Shown here piece by piece: positions 1-64,000 of a DNA stretch of 64,000 bases. The notes below the pieces were generated by a model, which made no database searches, had not been told where the DNA came from, and was given only the letters and a program-made list of their open reading frames with translations. Position 1 is the stretch's first letter; each line of letters begins with the position of its first letter. The stretch comes from a bacterium (GTDB taxonomy: Bacteria; Patescibacteriota; Saccharimonadia; Saccharimonadales; AWTP1-31), in the NCBI GenBank assembly GCA_030426125.1, contig JAUHZB010000002.1:67633-131632 (forward strand). The letters run 5' to 3'. The position numbers were made by a program, and so were the translations under genes.

Positions 1-675
1 GAGCATCTGTACAATAGTATCGCTAGTAATTTTGGACTCGGTTCCAGCTATTTGATCAAGCAAGCTGATGCTATCGCGAAAACTACCATCACCATGACTA
101 GCTATTAATTGTAGGGCTGGCTCATCAATGTCTATTGATTCAGCGCTAGCTATGGTTTTTAAATGTCCAGCTAGACTATTTTCATCTATTGGTTTAAACG
201 TAAAGTGTTGAGTTCGGCTAATTATTGTATCTGGAAGTTTATGAGCCTCGGTAGTGGCTAAGATGAAGATTGCATGTTTTGGCGGTTCCTCCAAGGTTTT
301 TAATAAGGCATTAAAGGCTTCTCTGGTTAACATATGAACTTCATCGATGATGTAGACTTTATATTCTACTTGTGATGGTAAGACATTTACTTTGTCGCGT
401 AGTTCACGGATTTCTTCAATCCGGCGGTTGCTGGCAGCGTCAATTTCAATAATGTCTAGATGATTAGCCGATTCATCATATTCGATCTTATTTATTTCAT
501 GAGCCAAAATTCTGGCAATACTAGTTTTCCCGACGCCTCTTGGACCAGTTAGTAGATAGGCATGGCTTAGAGAGCCACTAGCTATAGCGTTACTAAGCGT
601 AGTAGTAATATGTTCTTGGCCAACAATCTCGCCGAGTTTTTTTGGCCTATATTTTCGGTATAATGCTTGCCCCAT
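1..675 (-). CDS. dnaX: DNA polymerase III subunit gamma/tau, N-terminal AAA+ part (3' end lies beyond the window start)
   Basis: Not in the ORF track because it runs off the window. Minus-strand translation from ATG 673-675 reads MGQALYRKYRPKKLGEIVGQEHI...LLTGPRGVGKTS (Walker A)...VYIIDEVHML (Walker B)...IISRTQHF, the clamp-loader signature. Confidence 0.85.
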   Translation of the reverse strand, partial: MGQALYRKYRPKKLGEIVGQEHITTTLSNAIASGSLSHAYLLTGPRGVGKTSIARILAHEINKIEYDESANHLDIIEIDAASNRRIEEIRELRDKVNVLPSQVEYKVYIIDEVHMLTREAFNALLKTLEEPPKHAIFILATTEAHKLPDTIISRTQHFTFKPIDENSLAGHLKTIASAESIDIDEPALQLIASHGDGSFRDSISLLDQIAGTESKITSDTIVQML

Positions 676-805
676 CTAATAATAAGCTAGCCACTGGCAA
701 CCAGCTTTATCCTCCTTGTCGTTATCTTATTATACGATGGATACTTAGCTCGACACAAATAAGATAGACAATTACAACAGTGCTTATCTATCTATCTCTA
801 AGATC

Positions 806-1315
806 TTATAGTGCAGCTTCTAGCGCAGCCCATTCAGTATTATCGTCATCCTCAGGGATGTTGATACTGACCTGATCACCTGGCTTGGCTTTAAAGTAAG
901 TTACGCTGGCTAGTAGCACTCGATATGATCTTTCACCGACAATAACAAAGTAATGACCATCTTTTAGTTCTAGATTTCCAACAACTTGTTTTCTTGGTAT
1001 TGGACCGATTTGCTTATAAAGGAAAGTGCCATCATCAGCGATGGTTAATTTGAGGATATCACCTTGGACTAACTTAGATTTAGAGGCATAGTTGGCTGGT
1101 ACTGGATACATTTTGCCGTCAGATCCAACCATGTTCTGGCCGTCAAAGACACCTTCGACAGACTTGCCGAGGTTGTCATCTTTAGCATGAGTAACAATAT
1201 TAGGATCTTCACCAACTAAACTAATCAGCAACTCTTTAACAGCTGCTAGGCTGGTTTCTGCTTCTTGAATTAAACTGCGCATTCTTTTTATTTGTTTTTC
1301 TGGTACGTCTGCCAT
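806..1315 (-). CDS. hypothetical protein (169 aa)
   Basis: ORF track gives 806..1408. I prefer ATG 1313-1315 (MADVPEKQIKRM...) because AAGGA lies 8 nt upstream and a TTGACA-17-TATTTT promoter sits inside the longer version. No family recognised. Confidence 0.55.
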   Translation of the reverse strand: MADVPEKQIKRMRSLIQEAETSLAAVKELLISLVGEDPNIVTHAKDDNLGKSVEGVFDGQNMVGSDGKMYPVPANYASKSKLVQGDILKLTIADDGTFLYKQIGPIPRKQVVGNLELKDGHYFVIVGERSYRVLLASVTYFKAKPGDQVSINIPEDDDNTEWAALEAAL

Positions 1316-1379
1316 TTTTGTATCCTTTTGTTTCTCCGTTAGTCCTCTTTTTAGTATTGTCTCATCAACACTTAACATA

Positions 1380-1408
1380 AAAATATCACGAATAGTTAAA
1401 CGTGTCAA
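1380..1408 (-). promoter_or_regulatory. candidate sigma70-type promoter of the 169-aa gene
   Basis: Minus strand TTGACA (1403-1408), 17 nt, TATTTT (1380-1385). It lies just downstream of the rplL terminator. Confidence 0.4.
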
Positions 1409-1438
1409 AAATGCAAGAGCTAAGGCTGTGGATAAACT

Positions 1439-1466
1439 AAAACAGAGACCCGGAAACAGGTCTCTG
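1439..1466 (-). terminator. rho-independent terminator after rplL
   Basis: Minus strand CAGAGACC-tgtttccg-GGTCTCTG followed by TTTT. 8-bp GC-rich stem. Confidence 0.7.
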
Positions 1467-1516
1467 TAATTTAGTGTTTCTTGTCTTAGAAGATCGTAAT
1501 CTTTTCTAAAATAAGA

Positions 1517-1900
1517 TTAAGCTAATTCTACGCTACAACCAGCATCTTCTAGAGATTTCTTAGCTGCTTCAGCGTCTTCTTTCTTAGCTTTTTCTAGAAT
1601 AGTCTTAGGAGCGCCGTCTACTAGAGCTTTTGCTTCACCAAGGCCTAGACCAGTGATTTCTTTAACAGCTTTAATAGCTGCTACTTTTTGTGAACCAGCG
1701 TCTTTTAGGACTACGTCGTATTCACTTTTCTCTTCTGCAGCTGCACCAGCGGCGTCATCGCCACCAGCTGGACCAGCTACGGCAACAGCAGCAGCTGCTG
1801 GTTCAATTCCGTATTCGTCTTTTAGTATGTTTCCTAGTTCGTTAACTTCAAGTACAGTTAGACCAACTAGTTGTTCTGCAAATTTCTTTAAGTCTGCCAT
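1517..1900 (-). CDS. rplL: 50S ribosomal protein L7/L12
   Basis: 127 aa. [11 protein letters not shown]..., Ala/Gly hinge, C-terminal domain [25 protein letters not shown]. Immediately follows rplJ. Confidence 0.95.
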
Positions 1901-1915
1901 TATTTATTCCTTTCG

Positions 1916-2440
1916 TTAATTGGAGGCTTTGGCCTCTAGGCTTTGTAATATTCCGTGTAAGTTTCCATTTAGGCCACTAAGCGCATTGTTCATTGGAGAA
2001 TTTAGCAGGTTAATAATACCAGCAACAATTTCGTTCTTGCTTGGAAGTTTAGCTAGAGCGCTAACTTCTTCAGCGGTCATGAACTTGCCTTCAGCACTAA
2101 AGCCACCTACAAATTGTAAGCTTTTGTTGGTTTTAGCGAACTCGGCTAATGATTTAGCTGGAGCTACTTCGTCTTTATCGTTAAAGGCATAAACTAACTG
2201 ACCGTTTAATTGGCTAGTATCGGCGTCTTTTAGAGTTTCATTACTCTGGATAGCCTTAATTACTAGACGGTTCTTTATGACTTTAACAGTAGTTCCCTCA
2301 GCTTTGGCATCTTTGCGCAATGCTTGCATGGCTTTAACAGTAGTTCCTGGATAGGAAGCGACAACTGTCATTTTGGAATCTTCTAGAAGCTGTTTAACAT
2401 CTTCTATTACTGATTGTTTCTTATCTTTTGTAAGAGCCAT
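1916..2440 (-). CDS. rplJ: 50S ribosomal protein L10
   Basis: 174 aa, L10-like N-terminal domain, 15-nt spacer to rplL. Canonical rplJL pair. Confidence 0.93.
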   Translation of the reverse strand: MALTKDKKQSVIEDVKQLLEDSKMTVVASYPGTTVKAMQALRKDAKAEGTTVKVIKNRLVIKAIQSNETLKDADTSQLNGQLVYAFNDKDEVAPAKSLAEFAKTNKSLQFVGGFSAEGKFMTAEEVSALAKLPSKNEIVAGIINLLNSPMNNALSGLNGNLHGILQSLEAKASN

Positions 2441-2610
2441 TAAATGTCCTTATTAGGGTTTTATTGTTTGTCAACTCGACCTGATTGACTCGTTACCGCT
2501 ACGTCTGTAGCGCAAGTCTGAAACAAATGTTTCTACCTAGGTAGCTGATTAAGTAATATTAATTTTTAAAAATTTATATCACGGCTACGGTCTTTGGTAA
2601 CGATGGAGGT
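2441..2610 (-). promoter_or_regulatory. rplJ 5' leader (possible L10/L12 autoregulatory leader)
   Basis: About 165-nt untranslated leader between the promoter and rplJ. It contains a CGCTAC-agac-GTAGCG hairpin (2497-2512). Assignment is by position only. Confidence 0.3.
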
Positions 2611-2639
2611 ATTTTACCTCTGTTGGGGTGGTTTGTCAA
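2611..2639 (-). promoter_or_regulatory. promoter of rplJ-rplL
   Basis: Minus strand TTGACA (2634-2639), 17 nt, TAAAAT (2611-2616). Confidence 0.6.
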
Positions 2640-2670
2640 TATACTCAGTTGTAATTATTTATGGATTGTT

Positions 2671-4194
2671 TTACAAGAATAATTCTATACTCTCTGAATC
2701 GACTTTGTGGTACTCATAATTAGTAGCTTTTAAAGATTCTTTTAATTCTGACCAGTCATTTCCCCTAAAGCCAATTAGTACCCGGCCTTTATCGGCACCT
2801 AGTCCGCGGTAATGGAACAAGCTGATGCTCCATTTCTGACTAATGGTGTCTAGGAACTTTAGCAACGCCCCTGGTTTCTCTGGAAAATTGACTTCCAGTA
2901 TCATCTCTTGATTTTTATCTTTACTTGGGCCACCAACCATATGTCTGATATGCTCTTTGGCAATTTCATCCAGGGTTAGATCATAGTAATTGTATCGATG
3001 CTTTGTTAGGTTAGCGATTAATTGGTTCTTGTCTTCTGCTTGATTTAAGTTAATCCCGATTAGTATAACTGCTTTGTCCTTGGTTGACTGGCTGGCTTTA
3101 TAGCGGTAGCTAAATTCACTAATTGAAAAACCATTAATTACGTCAAGACAAAGTTTTCTCAGGCTCCCGGCTTTTTCTGGTAGCTCAATAGCAAACAAAG
3201 CTTCTTTGCCGCTACCTATAAGTGTTCGCTCGGCTATGAACTGGAGCCTTTCAAAAGTCATGTTGGCTCCAGATAAAATACAGGCCACTTGCTTATTCTT
3301 CTCGGATTTAAGTTCAGAAAAGTATTTTGTGGCCCCAGCTACTGACAGAGCTCCAGCCGGCTCCACAATTGCTCGACTGTCTTCAAAGATTGCTTTAATG
3401 GCGGCACAGACTTGATCTACACTGACCGTGATTATTTCATCTACATATTGTTTGGCTAGTTGGTAAGTTAAGTCCCCAACTTGCTTAACTGCTACACCGT
3501 CAGCAAAAATACCGACATGGTCTAGCTGTAGTCTTTTATTTGTCGCAAGTGACTGTTGCATGGCATTACTGTCAGCCGGCTCAACGCCTATTACTTTTAT
3601 ATCTGGTCTCTTCTTTTTAACGTATTCTGCGACTCCAGCGATTAGTCCTCCGCCACCAACGGGGACGAAAATATAGTCAAGATCTGGGTGTTGCTCTAAG
3701 AGTTCTTTGGCTACCGTGGCTTGTCCATCAATAACCATACGGTCATCAAAGGGATGAATAAAAGTCATAGGACTGGCTTTCATTAGTTCTTGGCATTTTG
3801 CGTAGGCCTCGGAATAGTTATCGCCACTTAAGACTACTTTAGCCCCGTAGCTTTTTACAGCTTCAACTTTAATACTCGGCGTTGTTTCAGGCATCACTAT
3901 TACTGCTGGAATATCTAATTCCTTGGCACTTAAGGCCACGCCCTGAGCATGGTTGCCAGCACTGGCTGCAATTACTCCGGCCTTTTTCTGCTGATCACCC
4001 AGCGAAGCTATTTTGTTGTAGGCTCCTCTAATCTTGAAAGAGTGTATAGGCTGTAAGTCTTCACGCTTGAAATTTATTGATTGGCCAAGCTGCAAGCTTA
4101 GTTTGTTGACTTTTTGTAAGGGTGTTCTACTAACTAAATCATAAAAGCTCGGGTGAACTTTTAGAGCCGATTGTTGGGTCGATTGTTTTTTCAT
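2671..4194 (-). CDS. ilvA: threonine ammonia-lyase (threonine dehydratase), biosynthetic type with two C-terminal regulatory repeats
   Basis: 507 aa. PLP-lysine motif SFKIRGAYN, glycine loop VPVGGGGLIAG, and a long C-terminal region of two ACT-like repeats as in biosynthetic IlvA. Confidence 0.9.
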   Translation of the reverse strand: MKKQSTQQSALKVHPSFYDLVSRTPLQKVNKLSLQLGQSINFKREDLQPIHSFKIRGAYNKIASLGDQQKKAGVIAASAGNHAQGVALSAKELDIPAVIVMPETTPSIKVEAVKSYGAKVVLSGDNYSEAYAKCQELMKASPMTFIHPFDDRMVIDGQATVAKELLEQHPDLDYIFVPVGGGGLIAGVAEYVKKKRPDIKVIGVEPADSNAMQQSLATNKRLQLDHVGIFADGVAVKQVGDLTYQLAKQYVDEIITVSVDQVCAAIKAIFEDSRAIVEPAGALSVAGATKYFSELKSEKNKQVACILSGANMTFERLQFIAERTLIGSGKEALFAIELPEKAGSLRKLCLDVINGFSISEFSYRYKASQSTKDKAVILIGINLNQAEDKNQLIANLTKHRYNYYDLTLDEIAKEHIRHMVGGPSKDKNQEMILEVNFPEKPGALLKFLDTISQKWSISLFHYRGLGADKGRVLIGFRGNDWSELKESLKATNYEYHKVDSESIELFL

Positions 4195-4553
4195 AGTTTC
4201 TCAGCCACTGCCTCAATTTCCACCAATAGTTTATTATCTGCAACTCTAGGAAGTTCCTTAACACCAACGGTACTACGAGCTGGTCTACTTCCACTAGCCT
4301 CAAAAACTTCGGCGTAGACTTTATTCATAGCTTCAAAATCTTCAATATTGACTAAATAGACGGTTACTTTAATTACCTTAGATAAATCTGAGCCAGCTTG
4401 TTTAAGAACATCAGTTAGGTTTTGCAGGGCAAGTGTTGTTTGCTCGGTTATATTTTCTGGTGCTTTGCCTTCCTTAGCTCCAACTTGGCCAGCACTAAAT
4501 ACTAGATTTTTGCTATCTTGGTAACTTGCGTATGGTCCGTAAGTTTTTGGCAT
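4191..4553 (-). CDS. ridA: RidA/YjgF-family reactive enamine/imine deaminase
   Basis: ORF track gives 4191..4646. Start moved to ATG 4551-4553 (MPKTYGPY...) because GAAAGGAG lies 4 nt upstream and the longer version runs through a terminator hairpin. YjgF-family C-terminus (RPARSTVGV..LP...VEIEAVA). Its TGA stop overlaps the ilvA ATG (ATGA). Confidence 0.85.
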   Translation of the reverse strand: MPKTYGPYASYQDSKNLVFSAGQVGAKEGKAPENITEQTTLALQNLTDVLKQAGSDLSKVIKVTVYLVNIEDFEAMNKVYAEVFEASGSRPARSTVGVKELPRVADNKLLVEIEAVAEKL

Positions 4554-4603
4554 AGTTCTCCTTTCAATATTTGGTTTATTCTTGCTAGCTAAACTAGCTA
4601 AAC

Positions 4604-4632
4604 AAAAAAGACCTCTGCTTGGTAGAGAGGTC
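4604..4632 (-). terminator. attenuator terminator in the ridA-ilvA leader
   Basis: Minus strand GACCTCT-ctaccaagc-AGAGGTC followed by TTTTTT, about 50 nt upstream of the ridA Shine-Dalgarno site. Confidence 0.7.
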
Positions 4633-4656
4633 GTTTTATAAGACAATTAGCGACAT

Positions 4657-4707
4657 CTACCGCGTAAGCGGGTCAATAATGTCAATAATTGCTACTATTT
4701 TGTTCAT
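4657..4707 (-). CDS. putative attenuator leader peptide, Ile-rich (16 aa, MNKIVAIIDIIDPLTR)
   Basis: ATG 4705-4707 to TAG 4657-4659. 5 Ile and 1 Val in 16 codons (ATT ATT GAC ATT ATT GAC). No Shine-Dalgarno site; the ATG is 8 nt after a -10 box. The stop codon lies inside the antiterminator segment. Confidence 0.6.
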   Translation of the reverse strand: MNKIVAIIDIIDPLTR

Positions 4708-4715
4708 ACCTTAAG

Positions 4716-4743
4716 ATATTACTCTTTGTTCTGGCTCTGTCAA
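4716..4743 (-). promoter_or_regulatory. promoter driving the Ile leader peptide and ridA-ilvA
   Basis: Minus strand TTGACA (4738-4743), 16 nt, TAATAT (4716-4721), then 8 nt to the leader ATG. Confidence 0.6.
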
Positions 4744-5012
4744 GACAGTCGCCGTTGCTCAATGGTAAGTGGCTGAATATCTTGGTTGTAGTCGTCAGTT
4801 TTAAAAGGATGACCATCACGCCCACTGGCTAGGTGTTCACCAATTATTCTTAGTTCTGGTATTGTGCTGGCCAGATAATTTGAAATTTCCGGACAAACTA
4901 TTCGACCTGGATTAGATTCAGTTTGTATTGGTCTTTCCGGTACTTCGTCTAATCCAAAAGGATCGACTTCGCTAGTTCTCCAACCTAACCAACCATCAGG
5001 ATTTGCTTTCAT
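4740..5012 (-). CDS. hypothetical small protein (90 aa)
   Basis: ORF track gives 4740..5039. ATG 5010-5012 (MKANPDGWLGW...) is preferred because AAGGAG lies 9 nt upstream. No family recognised. TGA stop. Confidence 0.5.
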   Translation of the reverse strand: MKANPDGWLGWRTSEVDPFGLDEVPERPIQTESNPGRIVCPEISNYLASTIPELRIIGEHLASGRDGHPFKTDDYNQDIQPLTIEQRRLS

Positions 5013-5061
5013 CTTTCTTTGCTCCTTTATTCTTATCAATTATTATCTTATCTGAATTATT

Positions 5062-5355
5062 CTAGATGCCTTGGCTTAATGGATCTATAGTTCTAGTACT
5101 TTGGATATCACTACTCTGTGTTTGCTGTAATGCTTCATCGATTGGCGTAGCAGTCATTGAGTAGCCAACTTCACTATCATGAATTAACTCTAATACAACA
5201 GTTGGTCCAACAATTATCCCTTTATTAGCTAATGTTTGATATACCTCAGTAATAACCTCACCGCTATAATCTTGTCCATTAAAATAGACATCTTCAGCTA
5301 TCTCTTCGAAGATTATTGGGTATTTTCGTTCTAATTGTTCAATGTCTTGGCTCAT
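5062..5355 (-). CDS. hypothetical small acidic protein (97 aa)
   Basis: ORF track ORF. AAAGGAA Shine-Dalgarno site about 7 nt upstream of the ATG. First gene after the Leu/Ile/Val attenuator. No family recognised. Confidence 0.55.
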   Translation of the reverse strand: MSQDIEQLERKYPIIFEEIAEDVYFNGQDYSGEVITEVYQTLANKGIIVGPTVVLELIHDSEVGYSMTATPIDEALQQTQSSDIQSTRTIDPLSQGI

Positions 5356-5373
5356 TAAATATTCCTTTAAGTT

Positions 5374-5398
5374 AAAATTCAGGCTATTGAAGCCTGAA
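5374..5398 (-). terminator. attenuator terminator upstream of the 97-aa gene
   Basis: Minus strand TTCAGGCT-tcaat-AGCCTGAA followed by TTTT. Its left arm plus loop (TCAGGCTTCAAT) is perfectly complementary to 5429-5440. Confidence 0.65.
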
Positions 5399-5428
5399 CT
5401 ATGTGGGCTGTGTTGGCGTTAGTAACGC

Positions 5429-5542
5429 TCAGGCTTCAATATATTTTGGACACAGCCCTTTAAGATTAAGAATATCTAAAACCAGCAGCAGATTATTGCT
5501 TCCGTACGCGACGATCCGATTAGCTGTTGCTGTGTTATGCAT
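5429..5542 (-). CDS. putative attenuator leader peptide, Leu/Ile/Val-rich (37 aa)
   Basis: ATG 5540-5542 to TGA 5429-5431: MHNTATANRIVAYGSNNLLLVLDILNLKGLCPKYIEA. 7 Leu, 3 Ile, 2 Val. No Shine-Dalgarno site; the ATG is 7 nt after an extended -10. The last four codons (ATT GAA GCC TGA) form the antiterminator segment. Confidence 0.55.
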   Translation of the reverse strand: MHNTATANRIVAYGSNNLLLVLDILNLKGLCPKYIEA

Positions 5543-5549
5543 CAGTACT

Positions 5550-5578
5550 GTTATAGCACGACGTTTAATCGACCGCAA
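5550..5578 (-). promoter_or_regulatory. promoter of the Leu/Ile/Val leader transcription unit
   Basis: Minus strand TTGCGG (5573-5578), 17 nt, TGcTATAAC (5550-5558), then 7 nt to the leader ATG. Confidence 0.55.
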
Positions 5579-5601
5579 TAGCTAATAGAAAGCCTACTTC
5601 G

Positions 5602-7929
5602 CTAATTTATTTGCTGAAGTTTGAACTGGGTATATTTTTCAGCTGCAAGTCTGGTTAGTTCGGCGTCTTCGGAGGTGTTAACAAAACGCATCGCTTCAGC
5701 CAGCATTGGGTGTTGCTCGGCCAGCTTTTGATGCATCTGCATTACGAGTTTACGGTATCCGGGGTGGCCTTGAGGGCTAGTTCTTAGTTCATGCAGATGG
5801 AATGCTTCACGGGCATTGTAGGTTATCTTCCAGCGCATTTTATGCCCAAGTAAAGTAGCGTACTGTGCTTCGATCTCGTATCCAGCACTTATTAACTGGC
5901 TATGCAGGTTGAGGCTTAGGTCGAAGCAATCTTGGAATAGTTCTTCTAGTCCAGCTTCCTCTACTAGTTCTGGAACTTCATAACCATAGCGAGGGGTCAA
6001 TGCTTGCCACTCTAGATCATCAACCATTCTGTGTCGTTGTAGGTCTCTAAATATTCCGTAGTCGCACATTAGATCCCAGCTATAGTGAGCTTTTTCTAAA
6101 GCTCGACCCGGTTTGTGACGACGATTTAATCTTTCACCCATGTATTTATTAAATACTTCAGTTTTTTGCTTATAGCTCCATTTACTTACTTCCTGCTCTA
6201 TTTCAGCTAATGAAAGATGGCTGTGTTCATAGAGCATGTCCGGTAGTAGGTCTAGCTCGTTCTTTGGCCAGCAATCACTTAAGACCACTGCTTCATCCTG
6301 TTGACCATAATTTGGAGGTAGGTATTTATCGGCAACCTCTTGCATAGCCGAGTGGGTGTTGGCTCGGTAAGCAATTATGGCTCCGCCACGATCTGGTCGG
6401 TCGGCTCGCTCTAGGAAGGTTGGAATAATCTTCCGGGCTTCTTGCAGTAGTCGGTCTCCAGTCTGGACTGCTTCTGGTAGCTTATCGCTTTGCAGGTGCA
6501 TAATTAAACTTTCTAGAGCTTGACCTGAGGCGTAGATACCAACTGTAGCTTTAGTGGCTACCGGCAACACTGGCCTGATAGCATCACAGGCTTGGGCTCT
6601 AGTGGCACCTTTCCAAGCGATATCTTGCTCTTCTTTTGGGGTGCTAGAGTTACTTCGTACATAGTCGGTTAATTTTCTAACCATTTCAGAGTATTTGTCG
6701 AAAATGGTGTCCATTGTTTTAACGTAGCTTTGCTTAATGTCTTCGCTGAAGTGATCCGGCACTAGGTATTTATATTTGCCATCTTTATCTTTCTGATCAA
6801 AGTAGATATAGCGAGTCGATTGTTCTAGGTAAGCTGCTAATCTTCCCCACTCTAGTTTCTTGGTTAGTAGGTTAGATGCATTTTCAACTACCAGGTGGAT
6901 ACCAACTAATTGTTGAACGGAATCATCGCCGTAAGCAGTAATTACTCTTTGCAGTAGCTTTTCATCCTTAGAGGTTTTTCCGGCGAATTCATCAAGCAGG
7001 GTTATACGCATATCGTCACCACGACGACTTAGTCTAGCCATGGCGGCGGCTATCATGGTGGTGCTTAGATTGTCAGTGAAAGCATAGACATTGTCTTGAT
7101 TATTGGTCACAGATTTGTTTAAGAATTGCTCACCGGCAGTGGTAATAGTGTATTCACCAGTGCTGGCTTTTAGTAGTAACGGTCCTTGGTTATCTTCTGC
7201 TATTTTCGACTTTTCTTTAGTTGGTAGTATTGGCAAAACAGTCTCCCATAGTAAGTTATTAATTGTTTCAATATCTAATAATTCTCCGCCTCGTACGCAA
7301 TCGATTTGCTGGAAGTCTTCGGGGAACATGCTACATAGATCATCATATACCTGTACAGACTTAGTTAGGTGGTTAAGATCAGCTTCGTGGATGTCACGTT
7401 TTTTATCGGTGTAATCACGTTTTTCTTTTTGATCAACCAGCTTTTGGGCTGTTTCAGCCGGTACTCGAAGCACAATATTGCGATCTGGCCTAGGGATCTT
7501 TAGCATTTCAAACTCAAGGTTATCTAGCCAAATAAAGTAGCCTTTTCTTTCCTGCTGGTTATTGAACTTAGTTCCTTGATGAGCCATGTTACTGCCAGTA
7601 AAGCGATTGGCCAAAACAATATGGCCTTTATCCAGTGCGGCTCGTATTTCGGGCGCTGCTTGGTAGCGATCTAAGGCATAGAACAAAGAGCCGGTGTAGG
7701 GTCCGACCTCTTCAGCGGTGCCGTATTTAGCATTTAAATACTCCCGGACAAAGAAACTAGATTCGTTTTGGTACTGTGGGAAGTCAAAAACAGACACTGG
7801 AAAGCCATTATCCTCCAAGCGTTTTTTTAGCAGTTTAAACTGAGTGCCCTTTCCGGAACCATCAGTTCCTTCAATAACTATGAACACTCCGTTGTCTTTG
7901 TTGTCGTTGGTTTGACTATTTTGCTTCAT
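5602..7929 (-). CDS. fusion protein: dTMP kinase (N-terminal) + tandem-repeat flavin-dependent thymidylate synthase ThyX-like (C-terminal)
   Basis: 775 aa. Residues about 1-230 look like thymidylate kinase (P-loop FIVIEGTDGSGKGTQ). The rest holds two ThyX-like halves (..ARLSRRG...EQSTRY.. and ..FRDLQRHRMV...LTPRYGY..), matching ThyX RHR and S-x-RY type motifs. Confidence 0.75.
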   Translation of the reverse strand: MKQNSQTNDNKDNGVFIVIEGTDGSGKGTQFKLLKKRLEDNGFPVSVFDFPQYQNESSFFVREYLNAKYGTAEEVGPYTGSLFYALDRYQAAPEIRAALDKGHIVLANRFTGSNMAHQGTKFNNQQERKGYFIWLDNLEFEMLKIPRPDRNIVLRVPAETAQKLVDQKEKRDYTDKKRDIHEADLNHLTKSVQVYDDLCSMFPEDFQQIDCVRGGELLDIETINNLLWETVLPILPTKEKSKIAEDNQGPLLLKASTGEYTITTAGEQFLNKSVTNNQDNVYAFTDNLSTTMIAAAMARLSRRGDDMRITLLDEFAGKTSKDEKLLQRVITAYGDDSVQQLVGIHLVVENASNLLTKKLEWGRLAAYLEQSTRYIYFDQKDKDGKYKYLVPDHFSEDIKQSYVKTMDTIFDKYSEMVRKLTDYVRSNSSTPKEEQDIAWKGATRAQACDAIRPVLPVATKATVGIYASGQALESLIMHLQSDKLPEAVQTGDRLLQEARKIIPTFLERADRPDRGGAIIAYRANTHSAMQEVADKYLPPNYGQQDEAVVLSDCWPKNELDLLPDMLYEHSHLSLAEIEQEVSKWSYKQKTEVFNKYMGERLNRRHKPGRALEKAHYSWDLMCDYGIFRDLQRHRMVDDLEWQALTPRYGYEVPELVEEAGLEELFQDCFDLSLNLHSQLISAGYEIEAQYATLLGHKMRWKITYNAREAFHLHELRTSPQGHPGYRKLVMQMHQKLAEQHPMLAEAMRFVNTSEDAELTRLAAEKYTQFKLQQIN

Positions 7930-7970
7930 TGATTAACCTTTCCCCACCGGTTGTTGCTGGTGAGTTTGGA

Positions 7971-8684
7971 TTAATCACCTCGGAGTCCTTTAATTTTTGT
8001 TGGTTTGGAGCGTTTGTCTAGGTAGGCTTTAGGTAGCATTAATTCCGGCTTCCAGTTCTTTATAAGGTCTTTTAGTTCTGTACCGGATTGGTATTTTCCG
8101 CTAAATCCGCTGTCTCTTCCCTGACCATAGCTACCTTCAACTTCGCCTGTTTCATAAAAAACAGCTTGAGCGATTCGCTCACCAACTGGTAACAGCACTG
8201 TTTTGTGTTGGTTTAGGTTGAAGACTTCCAGGGTAAGTCGGTTAATATAGCCAGGGTCTATCCAGCCAGCGTCAAAGCAAACTGCGATTCCATTTCTTCC
8301 CCAACTGGAGCGTGATTTAATTTCGCAGGCTCCGGGAGGCAGAATGCCAAAGAACTCATGAGTATGAGCTAGTATTCTTTCTCCAGGACGCAAAGGAATG
8401 ACCGGATGGTCACCAGGTATCCCTTTGAGAAGTTTATGGCCATTGTTGTCGCACCACTCTTTGTGGGTGACGGCCTTGTGCGGTCCATCGAAGTATTTGT
8501 TGACCGATGCTTCATCAAAAGGGTTGTAGATGGTGTTTTCTCCCACCCTATCAGTACGGTAGTAATAGTAGCCAAGAGTGACGTCCAGGCTGGCCTGACT
8601 TACTTGTTTAGCATTAAATGGTTCACAGATAATATGGCCATCTTTTAAGGCCTGACGAATCTGGATATTGCTGTATACTCCCAA
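7971..8684 (-). CDS. dcd: dCTP deaminase family protein (possibly bifunctional dCTP deaminase/dUTPase)
   Basis: ORF track gives 7971..8714. I prefer TTG 8682-8684 because GGAGGGAG lies 6 nt upstream. Family motifs: IICEPF..., ASLDVTLG, AGWIDPGYINRLTLEVFN. Confidence 0.75.
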   Translation of the reverse strand: MGVYSNIQIRQALKDGHIICEPFNAKQVSQASLDVTLGYYYYRTDRVGENTIYNPFDEASVNKYFDGPHKAVTHKEWCDNNGHKLLKGIPGDHPVIPLRPGERILAHTHEFFGILPPGACEIKSRSSWGRNGIAVCFDAGWIDPGYINRLTLEVFNLNQHKTVLLPVGERIAQAVFYETGEVEGSYGQGRDSGFSGKYQSGTELKDLIKNWKPELMLPKAYLDKRSKPTKIKGLRGD

Positions 8685-8799
8685 AACTGACTCCCTCCGT
8701 AATCTTCCATACATTGTACGAAGTTTTAGCGTTTAGGACAAACAAAATGGCTAATATTACATCACATTTTATGCCTAAAGAATCAGTGTAGTGATCTGC

Positions 8800-9741
8800 T
8801 TAGTTTAAGTCAGAAAGTACGACTTTTACGCTAGGTCCCATAGAGCTGCTTAAGTACATAGACTTAAAATAGTTGCCCTTGATGCCAGTAGGCTTACTGG
8901 TCTTAATGCTTGAGAGAACGGTGTCAATATTTTGTTTTAGCTTGTCATCTTCAAAGCTAACTTTTCCAACTCCGAGGTGCACTATTCCGGTGCTATCCAC
9001 TCTAAACTCAACTTTACCAGCCTTAGATTCCTTGATTGCTTTAGCTACGTTGGCAGTAACCGTACCGCTTTTTGGGTTTGGCATTAGACCGCGTGGTCCA
9101 AGAACTCGAGCGTGCTTACCTAGTTTGGCCATTAGCATTGGAGTGGCAACTAGAACGTCAAAATCTAGGTTGCCTTTAGCGATCTTATTCTCAATTTCTT
9201 CAGTTCCAACTATGTCAGCTCCAGCTTTTTTGGCTTTCTCGACATCGTCACCGTCAACGTAAGCTGCAATAGTTAGAGTTTTTCCAGTACCAGCTGGAAG
9301 CGTTACGTTACCGCGAATGTTCTGATCTGCTTGGCGCGGATCGACGTTAAGGCGGACGTGTAGTTCGACAGTAGCATCGAATTTAGCAGGATTGGTTTTC
9401 TTAGTTAGGGCTATAGCTTCCACTAAGCTGTATTCTTTACTAGAATCAATATTTTCAGCAGATTTGCGGTATTTTTTGCCACGTCGTTCTAATAGACTTC
9501 GAGTCTTTGGCGCTGGTTTGGCCTTCTTGGCGGCTTCATCTTTGTCAGCTTCTTTGCTTTGAGCTTTACGCTCTTCTTTAGCTTCTTTTTCGGCTTGTTC
9601 TTTTAGGGCCTTAGCGCTACGCTTTCCGGCTTTAGCAGTTGCTTCTTTAGCGACTTCAGGTTTATCTGTGGAAGCGTCTGAAGATTTTACTGTCGCTTCT
9701 GCTTCGGTATTATCTAATTTAGTTTTCTTATCTTCTGCCAT
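8800..9741 (-). CDS. rplA: 50S ribosomal protein L1 with ~85-aa Lys/Ala/Glu-rich N-terminal extension
   Basis: 313 aa. The L1 core starts near [19 protein letters not shown] Shine-Dalgarno site before ATG 9741 supports the extension. Follows rplK. Confidence 0.9.
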
Positions 9742-9807
9742 TGTATTCCTTTCGTGGTGCTAGCGAGTTTCCTCTTCCACAAATTAAGTATTACTATTTG
9801 TTGTTAA

Positions 9808-10239
9808 TTACTGCTCAATCTCAACACCCATACTTCGGGCTGTTCCTGCTACCATCTTCTTAACAGCGTCAACATCGTCAGTGTTCATATCATTAGCTTT
9901 AGTCTCAGCTATTTCAGTTAAAGCTGAATCAGATAGTTTCTTACTGATCTTTTCACTGTTAGGCTTACCAGATCCTTTTTGGATTCCAAGCTTAGCTCGA
10001 ATTAGATCATCCGTTGGGGCACCAACTACTCTAAAGTCCATAGAACGATCGTCATAGATTGTAATATGGGCGGTTACTGTAGCACCTTGCATGTCTTTTG
10101 TAGCGTCATTGAATGGATTAATGAAATCCATCATGTTTACACCGTATTGACCAAGGGTGCTACCAACTGGTGGTGCTGCACTAGCTCTTCCAGCTGGAAT
10201 TTTCATCTTTAAATTTGCTTTTACTTTCTTTTCTGCCAT
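9808..10239 (-). CDS. rplK: 50S ribosomal protein L11
   Basis: 143 aa. KMKIPAGRASAAPPVGSTLGQYGVNMMDF is the L11 N-terminal signature. Confidence 0.95.
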   Translation of the reverse strand: MAEKKVKANLKMKIPAGRASAAPPVGSTLGQYGVNMMDFINPFNDATKDMQGATVTAHITIYDDRSMDFRVVGAPTDDLIRAKLGIQKGSGKPNSEKISKKLSDSALTEIAETKANDMNTDDVDAVKKMVAGTARSMGVEIEQ

Positions 10240-10335
10240 TTGTTCTCCACTACTTTTGTTATTAACGGATGAAGCTGGCCATTAATAACTAATATTTATG
10301 ATTGCGCCTGCATTAGCAGCGCTTGTAACTTGGAT

Positions 10336-10365
10336 ATTATACTATAAAGCTACACTTGTTGTCTA
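10336..10365 (-). promoter_or_regulatory. candidate promoter of rplK-rplA
   Basis: Minus strand TAGACA (10360-10365), 18 nt, TATAAT (10336-10341). About 95-nt leader with a GCGCTGC..GCAGGCGC hairpin (a possible L1-binding leader, by position only). Confidence 0.45.
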
Positions 10366-10408
10366 GAAATAGTCTAGGAATAGACAACAAATTTTAAAAG
10401 GAGTATTG

Positions 10409-10954
10409 TTAAACTCTTTTAACTTGCAGACTGTCGAGTTCTACGGGTGTTTCTCGGCCAAACATGTTTACTAGTACTTTTAGCTTACCTTTAGCAGAGT
10501 CAATTTCATTGATAGTTCCATCAAAACTCTTGAAAGGTCCGTCGGTAATGTTGACGACATCGCCAACTTTGTAGTCAATTTTGTGTTTAGGTTGCTCTAG
10601 GCCCATTCGCTTGTTGATTTTTTCCATCTCTTCGTCAGCGATTGGTGTTGGATCTGTACCGGTACCCACAAAGCCAGTAACTCCTGGAGTGTTTCGGACA
10701 ATATACCAAGCATCTTCGCTAAGCTTCATTTGAACAATAACGTAACCTTGGAAAATTCGCTTTTCAACTACTTTACGTTTACCGTTCTTAATTTCGATCA
10801 TCTTTTCTTTAGGAACTAAGATCTGATTGATCTTATCCTTCATATCTAAACTTTCAGCTCTTTGCCGAATGCTTTCCGCTACTTTTTCTTCATAGCCACT
10901 GTAGGTATGGATGGCATACCATTGTTTAGTTGTGTTATATCTTTTCTTCATCAT
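10409..10954 (-). CDS. nusG: transcription termination/antitermination factor NusG
   Basis: 181 aa. N-terminal domain KQWYAIHTYSGYEEKV and KOW motif GDVVNITDGPFKSFDGTINEID. Follows secE. Confidence 0.95.
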   Translation of the reverse strand: MMKKRYNTTKQWYAIHTYSGYEEKVAESIRQRAESLDMKDKINQILVPKEKMIEIKNGKRKVVEKRIFQGYVIVQMKLSEDAWYIVRNTPGVTGFVGTGTDPTPIADEEMEKINKRMGLEQPKHKIDYKVGDVVNITDGPFKSFDGTINEIDSAKGKLKVLVNMFGRETPVELDSLQVKRV

Positions 10955-10964
10955 CTCTCCTTAG

Positions 10965-11399
10965 CTACTCAACTAGTACTGCTCTAAATATTTTATCTAA
11001 TCCATAATCTGCCACCGTGATTAAAGCTCCGAAAATAAAGGCAAACATGAATACCGCGAAGGTTAATTGCCAGGTCTGCTTACGGTTAGGCCAAGTAACT
11101 AGCTTTAGCTCTTGCCATGATTCTATGAAGTATCTGGGCATTAAACTACGACGTTTGTTTAAGAACCGGCCAAATTTGTTGTCTGGCAGTGGCAGATAGA
11201 TTTCTTTTTTGCCGATTCTAACTAGATTGCTAAAAAATGCACTAATCTTACTTCGTAGCTTACCGAATAACGTAGATTTTCCGGCCTTAGTAGCTGCTTT
11301 GCTATTTCGCTCCCGAACAGTTTCAACTTTTCGAACCCGTCTTTTTTTAGTCGGGTTGCCCTTTTTTGCAGAGCTAGGTTTCTGTGTCTTGTCAGCCAA
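10965..11399 (-). CDS. secE: preprotein translocase subunit SecE with long basic N-terminal extension
   Basis: 144 aa. TTG start with GAGGAA 5 nt upstream. C-terminal ELKLVTWPNRKQT plus a single TM helix typical of SecE. Synteny secE-nusG. Confidence 0.8.
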   Translation of the reverse strand: MADKTQKPSSAKKGNPTKKRRVRKVETVRERNSKAATKAGKSTLFGKLRSKISAFFSNLVRIGKKEIYLPLPDNKFGRFLNKRRSLMPRYFIESWQELKLVTWPNRKQTWQLTFAVFMFAFIFGALITVADYGLDKIFRAVLVE

Positions 11400-11417
11400 T
11401 TTATTTCCTCACAAATT

Positions 11418-11443
11418 AAAAAAGAACTGATAATCTTCAGTTC
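11418..11443 (-). terminator. intrinsic-terminator-like hairpin inside the secE-nusG leader
   Basis: Minus strand GAACTGA-agatta-TCAGTTC followed by TTTTTT. It ends about 18 nt before the secE TTG, with only about 8 nt left before the Shine-Dalgarno site, leaving no room for a promoter. Confidence 0.6.
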
Positions 11444-11453
11444 CGTCAAGTCA

Positions 11454-11483
11454 ACTTTACCAGAGAATTGCTGTAATTGTCAA
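11454..11483 (-). promoter_or_regulatory. candidate promoter upstream of the secE leader hairpin
   Basis: Minus strand TTGACA (11478-11483), 18 nt, TAAAGT (11454-11459). Confidence 0.4.
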
Positions 11484-11490
11484 TCTATTT

Positions 11491-12186
11491 CTAGAAACTA
11501 GGTTGAAATTGTCGAATCTGACGTCTTAGTTGTTTGGCATCAGGTAATACAGCTTCGAAGACTGCCCAGAAATCCTTACCGTGATCCATAGCTTTGGTGT
11601 GCGACAACTCGTGAAGAATTACGTAATCTATTAGCTCCCACGGCAGAAGCATAAGGTATAGATTTAGAGTAATCTCTTTTTTTGAATTACAGCTACCCCA
11701 GCGTGCTTTTAGGTTGCGAATAGCGATGCTTTTGACCTCAAATTGGTGTTGGGCAGCTAGATCACGCAAGCGGTCTGGCAATACATCTTCAGCTTGTAGG
11801 CGAAGGGCCTTAACAGCCAGTGACCTGGCTTTGTCCTGAACCTCAGGTGAGCTTGCGCTAAGTCTGGCAGGATGTTTCAGATTTAGCTGATTGTCTTTTA
11901 TTCTACTGCTGATATTAGATACTTCCTTAGAAGCAATTAATCTTAGTTGGTGACTTTTTCCTATTAGCTGATTGTCCTTAAATAGTGTTTGTTCTTTTTT
12001 GTTTTTAGCGATCCAGTTTCGTTTGCTGATAACGAATTTAACTATCATGGGCATTGGTACCCATTTGGGAGACGTTACTCTGATTTCACCATTAGCGGCT
12101 AGAGAAATGCGAATTGCTTTGGAGCTAGCTCGTTTTGTTAACTTTACGTTTCCGACTTCTGGGATCTGGATGATTCGACTGGCCAT
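11491..12186 (-). CDS. DUF45/YgjP-type HExxH metallopeptidase-fold protein
   Basis: 231 aa. WGSCNSKKEITLNLYLMLLPWELIDYVILHELSHT matches the DUF45 (M48-like) pattern. Confidence 0.7.
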   Translation of the reverse strand: MASRIIQIPEVGNVKLTKRASSKAIRISLAANGEIRVTSPKWVPMPMIVKFVISKRNWIAKNKKEQTLFKDNQLIGKSHQLRLIASKEVSNISSRIKDNQLNLKHPARLSASSPEVQDKARSLAVKALRLQAEDVLPDRLRDLAAQHQFEVKSIAIRNLKARWGSCNSKKEITLNLYLMLLPWELIDYVILHELSHTKAMDHGKDFWAVFEAVLPDAKQLRRQIRQFQPSF

Positions 12187-12205
12187 TATTCAGGGTATTT
12201 TTCAA

Positions 12206-12868
12206 TTAGCGGATATAGATGTCTCGCCTGGATTCATCAACCCGTCCGTTTTTTAGCTGGTTTGGTATTAAGTTAACTAACCCTGGCTTCACAACACTTG
12301 AAGCGGCACTAAGACGATTAATTATTCCTAGGTCCAGTAGTTTTTTAATAACTGCATTGGTTTGCATTTTGCTGGTATGTTTTCCGCTAATTACGATATA
12401 GTCTTCGTCTTTAGGGTTTTGCATTTTATGAATATATTCTTTGAAAGACTTTTCGCTGTAATCTTTGGCGTATTTATCGTCAGATTTTCGTTTATCACGT
12501 CGGTTTAGGCGAGCTTGGGCGCTGGCTGAATCGATTTGTAGCCAGACCAGAATAGATTCTGCTTTAGCGCTACTAGCAACGTTTCTTAGCTCACGGCGTT
12601 GAGCTAGACGAGCTGCATTGGTGTCATAGATCACGCTCATTCCAGCATTTAGGAATTCCTCAGCCATGTAGATCATTAGATGATCGATTAACTCATCTTC
12701 TTGCTTGTCATATTGTGGCTTCTCAAATAGTTCACCGCGTAGTTTATCGGCTTGCAGATGGGCAGCGCCAAGAGTTTTACTAAGCTGTCGAGCGAAGTAA
12801 GACTTACCCGCTCCAGGATAGCCGTACAATAGCATTAACACCGGCTTGGTGGTGGTGATTTTACTCAT
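12206..12868 (-). CDS. P-loop kinase-fold protein (AAA_33/zeta-toxin-like), function unknown
   Basis: ORF track gives 12206..12889. ATG 12866-12868 (MSKITTTKPVLMLLYGYPGAGKSYFARQL, Walker A) chosen as the first ATG. Confidence 0.6.
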   Translation of the reverse strand: MSKITTTKPVLMLLYGYPGAGKSYFARQLSKTLGAAHLQADKLRGELFEKPQYDKQEDELIDHLMIYMAEEFLNAGMSVIYDTNAARLAQRRELRNVASSAKAESILVWLQIDSASAQARLNRRDKRKSDDKYAKDYSEKSFKEYIHKMQNPKDEDYIVISGKHTSKMQTNAVIKKLLDLGIINRLSAASSVVKPGLVNLIPNQLKNGRVDESRRDIYIR

Positions 12869-12948
12869 AGTAGGTATATTGTATAGCAAACCTGTTACAA
12901 TCTAAAGAGGTAAACTTAGTTTTTACAACTGTTAACTCAAGCAATTAC

Positions 12949-12957
12949 TGGTATAAT
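12949..12957 (+). promoter_or_regulatory. extended -10 promoter of tRNA-Trp
   Basis: TGgTATAAT, 16 nt upstream of the mature tRNA 5' end. Confidence 0.55.
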
Positions 12958-12973
12958 TAGGTAGTTCTTTTAT

Positions 12974-13048
12974 AGGGGTATAGTACAACGGCTAGTATAA
13001 AGGTCTCCAAAACCTTAGATCGTGGTTCGATTCCACGTACCCCTGCCA
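12974..13048 (+). tRNA. tRNA-Trp (anticodon CCA), CCA-3' encoded
   Basis: Cloverleaf read by eye: acceptor AGGGGTA/TACCCCT, anticodon arm AAGGT-CTCCAAA-ACCTT, T arm CGTGG-TTCGATT-CCACG. Confidence 0.93.
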
Positions 13049-13092
13049 ATTATTCTATGCTTATCTGAATTTGTAATCTTGCTTTATATATT

Positions 13093-13130
13093 AAATCACC
13101 AGAAGACAGTGAGGAGCTTGCTGGTGATTT
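13093..13130. terminator. hairpin between convergent tRNA-Trp and the Rpf-like gene (possible bidirectional terminator)
   Basis: AAATCACCAG...CTGGTGATTT 10-bp inverted repeat with an 18-nt loop. A/T-rich flanks on both sides. Confidence 0.45.
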
Positions 13131-13165
13131 ATCCTTTGATAGTTTAGTTTTCTTTATCTTACGAC

Positions 13166-13828
13166 TTAGCGCAGACCTAGCATGCTAGAACAGGCTGGCC
13201 ATTGTCCCCAGCCACTTCGGGCCTGAAGAATTTGAGCTCGTTTTATTTGTTCAGCTTTACTGTGTTGGTGCGGTAAACCAGTTCCACCAACTGCACGCCA
13301 GGTTGCGGCACTAAACTGCACACCACCGTAGTAACCATTGCCAGTATTTATTGACCAGTTTCCACCTGATTCACAACTAGCTAGTCGATCCCATACACTA
13401 CCACTAACCGCGTTACTACTAACAGCTGGCGCTGGGGTTGGCGTAGTTGCTGGAGCTTGATAGCTTTGCTGACTGCTACTTGAAGTCGATTGAACTCTTG
13501 TCTGTGGCTTTGGCGCTTGGTTGCTTGGAATAGCTCGTTTCTTTAGCTTTTCGGATTTGCTAGGAATCCGTAATTTATCTCCTGGGTGAATAATGTCAGG
13601 ATCAGCGATTGATTTGTTAGCGTAGAAAATTCGCTGGTAAGTTGTTTTTTTCTTGTTAGCAATTTTAGATAAGCTATCGCCTGGTTGCACTTCAACCACT
13701 ACTTTAGCTGGTTTTTTATTAGTTTTGGTTTGCTCAGCAGCTTCTACTGCTTTGGTGCTTGGTCCACCGAAAAATAGGCCGACAGCCAGAGCAAAGCTCG
13801 CTAAAAAAGCGATTTTTTTGATTGACAT
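13166..13828 (-). CDS. secreted LysM-domain protein with C-terminal Rpf-type (resuscitation-promoting-factor-like) transglycosylase domain
   Basis: 220 aa. Signal peptide MSIKKIAFLASFALAVGLFF. LysM (VQPGDSLSKIA...IHPGDKLRIP). Rpf signature WDRLASCESGGNWSINTGNGYYGGVQFSAATW. Strong Shine-Dalgarno site GGAGGAG. Confidence 0.8.
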   Translation of the reverse strand: MSIKKIAFLASFALAVGLFFGGPSTKAVEAAEQTKTNKKPAKVVVEVQPGDSLSKIANKKKTTYQRIFYANKSIADPDIIHPGDKLRIPSKSEKLKKRAIPSNQAPKPQTRVQSTSSSSQQSYQAPATTPTPAPAVSSNAVSGSVWDRLASCESGGNWSINTGNGYYGGVQFSAATWRAVGGTGLPHQHSKAEQIKRAQILQARSGWGQWPACSSMLGLR

Positions 13829-13937
13829 AAATATACTCCTCCTTTTGTCCCAAAGTGCCCTGCATGATATTAATATTGTTTATTGGCAGGTTGGGATTTG
13901 CTCCACTTTTTCCTCACAAAAAAATGGCACAAGGACT

Positions 13938-13965
13938 ATCTTACATGCTGGTATTTATATGTCAA
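13938..13965 (-). promoter_or_regulatory. candidate promoter of the Rpf-like gene
   Basis: Minus strand TTGACA (13960-13965), 16 nt, TAAGAT (13938-13943). About 100-nt leader. Confidence 0.5.
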
Positions 13966-14009
13966 ACCTAACAGATTACAAAAAATGTTGTAATTTTAAT
14001 TGGTCGTGC

Positions 14010-15566
14010 TTATAAGGTGTTTGGATATCGTCTGGCGATATATTCATTTGATTCATAAATTTGACGGGACTGAACGTGATTAATACCAAGAGCCATGGTT
14101 GTCATTGAACCGTATTCTCTGTCCGGTATTTCAACGGTCTTGGCTTTTAATGATCCAGTTATAATGGCTGGTTGCCTGGAATCATGTCTTATAGTCATAC
14201 GGTTTTGATCAAAATAGTGTACTTCTGTTTGTCGAGAAATATCTATAGTCTGTTCGGAGTTATCTGAGAATGTATAAGTGTCATTCCCCCAGGCTACGGC
14301 TGTAACTTCACCTCCGGGATTCCTGATTAGGATTGGCGACTCAACATGTTGAGACTCAATATTGAAAGGATTATCTATTTCTAGGACACCATTACTTAGA
14401 ATTTCTAGATGTAGGCCTAGTTTTTTGGCGCGGGTTAATATCTCATGTCCAGATAATTGTTCGTCTGGGAATAGCTCAGAGCTAATATATAGATCCAATT
14501 CGTTGTAGACGCCGTCTATACCGCGGTAGTTATAGTTATGGGCAACTCCACTACGCAGTAGATCAGTTCTTTGCTCAATGAACTGTATTGTTCCGGGGCA
14601 AAGATCTTCAAGGCGGGATAATAGCTCTGCTTGTTTCTGGGCTAGTGGCGAATTTGCATCAGGATCGGTTGGTTGGATTATCCCCCGATCGACTAGTGTC
14701 CACTCCAGTATCGTGGCTCGATCCTCAGAAACATTAGTTGCACCGTAGTCGTTAACGAATACTCTGTTTTCGGAGGGTAGAATGTATTTATCTTCTATAG
14801 TTTCTTCAAACCCCCTAAATCCTTGGTAGTTTATTGTATTGTATTGCTCAATAGCTAAGTCTACGTCGACGTCGGTACTACCACATAGTAGCTGAGCATC
14901 TATAGCATGGATTAATTCGTGTACTACAACGGCAGTGGTTTCGCTAAAGAATGTTGAATTATCTATTGCACTAGCCATATCAACATAGATTTTACCTTCG
15001 GCTAAATCGTACATGCCTCCAGCTATTTCTAGGCTGTCCTGATTATCATTAAATTCTGCTTTACGACTAATATTTTTTACATAGATAATTTCTGGTGCAT
15101 CCAGGGCTCTTATTAAGTTTGGTGAAAACAGCTGTAAGGCCTCCATGAGACTTTGCAGGTTAGTGGTTACTGCGCTACGCATTGCTTCATCGTCACCCGC
15201 TAGGGTTTCATATTGATAAATAGATACTTCTGACGGTTCATCGGGAAAACTTACTCTTATCCCATACTCTTGATCGATGCTGTCTATGATTTCTAGTGTA
15301 GATTGCTGGTTTAAATAACCGTCCATCGGTCTTAAGTAATTTGAAAAAATATCTTCTTGAGTTTCGGCGACTAACTGACTTACCTGAAATTCTCCAACGC
15401 TAAGGTCGGCTGTCGTACATAAATTGTCATCTTGGCCAGGCGGTTGTTCCCAGTATTCGTTTTGTTGAGTACCCAGTTCGGGGTTACTGCATCCAAGCAC
15501 CAGTGAGCCGGCGAGCAGTGGAGCCGCCAAGTATTTGATCGGATGGATACGATTGTTGGCTGACAT
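14010..15566 (-). CDS. lipoprotein with HExxH zinc-metallopeptidase motif (gluzincin, ATLF/PPEP-like; tentative)
   Basis: 518 aa. Lipobox LAGSLVLGC. VVHELIHAID plus downstream YGATNVSEDRATILE (third-ligand Glu pattern). Confidence 0.55.
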   Translation of the reverse strand: MSANNRIHPIKYLAAPLLAGSLVLGCSNPELGTQQNEYWEQPPGQDDNLCTTADLSVGEFQVSQLVAETQEDIFSNYLRPMDGYLNQQSTLEIIDSIDQEYGIRVSFPDEPSEVSIYQYETLAGDDEAMRSAVTTNLQSLMEALQLFSPNLIRALDAPEIIYVKNISRKAEFNDNQDSLEIAGGMYDLAEGKIYVDMASAIDNSTFFSETTAVVVHELIHAIDAQLLCGSTDVDVDLAIEQYNTINYQGFRGFEETIEDKYILPSENRVFVNDYGATNVSEDRATILEWTLVDRGIIQPTDPDANSPLAQKQAELLSRLEDLCPGTIQFIEQRTDLLRSGVAHNYNYRGIDGVYNELDLYISSELFPDEQLSGHEILTRAKKLGLHLEILSNGVLEIDNPFNIESQHVESPILIRNPGGEVTAVAWGNDTYTFSDNSEQTIDISRQTEVHYFDQNRMTIRHDSRQPAIITGSLKAKTVEIPDREYGSMTTMALGINHVQSRQIYESNEYIARRYPNTL

Positions 15567-15597
15567 GATAGATTTTAGTTACCAATAAATTGGTTAA

Positions 15598-15795
15598 CTA
15601 TTTCTTTACTTCGTTACGTCCTAGAGATTTCTTGGTTTCACTGTACCAAGTGTGTTTACGTAGAATAGGGTTATACTTTCTAAGCCGTAGCTTGTCTGGA
15701 GTATTCATAGTATTTTTGGACGTGTAGTAATGACGGTGTCCGGTTTCTTCGCACACTAGTCCAAGAATCTTGCGTTTATCGGTTTTCTTTGCCAT
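15598..15795 (-). CDS. rpmG: 50S ribosomal protein L33
   Basis: 65 aa. MAKKTDKRKILGLVCEETGHRHYYTSKN...LRLRKYNPILRKHTWYSE, typical L33. Confidence 0.9.
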   Translation of the reverse strand: MAKKTDKRKILGLVCEETGHRHYYTSKNTMNTPDKLRLRKYNPILRKHTWYSETKKSLGRNEVKK

Positions 15796-15803
15796 AGGAA
15801 TTT

Positions 15804-15812
15804 ATTTTAACA
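15804..15812 (-). promoter_or_regulatory. extended -10 box 8 nt upstream of the rpmG ATG (leaderless candidate)
   Basis: Minus strand TGtTAAAAT, then aaattcct, then ATG. No Shine-Dalgarno site. Confidence 0.45.
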
Positions 15813-15867
15813 GATTGACTGATAATTTACCAGTCTTAAATTATAGATAATTACAAACTGGTTTGTA

Positions 15868-15942
<75 letters not shown>

Positions 15943-15993
15943 TTAACTTGGCCTATTATACCTGTTATTTTGACTTTTTCCAAAGACCCAAGA

Positions 15994-16386
15994 CTAGTTT
16001 TTTGGCTTAAACCGAAAATCTGGAGTTGGCTCTTTAGGCATGGATGCTGTTACTGGTTCAATATATACGGCACTAATCAGGACTACTATAGGTACCTCTT
16101 CTTCTTCCTCTTCTTCTTTTTCCCATTTGGGATGAAATAGTAGGCTATAGGGCGGTTTTTCTAGTTCGTTTGTATTGACTAATGTTCCTCCATTAACTCT
16201 AGGATGATCGGGAGTTAGAATCTGTTGCTCAGGATAGCCTCCCAGGAAGCTAGCATACGAACAAACAGCCAATCGTGCTGCCGTGGCTTCTGGAGCTCGA
16301 ACATCCCAAACTGATGAGGATTGAGTAGGCTGGTCTGAAACTTCAACACGCCAAAATCTATCAGGGGTTCGATCGCTCTCGGGCAT
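15994..16386 (-). CDS. hypothetical protein (130 aa) with poly-Glu tract
   Basis: ORF track gives 15994..16398. ATG 16384-16386 (MPESDR...) is preceded by GGAGGA at only 3 nt, so the start is uncertain. TGcTAATAT promoter upstream. No family recognised. Confidence 0.4.
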   Translation of the reverse strand: MPESDRTPDRFWRVEVSDQPTQSSSVWDVRAPEATAARLAVCSYASFLGGYPEQQILTPDHPRVNGGTLVNTNELEKPPYSLLFHPKWEKEEEEEEEVPIVVLISAVYIEPVTASMPKEPTPDFRFKPKN

Positions 16387-16495
16387 AGTCCTCCACAAAC
16401 TTATTACTTATCTTTAATAGAATATTAGCATAAGAGATATTTTCTGTATACGAATTTTGGTATGTAAAATTAGCAATGACTTATATAGATAAAGC

Positions 16496-16945
16496 TCACT
16501 TGGCTACTTCGATAGTAGGAGGATCTAAGTTGAACTCTGGGCCTGTAACTATGTCTGAACTTTTCTTGAAATCACCTAGTATCACGCACAGCGCTGTTTC
16601 AGCCTGGACTTCTTTGTACATGTAGTAAGAGCTGTAGTCATCACTCATAATGAATTTATTATCTTTTTGATAGACAAACAGCTCAGGCGGTTTGAGATTT
16701 AAATAGCCTTTTAGGAAATCTGCTCTAAATTTACTGCTAATTTCTGGTTTAAAATCTGAAAAAGGCTGGATTAAATCCAACTTCACAACTGCTCTTCGGC
16801 ATTTAATCTTTGCTTGGTAGGCGTCTTTTAGGATAGACATCAATTCTTCGTCTTTTGGTGGGTGTTGCCCGCCGAATTGAATATTGATGTCATCAATATT
16901 TATACTAGACCTTTTGTCGTTCGGATCTGTTGTATCGCTGGTCAT
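16496..16945 (-). CDS. hypothetical protein (149 aa)
   Basis: ORF track gives 16496..16951 (GTG). ATG 16943-16945 lies 7 nt after TAGACT (16953-16958), fitting the leaderless pattern. Weak resemblance of ..KFIMSDDYSSYYMYKEV.. to the ParB/Srx fold; not a call. Confidence 0.45.
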   Translation of the reverse strand: MTSDTTDPNDKRSSINIDDINIQFGGQHPPKDEELMSILKDAYQAKIKCRRAVVKLDLIQPFSDFKPEISSKFRADFLKGYLNLKPPELFVYQKDNKFIMSDDYSSYYMYKEVQAETALCVILGDFKKSSDIVTGPEFNLDPPTIEVAK

Positions 16946-16981
16946 TGTCACTAGTCTACACGAAATAAATGATCTTTATGC

Positions 16982-17005
16982 AAAAAACCCTCACTGTAGG
17001 GTTTT
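16982..17005 (-). terminator. rho-independent terminator after the tRNA-Thr/tRNA-Tyr pair
   Basis: Minus strand AAAACCCT-acagtg-AGGGTTTT running into a U tract. Confidence 0.65.
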
Positions 17006-17019
17006 GTATGTTCGTAGTA

Positions 17020-17105
17020 TGGTGCAGGGTGTAGGATTCGAACCTACGAAGGCATATGCCAACAGATTTACAGTCTGTCGTGTTTGACCGCTTCACTAAC
17101 CCTGC
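17020..17105 (-). tRNA. tRNA-Tyr (anticodon GTA), long variable arm, CCA-3' encoded
   Basis: Reverse complement GCAGGGTTAGTGAAGCGGTCAAACACGACAGACTGTAAATCTGTTGGCATATGCCTTCGTAGGTTCGAATCCTACACCCTGCACCA. Confidence 0.93.
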
Positions 17106-17106
17106 A

Positions 17107-17183
17107 TGGAGCCGCCTATCGGATTCGAACCGATGACCTACGGTTTACAAAACCGTCGCTCTAACCAGCTGAGCTAAGGCGGC
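17107..17183 (-). tRNA. tRNA-Thr (anticodon TGT), CCA-3' encoded
   Basis: Reverse complement GCCGCCTTAGCTCAGCTGGTTAGAGCGACGGTTTTGTAAACCGTAGGTCATCGGTTCGAATCCGATAGGCGGCTCCA. 1-nt spacer to tRNA-Tyr. Confidence 0.95.
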
Positions 17184-17219
17184 AGGAATTAACACTAGAT
17201 AAGTGTAGCATTACAGGGG

Positions 17220-17873
17220 TTAAATTACAACGCGTTTCGGACGAGCTACTTTTTTTGGTTTGCCTGAAGGTACGATTAATTTTTTTAGTTTTTGTTCTAT
17301 TTCATCCGCCTCTATTTGCATATCGCTCTGGGTGTAGGCTTTATGTAGGAGCTCATAGGTTTCTTTATTCGGTTCAAGCTCGGCTGCTTTTTTTAGTTCG
17401 GATATCATTAACTTACTGTTACCAAGTTGTTCTTGGACTTTAGCGTAGGCAATGTGTCGAGCGGCTAGCTTATCTTCTAGCTTCAAGGCTTGTTCGAAGG
17501 CAATAGCAGCTTTTTCATAATTTTCGGTCTCGTAGTAGATTAGTCCTAGGTTGTGAAGGCTCGATGGGGTTGACTCGATACTGGAGGCAATCTCAAAGCA
17601 GTCAATAGCATCTTTAAATTCTTTTTGTTTGGCGTAAAGAATTCCTAGTCGGTTGTAGGCGGCAGCGTTTCTAGTATCTATTTTTAGAATAGTTAGCAAG
17701 GCTTTCTCGGCGCGCAAGAATCGGTTTTCACGCATTCCTTGATGGGCAACATCCCACAACTTTCCTACTTTGTCGGTGATTTTTCGTGGCAAGGCACCGA
17801 ATTCATCATCGTCACCTTTAGTGGTTCGGATAACTAGAAAGCCGAAGAATACTAGAATTAATAGTTCTAACAT
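17220..17873 (-). CDS. membrane-anchored TPR-repeat protein
   Basis: 217 aa. N-terminal TM helix MLELLILVFFGFLVI, then about 4 TPR-like repeats (AAAYNRLGILYAKQKEFKDAIDCFEIA...). Confidence 0.7.
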   Translation of the reverse strand: MLELLILVFFGFLVIRTTKGDDDEFGALPRKITDKVGKLWDVAHQGMRENRFLRAEKALLTILKIDTRNAAAYNRLGILYAKQKEFKDAIDCFEIASSIESTPSSLHNLGLIYYETENYEKAAIAFEQALKLEDKLAARHIAYAKVQEQLGNSKLMISELKKAAELEPNKETYELLHKAYTQSDMQIEADEIEQKLKKLIVPSGKPKKVARPKRVVI

Positions 17874-17920
17874 TGCGTCTATTATACGTTAGTTGCTGTA
17901 TTTAGTAAAAACTACCAGCT

Positions 17921-18790
17921 TTAGAGGTTAATAAATAGATTAACCAATAAAAGCTTACTGTTTGGGTTGTGTTGAATACATTCTTGAGACTGTAGGATTA
18001 ATTTGAGGCGTTCTTTCCAGGCAGGTACGGTGTTATCATTACGTTTTGCTGAGCTTACTAGTGCTGCATGACTTATTCGTTCTAGGGCTAGTAGTAAACC
18101 AGGGATGTCTTTATCTTTGGCAATTCCATCGACCATGTTCAGGCGTTCAAAAACAGTCTTGGAATAGATATCCTTAGCAGTTGCAATATTTTTTACTAGG
18201 GGGTGGTCGCTTTGGTTTTCTAGGAGAGCTGTCATTAAGCCGGTAGCCCCTTCAGACAATAAAAATGCTTTATTTATGGCTCGATGGTCAAATTTGTCAC
18301 TGAAATATTCCGTGGCATCTTTTTGACTGGCGGGCAGAACTTTAATGCGCTGCACCCTAGATAGTATAGTTGACATGATTTGGTTGGTGTTGCTACAAGT
18401 GAGGATAATGACAGTGTCGCTGGGCGGTTCTTCGAGGTTTTTTAGAAATGCGTTTTGGGCTTCGTGGCCCATTTGCTCAGCGTTTTCTATTATTACAGCT
18501 CGGTTGTAGGGTTGGTTGTGGATAGATTTTAGCACTAGGAATTTATTTATTTCACGGATTGATTCAATAGAAATAGATTTAGACTTTGTGTCTTCAGTTG
18601 ATCTAACAATTTTTAGTTTTGAATTCTTAAGAAGAGTTGCGGTATCGCTATCAAGTACGTTGGAGGCGATGTGCTTGGCCAAGGTGCTCTTTCCGCCTCC
18701 AGCTACGCCTTCCAATATTAAAGCGTGACTGGGTTTTTTGATAAAACGCTCAACATCAATTCTAGTCTTGGAATTAAGCAAAAGTTCCAC
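17921..18790 (-). CDS. holB: DNA polymerase III delta-prime-like clamp-loader subunit
   Basis: 289 aa. GVAGGGKSTLAKHIA, IIENAEQM, AQNAFLKNLEEPP, ILSRVQ: the clamp-loader AAA+ pattern. Confidence 0.65.
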   Translation of the reverse strand: MELLLNSKTRIDVERFIKKPSHALILEGVAGGGKSTLAKHIASNVLDSDTATLLKNSKLKIVRSTEDTKSKSISIESIREINKFLVLKSIHNQPYNRAVIIENAEQMGHEAQNAFLKNLEEPPSDTVIILTCSNTNQIMSTILSRVQRIKVLPASQKDATEYFSDKFDHRAINKAFLLSEGATGLMTALLENQSDHPLVKNIATAKDIYSKTVFERLNMVDGIAKDKDIPGLLLALERISHAALVSSAKRNDNTVPAWKERLKLILQSQECIQHNPNSKLLLVNLFINL

Positions 18791-18793
18791 GGG

Positions 18794-19645
18794 TTATACC
18801 TTTTCTTCAAAATATTTGGGTAGTGGGGCTGAGAATTCTTTATCTTTTTTGCTTGGTAGTTGAAGTTTTAGTTTTCTGGCGTGTAAATAGGTTCTGTCTG
18901 CAGGCTGGCCGCCATAGAGGGTATCGCCTACGATAGGGTGACCGATTTGAGATAAATGCACCCTTAGCTGGTGGGTTCTGCCGGTTTCTGGATATAGCTC
19001 TACTAGGCAATATTGATCATTGCTACGGATTACCTTATAACGGGTCTTAGCCGGCTTGCCGTTAGGTCCAACCCGGAAAGTTTGCGGTTTTTTGGGGTTT
19101 CGCTCGATAGGCATATCTATAATTGCTTCTAGGTTACTAGGGGTTCCTTCTATTACGGCGACGTAGGTTTTTTCTACTTTACGCTCGGCAAATTGACGCT
19201 GTAAAAAGTCCATAGCAGATTGTTGCTTAGCGCAGATTAGAAGTCCGGAGGTAACCCGGTCTAGTCGATGTACTATTCCGCCTCTATTATCTGACATGCC
19301 TGTAGTGAAAGGACGAATGAAGCTAGATACCGTAGCTTCCGGATTAAACCTGCCTTTACTATGCGTCAGTACCCCTTCTGGCTTGATAACTACCAAACAG
19401 TCATCGTCTTGGTATATTATATCCAGTTTGATGTCTTCAACTGTTGGCTTGGTTTCAAAGTCATAGTCTATTTCGATACGGTCACCATCTTTCACCTTTA
19501 TGGATGGCTTGTATTTGGTTGTGTTATTTAGCTGGACTTTTCCTTGGTCGCAGAGGGCGCTAATAAAAGAACGACTTAAATCCTCTATATTGTCTGAAAT
19601 ACAGAGGTCTAATCGAGGATAGTCTTTGTTAGCTATGATCTTCAT
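18794..19645 (-). CDS. RluA-family 23S rRNA pseudouridine synthase (RluD-like)
   Basis: 283 aa. S4-like N-terminus, catalytic motif HRLDRVTSGLL, and ..GRTHQLRVH... Confidence 0.85.
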   Translation of the reverse strand: MKIIANKDYPRLDLCISDNIEDLSRSFISALCDQGKVQLNNTTKYKPSIKVKDGDRIEIDYDFETKPTVEDIKLDIIYQDDDCLVVIKPEGVLTHSKGRFNPEATVSSFIRPFTTGMSDNRGGIVHRLDRVTSGLLICAKQQSAMDFLQRQFAERKVEKTYVAVIEGTPSNLEAIIDMPIERNPKKPQTFRVGPNGKPAKTRYKVIRSNDQYCLVELYPETGRTHQLRVHLSQIGHPIVGDTLYGGQPADRTYLHARKLKLQLPSKKDKEFSAPLPKYFEEKV

Positions 19646-19659
19646 AATATATCTGCCAG

Positions 19660-20685
19660 TTACTGTCTGAGCCCTACGGCTTTTTGGGCTTTGGCTAGTG
19701 TTTGGTTAGCTAACTGATTCACCTCTTTTTCAGATTGGCTAATTTTATCCAGGCATAGTTGGTCGTCAACAGCTTGAAGCTTATTGTTAAAATCTTTTAG
19801 GAAGTTCACTACAGCGTCGGCAACATCCTTTTTGAATTCGCCGTATTGGCTTAAGCCTTGGTATTTTTGCTGGACGTCGGCAAGTGGTGTTCCGCTCAGT
19901 GCTGACAATATATCCATTAAGTTACTAATACCAGGGCGAGTTTCATGATCATAGGCTATTTCACCGAAGCTATCGGTAGTAGCGGATAGTATCTTTTTGC
20001 GGGCCACTTCTGGATCATCACCGAGGAAAATTATGCCTTTGTCACTACCTGCTGATTTACTCATCTTTTTACTGGGATCTTGTAAATCCTTGATGCGTAA
20101 ACGGTTGGTAGAGTGAGCGAACTCAATCTGCTGTTTTTCAGCCTCCGGTAATACAAATATGTCACCAAATTTGTTATTGAAGCGAATAGCTATGTCCCTA
20201 GCTAGCTCAACGTGCTGAGTCTGATCGGCTCCGACCGGCACATATTTGGCACCGTACAGTAGAATGTCAGCAGCCATTAGTACTGGATAGTCGAATAGCC
20301 CGACAGAAACGCTCGATTGTCCACTGCCCTTTTCCTTGAATTGGGTCATTCTACTAAGTTCCCCCATGTAGGTGAAGCTGTTTAATATGACCGTTAGTTC
20401 ACTATGTGCCGGAACAAAACTTTGACGATAGATATAGGTATCCTGATCCTTAATGTCTAGCCCTGCTGCTATAAACAGCCTAATATTGTTTAAAGACTGT
20501 TCATAGAGCTTACTGTGGTCAATAGGTGTGGTGAAACTATGTAGATCAGGTACAAACAGGTTAATCTGATACTGACCAGCGTATTGCTTCTGTAATTTAA
20601 CAATAGGGAGCAAGGCACCTAGGTAATTACCAAGGTGGAGTTGGTTATTGGCCCGTAGACCGGTTAATATTACTGGTTTACTCAT
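19660..20685 (-). CDS. trpS: tryptophan--tRNA ligase
   Basis: 341 aa. Class I motifs LHLGNYLG (HIGH variant) and KMSKS. TrpRS-length single domain. Confidence 0.9.
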   Translation of the reverse strand: MSKPVILTGLRANNQLHLGNYLGALLPIVKLQKQYAGQYQINLFVPDLHSFTTPIDHSKLYEQSLNNIRLFIAAGLDIKDQDTYIYRQSFVPAHSELTVILNSFTYMGELSRMTQFKEKGSGQSSVSVGLFDYPVLMAADILLYGAKYVPVGADQTQHVELARDIAIRFNNKFGDIFVLPEAEKQQIEFAHSTNRLRIKDLQDPSKKMSKSAGSDKGIIFLGDDPEVARKKILSATTDSFGEIAYDHETRPGISNLMDILSALSGTPLADVQQKYQGLSQYGEFKKDVADAVVNFLKDFNNKLQAVDDQLCLDKISQSEKEVNQLANQTLAKAQKAVGLRQ

Positions 20686-20770
20686 AGTTCTCTCTCTATC
20701 TATTAGTTACTGAGCTATCCTGCATTACGTTATCTATTATACATAGACAACTTCTCTATTAATATGTTGT

Positions 20771-21955
20771 TTATTGCAACACTTCATCAACAGATGATAG
20801 CACTGTAGAAAGTTGTCTAGGGTTAAGCTGAGGATCAATATTCCCAGGGTGAGTTGGGGTCTGATCTGGACTGTCCACGCACTCAAGGCGGCTATTGTCT
20901 GCCATAGCCTCAACATGTATTCCATTAAGCATCCGTCCGCTAAAGTTCATTTCCTCTGCTACTGTTTCAACTTCTTCAACGAAACCGGATACACTACGGA
21001 TCTTTTGACCAGCTTGGTTAGTAGTGGTGTTGCCATGCTGATCAACAACTACGATCGATTCAGGACAGTACTTATTTATAGCATCGATGGTGTTTCGCAG
21101 TTCATCGATGTACTGTTTGCCGAAACGAAGCATTAATACTAGTTTACCTAGTTCTTGTTCAGGATTTAATACTTCGGTTAACCGTTCAACCTGTTCGGCT
21201 GTGGTGTTTGGTCCCAGCTTGACGCCAACTGGATTTTCGATACCCGACAGCATTGAAGCAATTGGTCCGTCCGCTGAGTTGGTGCGGTAGCCAATCCACG
21301 GCATGTCAGTTGATAGTAGAAACTTTTTGCCAGCATGTCTAGCTATGAAAGGTTGTTCGTAGGCAATATTCAAGGCTTCGTGAGCGAAGAATATCATTTG
21401 TTGCCCATTAGCTTGACGCAAAGCCTCAGCAGTTGCCCGAGACTGTAAAGCTCCGGCTAATAGTCTGTTGGGATCAGGTTGTCTGTCTGTTGGGTCAGTG
21501 CCATTAACACCCTGTCCCATATGTGAGACGATTTTTCTTCCATCGTCTAGTTCTTCAAATTCGTTAGATCTTGGTTTGGTGAACTGACCACAACTTCGTA
21601 GTACATGAACTCCGTCTGGAATGGCGTCTACCATACGATCTAGAAGTAGTTGGTTCTCAGCTGTCTTCTTATCGTAGTCTGCTGGGTCAACCAGCGGCTC
21701 CGAGCAGTTGCCCGCTATTATTAGTGGCCCCGACTCACCAGAGGCTACCATTGCTAAATTACTGCGCAGTTTAGTGATGTTGGTTGGTCTGGTTACTGGT
21801 TGCGCAGTCCGAAGTTCATCCAGTACTTTGAGCAGCTGCTCGCTGTCAGTGTAGTCTGGCTGGAAAGTTTCGTGGTATGGGCCAGCAGGCAGGCCGTGCA
21901 TTATTGATCTTGTTGTGTGAGCTCTAGGTCCTATCTCTGGTGTTGTGGTATTCAT
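20771..21955 (-). CDS. 3-deoxy-7-phosphoheptulonate (DAHP) synthase, class II-like, short form
   Basis: 394 aa. Class II landmarks in order: AGNCSEP (Cys ligand), GQFTKPRS, FFAHEALNIAYE, WIGYRT, NPVGVKLGP, DQHGNT (His), IHVEA (Glu), ECV, IDPQLN (Asp). Confidence 0.7.
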   Translation of the reverse strand: MNTTTPEIGPRAHTTRSIMHGLPAGPYHETFQPDYTDSEQLLKVLDELRTAQPVTRPTNITKLRSNLAMVASGESGPLIIAGNCSEPLVDPADYDKKTAENQLLLDRMVDAIPDGVHVLRSCGQFTKPRSNEFEELDDGRKIVSHMGQGVNGTDPTDRQPDPNRLLAGALQSRATAEALRQANGQQMIFFAHEALNIAYEQPFIARHAGKKFLLSTDMPWIGYRTNSADGPIASMLSGIENPVGVKLGPNTTAEQVERLTEVLNPEQELGKLVLMLRFGKQYIDELRNTIDAINKYCPESIVVVDQHGNTTTNQAGQKIRSVSGFVEEVETVAEEMNFSGRMLNGIHVEAMADNSRLECVDSPDQTPTHPGNIDPQLNPRQLSTVLSSVDEVLQ

Positions 21956-21994
21956 ATCTTTTCCTGTTATTGTCTCTTCTTATTCTTTTACATT

Positions 21995-22023
21995 AAAAAA
22001 CCGCCCCTTTTTTTTGGACGGTT
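21995..22023 (-). terminator. attenuator terminator in the DAHP-synthase leader
   Basis: Minus strand AACCGTCC-aaaaaaaag-GGGCGGTT followed by TTTT. One stem position is a G-U pair that exists only in the minus-strand RNA. Confidence 0.65.
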
Positions 22024-22045
22024 ACGTTTTCTGAGCAAAAATTAA

Positions 22046-22114
22046 CTATGCTGAATAAACCGTCCAAGATTGTCCGGTAAACCAATAAGCCTTATTAATT
22101 CGTTTTCTCAACAT
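22046..22114 (-). CDS. putative attenuator leader peptide with Tyr-Trp-Phe triplet (22 aa, MLRKRINKAYWFTGQSWTVYSA)
   Basis: ATG 22112-22114 to TAG 22046-22048. 5 of 22 codons are aromatic; codons 10-12 are TAT TGG TTT. No Shine-Dalgarno site. Codons 17-19 form the antiterminator arm. Confidence 0.65.
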   Translation of the reverse strand: MLRKRINKAYWFTGQSWTVYSA

Positions 22115-22124
22115 AACGTTATAG

Positions 22125-22153
22125 ATAATACATTATGTTGCCAAGTATTGCAA
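22125..22153 (-). promoter_or_regulatory. promoter of the aromatic leader peptide and DAHP synthase
   Basis: Minus strand TTGCAA (22148-22153), 17 nt, TATTAT (22125-22130), then 10 nt to the leader ATG. Confidence 0.6.
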
Positions 22154-22172
22154 ATGTCTTGTTAGCTTCTCT

Positions 22173-22201
22173 TTGGCCTGTGTGTTAGCTCAAGGTATAC
22201 T
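22173..22201 (+). promoter_or_regulatory. promoter of the 107-aa plus-strand gene (leaderless candidate)
   Basis: TTGGCC (22173-22178), 17 nt, TATACT (22196-22201), then 7 nt to ATG 22209. No Shine-Dalgarno site. Divergent from the DAHP-synthase promoter. Confidence 0.5.
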
Positions 22202-22208
22202 TATATAG

Positions 22209-22532
22209 ATGAAACAGACTGTAGCTTTGGAAATACTATCACCTCAGCAGCTTATTCATGATTTGCCGGGCGGTATTCGTTCTGACCAGCAAATTCAGCA
22301 AATTGATGTCTGTGGAGCCAATTGTCCAGATAGACAGCCAGTCGTAAATGACTTATTAAGGTTATCTCAGGAGCTTGGCTTTGAAGTTCGAATCATATCT
22401 AGTGGTTGTCACGGAGCGATCGGCGGATGTGCAGTAAACGGGGCGCTGGAATGCGGTGCTTATGTGACCATACCAGTTTCGTCAGCAACTGGCGTAGTAG
22501 ATTCTGAAGTAATTGTTCGCTCTCGGTCTTAG
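22209..22532 (+). CDS. hypothetical Cys/Gly-rich small protein (107 aa)
   Basis: Only plus-strand gene within a roughly 38-kb minus-strand run (tRNA-Trp at 13.0 kb to clpP at 51.5 kb). It has its own promoter and a terminator hairpin. 5 Cys (CGANC, GCHGAIGGC, EC). No family recognised. Confidence 0.5.
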   Translation: MKQTVALEILSPQQLIHDLPGGIRSDQQIQQIDVCGANCPDRQPVVNDLLRLSQELGFEVRIISSGCHGAIGGCAVNGALECGAYVTIPVSSATGVVDSEVIVRSRS

Positions 22533-22542
22533 CTTTAGTAAG

Positions 22543-22570
22543 AAAAAACACCGGCTGTGGACCGGTGTTT
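22543..22570. terminator. bidirectional terminator between the 107-aa gene (+) and rpsI (-)
   Basis: ACACCGG-ctgtgga-CCGGTGT. The A6 run upstream gives a U6 tail on the minus strand; the plus-strand tail is TTTAT. Confidence 0.75.
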
Positions 22571-22595
22571 ATCTGTTCTGTGAATCCGTTCTGGA

Positions 22596-23006
22596 TTAAC
22601 GCTTTGTAAACTGACGTTGTTTACGAGCTCCCTTAAGACCGTATTTCTTACGTTCTTTTTCTCTTGGGTCACGTCCAAGTAGATCGGCTCTTCGAAGAGT
22701 TTGCTTATAATCTTCATTTACAAGAACAAGGGCTTTAGCAATAGCAAGACGTATAGCAATCGCTTGACCACTCATTCCGCCACCAGATACTACAACGCTA
22801 ACGTCGAACTTGTTGTTTTGTTCAAGCACGTTAAAAGGTTTTGTTAGTTCGTATAGAAGAGGTTTGCTGTTAGCAAAGTATTCTTCTGCCGGCTTAGAAT
22901 TAACAGTTATGTTTCCTTTACCAGTCATAAGTCTGGCTCGAGCAGTTACGCTTTTACGTCGACCTAGTGCATAGAAGTAGTTTTTTGGTTTTGCAGTAGT
23001 TGCCAT
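22596..23006 (-). CDS. rpsI: 30S ribosomal protein S9
   Basis: 136 aa. YFYALGRRKSVTARARL and C-terminal GLKGARKQRQFTKR. UAAUG-coupled to rplM. Confidence 0.95.
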   Translation of the reverse strand: MATTAKPKNYFYALGRRKSVTARARLMTGKGNITVNSKPAEEYFANSKPLLYELTKPFNVLEQNNKFDVSVVVSGGGMSGQAIAIRLAIAKALVLVNEDYKQTLRRADLLGRDPREKERKKYGLKGARKQRQFTKR

Positions 23007-23491
23007 TATTTAGTCTCCTTCTGTTGGTCGTTAATTGCTTGGGCATGCTTTAGCTTGTACTCAATTGGTGATTGAGCTTGGTGTTGGTGGTTGTCATCAG
23101 TGTAGATCTTTAGGCGTTTTAGTCTTTCAGCTCGGAGTTTATTAACTGGTAGCATTCCACGAACAGCCTTGTATAGGACCCTAGTAGAGTCTTTTTCCAT
23201 TTGATCTTTAAGGGTTGCAGACTTTAAACCACCTGGGTAGTTACTGTGCTTGTAGTAGACTTTGTCGCTTAGCTTTTTACCAGTGGCTACTAGTTTGTCG
23301 GTGTTGGTAATAACTACATAGTCACCACAGTCAATATGTTGGGTAAACATTGGCTTTCCCTTACCGGTTAGTAGCATTGCTACTTCAGTTGCCACACGAC
23401 CGATAGGAGCCTGTGAAGCGTCAACTACGTACCATTTTCTAACTACGTCGCTAGGCTTGGCACTAAATGTCTTTGCAGGTTTACTATTCAT
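23006..23491 (-). CDS. rplM: 50S ribosomal protein L13
   Basis: 161 aa. VVRKWYVVDASQAPIGRVATEVAMLLTGKGKP is the L13 signature. Confidence 0.95.
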   Translation of the reverse strand: MNSKPAKTFSAKPSDVVRKWYVVDASQAPIGRVATEVAMLLTGKGKPMFTQHIDCGDYVVITNTDKLVATGKKLSDKVYYKHSNYPGGLKSATLKDQMEKDSTRVLYKAVRGMLPVNKLRAERLKRLKIYTDDNHQHQAQSPIEYKLKHAQAINDQQKETK

Positions 23492-23958
23492 TATTTCTTC
23501 TCCTTGGCGACAGTTTTCTTGGCGGTGGTTTTGGTAGCCTTGGGCTTAGCAGTTGATACCTTTGGCTTTGATTGATCTTTGGATACTGGTGCTTCGCTGA
23601 GGTCATCGACAAAAGATACTTTAGCCATTAATGTGTTATCGCCACGACGGGCTTCTAGTTTAGTTATTCGTAGGTGTCCACTATCTCTTCCCTTTAGCTT
23701 AGGAGCAATTTCGTCTACTAGTTTATGGCTACTCTCGATAGTTTGTAGACCATTAATAACCTGCCTTCGATTATGCAGGTCACCTTTCTTAGCCTTAGTG
23801 ATTAGTTTTTCTACATAAGGAACTAGTTCTTTGGCTTTGGAGATAGTGGTCTTAATAGAGCCATCACGAACTAGAGATTCAGCTAGGCCTTTAATTAGGG
23901 CTGATCTCTGGGCAGTTTCTCTGCCGAATTTACGACCTTTGTATGCGTTACGATGCAT
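23491..23958 (-). CDS. rplQ: 50S ribosomal protein L17 (basic C-terminal tail)
   Basis: 155 aa. MHRNAYKGRKFGRETAQRSALIKGLA, L17 N-terminus. Follows rpoA. Confidence 0.93.
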   Translation of the reverse strand: MHRNAYKGRKFGRETAQRSALIKGLAESLVRDGSIKTTISKAKELVPYVEKLITKAKKGDLHNRRQVINGLQTIESSHKLVDEIAPKLKGRDSGHLRITKLEARRGDNTLMAKVSFVDDLSEAPVSKDQSKPKVSTAKPKATKTTAKKTVAKEKK

Positions 23959-24900
23959 TTATAGCTCCAACTCCGCCATCTTATCTTTAACTTCGTCTAA
24001 TGCTTTACTACCAAAGCCTTTTAGATCACGTAGCTCAGCATCGTTAAGATCGAATAGATCCTTTAGGGTGTGAATTTCGTTATTTACTAAGGCGTTTGTT
24101 GTACGAGCAGATAGATTTAAGTCTTCGATAGAAGTCATTAGCTCAGCGGGCTCATCGCTTTCACTGGCTGTGTCTTCAGGGCTGGCATTCTCTTCAGGCT
24201 TAATTACTTCAACTCTGGTTTGTCCAGCTAGAGCGGTGTATTGGTTAACTAAAATAGCTGCTGCTTCTTCAAAAGCATCACGTGGGGTAATTGAACCGTC
24301 AGTTTCGATAGTAATGTGTAGTTTATCTAGATCAGTCATTTGACCAACACGGGTGTTTTCAACCTTGTAGCGCACTCGGCTAACAGGTGTAAATACAGCG
24401 TCTAGGGCGATCATATCGCTTTGTTTCTTGTGAGCTGACTCATCCATTGTTCGATAGCCACGTCCTGTTTCAACAACCATGTCGATAACTAGTTTGGTTT
24501 TATCGTCATCAAGAGTAGCAATTTGATGCTTTGGGTTTACGATTTCAACATCAGCGTTAGTTTCGATGTCTTTAGCAGTAACTTTACCTTTGCCAGATTT
24601 AGTTAAGCGTAGGGTCTGTGGTTCACTGCTGTAAACTTTGAAACGAACACCTCGAAGAGCTAGCATAATATCTACAATATCTTCTTTAACGCCTTTAACA
24701 GTAGTGAACTCGTGAGTAGCACCTTCAATTTTGAACGAGGTTATAGCAGCTCCAGCAATGCTGGATAGAAGTACACGTCGCATAGAGTTACCAAGAGTCA
24801 TTCCATAGCCAGAGTGAAGTGGTTCAATGGTAAAAGTTGCTGAATTATCTTTATGATCGTCGATGTTTACGAGACCTGGGGTGTGAATCATTTTTGACAT
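23959..24900 (-). CDS. rpoA: DNA-directed RNA polymerase subunit alpha
   Basis: 313 aa. N-terminal dimerisation domain (FTIEPLHSGYGMTLGNSMRRVLLSS) and C-terminal HhH domain (LNLSARTTNALVNNEIHTLKDL). Confidence 0.95.
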   Translation of the reverse strand: MSKMIHTPGLVNIDDHKDNSATFTIEPLHSGYGMTLGNSMRRVLLSSIAGAAITSFKIEGATHEFTTVKGVKEDIVDIMLALRGVRFKVYSSEPQTLRLTKSGKGKVTAKDIETNADVEIVNPKHQIATLDDDKTKLVIDMVVETGRGYRTMDESAHKKQSDMIALDAVFTPVSRVRYKVENTRVGQMTDLDKLHITIETDGSITPRDAFEEAAAILVNQYTALAGQTRVEVIKPEENASPEDTASESDEPAELMTSIEDLNLSARTTNALVNNEIHTLKDLFDLNDAELRDLKGFGSKALDEVKDKMAELEL

Positions 24901-24914
24901 ATATTTATCGCCTC

Positions 24915-25535
24915 CTAGCGTGAATAATATTCTACTATTAATTGTTCGTTGATATCTTGTTCAGCATCATCGCGTGATGGTGTGCTTGCTACAGTAACTT
25001 TGAATTTCTTACGGTCTACTTTTAGCCAGCTCGGTACGGTATCTGAAGAAGCAGGGCTAAGATCGTCAATATTCTTGAAGTATTCATTTTTCTTAGCCTT
25101 GTCACGTAGGACTATTTCGTCACCGACTTTCAAGCGAATTGATGGAATATCTACTCGTTGACCATTTAGCTGAAAATGGCCGTGAGTGACAAGCTGACGG
25201 GCTGCACGACGACTAACTGCAAGACCACTGCGGTAGATTGCGTTATCTAGACGTCGTTCTAGAAGTTGAAGTAGAATTTCACCAGACTGACCAGTCTTAC
25301 GGTTGGCTTCAGCCATTAGACGGGCGAACTGTTTTTCTAGAAGCCCATAAAGCCGTTTAACTTTCTGTTTCTCGCGAAGTTGTAGGCTATACTGGCTAGG
25401 TTTGTTCCTTGGATTCATGCCACCGGCAGCACCTGGTTTATTAGTTCGCTTAACTAAAGCTTTGTGAGCTTTAGGATGAAGGGCGTAACCTTCACGACGA
25501 CTCATTTTTACAATAGATTGTGTATCTCTAGCCAT
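24915..25535 (-). CDS. rpsD: 30S ribosomal protein S4
   Basis: 206 aa. YSLQLREKQKVKRLYGLLEKQF and an S4 RNA-binding domain (RLDNAIYRSGLAVSRRAARQLVTHGHF). Confidence 0.95.
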   Translation of the reverse strand: MARDTQSIVKMSRREGYALHPKAHKALVKRTNKPGAAGGMNPRNKPSQYSLQLREKQKVKRLYGLLEKQFARLMAEANRKTGQSGEILLQLLERRLDNAIYRSGLAVSRRAARQLVTHGHFQLNGQRVDIPSIRLKVGDEIVLRDKAKKNEYFKNIDDLSPASSDTVPSWLKVDRKKFKVTVASTPSRDDAEQDINEQLIVEYYSR

Positions 25536-25537
25536 GA

Positions 25538-26035
25538 TTAGACCCTTCTCGCTTTCCTTGGACGAACGCCACCATGGGCAACACCAGTTACGTCTTTTAT
25601 TGATTCTACGGTAATACCAAGACCGTTAATGGTTCGGATTGCCGACTCTCGTCCTAGACCGATTCCTTTTACGTAAACATCTGCTTTAGCAAAACCAAAT
25701 TGCTGTTGGGCTATCTGGCCAGCTTTTTCAGCTGCTACTTGAGCTGCGTAAGCGGTACCTTTCTTTGATCCTCTAAAGCCGCAGGCTCCTGAGCTGGATG
25801 CTGAAAGAGCTCCACCACTTGGGTCAGTGAAAGTAACTATAGTGTTGTTGAACGATGCGTAAATGTGCACTTGGCCGTAAGGAACGGCTCGCTTAACTTT
25901 CTTGCGCCGGGTTACCTTCTTAACTTCAGGAGTATCTTGTCCGTCAGTTTTCGGGGTATCGACACTAGAGTCAGCTGGTTTAGTAGCTTTTTCGGTAGTT
26001 GTTTGGGTTGAATTATTTGATTTATCTTCAGTCAT
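25538..26035 (-). CDS. rpsK: 30S ribosomal protein S11 with ~35-aa N-terminal extension
   Basis: 165 aa. GQVHIYASFNNTIVTFTD...GVAHGGVRPRKARRV. Confidence 0.95.
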   Translation of the reverse strand: MTEDKSNNSTQTTTEKATKPADSSVDTPKTDGQDTPEVKKVTRRKKVKRAVPYGQVHIYASFNNTIVTFTDPSGGALSASSSGACGFRGSKKGTAYAAQVAAEKAGQIAQQQFGFAKADVYVKGIGLGRESAIRTINGLGITVESIKDVTGVAHGGVRPRKARRV

Positions 26036-26057
26036 AATATTCCTTTTAGGCCATTCT

Positions 26058-26444
26058 TTAGGTCTTAGCCGCTACTTTCTTGGCGGTACCACCGACAGTA
26101 ACTTTCTTACCTCGCCTGGTTCGGGCGTTGGTTTTAGTTCGTTGGCCCCGTGACGGAAGATTATGCTTGTGACGTAAGCCGCGGTAAGCATTGATATCTT
26201 TTAGCCGTTTGATGTTGCTGGTTACGATTCTTTGCAGTTCACCTTCAACGGTTAAAGTGTCATTGATGACATCTTGAATCTTAGATATTTCTGCGTCAGT
26301 TAGGTTTTTGACACGAACAGTTTCATCAATTTTAGCGCTAGCTAGGATGTCTTTGCTAGTTTTAGGGCCAATACCGTAGACATAAGTAAGGGCCACATGG
26401 ATTTGTTTTTCTGAAGGTATAGTTACACCGGATATTCTAGCCAT
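26058..26444 (-). CDS. rpsM: 30S ribosomal protein S13
   Basis: 128 aa. MARISGVTIPSEKQIHVALTYVYGIG. Confidence 0.95.
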   Translation of the reverse strand: MARISGVTIPSEKQIHVALTYVYGIGPKTSKDILASAKIDETVRVKNLTDAEISKIQDVINDTLTVEGELQRIVTSNIKRLKDINAYRGLRHKHNLPSRGQRTKTNARTRRGKKVTVGGTAKKVAAKT

Positions 26445-26446
26445 GC

Positions 26447-26563
26447 TTAACCCTGCCTTTGCTTGTGCTTAGGTTTAAATTTGTTAATAACGTAGACCTT
26501 ACCTTTACGGCGGACTATCTTGTCGTCTGGACTGATTTTTTTGACGCTAGCACGTACTTTCAT
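26447..26563 (-). CDS. rpmJ: 50S ribosomal protein L36
   Basis: Too short for the ORF track. Minus-strand ATG 26561-26563 to TAA 26447-26449 gives [38 protein letters not shown]. Canonical infA-rpmJ-rpsM position. Confidence 0.9.
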
Positions 26564-26631
26564 ACGGATCATGTTCCTTTCTGGAATTCACAACACACTG
26601 CTTAAATTAATAATATATAACTTTGTAAAAG

Positions 26632-26853
26632 TTATGATTTGCGATAGGTGATTCTTCCCTTCGTAAGATCGTAAGGGGTCAACTCGACCGTCACGCTGTC
26701 ACCGGGCACGATGCGGATATAATGTTTCCTCATCTTTCCAGCAACATGAGCTATAATTTTATGACCGTTTTCAAGTTCGACACGAAACTGAGTCCCAGGT
26801 AGAGTCTCTACTATTGTCCCAGTTAGTTCGATTACTTCCTTGTTTACTGCCAT
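26632..26853 (-). CDS. infA: translation initiation factor IF-1
   Basis: 73 aa. S1-like fold, [42 protein letters not shown]. Confidence 0.95.
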
Positions 26854-26871
26854 AAATATAACTAAGAGCCA

Positions 26872-26900
26872 ATTATAACAGATAGACTTCGCAAATGTAA
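26872..26900 (-). promoter_or_regulatory. promoter of infA-rpmJ-rpsM...
   Basis: Minus strand TTACAT (26895-26900), 17 nt, (TGt)TATAAT (26872-26877), 18 nt before the infA ATG. No Shine-Dalgarno site in the short 5' UTR. Confidence 0.6.
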
Positions 26901-26920
26901 AGAGTTTTTCTGTTTTTTCT

Positions 26921-28441
26921 TTACTTTTTTGACTTGGTACTGTCTTTTGGTGGTTTTTTGAGGCGATTAGGTATGAATCTTAATCGTCTCGCGCCAGTGG
27001 CGGCTTGGGCCGGTTCACTGGAATCATAGAAAAAATCTTCTTCGGTATACTGATCGTAGGTCGCCATTAGGGCCCGTGACTCTATTTGACGTAGTGTCTC
27101 CAGAGCAACAGATACTAAGATCAGGATACTGGTTCCACCAAGTGAAATATTGGTGGTTAAGAACTTTTGACCAAGTATCGGCATTAGGGCTAAGAGACCC
27201 AATGCGAGAGCCCCAAATAATGTTAGACGGTTAACTACCTTGCTTAGATACTTTTCGGTTTGTTTACCAACCCGGACGCCTTCAATGAAGCCACCTTGCT
27301 TTTGGAGGTTTTCAGCGATATCTTTGGAGTTAAATGCAATCGATGTATAGAAGAAAGTAAAGGCAAAGACTAGTAGAAAGTATACTGCTGGATAAACATA
27401 TGGCTCCCAGCCTGGTTGTTGGAAGGTCTCAGCTGTTGGGTTCTGGAAAAGTTGAACTAAGTTCTGCCCAATCTCTTGGACTCTAGGGTTGCTTGAGGCG
27501 GTCATAAGCTGTCCAGCAAAGCTAGGAACGCTTAAGAAAGCTACCGCGAAGATGATCGGGATTACACCAGCGGTAATCAGCTTAACGGGCAGTTTGGTAG
27601 TAACACCTCCATAGCTACGATTTCCTTGAACGCGCTTAGCATAGTTTACTGTTAAGTTACGTGAAGCTTCATTCAGCTTCACAACCAACACTGTAACCAG
27701 GGTTACTACGGCCACTATAATCGAGGTATATATTAGACCTTGAGTATCAATCGGTAGTTGTCTGCCGAGGACGTTTATCTTCTCATTATCGTTAATTATG
27801 CTACTAAGCAGGCTTCCAATGGTCCCAGGTAAACTACTTACAATTCCAACGGTAATGATTAAAGAGATACCGTTTCCAACGTTACGCTCTGTAATTAATT
27901 CACCAAGCCACATTAGAATCATCGAGCCGCCAGTTAGGGCGCAGATCATTAGTACCCATTGCATCAATGAAGTATTGGCGGTAATGTCACCAAGACCACC
28001 GATGCTAGAAGCTGACTGCCTTACCAGGTAGATAGCACCGATTGACTGCATGATGGCTAACGGTAGTGTTAAGAGCCTGGTGTACTGATTGATCTTCTTC
28101 CGACCGAACTCACCTTCTTTGTTTAGGGCTTCTAGTTTTGGAATAGCCTTGGTTAGAAGTTGCATTATGATCGAAGCATTAATGTAGGGGCCCAGTCCAA
28201 CTAGCATAATTGAGAAGTTAGCAAGTGCACCACCAGATAAAACATTAATAAAACTAAATAGTTCTGGGGTTTCACTGGAGGCGAAAACGTTATCTAGGAT
28301 TTGTTTTAGGGTAGCAGGATCAGCTAGAGGTACTGGAATGTGGGCAAAAATACGGAATACAAACAACATGCCTAGCACCGCTAACAAGCGATTGCGCATG
28401 TCTGAACTTTTCAGTGATGACCAAATTACTTTCCAACTCAT
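26921..28441 (-). CDS. secY: preprotein translocase subunit SecY with basic C-terminal tail
   Basis: 506 aa multi-pass membrane protein. [15 protein letters not shown]. Follows rplO. infA follows directly, with no adk or map. Confidence 0.93.
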
Positions 28442-28449
28442 TTTAGACT

Positions 28450-28455
28450 ATTCTA
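28450..28455 (-). promoter_or_regulatory. -10 box 8 nt upstream of the secY ATG (internal promoter, leaderless candidate)
   Basis: Minus strand TAGAAT, then agtctaaa, then ATG. 109-nt Shine-Dalgarno-less gap after rplO. Confidence 0.35.
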
Positions 28456-28550
28456 CATTAAATTTATGTTTGTAACTAGTTAGAAAATACATCAGTTTAC
28501 TAGTAACAACTTAAAGTTAACTACCCTCGCATAGATTACTTGTTAGATAA

Positions 28551-29015
28551 TTATTTTTTATCTGTTTTTTTCGGCTGACCGATTCTAGGTACAATTTCTA
28601 GACTTCCACCAGCTTTTTTTACAGCTTCAATAGCGCTTGCTGATGCACCTTGCAAACTTACAGTATGTTTTTTCTTAACTTCGCCATTACTAATTAGTTT
28701 TACGCTAACGTAAGGGCTACTAATTAATCCAGCTTGGTGTAATGTATGGTTATCTACCTTGATAGCTAGTTGATCAAGATCACCAGTTTTGACGGTTTCT
28801 GGTTTAGTTCTATGTGATTTAAAGCCCCGTAGTTTTGGGAAGCGCTGCATTAGTGGGTTTTGACCACCTTCAAAACCTGGTCGTAAGCTGAAACCAGTTC
28901 GAGCTTTTTGACCCTTGGTACCACGACCAGCAGTTTTACCTTGACCGGCTGAAATACCACGACCAACTCGGTTCTTGGATTTCTTAGATGTGATGTTTAA
29001 TTTGTTGTAACTCAT
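28551..29015 (-). CDS. rplO: 50S ribosomal protein L15
   Basis: 154 aa. GRGISAGQGKTAGRGTKGQKAR. Its start overlaps the rpsE stop (UAAUG), leaving no space for rpmD. Confidence 0.95.
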   Translation of the reverse strand: MSYNKLNITSKKSKNRVGRGISAGQGKTAGRGTKGQKARTGFSLRPGFEGGQNPLMQRFPKLRGFKSHRTKPETVKTGDLDQLAIKVDNHTLHQAGLISSPYVSVKLISNGEVKKKHTVSLQGASASAIEAVKKAGGSLEIVPRIGQPKKTDKK

Positions 29016-29587
29016 TATTTAGCCTCTTTTTTGGCTTTAGACTTTGTTGATTTAGCAGTAGCTGTTTCTGACTTCTTAGTTACCGGCTTGCTTGTCACCC
29101 AGTCTTTGGCTGGCACCATGCTGCTAAGTCCTTCGATGACTGCGTAAGCAGTGTTAGTCTTGTTGCTAGAACCTAGTGATTTACTAAGAGCGTTATGCAC
29201 ACCAGCAACTTCAAGGATTGTTCGGACTACACCACCAGCGATTAGACCAGTACCAGGGCTAGCTGGCTTAAGTAGAATGTTAGCACCCCCAACTTTGGTT
29301 AATGAATCGTGTGGCAGAGTGCCTTTGTATAGAGTTACGTTGATCATGTTTTTCTTAGCAACATCAACAGCCTTGGATACAGCGGTAGATACGTCAGCTC
29401 CTTTAGCTGAGCCAACACCTACACGGTTCTTTTTGTCGCCAACGACTACTAGTGCTCGGAATCTAAATCTTCGACCACCTTTAACTACTCGAGCAACACG
29501 ATCGATAGTTAGAACTCGTTCGTCGAATTGTTTTTCTTCTTGATCAATTTTACGGTTCATAGCTTTAGTATTTTGTGAATCTACCAT
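29015..29587 (-). CDS. rpsE: 30S ribosomal protein S5 (basic C-terminal tail)
   Basis: 190 aa. RVARVVKGGRRFRFRALVVVGD. Confidence 0.95.
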   Translation of the reverse strand: MVDSQNTKAMNRKIDQEEKQFDERVLTIDRVARVVKGGRRFRFRALVVVGDKKNRVGVGSAKGADVSTAVSKAVDVAKKNMINVTLYKGTLPHDSLTKVGGANILLKPASPGTGLIAGGVVRTILEVAGVHNALSKSLGSSNKTNTAYAVIEGLSSMVPAKDWVTSKPVTKKSETATAKSTKSKAKKEAK

Positions 29588-29941
29588 TTAGAACTCCAAT
29601 CCATTCTTACGAGCTGCTTCGGCCAAAGCTTTGATACGACCATGGTATTGTCGGCCATTGCGATCAAATACTACAGAACTTATCTTGGCTTTTTTAGCTT
29701 TCTTAGCAATTTCTTCACCAGCTAACGTAGCTAACTCAGTCATAGTAGCTTTTTGTTTGCTACCTACAGTAGTAGTTGCTGCCAGTGTGCGCTTAGCCTC
29801 ATCATCGATTAGCTGAACAGATACATGTCGGTTGCTAATGTATACAGACATGCGTGGACGATCAGCGGTACCAGAAATAGTAGACCGCACTCGGGCTTTA
29901 CGATGCTTTAGATTTAACTGTTTTTTCTTCAATCTATCCAT
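29588..29941 (-). CDS. rplR: 50S ribosomal protein L18
   Basis: 117 aa. RPRMSVYISNRHVSVQLIDD...FDRNGRQYHGRIKALAEAARKNGLEF. Confidence 0.95.
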   Translation of the reverse strand: MDRLKKKQLNLKHRKARVRSTISGTADRPRMSVYISNRHVSVQLIDDEAKRTLAATTTVGSKQKATMTELATLAGEEIAKKAKKAKISSVVFDRNGRQYHGRIKALAEAARKNGLEF

Positions 29942-30480
29942 TATTTTTCCTTACCTGACTTACCAGATTTACGTAGGATTCTTTCACCGACGTACATAAT
30001 TCCCTTACCTTTATAAGGCTCTGGTTTTTTAATTGCCCTAATTTCGGCTGCAACTTGACCAACCTGTTGACGGTTAATTCCTGATACAGTGATTACTGTA
30101 CCCTGAATATCTACTTTAATTCCCTGAGGAACTGGGTAGTTAATAGCATGTGAATAACCAACGTTTAGCTTGAGGTCTGTTCCAGCTTGAGCTACTCGGT
30201 AACCAACACCTTTAATCTCTAATTGTTTAGAAAAGCCTTCAGATACTCCGACGACCATGTTGTTGATTAGAGCTCGCATTAGTCCATGCTTAGCACGCAC
30301 TTTCGGCATGTCATTTGCTCTAGTTACCGTCACGACGTTGTCTTCTTGAGATACTTTAATATCTTCTAGCTGTGGTTCAGATAGTGTACCTTTAGAGCCA
30401 GCCACTGTAATTAGATCATCAGTGATTGATACGGTTACTCCGGAAGGTATGGTTATTGGTGATTTTCCTACACGACTCAT
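29941..30480 (-). CDS. rplF: 50S ribosomal protein L6
   Basis: 179 aa. MSRVGKSPITIPSGVTV...GVGYRV... Confidence 0.95.
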   Translation of the reverse strand: MSRVGKSPITIPSGVTVSITDDLITVAGSKGTLSEPQLEDIKVSQEDNVVTVTRANDMPKVRAKHGLMRALINNMVVGVSEGFSKQLEIKGVGYRVAQAGTDLKLNVGYSHAINYPVPQGIKVDIQGTVITVSGINRQQVGQVAAEIRAIKKPEPYKGKGIMYVGERILRKSGKSGKEK

Positions 30481-30481
30481 C

Positions 30482-30883
30482 TTAAAATACCTTACATATT
30501 AATTCACCACCAACACCAGCCTTTTTAGCATCACTGCCGCTCATCATACCTTTTGAGGTAGAGATAATAACTAGACCGCGTCCACTTTTTACGGTTGGGA
30601 TATCTTTAGCAGCTACATAGTAGCGTCTACCGGGGGTGCTTAGGCGGCTGATCTGATTGATCTTGGCATTGCTATCTTCGTGATTGATTGTTAGGTGGAT
30701 AGTTTTACCAATACTGGCATCAGCAATAGTAACTTTGTCTAGGAAGTTGTTTTTAACAAGCAACTTGGCCACTGATTCTTTTACTTTGCTGTGGGGTAGT
30801 ACTACATCAGTCTTCCGTACGGCAATAGCATTACGGATTCTGGTTAGCATATCTGAAATTGGATCGGTTGATGTCATTGTCAT
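30482..30883 (-). CDS. rpsH: 30S ribosomal protein S8
   Basis: 133 aa. DPISDMLTRIRNA...GGELICKVF. Confidence 0.95.
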   Translation of the reverse strand: MTMTSTDPISDMLTRIRNAIAVRKTDVVLPHSKVKESVAKLLVKNNFLDKVTIADASIGKTIHLTINHEDSNAKINQISRLSTPGRRYYVAAKDIPTVKSGRGLVIISTSKGMMSGSDAKKAGVGGELICKVF

Positions 30884-31152
30884 TACCAGCTCGCTTTCGT
30901 TACGCCAGGGATTTCACCCTTTGAGGCGTGTTCTCTAAATGCTATACGGGAAAGACCAAAAGTCCGCATGTAGGCGTGTGGTCGACCGGTTTCCACGCAA
31001 CGGTTTTTTAATCTAGTCGGTGAAGAATTCTTTGGCAGTAAGTGTAGACCTTCAAAGTCGCCTAGCTTTTTAAGCTCGGCTCGCTTGGCAGCATACTTGG
31101 CGTGCATTTTTGCTCGTTTTTTATCTCGGGCGATATTCGATTTTCTAGCCAT
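30883..31152 (-). CDS. rpsN: 30S ribosomal protein S14 (long, non-zinc form)
   Basis: 89 aa. [43 protein letters not shown]. Confidence 0.93.
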
Positions 31153-31718
31153 TACTTATTCTCCTTCTTTTTCTCAAACGGCATTCCTAGTTTTTCTAGT
31201 AGTGCTTTAGATTGCTCCGGGTTATTCGCTTTAATAACGAACACAGCTTGCAATCCGTGGGCGGTGGTTGTTTCTTCGTAAGATAATTCTGGGAAGACAG
31301 ATTGATCAGTGAAGCCAATACTATAGTTACCAGACTTGTCGAAAGCACTGTTCTTTACACCATGGAAGTCACGCAAACGAGGTATGACGATGTTTATTAA
31401 GCGATCAGCAAATTCATACATTCGGTTACCTCTAAGAGTAACTTTTAGTCCAATCTTATTACCTTCACGTAGCTTAAAACCAGCAATAGAGTTTTTAGCT
31501 AAGGTATCGACTGGTTGTTGAGCAGTGATCTTGCGTAGCGTGTTGTTAGCGACTTCTAGCATTTTCTTATCGTCTTTAGATCGACCTAGTCCAATGTTGA
31601 CGACGATCTTGTCTAGTTTTGGAACTTGGTTGATATTATCTAGCTTAAGTTCTTCCTTCAATTCTTTTCTATAGGTCTTTTGGTAGAGATCTTTTAGACG
31701 TGCAGTATATTCAGCCAT
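31152..31718 (-). CDS. rplE: 50S ribosomal protein L5
   Basis: 188 aa. [14 protein letters not shown]...[13 protein letters not shown] pattern. Confidence 0.95.
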
Positions 31719-32083
31719 TACTTGATCTCCTTTCCGCTAGACTTATAGACTCTAACTTTTTCGTTTTTAGCATTGAACTTGTAGCCAATTCGAGTTGGTT
31801 TTTTGGTGCTCGGATCAACAATACCAACTTTAGAAACATCAATCGGTTTAGTGATTGAAATGATTCCACCTTGTGGGTTCTGTCGATTAGGCTTGATATG
31901 TTTCTTGACGATATTTAGGCCTTCAACAGTAACTTTGTTTAGGCTTGGGTGAGTGGCCGAAATTTTGCCAGTCTTACCTTTATTCTTCCCAGATAGTAGC
32001 ATTACTAGGTCGCCTTTTTTAAGACGAATTTTCACTACGTTCTTAGGTTTTGCGTGATCTTTAATGCTCATAGGTTTACTCAT
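31718..32083 (-). CDS. rplX: 50S ribosomal protein L24
   Basis: 121 aa. KOW motif LKKGDLVMLLSGKNKGKTGKI. Confidence 0.93.
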   Translation of the reverse strand: MSKPMSIKDHAKPKNVVKIRLKKGDLVMLLSGKNKGKTGKISATHPSLNKVTVEGLNIVKKHIKPNRQNPQGGIISITKPIDVSKVGIVDPSTKKPTRIGYKFNAKNEKVRVYKSSGKEIK

Positions 32084-32451
32084 TATAGGACCTCCGGTGC
32101 AAGTGAAATAATCTTAGCAAAACCAAGTTCTCGAAGTTCTCTAGGTACTGGTCCGAAGATACGAGTAGCTCGAGGTAATTTATCGTCGCCAATAACTACA
32201 GCAGCGTTGTCATCAAACTTGATAGTTGATCCATCTTTGCGCTTAATTACATTTTTCGTTCTAACAACTACAGCTCGAACAACGGTCTTTTTCTTAACTG
32301 TTCCGTTAGGGGCTGCTTCTTTTACGGTAGCAACGATAGTGTCACCGACTCTAGCGTATCGCTTGCGAGTACCACCAAGCACACGTATGCAAAGAAGTTC
32401 CTTCGCACCGCTGTTGTCACAGACTCCTAATCTTGATTCTTGCTGTATCAT
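32083..32451 (-). CDS. rplN: 50S ribosomal protein L14
   Basis: 122 aa. [27 protein letters not shown]. Confidence 0.97.
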
Positions 32452-32759
32452 TACTTATCTTCCTCTAATATTTCTTCAGCTTCTGGGCTGATAGCTTCAA
32501 CGCTGTTATTCTGAGATATCTTAGCTTTGCTTACAATTTTGTTTAGTTTGTGTCGTTTACGAGCACTAAGTGGAATTGTCTCTTCAATTATTACGCTGTC
32601 GCCAACTTTTGCTTTGTTGTCTTCATCGTGAGCCATGAACTTCTTGTTAGTCGCATAGGCTTTTTTGTATAGTGGGTGGGTTTTATGAGTAGCAACAGAG
32701 ACCACGATAGTCTTATCGGTGATATCGGAAACTACAACTCCTGTTAGGGTCTTAGCCAT
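32451..32759 (-). CDS. rpsQ: 30S ribosomal protein S17
   Basis: 102 aa. [18 protein letters not shown]...HPLYKK...[22 protein letters not shown]. Confidence 0.93.
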
Positions 32760-32959
32760 TATTCGGTCTCCTTGTAAATCTGTTCGCCAAGTACGGTCAG
32801 TATTCTGGCAAGATCTTTTCGCTTATTTCTTATCTGTCGAACGTTTGTTGTTTCGCCCATATGAACGCGTCGTTTTAGCTCAGCTATTTCTTCGCGTAGT
32901 TTAACGGACTCAACAGTTAACTTCTCGGTAGATAGTTTTCGAATTTCTAACATCTGCAT
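32759..32959 (-). CDS. rpmC: 50S ribosomal protein L29
   Basis: 66 aa helical. Position between rplP and rpsQ. LREEIAELKRRVHMGETTNVRQIRNKRKDLARI. Confidence 0.9.
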   Translation of the reverse strand: MQMLEIRKLSTEKLTVESVKLREEIAELKRRVHMGETTNVRQIRNKRKDLARILTVLGEQIYKETE

Positions 32960-32960
32960 A

Positions 32961-33374
32961 CTACACCTCGTCCTTAACTAAGAATTTAGTTTTCACTGGT
33001 AGTTTATGACTAGCTAGTCGCATTGCTTCTCTAGCAATAACTTCATCAACGCCTTGCATTTCAAATAGGATAGTTCCAGGACGGACTTTGGCTACGAAGA
33101 ATTCTGGGTTACCTTTTCCACTTCCCATTTTTACGTCTTGTGGTTTACGTGAAACTGGGATATGGGGGAAGATTCGAATCCAGATTTTACCACCACGCTT
33201 AATATAGCGGGTCATGGCTTGACGAGCAGCTTCGATTTGCCGAGAAGTGATACGTTCTGAGCCTAGGCTTTGCAGGGCGTAATCACCAAAAGCAATATAG
33301 TTACCACTAGTAGCGACACCGGTAATTCTACCTTTCATAGCTTTTCGGAATTTTTGTCGTTTAGGCATTAACAT
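32961..33374 (-). CDS. rplP: 50S ribosomal protein L16
   Basis: 137 aa. [16 protein letters not shown]... Confidence 0.96.
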
Positions 33375-33375
33375 A

Positions 33376-34005
33376 TTAACTTACCTCACCTTTGTAAATC
33401 CAAACCTTAACACCAATAATTCCTTTAGCTGTGTTAGCTGGAACACTAGCAAAGTCAATGTCAGCACGGATAGTGTGTAGCGGTACGCTGCCTTGGATTT
33501 CTTTTTCTCGTCTGGACATGTCGGCACCGTTTAAGCGTCCAGCAACTTCAATTCGGATTCCTTTTGCACCAGCCCGCATTGTGGCTGCAGCAGTAGATTT
33601 AACAGCTCGACGGAATGAAATTCGTCTTTCGATTTGGTGAGCGATATTTTCGGCTACTAGCTTCGCGTGCAATTCTGGTTTCTTAACTTCTTCGATGTTA
33701 ACTCGGGTTTGAGATTTGTAGATATTCTCGATTGCTGCTTTAAGCTCTTGGGCTCCTGTACCACCACGTCCTATAACAACACCAGCTTTGGCGGTATAGA
33801 TAGTTACAGTCACCATATTAGGAGATCGTTCAATATCTACTTTATTAATAGCAGCACGACTACCAAGTTTGTTTTTGATGAGCTTACGAACCTCTAGATC
33901 TTTAGCTAGATAGTCAGCGTATTCGCGTTTTCCAACAAACCATTTACTGCGCCAATCTTTATTGACCTGAAGTCGCATGCTGATAGGATTAACTTTTTGT
34001 CCCAT
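33376..34005 (-). CDS. rpsC: 30S ribosomal protein S3
   Basis: 209 aa. [25 protein letters not shown] domain. Confidence 0.96.
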
Positions 34006-34406
34006 TACTTCTTCCCTTTCTGCGGCTTACTTGTTTTGGCATCAACAGTCTTCTTAGTGCTTTTTGGTTTACGAACTTCACCGTCGACTATTACTCGGAT
34101 ATGGCTACTGCGCTTGATGTATGAAGCAGCTGAACCTCTAGCTTGTGGTCGGAAACGCTTTAGACGCATTCCTGGTGTAATGCTGATTTCAGTGATAACT
34201 AAGCTATCTGGTTTGTAGTTGTGGTTGTGGTCGGCGTTAGCCTTAGCACTCTCAATTGCTTTGCGAACAGGAATAGCCGATGCGCGAGGAGTGTGCTCTA
34301 GGATTACTAGGGCATCAGCTACAGTTCGCCCACGCACTAGACTAGCTACCTCACCTACTTTGCGAGGGCTAATGGAGACGTTTTTAGCGATTGATTTAAC
34401 ACTCAT
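34005..34406 (-). CDS. rplV: 50S ribosomal protein L22 (basic C-terminal tail)
   Basis: 133 aa. ISPRKVGEVASLVRGRTVADALVILEHTPR. Confidence 0.95.
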   Translation of the reverse strand: MSVKSIAKNVSISPRKVGEVASLVRGRTVADALVILEHTPRASAIPVRKAIESAKANADHNHNYKPDSLVITEISITPGMRLKRFRPQARGSAASYIKRSSHIRVIVDGEVRKPKSTKKTVDAKTSKPQKGKK

Positions 34407-34681
34407 TATTTCTGTCCTTTAGCTAGTTTACCGCCGTGGCTTCGGAATTTACGGGTTGGAGAAAATTCACCAAGCTTATGGCCAACCATGTTTTCAGTAA
34501 TAAATACTGGAACGTGTACTTTACCATTGTGAACGGCAATTGTTCGGCCAACGAATTCAGGGGCAATAGTTGACGATCGAGCCCAGGTTTTGATTATGGT
34601 ACGGTCTTCAGCACCTAGAGCACTAACCTTCTTGGCTAGTTTAGGGTCGATAAATGGTCCTTTTTTCAGTGATCTACTCAT
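34406..34681 (-). CDS. rpsS: 30S ribosomal protein S19
   Basis: 91 aa. [15 protein letters not shown]...[13 protein letters not shown]. Confidence 0.97.
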
Positions 34682-34691
34682 AGTCTATTCC

Positions 34692-35528
34692 TTATTTTCT
34701 CTTGGCCTGATGACGGCTTCTAATTATATTCTTATTAGTACTCTTACGACGTCTGGTCTTGTAGCCAAGTGTCTTTTGACCCCATGGTGTGCGTGGCGCT
34801 TTAGCCATACGGTGTCTACCACCATCACCACCACCGTGTGGGTGATCAACAGCATTCATAACTACACCACGAACGCCCGGTCGTTTACCTTTAAGACGAT
34901 TTCGTCCAGCTTTACCAACTTTGATGTTCTGGTGTTGTTCGTTGCCGACACGTCCCAGACTGGCGCTACATTCTAGAAGTACGATACGTACTTCACCACT
35001 TGGCATTCTAATTTGAGCATGGCCGTCTTCTTTAGCCATTAGCTGAGCGCTAGTTCCGGCTGATCGTACCATTTGAGCACCTCTACCTGGTGTTAGTTCG
35101 ATTCCGTGAATAAGGCTACCAACTGGTATGTTCTTTAGAGCTAGACGGTTTCCAGTTTCAATAGCAGCTTCTTCTCCAGAAGAAATTTTTTGGCCAACCT
35201 TCATTCCTTTAGCGGCTAGAATGTAGTGGTAGGTACCGTTAGATTCTTTAATTCTAGCAATCCGAGCTGAACGGTTAGGGTCGTACTCAATAGCTTCAAT
35301 TGTGGCTTGGCTTCCAGGAGCAAGCTTGAAGTTCATAAGTCGGTAGAATTGTTTTACTCCACCACCTTGGTGACGAGTAGTAATTCGGCCTTGGTTGTTG
35401 CGTCCCGCATTCTTAGACTTTTTAACTAGCAAAGACTTGATCGGCTTCTTAGCGGTAATTTCACTCATGTCCTGACTAGACATGCCACGACGGCCTGGTG
35501 TAGTTGGTCGGTATAGTTCAATAGCCAT
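34692..35528 (-). CDS. rplB: 50S ribosomal protein L2
   Basis: 278 aa. VRGVVMNAVDHPHGGGDGG. Confidence 0.97.
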   Translation of the reverse strand: MAIELYRPTTPGRRGMSSQDMSEITAKKPIKSLLVKKSKNAGRNNQGRITTRHQGGGVKQFYRLMNFKLAPGSQATIEAIEYDPNRSARIARIKESNGTYHYILAAKGMKVGQKISSGEEAAIETGNRLALKNIPVGSLIHGIELTPGRGAQMVRSAGTSAQLMAKEDGHAQIRMPSGEVRIVLLECSASLGRVGNEQHQNIKVGKAGRNRLKGKRPGVRGVVMNAVDHPHGGGDGGRHRMAKAPRTPWGQKTLGYKTRRRKSTNKNIIRSRHQAKRK

Positions 35529-35884
35529 TATTTAGTCTCCGCCTTTTCTGACTTTTTGGTCTTAGCTTTCTTCTTATTGCTGTTTTCTTCTTCAGATTCA
35601 AAGATGGTGATGCTATCGCCAGCTTTTAGGGTGACGTAAGCTTTCTTAATGTCAGCTCGGTTGACTTTGATTGGTCGAGCTCGTCGGTGACGACTACTGA
35701 CAGCTTTACCACTCTGAATCACGGTGCGAACTTTAGTAACGCTAACATCAAACTGAGCTTCTACAGCCTTCTTAATAGTCATCTTATTAGCATCAACCGG
35801 CACTACAAATACGTAAACATTGCTAGTAGTACTTTGTTGGTAAGCTTTTTCGCTCATTCGAGGCTTAAGGATAAGATCTTTCAT
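35528..35884 (-). CDS. rplW: 50S ribosomal protein L23 (basic C-terminal tail)
   Basis: 118 aa. ILKPRMSEKAY...FVVPVDANKMTIKKAVE. Confidence 0.93.
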   Translation of the reverse strand: MKDLILKPRMSEKAYQQSTTSNVYVFVVPVDANKMTIKKAVEAQFDVSVTKVRTVIQSGKAVSSRHRRARPIKVNRADIKKAYVTLKAGDSITIFESEEENSNKKKAKTKKSEKAETK

Positions 35885-36597
35885 TATTTTGCCTCTCCTT
35901 TAGCGGTATCTTTAGCGGTATTAGTAGCAGTAGCTTTCTTGGCTGGTGCTGGTTTATCGCTGTTACTTGGATTTAGCCAGCTAGAAATTGTATCTAGGGC
36001 CTTTTTCTCGATAATGATGTTATAGGCATTAACTACGTCAAAGACGTTTAGGTAATTTGGTTGAACAACTTTAACTTCACTTAGGTTTGCACTAGCTCGA
36101 CTTATTTTTTGATCAATGTCAGCTACAACAAGTAGGGTCTGTCGTTTAGCGCCAAGTTTGTTTAGTAGTTTTGCTAGCTCGTTAGTTTTAGCTTCTTTTA
36201 GGCTAATAGAGTCAATAACAGATACTTGTTTTTGGTTAGCAGCAAGGCTCAGAGCTTGTCGAATAGCTTGTCGCTTAGCTTTAACATGCATTTTCTTAGA
36301 GTAGTTTTCTTGGCCAGTTGGACCGAAAGTGATACCACCACCTCGCCATAATGGAACCCGGATAGAACCGAAACGGGCTCGGCCGGTGCCTTTTTGACGC
36401 CATGGTTTTTTACCACCACCACGAACTAGTCCTCTAGTCTTAGTCACAGCTAGATTCTCTCGGCCGTTAGCTAGGTACATAGTGTAGGCCTGCTTGATAA
36501 GCTCATGATTGTCCACATCTAGGCCAAACACAGCCTTATCTAGAGTGGTGTTAGTGCTAGCCTTAGTTCCAGATTTGGTATAAGTTAAAGCATTCAT
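35884..36597 (-). CDS. rplD: 50S ribosomal protein L4 (Lys/Ala-rich C-terminal tail)
   Basis: 237 aa. GGGKKPWRQKGTGRARFGSIRVPLWRGGG. Confidence 0.95.
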   Translation of the reverse strand: MNALTYTKSGTKASTNTTLDKAVFGLDVDNHELIKQAYTMYLANGRENLAVTKTRGLVRGGGKKPWRQKGTGRARFGSIRVPLWRGGGITFGPTGQENYSKKMHVKAKRQAIRQALSLAANQKQVSVIDSISLKEAKTNELAKLLNKLGAKRQTLLVVADIDQKISRASANLSEVKVVQPNYLNVFDVVNAYNIIIEKKALDTISSWLNPSNSDKPAPAKKATATNTAKDTAKGEAK

Positions 36598-37232
36598 TAT
36601 TTATTACCCCCAGATTTGCTGGATATAGCTCGAACTAAGACTAGGCTTTTTCGAGGACCAGGCACTGCACCCTTAACACCAATAATGTTATTCTCAGTGT
36701 CAACTAAGGCAATTTCTTGGTTTAGGACGCTAACTTTAGCGTTGCCCATACGTCCAGCCATCTTCTTACCTTTAAAGATGTGCTGTGGGTACATAGATCC
36801 AATAGATCCTGGTTGACGAGTATTTCCTTTACCACCGTGGGTTTTTCTTTGGCGGTGGAAGTTGTGACGCTTAATTGTACCTGCGAAACCTTTACCTTTG
36901 GAAGTTCCCTGGACGTTGACTTTGTCGCCAATTGAAAAGACCTCTGCGGTCAGTTCAGATCCGACGCTGAGGTCTTCTTCTTTATCTTCTAGTCTAAATT
37001 CACGAATCACTTTGCTACTGGCTTTAGAAGGCTTTAGATGTCCTAGAAGGCTTTTATTGTTCTTGTTTGCCACTTCAGTACCAACTTGAATTGCGTTATA
37101 GCCATCTATTTCAGTGGTCTTTACTTGAGTTACAGTGTTTGGTTGAGCTGAAAGTAGGGTAACAGGACAGATAGCACCATCTTCCATTATGATGCTGGTC
37201 ATTCCAATTTTGCGGGTAACTAGTGCTTTCAT
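36597..37232 (-). CDS. rplC: 50S ribosomal protein L3
   Basis: 211 aa. KGKGFAGTIKRHNFHRQRKTHGG. Confidence 0.96.
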   Translation of the reverse strand: MKALVTRKIGMTSIIMEDGAICPVTLLSAQPNTVTQVKTTEIDGYNAIQVGTEVANKNNKSLLGHLKPSKASSKVIREFRLEDKEEDLSVGSELTAEVFSIGDKVNVQGTSKGKGFAGTIKRHNFHRQRKTHGGKGNTRQPGSIGSMYPQHIFKGKKMAGRMGNAKVSVLNQEIALVDTENNIIGVKGAVPGPRKSLVLVRAISSKSGGNK

Positions 37233-37400
37233 CTATCCTCTTGTTTTACTTTTTATCTCTAGGCTCTAGAAATAAAAACATTTGGCCGTAAATGGTTTTC
37301 ATCTGTTATAGCAAGCATTACTGGATATTAACTACCCTTTTACTTAACTGATGAACCTACTTACCAACCAATTTATTATTGATACCAATAAAGAGTAACA

Positions 37401-37431
37401 TTTATAAGCTACATCTGTCAATATGTTGCAA
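37401..37431 (-). promoter_or_regulatory. weak candidate promoter for rplC and downstream genes
   Basis: Minus strand TTGCAA (37426-37431), 19 nt, TATAAA (37401-37406); spacing is suboptimal. It sits inside the 248-nt gap between the 104-aa gene and rplC. Confidence 0.3.
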
Positions 37432-37480
37432 AAACCACACCATATTTTCATTCTTCTCTGTTATGCGTTTTGGGCCATTT

Positions 37481-37795
37481 CTAGATCACGACAGTTAGTC
37501 CAGCCGGTAAAAAATAGCCTATAAACATCGATACTAGTATGACTGCGTACTCTATTTTACGGTCAATTTTTAAGCGGTCATGGGTGGCAAGCAAGATAGC
37601 AGCTATCGCTCCCAGCGGTAATGATATTGTCGGTTTACCAGCTTGGTTCACGAAATGAACCCACTGACTACCTAGTATTAGATATACAGTTAATTTAAGT
37701 ATGTATATAGAATCTAGTGATTTGTTACTAGAACTAGATCTAGTAATTGGTTTGTTTACTGATTTCTTTTTTGTAGCTTTTTTATTTTTAGGCAT
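37481..37795 (-). CDS. hypothetical small membrane protein (104 aa, basic N-terminus, ~3 TM helices) inserted between rpsJ and rplC
   Basis: ORF track ORF. Hydrophobic segments YILKLTVYLILG, LPLGAIAAILLA, AVILVSMFIGYFLPAGL. TATACT (37804-37809) lies 8 nt before the ATG, with no Shine-Dalgarno site. Confidence 0.55.
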   Translation of the reverse strand: MPKNKKATKKKSVNKPITRSSSSNKSLDSIYILKLTVYLILGSQWVHFVNQAGKPTISLPLGAIAAILLATHDRLKIDRKIEYAVILVSMFIGYFLPAGLTVVI

Positions 37796-37823
37796 TAGCT
37801 ATAAGTATACACTATAGCAATAA

Positions 37824-38156
37824 TTACATCTTAATTTCAGCGTCACAACCGGCTGGTAAGCTGATATTCATAAGACTATCAATTGTCTTTGGTGTCGGAT
37901 CTAGAACGTCAATTAGACGTTTGTGAACCCGCATTTCAAACTGTTCACGACCTTTCTTATACACATGTGGGCTTTTTACGACTGTATAAGTAGTTTTCCT
38001 TGTAGGAAGCGGGATTGGACCAGCTATTACGGCACCGTTTCTAAGAGCGGTATCGACTATTTGTTTAGCAGCCTGATCTATCACTTTGTGATCATAGGCT
38101 TTTAGGCGGATACGAATCCGCTGTTTTGAATTTGAATCTTTTTTGGCTTCAGCCAT
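37824..38156 (-). CDS. rpsJ: 30S ribosomal protein S10
   Basis: 110 aa. [26 protein letters not shown]...RLIDV. Confidence 0.96.
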
Positions 38157-38242
38157 TTCTTCTCCTTGTAATGTAACATCCCTAGAAAGCTATATGAGCG
38201 AAACTAGTGACTTTTAGTCATTACGATTAATTTACAGAGGAT

Positions 38243-38271
38243 ATAGTAACCTACTATCAGGGATTTGTCTA
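38243..38271 (-). promoter_or_regulatory. candidate promoter of rpsJ
   Basis: Minus strand TAGACA (38266-38271), 17 nt, TACTAT (38243-38248). About 80-nt leader with a GGAG Shine-Dalgarno site before rpsJ. Confidence 0.5.
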
Positions 38272-38273
38272 CA

Positions 38274-38735
38274 CTAGTCTTTATGGTACAGTTGGCCTTC
38301 AGTTATCTTAACAGGTATCTCTGGAATTTCTGTCATCATTGCGCGTCCAATATCTTTAAAATTGCGGCTGAGCGGGTGGTTGCAAAAATAGTCTCCAGTT
38401 TCTTCATCCTTAGGGGTTGGTTCCGTTGTACATTCCTCAAGTTCGGCTAGAGACTTTATCATACTAATAGCATCTTTACGAGCTGTTTTTTCACCCCAAA
38501 GTTCTCCAAGTTCTTCAGTCTTTTTTTTGATTTTCCTAAGATTTTCTCGGGTTGGGCATGTAGCACACAGGCCTTCTTGTGCTGTGGGCTCTTGTTCTGG
38601 AGATTTTTTTGCTTTTTTTCCTGAAGATTTGTCTTTTATTCTCCTCCCAGGTGTAAACCCTTGGTCTCTCCATGTACCAACTGGCGCCACAGAATTTGAT
38701 CCAATTCCGACTGGGGGTCTCCACTCTCTACTCAT
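38274..38735 (-). CDS. hypothetical protein (153 aa), Lys/Glu-rich with CxxC...CxH
   Basis: ORF track ORF. GGAG lies 5 nt before the ATG. TAGAAT -10 at 38767-38772. No family recognised. Lies between tuf and rpsJ. Confidence 0.5.
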   Translation of the reverse strand: MSREWRPPVGIGSNSVAPVGTWRDQGFTPGRRIKDKSSGKKAKKSPEQEPTAQEGLCATCPTRENLRKIKKKTEELGELWGEKTARKDAISMIKSLAELEECTTEPTPKDEETGDYFCNHPLSRNFKDIGRAMMTEIPEIPVKITEGQLYHKD

Positions 38736-38900
38736 AACATCTCCTGTATTAATTGCAATGTGAGTAATTCTACAATAAATCTATGGCCTAGGCAACTTTA
38801 CGTCTGTTTGCTTGGCCATAGCGATTAATTCTGCGTTAACAATTAATAACTTGTCTTCTAGCGATCTTTTACTGAACGATTCGTCAGTTGTACTTGCAGA

Positions 38901-39032
38901 TTAGCGATCGGAAAGTATTTCATAGATTTCTTTAACATCATTTGAAAGAGTCTCAACAGAACCTCTCAGCGGCATCAGCTCGTCTGAAATAATTTGTCTA
39001 ATATCTTGAAGATCGTCGGATGATAAACTCAT
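38901..39032 (-). CDS. candidate small protein (43 aa, MSLSSDDLQDIRQIISDELMPLRGSVETLSNDVKEIYEILSDR)
   Basis: Below the ORF-track size cutoff. The ATG lies 6 nt after extended -10 TGaTACACT (39039-39047), immediately downstream of the tuf terminator. Predicted helical and acidic. Confidence 0.35.
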   Translation of the reverse strand: MSLSSDDLQDIRQIISDELMPLRGSVETLSNDVKEIYEILSDR

Positions 39033-39061
39033 ATGTACAGTGTATCATTTCAAAATAGTGT

Positions 39062-39090
39062 AAAAAAAGACCCGGATTTCTCCGGGCCTT
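39062..39090 (-). terminator. rho-independent terminator after tuf
   Basis: Minus strand GCCCGGA-gaaa-TCCGGGTC followed by TTTTTTT. Confidence 0.8.
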
Positions 39091-39111
39091 TACTTAAGCT
39101 TGGTTGCTAGA

Positions 39112-40296
39112 TTATTTACTAATCTTGGTAACAACACCAGCACCTACGGTTCGACCACCTTCACGGATAGCGAATCGAAGTCCTTGTTCCATAGCAATTG
39201 GAGCAAGTAGTTTTACCTTGAAAGTGACAGTGTCACCAGGCATAACCATTTCTTTGTCAGCTGGTAGTTCAACTTCTCCGGTCACGTCAGTGGTTCGGAA
39301 GTAGAACTGTGGCTTATATCCCTTGAAGAAAGGAGTATGTCGTCCACCTTCTTCTTTGGTTAGGATATATACTTCAGCGTCAAATTCGGTGTGTGGAGTA
39401 ACTGATCCTGGCTTAGCAAGAACCTGTCCACGTTCGATGTCGTCACGCTCAATTCCTCGAAGTAGGATACCAACGTTATCTCCAGCTTGTCCTTGGTCAA
39501 GATTCTTCTTGAACATTTCAACGCCAGTAACAGTAGACTTAGTAGTCTTCTTAATACCTACGATTTCGACTTCTTCACCAACCTTAACAACACCTTGTTC
39601 AACACGACCAGTAGCAACGGTACCACGACCTTTAATGCTGAATACATCTTCAATAGGCATTAGGAAAGATTTGTCTAGTTCACGCTTTGGTTCTGGGATG
39701 TAGTCATCCATAGCCTTAACTAGTTCCATGATAGCTTCTTCATCTTCTGCAGAACCATCAAGAGCCTTCGTGGCTGATCCCTTGATGATAGGAGCGTTTT
39801 CGTCAAAACCATTCTTAGATAGTAGTTCACGAATATCCATTTCAACTAGTTCAACTAGCTCTGGGTCGGCAAGGTCCATTTTGTTCATGAATACGATGAT
39901 GCTTGGTACACCAACCTGCTTTGCAAGAAGAACGTGTTCACGAGTTTGTGGCAATGGTCCGTCATTTGCACCAACAACTAGGATAGCGCCGTCAATTTGA
40001 GCAGCACCGGTAATCATGTTCTTAACATAGTCGGCGTGTCCTGGCATATCTACGTGAGCGTAGTGACGCTTTTCACTTTCGTATTCCTGGTGAGAAGTAG
40101 CGATGGTTATACCACGAGCCTTTTCTTCAGGTGCGTTGTCGATTTGGTCATAAGCGACCAACTTGTTGACATCGCTAGGTAGCTTCTTAGCTAGTACTGA
40201 AGTAATAGCAGCTGTTAGTGTTGTTTTTCCATGGTCAACGTGTCCCATGGTACCGACGTTTACGTGCGGTTTGCTTCGATCAAAATTGTCTGCCAT
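39112..40296 (-). CDS. tuf: elongation factor Tu
   Basis: 394 aa. [22 protein letters not shown]. Confidence 0.98.
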
Positions 40297-40379
40297 ATGG
40301 TTAGACTCCTATTTATTGAATTACAAATTATTAAATATTTCTTGCATTAGGTTACAGAACCCATGCGAGTTACCGATAT

Positions 40380-40407
40380 ATATTATCTAAATCGTAACTG
40401 TTTGTAA
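40380..40407 (-). promoter_or_regulatory. candidate promoter of tuf
   Basis: Minus strand TTACAA (40402-40407), 16 nt, TAATAT (40380-40385). Confidence 0.45.
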
Positions 40408-40419
40408 AGTGTTTATTTG

Positions 40420-42504
40420 TTATTTTGTGTTGCTTGCAATGATCGCTTCAGCGACGTGATTTGGTACGTCAGCATAGTGATCTAGTTCCATGCTAGAGCT
40501 AGCTCGTCCCTGGGTTGTGCTACGTAGGTTGGTAGTGTAGCCAAACATTTCTCCAAGTGGTACGAAAGCGGTGATTTCTTTTACGCCAGCGCTAAGGTCT
40601 TCCATTGATTCAATACGACCACGTTTACTGTTTAGGTCACCAATTACATCACCCATGAATTCTTCTGGAGTTACAACCACTACTTTCATGACTGGCTCCA
40701 TTAGCACAGCATTGGCGTTTTTAACACCAGCCTGAAGGGCCATGCTACCAGCAATCTTGAAGGCCATTTCATTAGAGTCAACATCGTGGAAACTTCCATC
40801 GTATAGCTCGGCCTTAATGTCTACGACTGGGTATCCAGCCAACACACCGTTAGCCATGGCTTCTTTAATACCTTCAGATACTGGCTTAATATATTCACTA
40901 GGGATCACACCGCCTTTAATTGAGTTAATGAACTCAAAACCTTCACCAGATTCATTCTGGCTAAGTCGGATCCAGACATGACCGTACTGACCACGTCCAC
41001 CAGATTGTTTAATGAACTTACCTTCAGCTTCAACAGCATCTTTCCTAATTGTTTCACGGTAAGCAACTTGTGGTTGACCAATATTAGCTTCAACTTTGAA
41101 CTCACGTTTCATTCTATCTACTAGAATTTCTAGGTGAAGCTCACCCATACCGCTAATAATGGTTTGTCCGGTCTCATCGTCAACCTTAACCCTAAAAGTA
41201 GGATCCTCTTCAGCTAGACGTTGCAGAGCGGTGCTCATCTTTTCCTGGTCCGCTTTAGTCTTCGGCTCAATAGCAATACTTACTGGTGGTTCAGGGAAAG
41301 TAATGCTTTCTAGAATGATTGGTTTGCTTTGTTCACAAAGCGTATCACCAGTTGTCGTTCCTTTTAGACCCACGATAGCAGCGATATCTCCAGCATCTAC
41401 CTCGTCTACTTCTTCACGCTTGTCAGCTTGCATTCGTACAATACGCCCGACACGTTCTTTTTCACCAGTTGAGCTATTAAGTACATAACTACCAGATTTT
41501 AGTTTTCCAGAATATACCCGGAAGTAAGCTAGCTTACCAACGAAAGGATCAGTTGCGATCTTGAAGGCTAGGCCAGCAAATGGTTCAGCTACATCTGGTT
41601 TTCGTTCCAGCTTATCGCCAGATTTTGGATCAGTTCCCCAGTTGGAGCCACGATCTACTGGGCTAGGCAGTAGTTCGTTTACTAGATCTAGGATCTTCTC
41701 AACAATTACACCACGACCGTCTCCACCAGTTACGGCAAAGAAGTTTGAGGTAAGAACTGCGCTTCGAATAGCTTGTTTAATTTCTTCTTCACTAAGGCCG
41801 TCTTCACCAACTTCGAAGTATTTCTCAAGCATCGCTTCGTCTTCGGCCACGGCATTTTCTATAAGTAGGCTTCGGTATTTCTTAACCTTATCCAGCATAT
41901 CCTCAGGTATTTCACCCTCAATTAGGGTTTTATCTGTGAATTCTTTGTAGGTGTAGGCTTTCATAGAAACTAGGTCGACTACTCCATTAATGCCTTGTTC
42001 GAAGCCAATTGGCAGGTGGATTGGGAAAGCCCGTTTATTAAGACGAGCATGAATAGTATCTAGTGACTTATAGAAATCTCCACCAGTTTGGTTGATCTTG
42101 TTAATAAAACAAATACGTGGAACATTATATTTGTCAGCTTGGCGCCAAACAGTTTCAGACTGCGATTCTACACCCATTTTACCGTCAAATACTACGATAG
42201 CACCGTCAAGAACACGCAATGAGCGTTCTACTTCAACTGTAAAGTCGATGTGCCCTGGTGTATCGATGATGTTGATCTGGTGATCTTTCCAATAACAAGA
42301 AACAGCGGCAGACACAATAGTAATACCACGTTCACGTTCTTGGGCCATCCAGTCAGTAGTTGTTTCACCGTCATGAACAGCACCAATTTTGTGCTTTAGC
42401 CCAGTACGATACAGAATTCCTTCTGTAGTTGTAGTCTTACCAGCATCAATGTGTGCGATAATTCCGATGTTTCTAATCTTGCCTAGTGGGTATTTTTTTG
42501 CCAT
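40420..42504 (-). CDS. fusA: elongation factor G
   Basis: 694 aa. [20 protein letters not shown], five-domain length. Confidence 0.98.
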
Positions 42505-42517
42505 TTATTGTTCCTTA

Positions 42518-42814
42518 TTAAACTGCACCTTCATGCATTTTTATTAATTCTTGGTCAGTGAACATTACTCTTACTAATGCACCGCCTAGCCTTTGGTATT
42601 CTTCACTCATAGTTTCTAGTACTGTTCTGTCGTTTGCAATTTCCAGGGCAACTGGTTTATAGCTAGGGTTAGCAAAATAAGGATTTTCGCGTAAATAGTC
42701 TGCCCAGCTTGCTGGCTGAGGTCGATCCTGACCTTGTAATGGAAACAAACTAAAGGCATCCGGTAGCATGCCTAACATTTCTCTTGTTGCTGATGCCGTG
42801 TCATGTAGTTGCAT
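42518..42814 (-). CDS. hypothetical protein (98 aa) embedded between rpsG and fusA
   Basis: ORF track ORF. Starts 2 nt after the rpsG stop codon and ends 13 nt before the fusA start. No family recognised. Confidence 0.5.
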   Translation of the reverse strand: MQLHDTASATREMLGMLPDAFSLFPLQGQDRPQPASWADYLRENPYFANPSYKPVALEIANDRTVLETMSEEYQRLGGALVRVMFTDQELIKMHEGAV

Positions 42815-42816
42815 TG

Positions 42817-43296
42817 CTAGAACCTTGCAAAGTGAGCAAATGCTCGGTTAGCATCGGCCATCTTATGAACATCTTCACGTTTCTTAACAGCACTACCAGC
42901 ACCGTTGTAGGCTTCAACTAGTTCAGCTGCAATTTTATCTTCCATAGAGATGCCTTTGCGTGAACGAGCAGCAGCTACGAACCACATGATTGTTAGGTGG
43001 TTTTGGCGTTGACCTTTTACTTCAAAAGGGATCTGGTAGTTAGCGCCACCAACTCGTCGTGAACGGGTTTCGACGTGTGGTCGAATGTTTTTCAGAGCTT
43101 GATCAAAAACGTCTAGTGGATTATCTATCTTTAATTTTTTAGCGGCTTTTTGCATTCCACCGTAGACCAATCTTTCGGCTAGCTGTTTCTTACCGTTTAG
43201 CATTACTCGGTTAATTACTTTTTGAACCATGACGCTGTTGTATACACGGTCAGGTTGGATATCTCGAACTAAGGCTTTAGTTACTTTACGAGGCAT
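42817..43296 (-). CDS. rpsG: 30S ribosomal protein S7
   Basis: 159 aa. [37 protein letters not shown]. Confidence 0.96.
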   Translation of the reverse strand: MPRKVTKALVRDIQPDRVYNSVMVQKVINRVMLNGKKQLAERLVYGGMQKAAKKLKIDNPLDVFDQALKNIRPHVETRSRRVGGANYQIPFEVKGQRQNHLTIMWFVAAARSRKGISMEDKIAAELVEAYNGAGSAVKKREDVHKMADANRAFAHFARF

Positions 43297-43709
43297 TATT
43301 TACTCGCTTTCTTGGTGCCGTACTTAGAGCGACTCTTTTTACGGTCACTAACACCTTGAAGGTCAAATGAACCTCGCACGATATGGTAACGAACACCAGG
43401 AAGGTCTTTTACTCGACCACCACGGATCAACACAACGGCGTGTTCTTGAAGGTTATGACCTTCTCCGCCAATGTAAGCCCAAACTTCGTGACCGTTAGTT
43501 AGACGAACACGAGCAACTTTACGAAGTGCTGAGTTTGGTTTCTTTGGTGTTTTGGTGGTTACTTTGACACAAACCCCACGCTTGAATGGTGAAGGCTTTT
43601 CATAGTTGCGAGTTTTTAGGTTATTTACCACGCGCTGAAGATGTGGTGACTTAGACTTCTTAGTCGCCTTGGCTCGTGGCTTTCTTACTAATTGATTAAT
43701 TGTTGGCAA
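43296..43709 (-). CDS. rpsL: 30S ribosomal protein S12
   Basis: 137 aa. TTG start with AAGGAAG upstream. [12 protein letters not shown]...[16 protein letters not shown]. Confidence 0.96.
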
Positions 43710-43815
43710 TTCTTTTCTTCCTTAAATTTAGGGAGATTGCTAGCGTTTATGATCAGCACGGTCTATAAACCCTAGCATCTACCTCTTATGTTTACTAATT
43801 GAAACTCTGGACAAT

Positions 43816-43824
43816 ATTCTAACA
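43816..43824 (-). promoter_or_regulatory. extended -10 promoter of rpsL-rpsG-...
   Basis: Minus strand TGtTAGAAT just after the rpoC stop. About 100-nt leader with an imperfect GCTAGGGTTTAT/ATAAACGCTAGC hairpin. Confidence 0.45.
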
Positions 43825-43830
43825 GATTAA

Positions 43831-46800
43831 CTATATCGCTGCAACCTCTTGGATGGCCTCATCTTCAACTTCCACCTCAGCTTCAGGGTCCTCAAAACCG
43901 GTTCCAACTGGTATGCGCCGTCCTAGAATTACGTTTTCTTTTAGACCGTAAAGTTGATCTACTTTACCGCTAGTAGCAGCTGCTATAAGGACACGAGTGG
44001 TGTCTTGGAAGCTGGCAGCACTTAGGAAGGAGTCGGTAGATAGTGAGGCTTTAGTGATACCAAGTAGCAATTGGTCATATTTAGCAGGCTTCTTGTTTGC
44101 CTTAACTAGGGCTTCATTAGCCTCAGCTACGGCTAGCTTACTAACAATATCTCCAGTTACGAAGTCACTATCGGCAGCATCTTCGATTTGAACTCGGCTA
44201 AACATCTGACGAACAATGATCTCAAGGTGCTTATCGGCAATGTTTTGTCCCTGTGAAGCAAAGATACTCAAGATTTCATTCATGATGTAGCGTTGGGTAG
44301 CTTCTACACCTTTTAGTTCAATCAGTTCATGTAGATTTATTGAACCGTTGGTTAGAAGATCACCGGCTTTAACCTTGTCGCCATCATTGACTACAACCTG
44401 CTTGAAGTTTGGAATTTCGTACTTAACAACACTTTGCTTAGCTGGTGTTATTATTACCTGCTTATCGGTAATCTCGGCAGTTCCAGCAATTGGTGATATT
44501 AGCGGATTAGCGCCGTCATCGTTGGCAGCTACTACATCGCCAATAGCAATTTCACTTCCGCTAGCAATTTGTGGGGTTCGGCCCTTTAGCGACAATTCTT
44601 TCTTGCTGTTTTTGTCGGTAGTAATCTGAACTACATACTTGTTGCCGTCTTCCCAGGTGCTGACAGTTCCGTCAATCTCAGCTAAGAAGGCTTGACCTTT
44701 TGGAGTCCGGACTTCAAACAACTCTTCTACACGTGGTAGACCGGTAGTAATGTCATCTCCAGCGACACCTCCTGAGTGGAAGGTCTTTAGAGTTAACTGG
44801 GTACCTGGCTCACCGATACTCTGTGCAGCAATCACACCGATTGGGTGATGTTGGGCCACTAGCTTACCGGTAGCAGGGTCAATTCCGTAAGATTTACGGC
44901 CGACACCACGTACACTTGTGCTACTTAGGGCGCTCATTATTTTTACGCCATCAATTTTACTATCTGCTTCAATCTTCTCAGCAATTTCGGCAGTTATTAG
45001 TTCACCGCGTTTGACATATTTAGCGACGTCTTCAGCAGCAAAACGACCACGAAGTCTTGAGCTGTATGGAACACCAATGACTTCAGCGTCAGAGCGGAAG
45101 ATTGCAAAGCCTGGATCATCTTCATCCTCATCGATAGTGAAGACATCTTGAGAGACATCGACTAGACGACGGGTTAGGTAACCAGAGTCAGCTGTTTTAA
45201 GAGCAGTATCGATCATACCTTTTCGGGCACCACGGGTTGCGGTGAAGTATTCTAGCGGTGTAATACCACCTTTATAGTTGGAGCGAATAGGTAACTCAAT
45301 AGCCTTACCAGTGGCGTCGGTCTGTAGACCTAGCATACCAACGGCGGTCATAACCTGACCAATGTTTCCACGAGCACCAGACACAACAGCGATAGACATT
45401 GAACTATCTTCTTTAACGAACTGATCACTAAGTTCACTTTGAACTTTGTTAACAGCGTTTTGCCAGCTCTCCACTGTTAGGCGATACCTTTCCTCTTCAG
45501 TTATTAGACCTTCGTCATACTGATCGCTAATAGTGACTGCTTTTTCTTCACCTTCATTGATCATCTGATCTAGGTTGTCGATTTCTCTAAAGTCATCCAT
45601 TCCCATAGATAGACCAGACTTGGTGGCAAATTGGAAAGCGATGTCTTTAATAGCATCAGCAATCTTAGCAGTAACCGCTTGTCCATACATGTCGTAGGCC
45701 TTAGACATAACCCCAGCAATTTTCTTCTTGGTCATTACATCATTTTGGAATGGGAAGTCTTCAGGGAATATTTCGTTGAACAGTATTCGACCTAGTGTAG
45801 AGGTTCGTTTACTGCCTCGGAAATTAACCGTAACAGGGCTCTGTAGTTGGATAGAACCTTCGTCTAGAGCCATGATAGCTTCATCTACGCTGGTGTAGTG
45901 CTTAACAGTTTCTTGAACACCAGGACGGTCATAGGTTAGGTAGTAACAACCCAGTACAATATCTTGTTCGATATGTAGAATTGGTGAACCGTCAGCTGGT
46001 TTTAGCAAGTTCATGCTGGCTGACATGATGTTCTTAGCCTCATCTTGAGCTGCATCACTTAGTGGCAAGTGAACAGCCATTTGGTCACCATCAAAGTCGG
46101 CGTTAAAGCCCTTACATACTAGAGGGTGAAGCTGAATAGCTTTTCCTTCAATCAGTACTGGTTGGAAGGCTTGAATACTTAGTCGGTGCAGACTTGGTGC
46201 TCGGTTTAGCAGTACGTACTTTCCTTTAATGACTTCATCAAGAGCGTCCCAAACTTCAGTTTCGCCAGCGTCTATCATTCGAGAGGCTGAGCGGATGTTG
46301 TGAGCGTATTCTTGAGCAATTAAATGACCAATAACGAATGGTTTAAATAGCTCTAGGGCCATCATCTTTGGAAGACCACACTGGTGGATCTTAAGCTCTG
46401 GTCCAGATACAATTACCGAACGACCAGAATAGTCGACACGTTTACCAAGTAGGTTCTGACGGAATCGACCTTGCTTCCCTTTAAGCATATCACTTAGGGA
46501 TTTTAGTCGACGTCGTTGGCCAGTAGCGGCTACTGCACGGCCAGAACGAGCGTTGTTGTTGTCAATTAAAGCGTCAACTGCCTCTTGAAGCATACGCTGT
46601 TCGTTACGACGAATTACTTCAGGAGCGTTTAGATCGATTAATTTCTTCAAGCGATTATTTCGGTTGATGACTCTTCGGTAAAGATCGTTAAGGTCACTAG
46701 TAGCGAATCGGCCACCAGTAAGTTGAACCATTGGTCGAAGATCTGGTGGGATTACTGGTAGAACAGTTACACACAGTGAGCTAGGTGTAATACCAGCTCG

Positions 46801-47652
46801 TTGCATGTTTTCTAGAAGCCTTAATCGCTTCATGATCTTCTTCTTGCGCATGCCCTTAGTTGAATCAGCTTCTTTATTTAGCTCAGCAATTACGTCTTCC
46901 AGTTTTACTTCGTCTAGTAGTTCTTTAAGAGCTGTTCCACCCATACCAACTTTTATTAGGCTACGGAATTCACTAGGAAGGTCACGGTAATCGTTTTCGC
47001 TAATAAGTTGTAGTTTGTTTAGCGAGCTTAGCTGGTTTTGAACTTCTTCAAATTCAACACTTAGTTCTTCAAGTTCTTTAGTTTGCAGTTCGGCAAGTTC
47101 TTTAATGTTGGCGTTTTCTTCTTTGCCCATAGCTTCAAAGCGAAGTTTAATAGCTTCTTTAGCTGCATTAAACTCTGCTTCACGATCAGCCATTAATTGG
47201 TCGCGCTTCTCAGTATCTACCTCTTTTATAATGTAGTTAGCAAAGTAGGCAACGCGCTCTAAGTTTTTAACTGTCATGCCCAGAACTAGACCCATGGCAC
47301 TTGGAGTTCCTCTAAGGAACCAAATATGTGCAACGGGGCTGGCTAGACTAATATGCGCCATTCGTTCACGACGTACGATGGATTTAGTAACCACTTCACC
47401 GTTTTTATCTACTGCTGCTTCGCGTGATCGAACACCTTTATATTTAGCATCATGAGGACTAATATCTTTTACTGGTCCAAAAATCCGCTCACAAAAGAGA
47501 CCATCGCGTTCTGGCTTCTGGGTTCGGTAGTTAATTGTTTCTGGTTTGGTAACTTCGCCATGTGACCAGTCTAGAATATCGCTAGGGCTGGCTACGGCTA
47601 GTCTGACTGCATCAAAGTCAGCAATATCTGTTCCTGAAGTATAGCGACGCAT
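43831..47652 (-). CDS. rpoC: DNA-directed RNA polymerase subunit beta-prime
   Basis: 1273 aa. Catalytic NADFDGDQM. The ATG overlaps the rpoB stop (UAAUG). Confidence 0.98.
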   Translation of the reverse strand: MRRYTSGTDIADFDAVRLAVASPSDILDWSHGEVTKPETINYRTQKPERDGLFCERIFGPVKDISPHDAKYKGVRSREAAVDKNGEVVTKSIVRRERMAHISLASPVAHIWFLRGTPSAMGLVLGMTVKNLERVAYFANYIIKEVDTEKRDQLMADREAEFNAAKEAIKLRFEAMGKEENANIKELAELQTKELEELSVEFEEVQNQLSSLNKLQLISENDYRDLPSEFRSLIKVGMGGTALKELLDEVKLEDVIAELNKEADSTKGMRKKKIMKRLRLLENMQRAGITPSSLCVTVLPVIPPDLRPMVQLTGGRFATSDLNDLYRRVINRNNRLKKLIDLNAPEVIRRNEQRMLQEAVDALIDNNNARSGRAVAATGQRRRLKSLSDMLKGKQGRFRQNLLGKRVDYSGRSVIVSGPELKIHQCGLPKMMALELFKPFVIGHLIAQEYAHNIRSASRMIDAGETEVWDALDEVIKGKYVLLNRAPSLHRLSIQAFQPVLIEGKAIQLHPLVCKGFNADFDGDQMAVHLPLSDAAQDEAKNIMSASMNLLKPADGSPILHIEQDIVLGCYYLTYDRPGVQETVKHYTSVDEAIMALDEGSIQLQSPVTVNFRGSKRTSTLGRILFNEIFPEDFPFQNDVMTKKKIAGVMSKAYDMYGQAVTAKIADAIKDIAFQFATKSGLSMGMDDFREIDNLDQMINEGEEKAVTISDQYDEGLITEEERYRLTVESWQNAVNKVQSELSDQFVKEDSSMSIAVVSGARGNIGQVMTAVGMLGLQTDATGKAIELPIRSNYKGGITPLEYFTATRGARKGMIDTALKTADSGYLTRRLVDVSQDVFTIDEDEDDPGFAIFRSDAEVIGVPYSSRLRGRFAAEDVAKYVKRGELITAEIAEKIEADSKIDGVKIMSALSSTSVRGVGRKSYGIDPATGKLVAQHHPIGVIAAQSIGEPGTQLTLKTFHSGGVAGDDITTGLPRVEELFEVRTPKGQAFLAEIDGTVSTWEDGNKYVVQITTDKNSKKELSLKGRTPQIASGSEIAIGDVVAANDDGANPLISPIAGTAEITDKQVIITPAKQSVVKYEIPNFKQVVVNDGDKVKAGDLLTNGSINLHELIELKGVEATQRYIMNEILSIFASQGQNIADKHLEIIVRQMFSRVQIEDAADSDFVTGDIVSKLAVAEANEALVKANKKPAKYDQLLLGITKASLSTDSFLSAASFQDTTRVLIAAATSGKVDQLYGLKENVILGRRIPVGTGFEDPEAEVEVEDEAIQEVAAI

Positions 47653-50600
47653 TATTTGACCTCCGTTTCTTGATCTTTGGTTGTTTCAGCTGACTCTTCG
47701 GCTGGTTGTTCTGAGCTTTCCGGTTTATGATCATCAAGCTCTAATATTTCAAATTCATCTTCAACGCTATCGGTTGTAACATCAACAGTTGAGGCTTCCG
47801 GTTCTGGGACGTCAACAGTTGATTGGTGCTCGCCTTCGTCTTTAATGCTTTTAGATAGGATATTTTCGGCATCCACTGATTCACCTGAAGAAATAAGGTC
47901 AACCTTTAGGTTCAGTCCTTGTAGTTCTTTAACTAGAACGTTGAAGCTTTCTGGGACTTTTGGTCCTACTATCTCGGTACCCTTAATGATAGATTCGTAG
48001 GCCTTAGAACGACCGAATACATCATCAGACTTAATGGTTAGCATTTCTTGTAGAGTGTTGCTTGCGCCATAAGCTTCAAGCGCCCAAACTTCCATCTCTC
48101 CGAAACGCTGACCACCGTTTTGAGCTTTACCGCCAAGTGGTTGCTGAGTAACCATAGTATATGGTCCAGTAGACCGAGCGTGAATCTTGTCGGCAATCAT
48201 GTGGTTTAGCTTGATCATGTACATGCTACCAACAGTTGTCTTTTCGCTGAATGGTTCACCGGTTCGACCATCATATAACTGTTGCTTACCATCTTCAGGT
48301 AAGCCAGCTTCACTAAGCATTGACTTAATCTTATCGGTTTCAACTCCGTTAAATGGTGGGGTTGCGACTTTAATTCCGAGAGCTTTAGCAGCCATTCCCA
48401 GGTGAGTTTCAAACAATTGTCCAATGTTCATACGACTTGGCACACCTAGTGGGTTTAAGACGATATCTACAGGTGTTCCGTCTTCATTGAATGGCATGTC
48501 TTCGACTGGTAGGATTCTAGCAATAACACCCTTGTTACCGTGACGTCCACCAAGTTTGTCGCCAACTGCGATTTTGCGCATTTGAGCTACAAAGATTTGG
48601 ATTTGCATGATCACGCCGGCTTTTAGTTCATGGCCGTTTTCGCGACTGAATACTTTGACTCCAACGACTTTACCGTGTTTACCGTTACTCATTCGCTGAG
48701 AGGTGTCACGAACTTCTTTGGCTTTTTCACCGAAGATAGCACGTAGTAGTCTTTCTTCACTACTTAGCTCTTGTTCACCTTTAGGTGTAATCTTACCAAC
48801 TAAGATGTCACCGGGGTGAACTTCAGCACCGATTCGAACAATGCCGTCTTCATCAAGATGCCTTAGAGCATCTTCAGAAACATTTGGTATATCTTGGGTT
48901 ACAATCTCAGGTCCTAACTTTGTTTCACGGACTTCAGTCATGTAGTCAACGATATGGATACTAGTAAGACTATCGTCTTCTACTAGTTTTCGGCTCAGGA
49001 TGATAGCATCTTCGAAGTTATAGCCATTCCAAGGCATGAAAGCTGTTAGTAAGTCTTTTCCAAGAGCTAGTTCACCATCAGCAACGGACATTCCTTCAAT
49101 AAGAATGTCGCCAGCTTTTACTTTATCTCCAGTGTTGACCCGGACTTTCTGGTTGATACAAGTACCTTCGTTACTGCGAACAAAGTGTAGGGCGCTATAG
49201 GTCTTTGAACCTTTGGCGTATTTAACTACTACTTCATTAGCGTTAGCCTTAGTTACTTCACCACTGGCTTCAGCGGTTACTAATTGGCCAGTATTACGTG
49301 CTACTTCGCCTTCCATACCAGTCCCAACAATTGGAGACTGTGGATTTATAAGCGGTACAGCCTGACGTTGCTGGTTACTGCCCATCAAAGAGCGATACAC
49401 ATAGTTCTTTTCAATGAATGGGATTAGAGCAGCGCTAGAACCGATAATTTGACGTCTAGATGCATCAATGTGAGTGATGTCGTTAGAATCAACCTCACCA
49501 GCAACTAGGTAGTTACGGGCACTGACACGTTCTTTTAGGAAGTATCCGTTTTCGTCTATTGCTTCACTTGCTCCGGCGATAACCGCTTTTTCTTCTTCAG
49601 CAGCATCAAGATACTCAATGGTTTTACTAACCTGAGCTTTAACTGGCCAGGTTGCTTGAGATTTAATTTTTTCTAGTTTTTTAGCAGCAGCTTCAGTGAT
49701 GGTTTTTCCTTTTTCGACGATCACTTTTCCAGATTCGTCCTCTAGGTTATAGCTGGCTACATGCCCAGCTAGCTTTTTGGCTGGTAGGGCGTTGATTACC
49801 TTAAGATATGGCGTTTCTACAAAACCATAGTCGTTAATTCGGGCATAGCTGGCTAAGTTTAGTACTAATCCAATGTTGGCACCTTCTGGAGTTTCTACAG
49901 TACAGATACGTCCATAGTGGGTAGCGTGAGCGTCACGAACTTCGAATCCAGCTCTTTCCCTAGATAGTCCACCAGGACCCATAGAGCTTAGTCGTCGTTT
50001 GTGCGCTAATTCACTAAGTGGGTTAATCTGATCCATGAACTGCGATAGCTGTGAGCTGGCGAAGAATTCTCGCACTGCTGCAACTATAGGACGAGCATTA
50101 ATAAGTTGTCCTGGAGTTACGGTTTCAATTTCGCACATACTCATGCGATCTTTGGTATTGCGCTCCATGCGAAGTAGACCGATTCTAAATTGTCGCTGAA
50201 CTAATTCACCGACTAGTTTTACACGGCGGTTAGCGAGGCTATCGATATCGTCGGCTGGCTCTCCAGTGTTTGATAAGCGAATAATCTCAGCAATGATTGC
50301 TTTTAGATCTTCTAGCCGCATTACTCGGTTCTTAGTAGTGTTTGGCACATCAAGATCAAGTCGTTTGTTGATCTTATAACGGCCAACGCGGGAGAAATCG
50401 AAGCGCTTGAAGTTATAGAACATGTTTTCTATAAGGCTTCGGGCGTTGTCTACAGTAGCTAAGTCGCCAGGTCGAAGTCGTCTATATACTTCAATTAGGG
50501 CATCATTAGTTCCCTTAGAAGGATCTTTATCTAGAGTAGTTTGGATATAGCTGGTCTTGCCAGTGTCAACATGGGCGAAAGCTTCTTTCATCTGCGCTTC

Positions 50601-51203
50601 ATTCATACCAAGAGCACGTAGTAAGGTGGTAACTGCAATCTTTCGTTTTCGGTCAATCTTTACAAACAAAGCACCGTTGGCAGCTGTTTCGAATTCTAAC
50701 CATGCACCACGGCCAGGAATTACTTTAGCGCCGTAGCGTTTGGTGGCTGTAGAGTTATCTAGAGTAAAGAAAACACCAGCTGAGCGAATTAGCTGGCTAA
50801 CTACTACTCGTTCAGCGCCGTTGATTACAAAAGTTCCACGTTCGGTCATCCATGGATAGTCACCAAGATAGATTTCTTGTTCTTTTACTTCACCAGTTAC
50901 TTTGTTGGTTAATTCAACAGTAGCCTTTAGAGGTGCGTCGTAGCTGACGTTGTTTTCTCGGGCTTCGGCTTCTGTTAGTTTTGGTTTTTCAAAGCTATAG
51001 TCTTTAAAAGATAGTGATAGCTTGGTTCCGGTATAGTCATCGATTGGACTGATCTCAGCTAGTAGTTCGCCAAGGCCCTCCTCTACTAGCCAGTCCCATG
51101 ATTTGTTTTGGTGATCAACCAGATTTGGTAGATCAACAATATTTTTTGATTCATTAAATTGAATTCTTTTACCAGAATTCTTAGTAACCGAACTTTTCGC
51201 CAT
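47652..51203 (-). CDS. rpoB: DNA-directed RNA polymerase subunit beta (acidic ~90-aa C-terminal tail)
   Basis: ORF track gives 47652..51215 (GTG). ATG 51201-51203 (MAKSSVTK...) is preferred because the GTG overlaps the only GGAG. Start uncertain by 4 codons. Confidence 0.95.
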   Translation of the reverse strand: MAKSSVTKNSGKRIQFNESKNIVDLPNLVDHQNKSWDWLVEEGLGELLAEISPIDDYTGTKLSLSFKDYSFEKPKLTEAEARENNVSYDAPLKATVELTNKVTGEVKEQEIYLGDYPWMTERGTFVINGAERVVVSQLIRSAGVFFTLDNSTATKRYGAKVIPGRGAWLEFETAANGALFVKIDRKRKIAVTTLLRALGMNEAQMKEAFAHVDTGKTSYIQTTLDKDPSKGTNDALIEVYRRLRPGDLATVDNARSLIENMFYNFKRFDFSRVGRYKINKRLDLDVPNTTKNRVMRLEDLKAIIAEIIRLSNTGEPADDIDSLANRRVKLVGELVQRQFRIGLLRMERNTKDRMSMCEIETVTPGQLINARPIVAAVREFFASSQLSQFMDQINPLSELAHKRRLSSMGPGGLSRERAGFEVRDAHATHYGRICTVETPEGANIGLVLNLASYARINDYGFVETPYLKVINALPAKKLAGHVASYNLEDESGKVIVEKGKTITEAAAKKLEKIKSQATWPVKAQVSKTIEYLDAAEEEKAVIAGASEAIDENGYFLKERVSARNYLVAGEVDSNDITHIDASRRQIIGSSAALIPFIEKNYVYRSLMGSNQQRQAVPLINPQSPIVGTGMEGEVARNTGQLVTAEASGEVTKANANEVVVKYAKGSKTYSALHFVRSNEGTCINQKVRVNTGDKVKAGDILIEGMSVADGELALGKDLLTAFMPWNGYNFEDAIILSRKLVEDDSLTSIHIVDYMTEVRETKLGPEIVTQDIPNVSEDALRHLDEDGIVRIGAEVHPGDILVGKITPKGEQELSSEERLLRAIFGEKAKEVRDTSQRMSNGKHGKVVGVKVFSRENGHELKAGVIMQIQIFVAQMRKIAVGDKLGGRHGNKGVIARILPVEDMPFNEDGTPVDIVLNPLGVPSRMNIGQLFETHLGMAAKALGIKVATPPFNGVETDKIKSMLSEAGLPEDGKQQLYDGRTGEPFSEKTTVGSMYMIKLNHMIADKIHARSTGPYTMVTQQPLGGKAQNGGQRFGEMEVWALEAYGASNTLQEMLTIKSDDVFGRSKAYESIIKGTEIVGPKVPESFNVLVKELQGLNLKVDLISSGESVDAENILSKSIKDEGEHQSTVDVPEPEASTVDVTTDSVEDEFEILELDDHKPESSEQPAEESAETTKDQETEVK

Positions 51204-51392
51204 AAGCTGTAGCACTCCGTTTTTTATTGATTTATAAATTTATTGCTAATAACCGAAGTTATTGCTGTTACTGTTTATTATCTTTTTCTATCTTTTACTC
51301 TTGGTATTGAGAAGATATTCTAAGAGGGTCAATACAATGCATTATTATTTTTGATAACACAGCAGTGCCCGCTAACGCTACTTCTTATATAG

Positions 51393-51421
51393 ATAGTACT
51401 GTTTTAAGTCGCTCAATGCAA
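51393..51421 (-). promoter_or_regulatory. candidate promoter of rpoBC
   Basis: Minus strand TTGCAT (51416-51421), 17 nt, TACTAT (51393-51398). About 185-nt leader containing an AATAAC-UUCG-GTTATT tetraloop hairpin (51248-51263). Confidence 0.45.
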
Positions 51422-51479
51422 GTTATTAACAGCTGTGTTGTTTATACTACTACGGCAACAATGTTTCTAGCACTCACTA

Positions 51480-51508
51480 TTGACGAGTGCTAATTTTTTG
51501 CATACTAT
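51480..51508 (+). promoter_or_regulatory. promoter of clpP (leaderless candidate)
   Basis: TTGACG (51480-51485), 17 nt, TACTAT (51503-51508), 6 nt, ATG 51515. No Shine-Dalgarno site. Confidence 0.55.
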
Positions 51509-51514
51509 TAAATT

Positions 51515-52126
51515 ATGAATAAACCAACCAATGCAACTTTAGTACCAACAGTTATTGAAAGTGATGGCCGTGTCGAACGAGCCTACGATATATATAGTCG
51601 TCTATTAAAAGATCGAATCATCTTTTTAGGTGATGCTGTAAATGAGCACACCGCTAACTTAGTCGTCGCTCAGCTATTATTCCTTCATGCTGAGGACCCC
51701 AAGAAAGACATTAATTTCTATATCAATAGTCCAGGAGGGGTTGTTTACGACGCTCTAGCTATCTATGACACTATGCAATATATATCTAACGACATTCAAA
51801 CCGTCGGTATCGGTGTACAAGCCTCGGCCGCCGCTTTTCTACTAAGTTCTGGCACCAAGGGCAAGCGTGTCGCGTTGCCAAATGCAACTATCATGGTTCA
51901 CCAACCAAGTAGCGGTACTAGAGGTAAGGTTACCGATATGGAGATTGACCTAAAAGAATCACTCAGGATTAAGCAAAGACTTAATGAAATAATGGCCAAG
52001 AATACTGGTCAAACCGTTAAGAAAATCCAAGCCGATATGGAGCGTGACTATTGGATGAATGCTGAAGAATCTGTAAAATACGGTATTGTTGACAAGATTG
52101 TTAAAAGCTTGAAAGAAGTTAAATAA
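51515..52126 (+). CDS. clpP: ATP-dependent Clp protease proteolytic subunit
   Basis: 203 aa. [19 protein letters not shown], catalytic Ser region [16 protein letters not shown]. Confidence 0.96.
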
Positions 52127-52143
52127 ATTCTTATTTAATTTAA

Positions 52144-53433
52144 TTAGGATTTTTTCTTAGTAACAATATCAACTAGTTTCTGAACAATCTTCTCAGAACG
52201 TAATCTGGAGGCTATATCTTGCCGACCTTGGTCTGAGTCTAGCTCAGCTTGCATCTTCGGATCTTGGTACTGACCTTTTAGAAGCTGCATTCGCACTTCT
52301 AGTTCCTCTGGGGTGACATTAATTTTTTCCTTATCGCCAATTGCACCAATAATGATACCAATTTTAACTTGCTCTTCGGCTTCTGGGCGTTTACTCTCCG
52401 AGTGCTGTTCAGCTGTTTGACCTTCGGCTTCCAAGTGTTCTTGCCAGGTTTGCCCACGGTAGATTAGGTTTTGCTTTTCGTTTTCTTCAATGCGCTTTAT
52501 TTGATCATCGATTACTGCTTTTGGTATAGCTACTGTCGTTTTCTTTGCAATTTCTTGTAACAGCTCATTTTCGAATTTACGATCAACTTCCGTTTGTTGC
52601 TCTATTTCAAGTTGTTGCTTGATGTTCTTCTTTAGCTCCTCAAGAGTTTTGAACGGTCCGGCTTTAGCGGCAAATTGATCATCTAGTTTTGGTAGGATTA
52701 ATTGGTTTACGGCTTTTACGGTTATATCGAAAGTAACTTTCTTGTTCTGAAGAGCCTTCACTTGGTAGCTTTTTGGGAAAGTAAGTGTGAACTTTTTCTT
52801 TTCTTTGGCCTTCAGTCCAATTAGGTTTTCTTCGAATCCTGGTATAAAAGTGTTACTTCCAAGAACTAGTGGATAATCTTTACCTTCAGCTCCATTAACC
52901 GGTTCACCCTTACTGTCGCTACCTTTAAAGTCGATACTAATTTCATCGCCATCTTTAGCTGGTTTATCTGATGGTTTTTTCTCTGCGCTTCGAGTTCGGA
53001 GGCTTTCAAGCACTCCATTTACGTCTTTTGCAGTCACTTTTACGCTAGGTTTGGTTTTGCTGATTTTGCTATAGTCGGCTAGTTTAACTTCACCAAGGAC
53101 ATCGGCTGTAATTTCGAAATCGAATGTTGTGAAGGGAACGAACTTTTTTAGGTTTACGGAAGGTTGCCCGATAACCCGTAAATTTTCTTTGGTTATGGCT
53201 TCGACGTAGAAGTGGTTAAGGGTAGCGTCAATAAATTCGCTTTGCAGGGTGTTCTGGTCAAGGTTCTTTTCGATAACCTCCATCGGCGCTTTGCCTTCAC
53301 GGAAGCCAGCAACCTTGGTGTTTTTGCCAAGTCTTTTGACGGTAGCTTGTTTAATTTTATTTAAGGTTTCAGCGTCTGCTGAGATACTTAGTGTTACGTT
53401 AGTTGGGTTGTTGTGAGTTAATTTAATTTGCAT
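52144..53433 (-). CDS. tig: trigger factor
   Basis: ORF track gives 52144..53442 (TTG). ATG 53431-53433 (MQIKLTH...) is preferred: it sits 8 nt after TGtTATAAT. Has an FKBP-type middle domain. Confidence 0.9.
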   Translation of the reverse strand: MQIKLTHNNPTNVTLSISADAETLNKIKQATVKRLGKNTKVAGFREGKAPMEVIEKNLDQNTLQSEFIDATLNHFYVEAITKENLRVIGQPSVNLKKFVPFTTFDFEITADVLGEVKLADYSKISKTKPSVKVTAKDVNGVLESLRTRSAEKKPSDKPAKDGDEISIDFKGSDSKGEPVNGAEGKDYPLVLGSNTFIPGFEENLIGLKAKEKKKFTLTFPKSYQVKALQNKKVTFDITVKAVNQLILPKLDDQFAAKAGPFKTLEELKKNIKQQLEIEQQTEVDRKFENELLQEIAKKTTVAIPKAVIDDQIKRIEENEKQNLIYRGQTWQEHLEAEGQTAEQHSESKRPEAEEQVKIGIIIGAIGDKEKINVTPEELEVRMQLLKGQYQDPKMQAELDSDQGRQDIASRLRSEKIVQKLVDIVTKKKS

Positions 53434-53441
53434 AAGTTGCA

Positions 53442-53450
53442 ATTATAACA
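53442..53450 (-). promoter_or_regulatory. extended -10 promoter of tig (leaderless candidate)
   Basis: Minus strand TGtTATAAT, then tgcaactt, then ATG. No Shine-Dalgarno site. Confidence 0.55.
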
Positions 53451-53474
53451 GATGAGCGAACTGTTTGCTACTAT

Positions 53475-54776
53475 TTAGGCAGTTCTTTGAATGGTGCTTA
53501 CTATGCTTTGAGGACTTAATTTCTCTTCCTGTTGGCTTTGAAGATTCTTTAGGTTAAATTGATTACCCTCTAATTCCTCTGGTCCGATAAATAGAGCGTA
53601 TTTGATATCTTTTTTCAGGGCAGTCTTAATTTTTGCCGGAATCTTGCGGTCGGTGCTATCAACTGCAATGCGCAAACCTTGGCTTCTAAGATCGGCTATT
53701 AGCGATTGTGCTTGGTTGTATACATCGCCTACTAAAACGGCATAGACATCGGTTTGTGAGGCTACTGTTGGTAGTAGTTTATGGGTATTTAGAAAATCTT
53801 TGAGGGTTACATCACCCCAGCCAAAACCAACTGTGGCTATTGGTTCAACTCCGAACAGACCAACTAATCCATCATAACGGCCACCGCCCATAATTGATCT
53901 AGGATTATCGGGATCAGTGTCGTTCATTTCGAAAACAATGCCGGTATAGTAATCAAATCCGCGCATGATGCTAATGTTGAAATTAACGTTAGCTAGTCCA
54001 CTATCTGTAAGACTGTCAATTAGTTCTTGGAGTTCTTTAGCTGGTTGGCTATCAGCGACTTCGCTTGGTAAGTCGGATATCTGGCTGATCTGCAGTAGAT
54101 CGAGTAATTTTTTATCTAGCTGGTTAGTCAGTTGACCTTGATCAAGGCAATCTTTTAAGGCTGAAGCAAAATCTTCAGGGCTAATTTTATTCATTTTATC
54201 GATAAGTTTGGCAATCTTATGAGCTTGCTCACTGTTTAGTTGTAGGTAGCTATCAAAAATATAGTCCATTAGACCACGGTGATTTAGGCTGAACTTATAC
54301 ATGCTTTGCTGAGCCCCGAATTGATTCATTATTCTATCAGCCAGCAGAATTAGTTCATGCTCTGCCTGGTTGTTTTCGATTCCGAATATATCGACGTTTA
54401 GTTGCCAGTGTTCACGTAGTCGCCCGCGTTGTGGTCGTTCATAGCGCCACAGTACTGGAATACTATACCAGCGCAGTGGATAGCCCAATTCTTGACGGCG
54501 GCCAGCTACTAGTCTGCTGACAGAGGGGGTCATTTCCGGTCGAATAACCACTTCACGATCGCCACGATCTTTGAAGGTATAGGTTTGTTCATTAACGATC
54601 TCTTCGCCAGATTTGGCTTTGTATAGCTCGATATTCTCCAGAATAGGGGCGTCGTATTCCTCGTAACCAAAACTTTCAGCTACAGAACGAAAAGTAGAAA
54701 AGATATAGTTTTGAAGGCGTTTATCCTCAGGGTAGAAATCGCGAGCTCCTTTGTATGCTTGTGTCGATAAACTCAT
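53475..54776 (-). CDS. hisS: histidine--tRNA ligase
   Basis: 433 aa. Class II motifs (RPEMTPSVSR, GGGRYDGL) and a C-terminal anticodon-binding domain. Confidence 0.93.
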   Translation of the reverse strand: MSLSTQAYKGARDFYPEDKRLQNYIFSTFRSVAESFGYEEYDAPILENIELYKAKSGEEIVNEQTYTFKDRGDREVVIRPEMTPSVSRLVAGRRQELGYPLRWYSIPVLWRYERPQRGRLREHWQLNVDIFGIENNQAEHELILLADRIMNQFGAQQSMYKFSLNHRGLMDYIFDSYLQLNSEQAHKIAKLIDKMNKISPEDFASALKDCLDQGQLTNQLDKKLLDLLQISQISDLPSEVADSQPAKELQELIDSLTDSGLANVNFNISIMRGFDYYTGIVFEMNDTDPDNPRSIMGGGRYDGLVGLFGVEPIATVGFGWGDVTLKDFLNTHKLLPTVASQTDVYAVLVGDVYNQAQSLIADLRSQGLRIAVDSTDRKIPAKIKTALKKDIKYALFIGPEELEGNQFNLKNLQSQQEEKLSPQSIVSTIQRTA

Positions 54777-54839
54777 GAATTTTTCCCTAGTGACAAATAC
54801 CCTTTAGTTTAGGTTGTATGATTAATTTTGTAATAAATT

Positions 54840-54924
54840 TGGTACGGATGAGAGGACTTGAACCTCCACGCCTTGCGGCACTAGCTCCTAAGGCTAGCGT
54901 GTCTACCAATTCCACCACATCCGC
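54840..54924 (-). tRNA. tRNA-Leu (anticodon TAG), long variable arm, CCA-3' encoded
   Basis: Reverse complement GCGGATGTGGTGGAATTGGTAGACACGCTAGCCTTAGGAGCTAGTGCCGCAAGGCGTGGAGGTTCAAGTCCTCTCATCCGTACCA. Confidence 0.93.
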
Positions 54925-54962
54925 CTAACTGAATGGTTATCCATTGGATTAACAGTGATATT

Positions 54963-55499
54963 TTACGCAATTTTTCGATAAAATACCAGCTTTGCATTAC
55001 TAAACTGTTTTTCTGCTAATATTTCGAACTGGTCTGGGGCGATTCTGACATCATTACTAGCTGGCAAGGAGAGTACTCCGACGGCACCTATTTTGCTGTG
55101 ATGCATTATTTTTTCTACTAAACTTTCCTGGACATTATTATATGGTGGATCGCATAACACAATATCGAATAATTGATCAGGATTGTTGTTGTGCCAGGTC
55201 TTGGCATTTATCGCCTGGAGGTTAGCTTGTTTAGTTAGGTCCAGGTCATAAATATTTTGCTTGATAATTTTCACCGCTTGACGGTTGTCTTCTAAAATTA
55301 AGGCCGTTTTAGCACCTCGGCTAATAGCCTCAAAACTAAGCGCTCCACTACCACCAAATGCATCCAGAATGCTAAGGCTGGTAATATCGCCTAAGGTGTC
55401 AAACAGTGCAGTCCGGACTTTATCGCCCATTGGATGGGTGGCAAAACCTTTAGGCGATTTAAATATTCGACCCTTTAAGTTGCCAGAGACAATACGCAC
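54963..55499 (-). CDS. rsmD: 16S rRNA (guanine966-N2)-methyltransferase RsmD family
   Basis: 178 aa. GTG start. LDAFGGSGALSFEAISRGA and DPPY motifs. Confidence 0.85.
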   Translation of the reverse strand: MRIVSGNLKGRIFKSPKGFATHPMGDKVRTALFDTLGDITSLSILDAFGGSGALSFEAISRGAKTALILEDNRQAVKIIKQNIYDLDLTKQANLQAINAKTWHNNNPDQLFDIVLCDPPYNNVQESLVEKIMHHSKIGAVGVLSLPASNDVRIAPDQFEILAEKQFSNAKLVFYRKIA

Positions 55500-55502
55500 C
55501 TG

Positions 55503-56348
55503 TTATTTTCCTTTGCTTGTTCTTTGCTGGTGTTTTTTGGGTTTATTAGCTTCTTGGTAGGCACTATACCAAGCTAAGGTTACAGTTTTAATTATCATAG
55601 GGATAAGTTTGTTGCGCACATCCAAGGTAAGCCTTGTAGTCCAACCTCTTTGATAGTAGCGGGTATACATATCTAGCACGGCAATCTCTCGAGTTGTTCT
55701 TTTGAAATATTCGCCGATTTTTAAATCATTAAACTCTTCTATATCACTAGCCGACGGAGCGCTGTCGCTAAAGGATAGTGGAGCCATAATAGAGGCTACT
55801 CCTAGTTCAAACATGCCATGGGTTGATATTAGGCCCTTGAATCCCCACATTTTCCAGTTGTTTTTTACTTGATCGCGCCGAGTGATACCGGGAACAATTA
55901 GCTTGTCTTTGATGCTACTACGGGTTTCATTTCCCTCCCCGCCCCGCAGCTCACTAAGTTTTTCTTCGTATGGGTAATGATGTGCTGGGGTTAAACCATC
56001 GACTAGGGCATGAGACAGCCAAGCTGCTTCAAAGGCTGCTTTTTCGGCCTGCTCTTCTTTCAAGGCTCTGATAAGTAGCTTATGGTGTTTGGTGATCAGG
56101 TCCATAAGAGTAGTATCATTGTCATCGAAAGGATTTAAAAAATGCCACGGTTCGTTAACCGAAGGACTTTTTCTCTTGATGCCGTCAGGTCCATTTTTGC
56201 CTTCAAAGTGTAGGATACTCTTAATAGCTGGAAACCTTTGATCATCGATTTCTAGTTTGCTGAGATTAAGTCTAGACACCCGATCAATCTTTTGATGGGC
56301 ACCCAGAATCCCACCAGATTTATTGGTTAAAGTTGTTCCAGCGTACAT
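55503..56348 (-). CDS. hypothetical protein (281 aa); His-rich motif faintly like the Zn-dependent phospholipase C/P1-nuclease fold
   Basis: ORF track ORF. WLSHALVDGLTPAHH and an early GAHQKID. The fold assignment is tentative. Confidence 0.5.
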   Translation of the reverse strand: MYAGTTLTNKSGGILGAHQKIDRVSRLNLSKLEIDDQRFPAIKSILHFEGKNGPDGIKRKSPSVNEPWHFLNPFDDNDTTLMDLITKHHKLLIRALKEEQAEKAAFEAAWLSHALVDGLTPAHHYPYEEKLSELRGGEGNETRSSIKDKLIVPGITRRDQVKNNWKMWGFKGLISTHGMFELGVASIMAPLSFSDSAPSASDIEEFNDLKIGEYFKRTTREIAVLDMYTRYYQRGWTTRLTLDVRNKLIPMIIKTVTLAWYSAYQEANKPKKHQQRTSKGK

Positions 56349-56398
56349 TATTTACCGCGGTATGTATTAGCTATATTATTAATCATTTACTTATTCGA

Positions 56399-58438
56399 TT
56401 AGTTAAGAGTCGTTACTTTTAATAACTGCTCTAGACGTTTAGAAAGATGACTATATTGTAGCAGATTTTCTTGTTTATCTATAAACTGCTGGGCGCAGGC
56501 TCGAGCTTGATTTACAAGCTTAAGATCAGCCAGATCAGCAACTGATAAATCTAAAGCTCCGTGCTGGGCGGAGCCGTATATTGCGCCTGGTCCTCTTATT
56601 TTTAGGTCTAACTCACTCAATTCAAAGCCGTCGTTAGTCGATTCCACAGCTCTCAGTCGACTGCTAGGTGTACTAGAATCGGTTGGCACTAGATAGCAGT
56701 AAGATTGATGTTGACCACGACCAACTCGACCGCGAAGTTGATGAAGTTGTGCTAAGCCAAATCGGTCGGCATTTTCAATGACCATTATGTTGGCATTAGG
56801 GACGTCAACGCCAACTTCTACAACTGTAGTAGAGACCAGCACATCTATTTTTTTCTCCAGGAATTGTTTCATGACTGTTGTCTTGTCTTCAGGGCTTAGT
56901 TTGCCGTGCATTAGACCTACGCGATAATCTTTGAAATCCGTGGATTGCAGTTTTTGTTGCAATGTAGTGGCCGACTGCAGGTCTGGTTGTAAATCGGAAT
57001 CGGACACCAGAGGACAAACTATAAAGGCTTGTCGACCTAGACTGAGCTGATGTTTGATCTTAGTGTAAAGCGAGGCCCGCGAATTTGGCGAGCTAATCTC
57101 TGTGTGTATGGTCTGTTGATGTTTAGGCTTCTGCTGAATTATGGAAACATCCATTTCGCCAAAAAGGGTCAAACTTAGACTTCTTGGTATTGGTGTGGCA
57201 GTCATTGTTAACACGTGCGGCATTTTGTCGGCCTTGGAAAGGAGCTGTTTGCGCTGAGAAACCCCAAAGCGATGTTGTTCATCAATTATTATTAACCCTA
57301 GCTTCTTGATGGCAACTTTTTCTTGGATCAAAGCATGGGTTCCAATTATGAACTGCATATCGCCACTACTAATGTGACGGTGAGAGTGCTTTTTTGAGGA
57401 CGCCTTCATCTTACCGGTCAGTAGACCTACTTTACTATGAAGTCCTAGCGGCTTCAGCAAATTATAGATAGTGTCGGCATGCTGTTTGGCTAGTATCTCC
57501 GTTGGGGCCATCAATGCTACTTGGTAGCCTTGATTTAAGACCATAAGCGCAGCCATGGTCGCTACCACGGTCTTCCCAGAACCAACATCACCCTCAAGTA
57601 ACCTGTTCATAGGTTTGCTTGCCGTTAGATCTTGATAAATAGTCCAGATCACCTTGCGTTGATCATTGGTTAATTCAAATGGCAAATGACCGACGAAGTC
57701 TTTAGCTAGCTGTTCCTTGAATTGTATTTTTTGGGCAGATAGTTGGCTGTTGTCTTGTTTTAAATTTAAGGCAGCTAGCGAGAGCTCAAATACTTCCTCG
57801 AAACCGAGACGCTGTTTAGCTTTTTCTATTTCATCGCTTCTCTTTGGATAATGGATGAGGTATAAAGCCTTAGCTCTACTAACTAGTTTTTCCTGCTTAA
57901 CAATCCAGTTAGGTAGAGTCTCTTCAGTTTTTTGGATTGTCGGCAATACCTGCCGAATAATTTTGCGGATCTGATTAGACTTTAGTCCTTTCGTTTGCCG
58001 ATACACTGGAAGTATGCGGGCAGCATTGGTTGGTAGGTCACTTTCTAGCTCGCAGGCCGGGTTGATCATTGAAAACTTCTGATGACGCAGTTCAAACTGA
58101 CCAGATATTAAATAGGTTTTGTTAGTCGCTAGTGACTTAGCTCGATACGGTTGATTAAACCAGATTATTCGGGCACTGCCAGTAGTATCACTAACTATTG
58201 CTTCTGTGATGTGTAGTCCGCGCCGGGCATATCGACTGCTGACCTGTGAAATTTTTCCGCGTACGCTGTACTGTCCAGTTTGGAGCTGTTTAATCGGGGT
58301 TATCTTGGAATAATCCTGATAAGACCGAGGGTAAAACGAAATTAGGTCATTAACGGTGTATAGTCCCAGTCTATGAAACTTTTTACTTAGCGCCTCACCT
58401 ACCCCTTTAATCTGATCAATCGGATCTTCTAGATTCAT
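56399..58438 (-). CDS. recG: ATP-dependent DNA helicase RecG
   Basis: 679 aa. Wedge domain, GDVGSGKT (Walker A), DEQHRFG, QLRGRVGRG. Confidence 0.95.
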   Translation of the reverse strand: MNLEDPIDQIKGVGEALSKKFHRLGLYTVNDLISFYPRSYQDYSKITPIKQLQTGQYSVRGKISQVSSRYARRGLHITEAIVSDTTGSARIIWFNQPYRAKSLATNKTYLISGQFELRHQKFSMINPACELESDLPTNAARILPVYRQTKGLKSNQIRKIIRQVLPTIQKTEETLPNWIVKQEKLVSRAKALYLIHYPKRSDEIEKAKQRLGFEEVFELSLAALNLKQDNSQLSAQKIQFKEQLAKDFVGHLPFELTNDQRKVIWTIYQDLTASKPMNRLLEGDVGSGKTVVATMAALMVLNQGYQVALMAPTEILAKQHADTIYNLLKPLGLHSKVGLLTGKMKASSKKHSHRHISSGDMQFIIGTHALIQEKVAIKKLGLIIIDEQHRFGVSQRKQLLSKADKMPHVLTMTATPIPRSLSLTLFGEMDVSIIQQKPKHQQTIHTEISSPNSRASLYTKIKHQLSLGRQAFIVCPLVSDSDLQPDLQSATTLQQKLQSTDFKDYRVGLMHGKLSPEDKTTVMKQFLEKKIDVLVSTTVVEVGVDVPNANIMVIENADRFGLAQLHQLRGRVGRGQHQSYCYLVPTDSSTPSSRLRAVESTNDGFELSELDLKIRGPGAIYGSAQHGALDLSVADLADLKLVNQARACAQQFIDKQENLLQYSHLSKRLEQLLKVTTLN

Positions 58439-58444
58439 TCTTTA

Positions 58445-58453
58445 ATACTAGCA
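58445..58453 (-). promoter_or_regulatory. extended -10 promoter of recG (leaderless candidate)
   Basis: Minus strand TGcTAGTAT, then taaaga, then ATG. No Shine-Dalgarno site. Confidence 0.45.
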
Positions 58454-58492
58454 GAAGGCAGATTGTCTTCGACCTAAATTTTATGTTATTAG

Positions 58493-59284
58493 CTATTTAT
58501 CGCTATGTTCAGTTCTAGCATGTTTTACCAAGAAGAAAACGCTAGGTCCAAAGTAGGTCTTGGCTAGTTTGGCTTGAAGGAATGATTCTACTTTTAGCAT
58601 GGCCCCGATTGGCACTATCTTTTTTAGACCTGGTGAGCGTAGATTGGAAACCGATAATACTTTTTCGACTTTTAGGCCAGCATGAGCTAGTTGGCGAATT
58701 ACAGTTTTAGGGTTATGGTTTACGAAAGGAATTTCTTTCTTGTTCTGGTTTTTCTTGGAGCGGATATCTACTGGTTTTTCGGGTAGTTTCTGGGCTTTAA
58801 GAATATGTTTGATGCGGTTTCGAGCGTGTGAGTAGTTGGCTAGCTCTAAGATTAAATAACCGTCTTTGCTGAGAACTCGCTTGATTTCCTTGAATTCTTG
58901 ACTTGGATCTGGCAAGTGATGCATTACTCGAATCATAGTTATTAGATCCAGGCTATTATCCTTAAATTTGAGGTCGTCTGCTTGGGTTAGCTTTTTGTCT
59001 ATTTCAGGGTGATCTTTCAAAAATTCTTTAGCTATATCTAGCTGTTGCTGGCTGGGTTCGGCTAGCGTTACTTTATCGGCATAGTTTTCTAGAAAAATAC
59101 AAAGCCGTCCAAAACCACCGCCGATGTCAGCGGCATTTTTGAAGTGCTTGCCTTTTAATAGGCGTTTGATTGCTATTCTTTCAGCTTGGTTTTCGTAGTC
59201 TCTACCGTCCCAATACTTTAGATAGTTGTGCTTCGGGTCATTGTATTGATCGGACTTTTTTTTGGCAGATTTAGGTGCAGGCAT
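58493..59284 (-). CDS. class I SAM-dependent methyltransferase
   Basis: 263 aa. Motif I ADIGGGFGRL. Methyltransf_11-like length. TGcTATACT promoter upstream. Confidence 0.75.
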   Translation of the reverse strand: MPAPKSAKKKSDQYNDPKHNYLKYWDGRDYENQAERIAIKRLLKGKHFKNAADIGGGFGRLCIFLENYADKVTLAEPSQQQLDIAKEFLKDHPEIDKKLTQADDLKFKDNSLDLITMIRVMHHLPDPSQEFKEIKRVLSKDGYLILELANYSHARNRIKHILKAQKLPEKPVDIRSKKNQNKKEIPFVNHNPKTVIRQLAHAGLKVEKVLSVSNLRSPGLKKIVPIGAMLKVESFLQAKLAKTYFGPSVFFLVKHARTEHSDK

Positions 59285-59360
59285 TTTAAGATTTTCTTTC
59301 CTATTTTTAGTTAATATTTATTGGAATGAAGGTAGTATAGCACGGGCAATTTATATATAG

Positions 59361-60623
59361 CTATTTGCTAACAAGCAGTAATTTATTCTTACCACGCTTA
59401 ACGATAAGATGGTTATTTATGAAGCTGAACTCGTTATTTTCAATGTCCTCGGAGGATATTTTCTGTCCATTAATCTGGATAGCACCTTCGCTAACAAAGC
59501 GGCGGGCTTCAGTCTTACTGCTAGCCAACTGGCCTTCTATTAAAACATCTAAGAAGTTTTTATCACCTAGACTAAGGTGCGGAATTTCGCGGGCTAGTAG
59601 TGCAAAGTCATCTTGGCTTAACTCTTGGTAGTTTTCGCTAAATAGTAGGTCAGTGATCTTGATTATTTGTTCAGTAATCTGCTGGCCATGAACCAGGGTA
59701 GTTACTTCGCTGGCCAATGTTTTTTGTGCTACTCTGGTGGCTTTGTTGGAGTTAAATTCTTCCATGATCTGATCAATTTCGTTTTTATCCAGTTCGGTGT
59801 AGGTTTTCAAGTAGCCTTCAACTCCTTGGTCATCGACATTTAACCAGAACTGGTAAAACTGGAATGGGGAGGTTAGCTCGGCATCTAGCCACACCGCTCC
59901 GTCTTCAGACTTACCGAATTTCTTTCCAGTTTGAGAATTAATAATTAGCGGAATAGTTAGGGCGTGTACTTCTTTGGAGCGAGTCCTTCGAATTAGATCG
60001 ACCCCAGATAAACAGTTACCCCACTGGTCGGAGCCCCCGATTTGTAGTTGGCAGTTGTATTTATCGAACAGGTGTAAGTAGTCCATCCCTTGTAATAAGG
60101 TGTAGCTGAACTCAGCGTAAGTGATTCCACTGCCTCCTTGGTTCATTCGTTTGGCAATGAAATCTCGCTGGACTAGCGGTGTCATACTGTAGTGTTTACC
60201 AATGTCTCTTAAAAAGTCGATAACCTTTAAGTCTTTGGTCCAGTCCAGGTTGTTTACTAGTTGGAATTGATGACCACGGTAAATATTATTAAACTGTTTT
60301 TCGGCTTGCTTAATATTGTTAGCTATTGTTTCTAGAGACTGTAGTTCACGCTCACTGTCCTTGCCTCCTGGATCGCCGATCAGACTGGTTGCTCCCCCAG
60401 CTAGAATAATGGCTTTGTGGCCATGACGTAGGAATACTTTATCGATCATCATGGCTGCTAGATTACCGATGGTTTGTGATGGTGCGCTAGCGTCAAAACC
60501 GTGGTAGAAAGTCCATTGCTGTTTGTCTAATTGGCCAATATCTTTAAAGGTGCTTTGGTTAATAAAACCACGCCACTGTAGCTCTTCTGAAAGGGTCATC
60601 TGCTGTTTATTACTTTTGCTCAT
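59361..60623 (-). CDS. tyrS: tyrosine--tRNA ligase
   Basis: 420 aa. GFDASAPSQTIGNL (degenerate HIGH), KFGKS (KMSKS variant), C-terminal S4-like domain. Confidence 0.92.
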   Translation of the reverse strand: MSKSNKQQMTLSEELQWRGFINQSTFKDIGQLDKQQWTFYHGFDASAPSQTIGNLAAMMIDKVFLRHGHKAIILAGGATSLIGDPGGKDSERELQSLETIANNIKQAEKQFNNIYRGHQFQLVNNLDWTKDLKVIDFLRDIGKHYSMTPLVQRDFIAKRMNQGGSGITYAEFSYTLLQGMDYLHLFDKYNCQLQIGGSDQWGNCLSGVDLIRRTRSKEVHALTIPLIINSQTGKKFGKSEDGAVWLDAELTSPFQFYQFWLNVDDQGVEGYLKTYTELDKNEIDQIMEEFNSNKATRVAQKTLASEVTTLVHGQQITEQIIKITDLLFSENYQELSQDDFALLAREIPHLSLGDKNFLDVLIEGQLASSKTEARRFVSEGAIQINGQKISSEDIENNEFSFINNHLIVKRGKNKLLLVSK

Positions 60624-60630
60624 GAAACGT

Positions 60631-60636
60631 ATTATA
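60631..60636 (-). promoter_or_regulatory. -10 box 7 nt upstream of the tyrS ATG (leaderless candidate)
   Basis: Minus strand TATAAT, then acgtttc, then ATG. No Shine-Dalgarno site and no T-box. Confidence 0.5.
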
Positions 60637-60728
60637 CATTAAGATCTATGGAATCCTTGTCGTAGTTCTAAGATAGGGTATCGGTAATAATAACTTATGT
60701 TTATATATGGATTTATTTTAGTGTTATT

Positions 60729-60737
60729 TGCTATAAT
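60729..60737 (+). promoter_or_regulatory. extended -10 promoter of the PBP1A gene
   Basis: TGcTATAAT, 33 nt upstream of ATG 60771. Confidence 0.5.
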
Positions 60738-60770
60738 AATGTAATTGATTGGAGTAACAACAATATATAT

Positions 60771-63764
60771 ATGAAGTCATCAAAGTCTAACAATAAACGA
60801 AGAAGCCCACGCAAGAGTAAAAACACTCACGTAACCCGTAGCGGTAAGAGCCTGAAGATCAATCAAAGCATTGGTCAGAAGCTTAAATCTCGCAAGAATG
60901 CTAAAGCCTCGCGTAAAGCAGAACGCTTAGCTGGACTACCCAAAGGCAGAGTTAAACGATTCTTTTATCACTTCCAGCCAAAGCGAATGTATAAATACTG
61001 GTTTAGCCGTGACGGCGCTATTATGGCCCTTAAAATTACCGGCGTTGGTTTAGCTGTAGCCTTCCTATTATTGTTGGGCTTATTTGCTTATTTTAGAAAA
61101 GATCTTCCTAACCTGCGCGATATCTCCGGAAACAACTTTGGTGGAAGCGTCCGTTATTATGACCGTACTGGTGAGACGCTACTGTGGGAAGACTATGATG
61201 CTATAAAAAGAATCCCGGTAGAGGATGAAAAGATTAGCCAGTACATGAAAGATGCAACCGTGGCTATCGAGGATAAGGACTTTTTCAAGCACGGCGGTTT
61301 TGACCTAAGAGGAATCCTTAGGGCTGGAGTTAACAATGCTGTTGGTAGCAGTAGTACTCAAGGTGGTTCTACTATCACTCAGCAATTAGTGAAATTAACT
61401 CAGAATTGGACCAAAGATAGGAGCTATACTCGAAAAGCTAAAGAGTTAATATTATCGGTTGAGCTAGAGCGAACATATTCTAAAGACGAGATATTAGCGG
61501 GATATCTAAACACTGCTCCTTACGGAAATGTCCAGTATGGTGTTGAAGCAGCCACTCGAGATTACTTCCAGAAGTCAGCCAAAGATTTAACTATCGCTGA
61601 AGCAGCATTCCTAGCCGCTATTCCAAAGTCCCCATCATTCTATTCTCCTTACGGTGCCTACTATAAAGCTAATCAGAAAGAGTCCCGTGAAGCTCTGATT
61701 GGACGTCAACACTATGTACTTGATCTAATGGCCGAGCAAGGCATGATAACCAACGAAGAGCGCGATAAAGCCAAAAAAGTTGAAATACTAGCCAAAGTTA
61801 AAGAACCGCAAGCTAAGTACGCAGGCATAAAAGCACCATGGTTTGTTCTGGCCGCCAAAAAACAGCTTGAACTGGAGAGAGGCGTTGATTCAGTTAAGGT
61901 GGGTGGATGGACAGTAACCACTACTCTAGATCTGGAGAAACAAAAGTTGGCTGAAGAACAAGTAGCCAATGGCCTACCTCAGATCCTGGCACAAGGTGGA
62001 GATACTGCAGCCTTCGCAGCCGAAGATGTTACAACTGGTCAGATGGTTGCCCTCGTCGGTGGAGTGGATTTTAAAAACAAAGAATTCGGTCAGTTTAATT
62101 ACGCCAACCGACCGCTTCCTCCAGGTTCTAGCTTCAAACCTTATGACTATGTTTCCCTAATTGAACATAGCGATAATGTTGGCGCTGGCTCAGTGCTATA
62201 TGACACCCAGGGTCCAATAACCGGCTGGCCTTGTACTAATAAAGCTAACCCGGAGCAAGGCGGTAACTGTCTATGGAATTATGATTTCCGCTATCCTGGA
62301 CCAATGACGCTGCGTTATGCGCTTGGTGGTTCACGTAACGTGCCAGCTGTTAAGGCAATGTTGGCAACTGGTATAGATAAGACTATCGCTACTGCTGAAA
62401 AACTAGGTCTAAAGAGTGGCTATAAATGTTATGAAGATGAAGCTAATACTGTAGAAGGTCCTTGCTATGGTTCCTCAGCTATTGGAGATGGAGCATTTCT
62501 TAATCTAGACGAGCACGTGCATGGATACAGTAGTTTAGCTAGAAATGGTCTGAATATTCCACAAACATATATTCTAAAGATCACAAACTCTTCCAATAAA
62601 GTAATCTCTGAGTGGAAGCCAAGCAAAGGTACTCAGGCTGTCCGACCAGATTCAGCATATATAGTTTCAGACATGTTAAAAGATCCAAATGCTAGCTACT
62701 TCCCTGCAGGCCGTAAGCCACATCGCTATAACGGGTGGAAATTTGCAATGAAGACTGGAACAACTAACGACGGTAAAGACGGATGGATGATGGGCTTCTC
62801 AGCTAAGTATGCAGCTGGTGTCTGGGTCGGGTACCACACTAGGGAGCGAGTCATGAGTGGAACTATGGAGGCTATGACCCAACCAATTTGGCAGGGATGG
62901 ATGAACGGTGCTCACGATGGTGAGAAAGTCATAGAACAACCAAAACCAGAAGGCGTGAAGACTGCTCCAGCCTATATCGTACGTAGTCATGTAGGAATTG
63001 GTTCAGTTGAGCCTAGTCCTTCAACCGATCTTGTACCTTCATGGTATAAAGCTCCGAATCGATCTTCAGAGAATCAAGTGATCGATAAGGTATCCAAGAA
63101 AATTGCTACCGAGTGTACTCCTGAACGAGCTAAAGACAAGGTCACTGGTGGTTCGGCCAATCAGTTCTCAGTAGATCCTTTCGTCGGTGGCGGAGGTGGT
63201 GGTAATAACAGCGACAAGGACGATGTTCATAAATGTGATGATGCTAAGCCTAAAGTCTCGCTAAATATAACAACTACTAGTAATGGCTATAATCTATCGG
63301 TTAATGTAACTCAAGGTACTCACCCGATATCTAGCGATAAGTTCAAAGGCACCATTAACTACATCCTTAACGGTGAAACTATTAAGAGCTTTACCATAGA
63401 TGGACCTGGCAATAACCAAGCGAGATTTAGCTATAAGCCGGCTTATAGTGGTTCGCGAAAGATATACGCCGAAGTAATCGATAGCGTGCTCTACGACTCA
63501 ACTTCACAGCAAGGCTCATTGTCCGGTTCTTCCAATAACTCCAATTCCTCAAATCTATCAGTATCAGCTAGTAGCTTAGGTGGCAATAACTATAAGTTTA
63601 CCTGGACTGGAGCCTCTGGATCAGTCACGATTTATCGCTCAGATAATGATGATGAGATTTGTAGCGGTTCGGGAGCATCTGGAAGTTGTACCGATGCAGT
63701 CATGTCCTATAGTGGCGCTTACGCAAAAGACGACGACAAGACTGTTACAGTATCTGGTCCGTAA
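60771..63764 (+). CDS. class A penicillin-binding protein (PBP1A-type glycosyltransferase/transpeptidase) with ~190-aa C-terminal extension
   Basis: 997 aa. Basic cytoplasmic tail plus TM. GT51 motifs EDKDFFKHGGFD and GGSTITQQL. Transpeptidase motifs SSFKP (SxxK), SRN (SxN), KTGTT (KTG). Confidence 0.92.
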   Translation: MKSSKSNNKRRSPRKSKNTHVTRSGKSLKINQSIGQKLKSRKNAKASRKAERLAGLPKGRVKRFFYHFQPKRMYKYWFSRDGAIMALKITGVGLAVAFLLLLGLFAYFRKDLPNLRDISGNNFGGSVRYYDRTGETLLWEDYDAIKRIPVEDEKISQYMKDATVAIEDKDFFKHGGFDLRGILRAGVNNAVGSSSTQGGSTITQQLVKLTQNWTKDRSYTRKAKELILSVELERTYSKDEILAGYLNTAPYGNVQYGVEAATRDYFQKSAKDLTIAEAAFLAAIPKSPSFYSPYGAYYKANQKESREALIGRQHYVLDLMAEQGMITNEERDKAKKVEILAKVKEPQAKYAGIKAPWFVLAAKKQLELERGVDSVKVGGWTVTTTLDLEKQKLAEEQVANGLPQILAQGGDTAAFAAEDVTTGQMVALVGGVDFKNKEFGQFNYANRPLPPGSSFKPYDYVSLIEHSDNVGAGSVLYDTQGPITGWPCTNKANPEQGGNCLWNYDFRYPGPMTLRYALGGSRNVPAVKAMLATGIDKTIATAEKLGLKSGYKCYEDEANTVEGPCYGSSAIGDGAFLNLDEHVHGYSSLARNGLNIPQTYILKITNSSNKVISEWKPSKGTQAVRPDSAYIVSDMLKDPNASYFPAGRKPHRYNGWKFAMKTGTTNDGKDGWMMGFSAKYAAGVWVGYHTRERVMSGTMEAMTQPIWQGWMNGAHDGEKVIEQPKPEGVKTAPAYIVRSHVGIGSVEPSPSTDLVPSWYKAPNRSSENQVIDKVSKKIATECTPERAKDKVTGGSANQFSVDPFVGGGGGGNNSDKDDVHKCDDAKPKVSLNITTTSNGYNLSVNVTQGTHPISSDKFKGTINYILNGETIKSFTIDGPGNNQARFSYKPAYSGSRKIYAEVIDSVLYDSTSQQGSLSGSSNNSNSSNLSVSASSLGGNNYKFTWTGASGSVTIYRSDNDDEICSGSGASGSCTDAVMSYSGAYAKDDDKTVTVSGP

Positions 63765-63788
63765 TAGATAAGATAACAATCGTAGTCT

Positions 63789-64000
63789 TTAGTTAGATAA
63801 AAACTGATTTAAAGCATCACGAACGTTTTTGACGGAGTGAAGTCCAGCTGGTTTGCGTCCGCTTCGAACAATTGGACCTATGCCCCCGTCGAAGCCCAGC
63901 TTCTTAGCTTCCTTTAGCCGCTTGTCGATGTGGGGTACATGACGCACTTCCCCGCTTAGTCCGAGCTCACCGAAGACTACAGCATTCTTTTTCAGTTGCA
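63789..64000 (-). CDS. radA: DNA repair protein RadA/Sms, C-terminal fragment (5' part beyond window end)
   Basis: Not in the ORF track (runs off the window). The minus-strand frame ends ..VVFGELGLSGEVRHVPHIDKRLKEAKKLGFDGGIGP...NQFLSN* (TAA 63789-63791), a Lon-like RadA C-terminal domain. Confidence 0.75.
   Translation of the reverse strand, partial: QLKKNAVVFGELGLSGEVRHVPHIDKRLKEAKKLGFDGGIGPIVRSGRKPAGLHSVKNVRDALNQFLSN

Follow-up and report, generated by a model that had tools for sequence, protein, structure and literature searches.

A Small Protein-Coding Gene Between rpsG and fusA in a Saccharibacterium and the Variable Junction That It Occupies

Introduction

What is a small gene, one resembling nothing that has been named, doing between the genes for ribosomal protein S7 (rpsG) and elongation factor G (fusA)? 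The str operon, to which this junction belongs, is among the most conserved of bacterial gene arrangements, and its genes serve as fixed phylogenetic markers. Few gene junctions are as conserved as this one, and its breach is surprising. The breach considered here is found in a stretch of 64,000 nucleotides of DNA from a member of the Saccharimonadales (contig JAUHZB010000002.1), a stretch which is referred to here, in its entirety, as 'the window'. Gene order on the minus strand of the window is rpoB-rpoC-rpsL-rpsG-ORF-fusA-tuf, followed by the S10 and spc ribosomal gene clusters, with 'ORF' here an open reading frame of 98 codons.

In about 86% of the species surveyed from this clade, a small gene which is either unannotated or annotated as hypothetical is found in the rpsG-fusA junction, with the identity of that gene shifting between close relatives. 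The finding exposes a pool of 'dark', presumably highly expressed small proteins in very reduced genomes. These proteins pose a question in turn, i.e., whether they are lineage-specific modifiers of translation or instead passengers on a strong expression site. Pipelines that concatenate marker genes, in addition, cross what appears to be a recombination-prone junction. No account of ORFs at the rpsG-fusA junction, in Saccharibacteria or in the candidate phyla radiation, was found in the literature.

The Open Reading Frame and Its Surroundings

The ORF begins with ATG and, with its stop codon included, occupies positions 42518–42814 on the minus strand. Upstream of it is rpsG (42817–43296, minus strand; 159 aa), the orthologs of which carry the Pfam domain Ribosomal_S7 and the product of which is 79–89% identical to the S7 of other Saccharibacteria. 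The start of rpsG overlaps by 1 nt with rpsL (ribosomal protein S12, 137 aa; 43296–43709, minus strand). Directly downstream of the ORF is fusA (40420–42504, minus strand; 694 aa), whose orthologs carry the Pfam domains of EF-G. Between the rpsG TAG (42819–42817) and the ATG of the ORF there are 2 nt (42815–42816), and between the ORF's stop and the fusA ATG (at 42504) there are 13 nt (42505–42517), with the ORF thereby making up 94% of the length of the rpsG-fusA gap. Both these positions and the ORF's sequence are as had been given in a first-pass annotation of this DNA.

Two motifs relevant to translation initiation are present. The first, AAGG (42823–42826, minus strand), is weakly Shine-Dalgarno-like; it falls in the terminal codons of rpsG and precedes the ATG of the ORF by 8 nt. 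The corresponding S7 C-terminal codons, GCAAGG or GCGAGG, are seen again in relatives. A putative part for this AAGG in initiation, or instead re-initiation, on the ORF may be inferred. The second, AAGGAA (42511–42516, minus strand), is the Shine-Dalgarno sequence of fusA. It is found within the 13-nt spacer, 6 nt before the fusA ATG, where it overlaps the second TAA of the double stop (TAA TAA) with which the ORF ends, and a similar motif is found upstream of fusA in most relatives. The gap otherwise contains no promoter or terminator of note. A weak hairpin followed by a T-rich tail is located within the ORF (42773–42754), and the terminator-like sites of the gap are consensus matches possessing 3 GC pairs only. 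A search against Rfam of positions 36000–48000, at an E of 1 or better, returned nothing but a chance miRNA match elsewhere, and positions 42300–43000 are free of direct and inverted repeats 14 nt or longer.

The ORF is a genuine protein-coding gene. When the 312-nt gap was put through 20,000 dinucleotide shuffles, just 0.35% of these had a stop-free run of at least 98 codons (P = 0.0035). Codon usage is gene-like in the frame of the ORF alone, which scores +0.25 per codon, whereas the five alternative frames score from -0.26 to -0.82. GC content by codon position (0.57/0.40/0.30) is near the values seen with S7 and EF-G, and overall GC is the same as that of the neighboring genes. As 70 of the 77 ORFs of the window are found on one strand, however, the sharing of a strand with those neighbors is weak evidence of a sharing of function.

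A Protein Family Found After rpsG

The first-pass annotation had described the ORF as an 'ORFan', which it is not. An exhaustive HMMER (phmmer) search of 1.84 billion representative proteins gave 23 matches at E < 1e-3, of which 22, each a cluster at 50% identity, are credible (E from 4.6e-21 to 9e-4). The remaining match, P0018 (834 aa, with 8 matched stretches), was dropped as a tandem-repeat artefact. These 22 relatives are 85–142 aa in length, can be aligned end to end, and share conserved columns (F21, P25, P32, W37, P45, D62, R63, Q74, G78, and R82), as well as the motif F-x-L-x-P ... P-x-P-x-E-W-x-x-[FY]-L-R-x-x-P-x-Y ... A-x-D-R ... Q-x-L-[GA]-G-x-L-I-R-V (alignment A2). The window's ORF scores 131.9 bits against the family profile and is located on the same strand as rpsG, 2 nt downstream of it. 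Searching a set of 5.8 billion proteins with the family profile recovered at least 8 proteins, while a scan of metagenomes with a narrowed family alignment added one locus. A scan of 185,579 species genomes for a back-translated pattern of the ORF itself gave no match, the family being too diverged for that method.

All 15 of the distinct family loci that were checked are from Saccharibacteria, and homologs of the ORF do indeed occupy the same rpsG-fusA site in relatives. Fourteen of these loci are directly after rpsG, 0–44 nt past the S7 stop (13 at 0–4 nt, and the other at 44 nt), and 13 of the 15 are directly before fusA, with two further genes intervening between family member and fusA at L092 and L093. 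The one exception, L095, is a contig of 599 nt on which the family member (P0014) is flanked by other small ORFs and not by S7 or EF-G, with one of these two flanking ORFs beginning with a C-x2-C motif. Constancy of position after rpsG, as is seen even at 25–50% identity, could reflect a functional tie to S7 that goes beyond shared descent.

The closest relative of the ORF, which is 94% identical and has an intact reading frame, is found at the same junction on a short metagenomic contig (L001). The two copies differ by 9 synonymous and 7 non-synonymous changes, for a dN/dS of 0.19 (binomial P = 0.002 against neutrality), versus 0.02 for S7 in the same pair. More distant family pairs display a pN of 0.17–0.20 versus a pS of 0.74–0.82, the latter being saturated; in two family pairs dS has reached saturation. 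Where the data allow a comparison, dN for the family is approximately 2–4 times that of the adjacent S7. The conserved columns nevertheless are kept among members that are just 25–50% identical. As judged by these comparisons, the ORF is shown to belong to a small, unnamed, and Saccharibacteria-restricted family, found after rpsG and subject to purifying selection. The family as described here is new.

The Protein and Its Predicted Fold

The product of the ORF is an acidic protein (pI 4.7) of approximately 11 kDa. It possesses no cysteine, an amino acid which makes up 0.4% of residues across the family, and on reading of its sequence no signal peptide or membrane segment is evident. AlphaFold2, as based on an alignment of 24 sequences, predicts a compact, six-helix domain (pLDDT 91.3, pTM 0.83).

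Just as no family had been recognized by the first-pass annotation, so too did searches of Pfam (best E = 0.21, below cut-off), NCBIfam (no match), and PDB sequences using HMMER (E of 0.5 or worse) yield nothing credible, and PHROGs and PADLOC gave single-member, weak matches only. A Foldseek search of the predicted fold against the PDB returned E values of 0.76 or worse and TM scores of 0.38 or lower; against BFVD there was no credible match. As there is no relative of the product among IMG/VR viral contigs either, the IMG/VR, PHROGs, and PADLOC results lead us to reject a phage or defense-system origin for the family. Pfam, NCBIfam, and PDB reveal no sequence or fold similarity, that is, by which the product might be viewed as a known ribosomal or ribosome-associated protein.

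The Junction as a Variable Slot

It had been assumed in the first-pass annotation that rpsG and fusA normally are adjacent, but within this clade such adjacency is the less common state. The survey took a single genome for each species and covered the 80 highest-ranking S7 matches out of at least 540, these being Saccharibacteria (TM7, Saccharimonadales) or unclassified, metagenome-assembled Patescibacteria with S7 79–89% identical to that of the window. The distance from rpsG to fusA is less than 130 nt in just 11 of the 80 and is 150–2003 nt in the other 69. Of these 69 gaps, 60 are filled to 70% or more by same-strand ORFs, and 68 to 50% or more. Slots, as these gaps may be described, contain between one and four small ORFs on the same strand, most of them coding for acidic proteins. 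The first of them starts -12 to +15 nt from the S7 stop in 52 of 69 slots, and occupants start a median of 5 nt past that stop. A cultured example is Southlakia epibionticum ML1, a relative which can be naturally transformed and which has a gap of 466 nt, without annotation, between S7 and EF-G (PMC10633639). Slot ORFs, it may be observed, are missed or shortened by gene callers.

The 86 slot proteins have a median length of 104 aa and a median pI of 4.9. Cysteine makes up 2.5% of their residues, versus 0.4% in other window proteins, and 42 of the 86 possess at least four cysteines. In those cysteine-rich proteins that were listed, there is usually an N-terminal pair of the form C-x(2-7)-C, frequently with a proline directly after it, and a second pair 40–70 residues further on. 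Credible Pfam matches were found for 0 of 84 slot proteins. The 86 slot proteins were pooled with the family alignment, and 66 of the resulting 110 proteins are singletons in phmmer comparisons. Profile-profile comparison (hhalign) linked the slot groups neither with one another nor with the window's family (no probability above 9%), though with alignments this thin remote homology may fall below detection. A common origin of the slot families is not supported by the profile-profile comparison. The window's ORF, being cysteine-free and having hhalign probabilities of less than 1% against five four-cysteine groups, is not itself a four-cysteine slot protein. A search with a four-cysteine subfamily recovered only its own members, and structure prediction for that subfamily (pLDDT 60) was too poor for use.

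Homologous slot pairs have an ω of 0.06–0.19 wherever this can be estimated (0.08–0.19 for pairs among the 86 slot proteins), and slot ORFs are therefore functional genes as well. This protein-level constraint bears on two explanations of the gap which assign no function to a protein. The first is that the ORF is a translated 'spacer', the traverse of which by ribosomes serves to couple or tune fusA expression, or to prevent polarity, with the resulting peptide functionless. The tight fit of start and stop against both neighbors, as well as the lack of detectable sequence similarity between the slot ORFs of different species, would be expected of such a spacer. A dN/dS of 0.19 for the window's ORF, similar values in the other estimable slot pairs, columns that stay conserved at 25–50% identity, and a confidently predicted globular fold, however, would not be. 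fusA furthermore has a strong ribosome-binding site of its own, and 11 relatives do without any spacer. We consider a spacer role to be very improbable.

The second such explanation, which we find scarcely credible, is that the gap represents a non-coding leader or attenuator RNA upstream of fusA. Attenuators and other RNA elements are indeed known from upstream of fusA in streptococci and Pelagibacter (PMC2965389), and the one weak hairpin with its T-rich tail might be seen as their equivalent. Conservation nonetheless is at the level of protein, with synonymous changes in excess; Rfam provides no match; the terminator-like sites have only their 3 GC pairs; and the DNA of the gap varies across species while the protein family persists. 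Both the functionless-spacer and the leader readings thus are rejected on the basis of protein-level constraint.

Replacement of Slot Occupants

Members of the window's family that have flanks 92–96% identical (S7 plus EF-G residues 1–200) have ORFs that are 67–73% identical. The window's nearest species-level neighbors (L003, L004, L006, and L011), however, all have different occupants, and among the pairs of genomes with the least divergence in their flanks the contents of the slot can differ entirely. With a flank pN of 0.010, L014 has a four-cysteine protein of 97 aa versus a cysteine-free protein of 133 aa in L017. L005 and L007 (flank pN 0.007) differ by a 2-nt gap versus an ORF of 92 aa, L060 and L032 (0.019) by an ORF of 76 aa versus no occupant, and L002 and L009 (0.021) have two four-cysteine proteins which are unrelated. 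The occupant of L002 is instead 58% identical to that of the more distant L010 (flank pN 0.055). That is, the pairs with the least-diverged flanks (pN 0.007–0.021) have occupants that are unrelated or absent, whereas pairs with a pN of 0.024–0.055 retain occupants that are 58–73% identical.

Close relatives with unrelated occupants, or with none, imply that slot contents have been replaced rather than merely having diverged. DNA homology between close relatives ends at the S7 stop codon and restarts at the ribosome-binding site of fusA, and the DNA of the gap, unlike the protein family, is not conserved across species. In a neighbor-joining tree of the flanks (359 residues and of low resolution), carriers of the window's family are scattered among carriers of other families. 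At the level of genome comparison, the rpsG-fusA junction in this clade is shown to be a replaceable slot, the occupants of which have been gained, lost, and exchanged among close relatives, with the changes falling exactly at gene borders.

How such exchange might come about is suggested in two ways. First, Saccharibacteria are naturally competent (PMC10633639), which makes it plausible that occupants are exchanged when the conserved flanks, rpsG and fusA, undergo homologous recombination. Second, the slots of L031 and L044 contain a block bounded by a direct repeat, 34–55 nt in length, of the 3' end of rpsG. The inner copy of this repeat still codes for the S7 C-terminus, with the cassette ORF following directly after it, and approximately 250 nt of the block are 97–99% identical between the two species. 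The block has just one sizeable ORF, a reverse-strand one for which Pfam, PHROG, and PDB searches gave no match, and no recombinase was recognized within the block. The block looks like an insertion at the end of rpsG with that gene's end having been rebuilt. The window lacks such a repeat of the rpsG 3' end.

Other Junctions of the Operon

Similar ORFs are found at other junctions of the operon. The rpsL-rpsG junction, which is empty in the window's genome, is filled in 16 of 69 relatives with ORFs of 56–91 aa that usually overlap both of their neighbors, if only by a few nucleotides. In 38 of 69 relatives the fusA-tuf junction is longer than 150 nt, with one to three small ORFs found there. 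One family, furthermore, is present in two different slots, i.e., rpsG-fusA in L003 and fusA-tuf in L069 and L070, and a C-terminal module of approximately 30 residues, 'TPEEL..D..LI.R.L', is common to P0016 (of the window's family), the four-cysteine protein of L014, and the L044 protein.

Elsewhere in the window, an ORF of 153 aa (C-x2-C-P ... C-x17-C) is found at the tuf-rpsJ junction and a hydrophobic ORF of 104 aa at the rpsJ-rplC junction, neither of them with an assigned family, along with an ORF of 107 aa possessing C-x3-C-P on the plus strand (22209–22532).

What the Product May Do

The explanation that we prefer, and which we hold to be somewhat probable, is of a constrained gene residing in a replaceable slot, coupled to rpsG, and encoding a dispensable accessory protein. 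As no convincing promoter, terminator, or RNA element is present in the gap, the ORF would be transcribed along with rpsL-rpsG-fusA. Spacing suggests in addition that ribosomes terminating on rpsG, 2 nt upstream, would re-initiate on the ORF, and such termination-re-initiation would lead to synthesis of the product at a rate that is both high and linked to that of S7. fusA would then be translated from its own ribosome-binding site in the 13-nt spacer. Co-transcription and translational coupling had been proposed as well in the first-pass annotation, and the placement of what is a genuine str-operon gene fits with that proposal. Because close relatives either lack the product or carry an unrelated occupant, it would seem to be dispensable, a lineage-specific accessory that binds some partner, and not one of the core factors of translation. 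It is unlikely to have a conserved, central part in translation, and these data are best read as indicating an accessory protein produced via translational coupling.

What such a protein might be an accessory to is a separate issue. We view binding to S7, to EF-G, or to the ribosome as possible, if on the doubtful side. That the ORF merely makes use of a highly expressed, permissive junction for some unrelated job is a stronger candidate, though short of probable, and the remaining weight falls on conflict-type or other roles.

The first-pass annotation took the placement to suggest a protein accessory to the ribosome or to an elongation factor. On such a view the product would be a dedicated translation accessory factor, one which binds the ribosome, S7, or EF-G, and whose location after rpsG would ensure matched synthesis. 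It might, for example, escort S7, acidic protein with very basic partner, or modulate EF-G. Proximity to the S7 stop (0–4 nt in 13 of 15 distinct loci) is as one would expect of such a factor, as too are acidity (pI 4.7) alongside basic ribosomal protein neighbors, the compact and confidently predicted fold with its conserved polar residues (D62, R63, E67, Q74, and R82), and purifying selection on the family. A dedicated factor nevertheless should not be missing from 11 of 80 relatives, nor be exchanged for unrelated proteins in near-identical backgrounds. Like ORFs are found at other junctions, with one family in two different slots, and there is no similarity to ribosome-associated families or structures (NCBIfam, Pfam, PDB). 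With 70 of 77 window ORFs co-directional, operon membership also says little about function. We view a dedicated factor as unlikely, though worth bearing in mind.

Turnover between close relatives, in combination with purifying selection within each family, could instead be indicative of conflict. Slot proteins might serve as interchangeable decoys or protectors of EF-G or of the ribosome versus inhibitors originating from the actinobacterial host, competitors, or phages, a wholly inferential idea which would account for both fast change and replacement. The slot's location beside fusA and tuf is consistent with this, the products of these genes being targets of many actinomycete antibiotics, and there is precedent in the small, FusB-type proteins that protect EF-G. 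PADLOC and PHROGs, however, give single chance matches only, and Foldseek finds neither FusB nor any other solved structure. We consider decoys or protectors of this type to be decidedly improbable.

A broader idea extends to all of the junctions. The str-operon junctions of Saccharibacteria may together constitute a dedicated, exchangeable 'cassette rack' of small, acidic proteins (the window's helical family and the four-cysteine class among them) that bind the ribosome, S7, EF-G, or EF-Tu, that are swapped by natural transformation via conserved flanks, and that act as fast-evolving translation modifiers or protectors as shaped by conflict with an antibiotic-producing host, with competitors, or with phages. 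We offer this as a speculation and would assign to it only a small likelihood.

Comparison with Known Systems

Proteins of the FusB/FusC type are, like what is envisaged for slot proteins, small accessory proteins, ones which act on EF-G. FusB is a two-domain protein of approximately 210 aa with a C-terminal, four-cysteine, zinc-binding domain. Four cysteines are found in many of the other slot occupants, but the window's protein, at 98 aa, is half the size of FusB and is cysteine-free. No significant PDB chain was found for it by Foldseek or HMMER, and it is not a FusB-type protein.

Eukaryotes possess dedicated, acidic chaperones of basic ribosomal proteins, e.g., Yar1 for uS3 and Tsr2 for eS26. 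We know of no dedicated, acidic escort of a ribosomal protein that has been established in bacteria. The product of the ORF is similarly small, acidic, and helical, and potentially is made together with the very basic, RNA-binding S7. Unlike with Yar1 and Tsr2, to which it has no sequence or fold similarity, its slot is empty or otherwise filled in close relatives.

The streptococcal rpsG-fusA attenuator and the RNA found upstream of fusA in Pelagibacter involve the same junction, and also an unusually long gap (PMC2965389). The window's gap differs from these in being protein-coding and under purifying selection, and in having no Rfam match and no convincing terminator. With its weak consensus hairpins and coding-type pattern of substitution, it is not a fusA leader or attenuator RNA.

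For the slot itself, one comparison is with integrative elements whose insertion site is the 3' end of a conserved gene, classically a tRNA or tmRNA gene, and which rebuild that gene. The block of L031 and L044, bounded as it is by a direct repeat of the rpsG 3' end, resembles such elements; the target, though, would be a protein gene, rpsG, and no recombinase was recognized. A second comparison is with replacement hot spots and the cassette arrays of integrons. The window's ORF is not an integron gene cassette, there being no integrase in its flanks (rpsG and fusA) and no attC-like repeats within 42300–43000. Unlike integron arrays, the slot was found to have no integrase and no attC-like or inverted repeats, and multi-cassette relatives have short, two-copy repeats only. 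In common with hot spots and cassette arrays, nevertheless, the slot has fixed, conserved flanks and variable, unrelated contents; it holds one to four small, same-strand ORFs in series; and its occupants differ between close relatives, with breakpoints at gene borders. The slot departs from these systems in the tight coupling of its occupants to rpsG, past whose stop they start at a median of 5 nt, and in its location between two essential translation genes. Its behavior, that is, follows the known theme of a variable region between conserved genes, and what is new here is the finding of that theme inside of the str operon.

A shared C-terminal module and possible rpsG-end elements in the slot

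Although small proteins encoded in the rpsG-fusA slot are mostly unrelated, a C-terminal module of approximately 30 residues (S/T-P-x-E ... TPEEL..D..LI.R.L) is common to three otherwise unrelated ones. These are encoded at two loci of relatives, L014 (4482-4772) and L044 (5301-5540), and at L091 (502-930), with the protein of the latter, P0016, belonging to the same family as the window's own 98-aa ORF. This common module points to a shuffling of modules among slot proteins.

The slot can also hold insertions, as seen in relatives at L031 (4427-5523) and L044 (4440-5293), where the 3' end of rpsG recurs as a direct repeat of 34-55 nt on either side of the inserted block. Approximately 250 nt of this insertion are 97-99% identical between the two species. 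The insertion also carries an ORF on the reverse strand, either 136 or 180 aa long, for which no relatives were found in Pfam, PHROG, or the PDB. The block looks like a small element aimed at the end of rpsG, an end which it would restore.

In one sub-clade (L012, L025, and L062) a GC-rich hairpin followed by a T run is found immediately 3' of the rpsG stop (e.g., AGCGCCCGAGAGGGCGCTTTT), and slot plus fusA therefore may form there a transcription unit of their own. Further into the gap, these three loci have in common a conserved segment of 37-64 nt.

Other str-operon junctions

Additional junctions were surveyed among the same 80 relatives (L002-L081), with counts given per 69. ORFs of 56-91 aa are present between rpsL and rpsG in 16 of 69. 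In 38 of 69, fusA and tuf are separated by more than 150 nt, with one to three small ORFs between them. One protein family occupies two junctions, i.e., the rpsG-fusA slot of L003 and the fusA-tuf slot of L069 and L070.

Small ORFs elsewhere in the window

The whole window is a single long co-directional gene array, the minus strand carrying 70 of its 77 ORFs (non-overlapping, at least 45 aa). Between tuf and rpsJ is a 153-aa ORF, 38274..38735(-), which has no Pfam match and which displays C-x2-C-P ... C-x17-C, the pattern of four-cysteine rpsG-fusA slot proteins of other species. As tuf lies 376 nt upstream and rpsJ 117 nt downstream, the real start of this ORF may be further downstream than called. 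On the seldom-used strand, a 107-aa ORF, 22209..22532(+), likewise without a Pfam match, has C-x3-C-P and then a C-x6-C-x8-C run, and the four-cysteine small-protein pattern thus is not confined to the str operon. Between rpsJ and rplC, a 104-aa ORF, 37481..37795(-), again lacking a Pfam match, looks like a membrane protein, as its lysine-rich N-terminus is followed by three hydrophobic stretches.

Annotation of slot genes

Some small slot genes are truncated in annotations, besides some being missed. In two public gene calls, P0028 and P0029, versus the four-cysteine slot ORFs at L007 4484-4759 and L039 745-1041, the called start is a downstream ATG, leaving out the N-terminal cysteine pair. 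Southlakia epibionticum ML1, a cultured and genetically tractable Saccharibacterium (PMC10633639), has EF-G at 450636-452723 and S7 at 453190-453669, with the 466 nt between them (452724-453189) holding no annotated gene (PMC10633639, Table S1). Likely the ML1 annotation misses a slot ORF in this gap.
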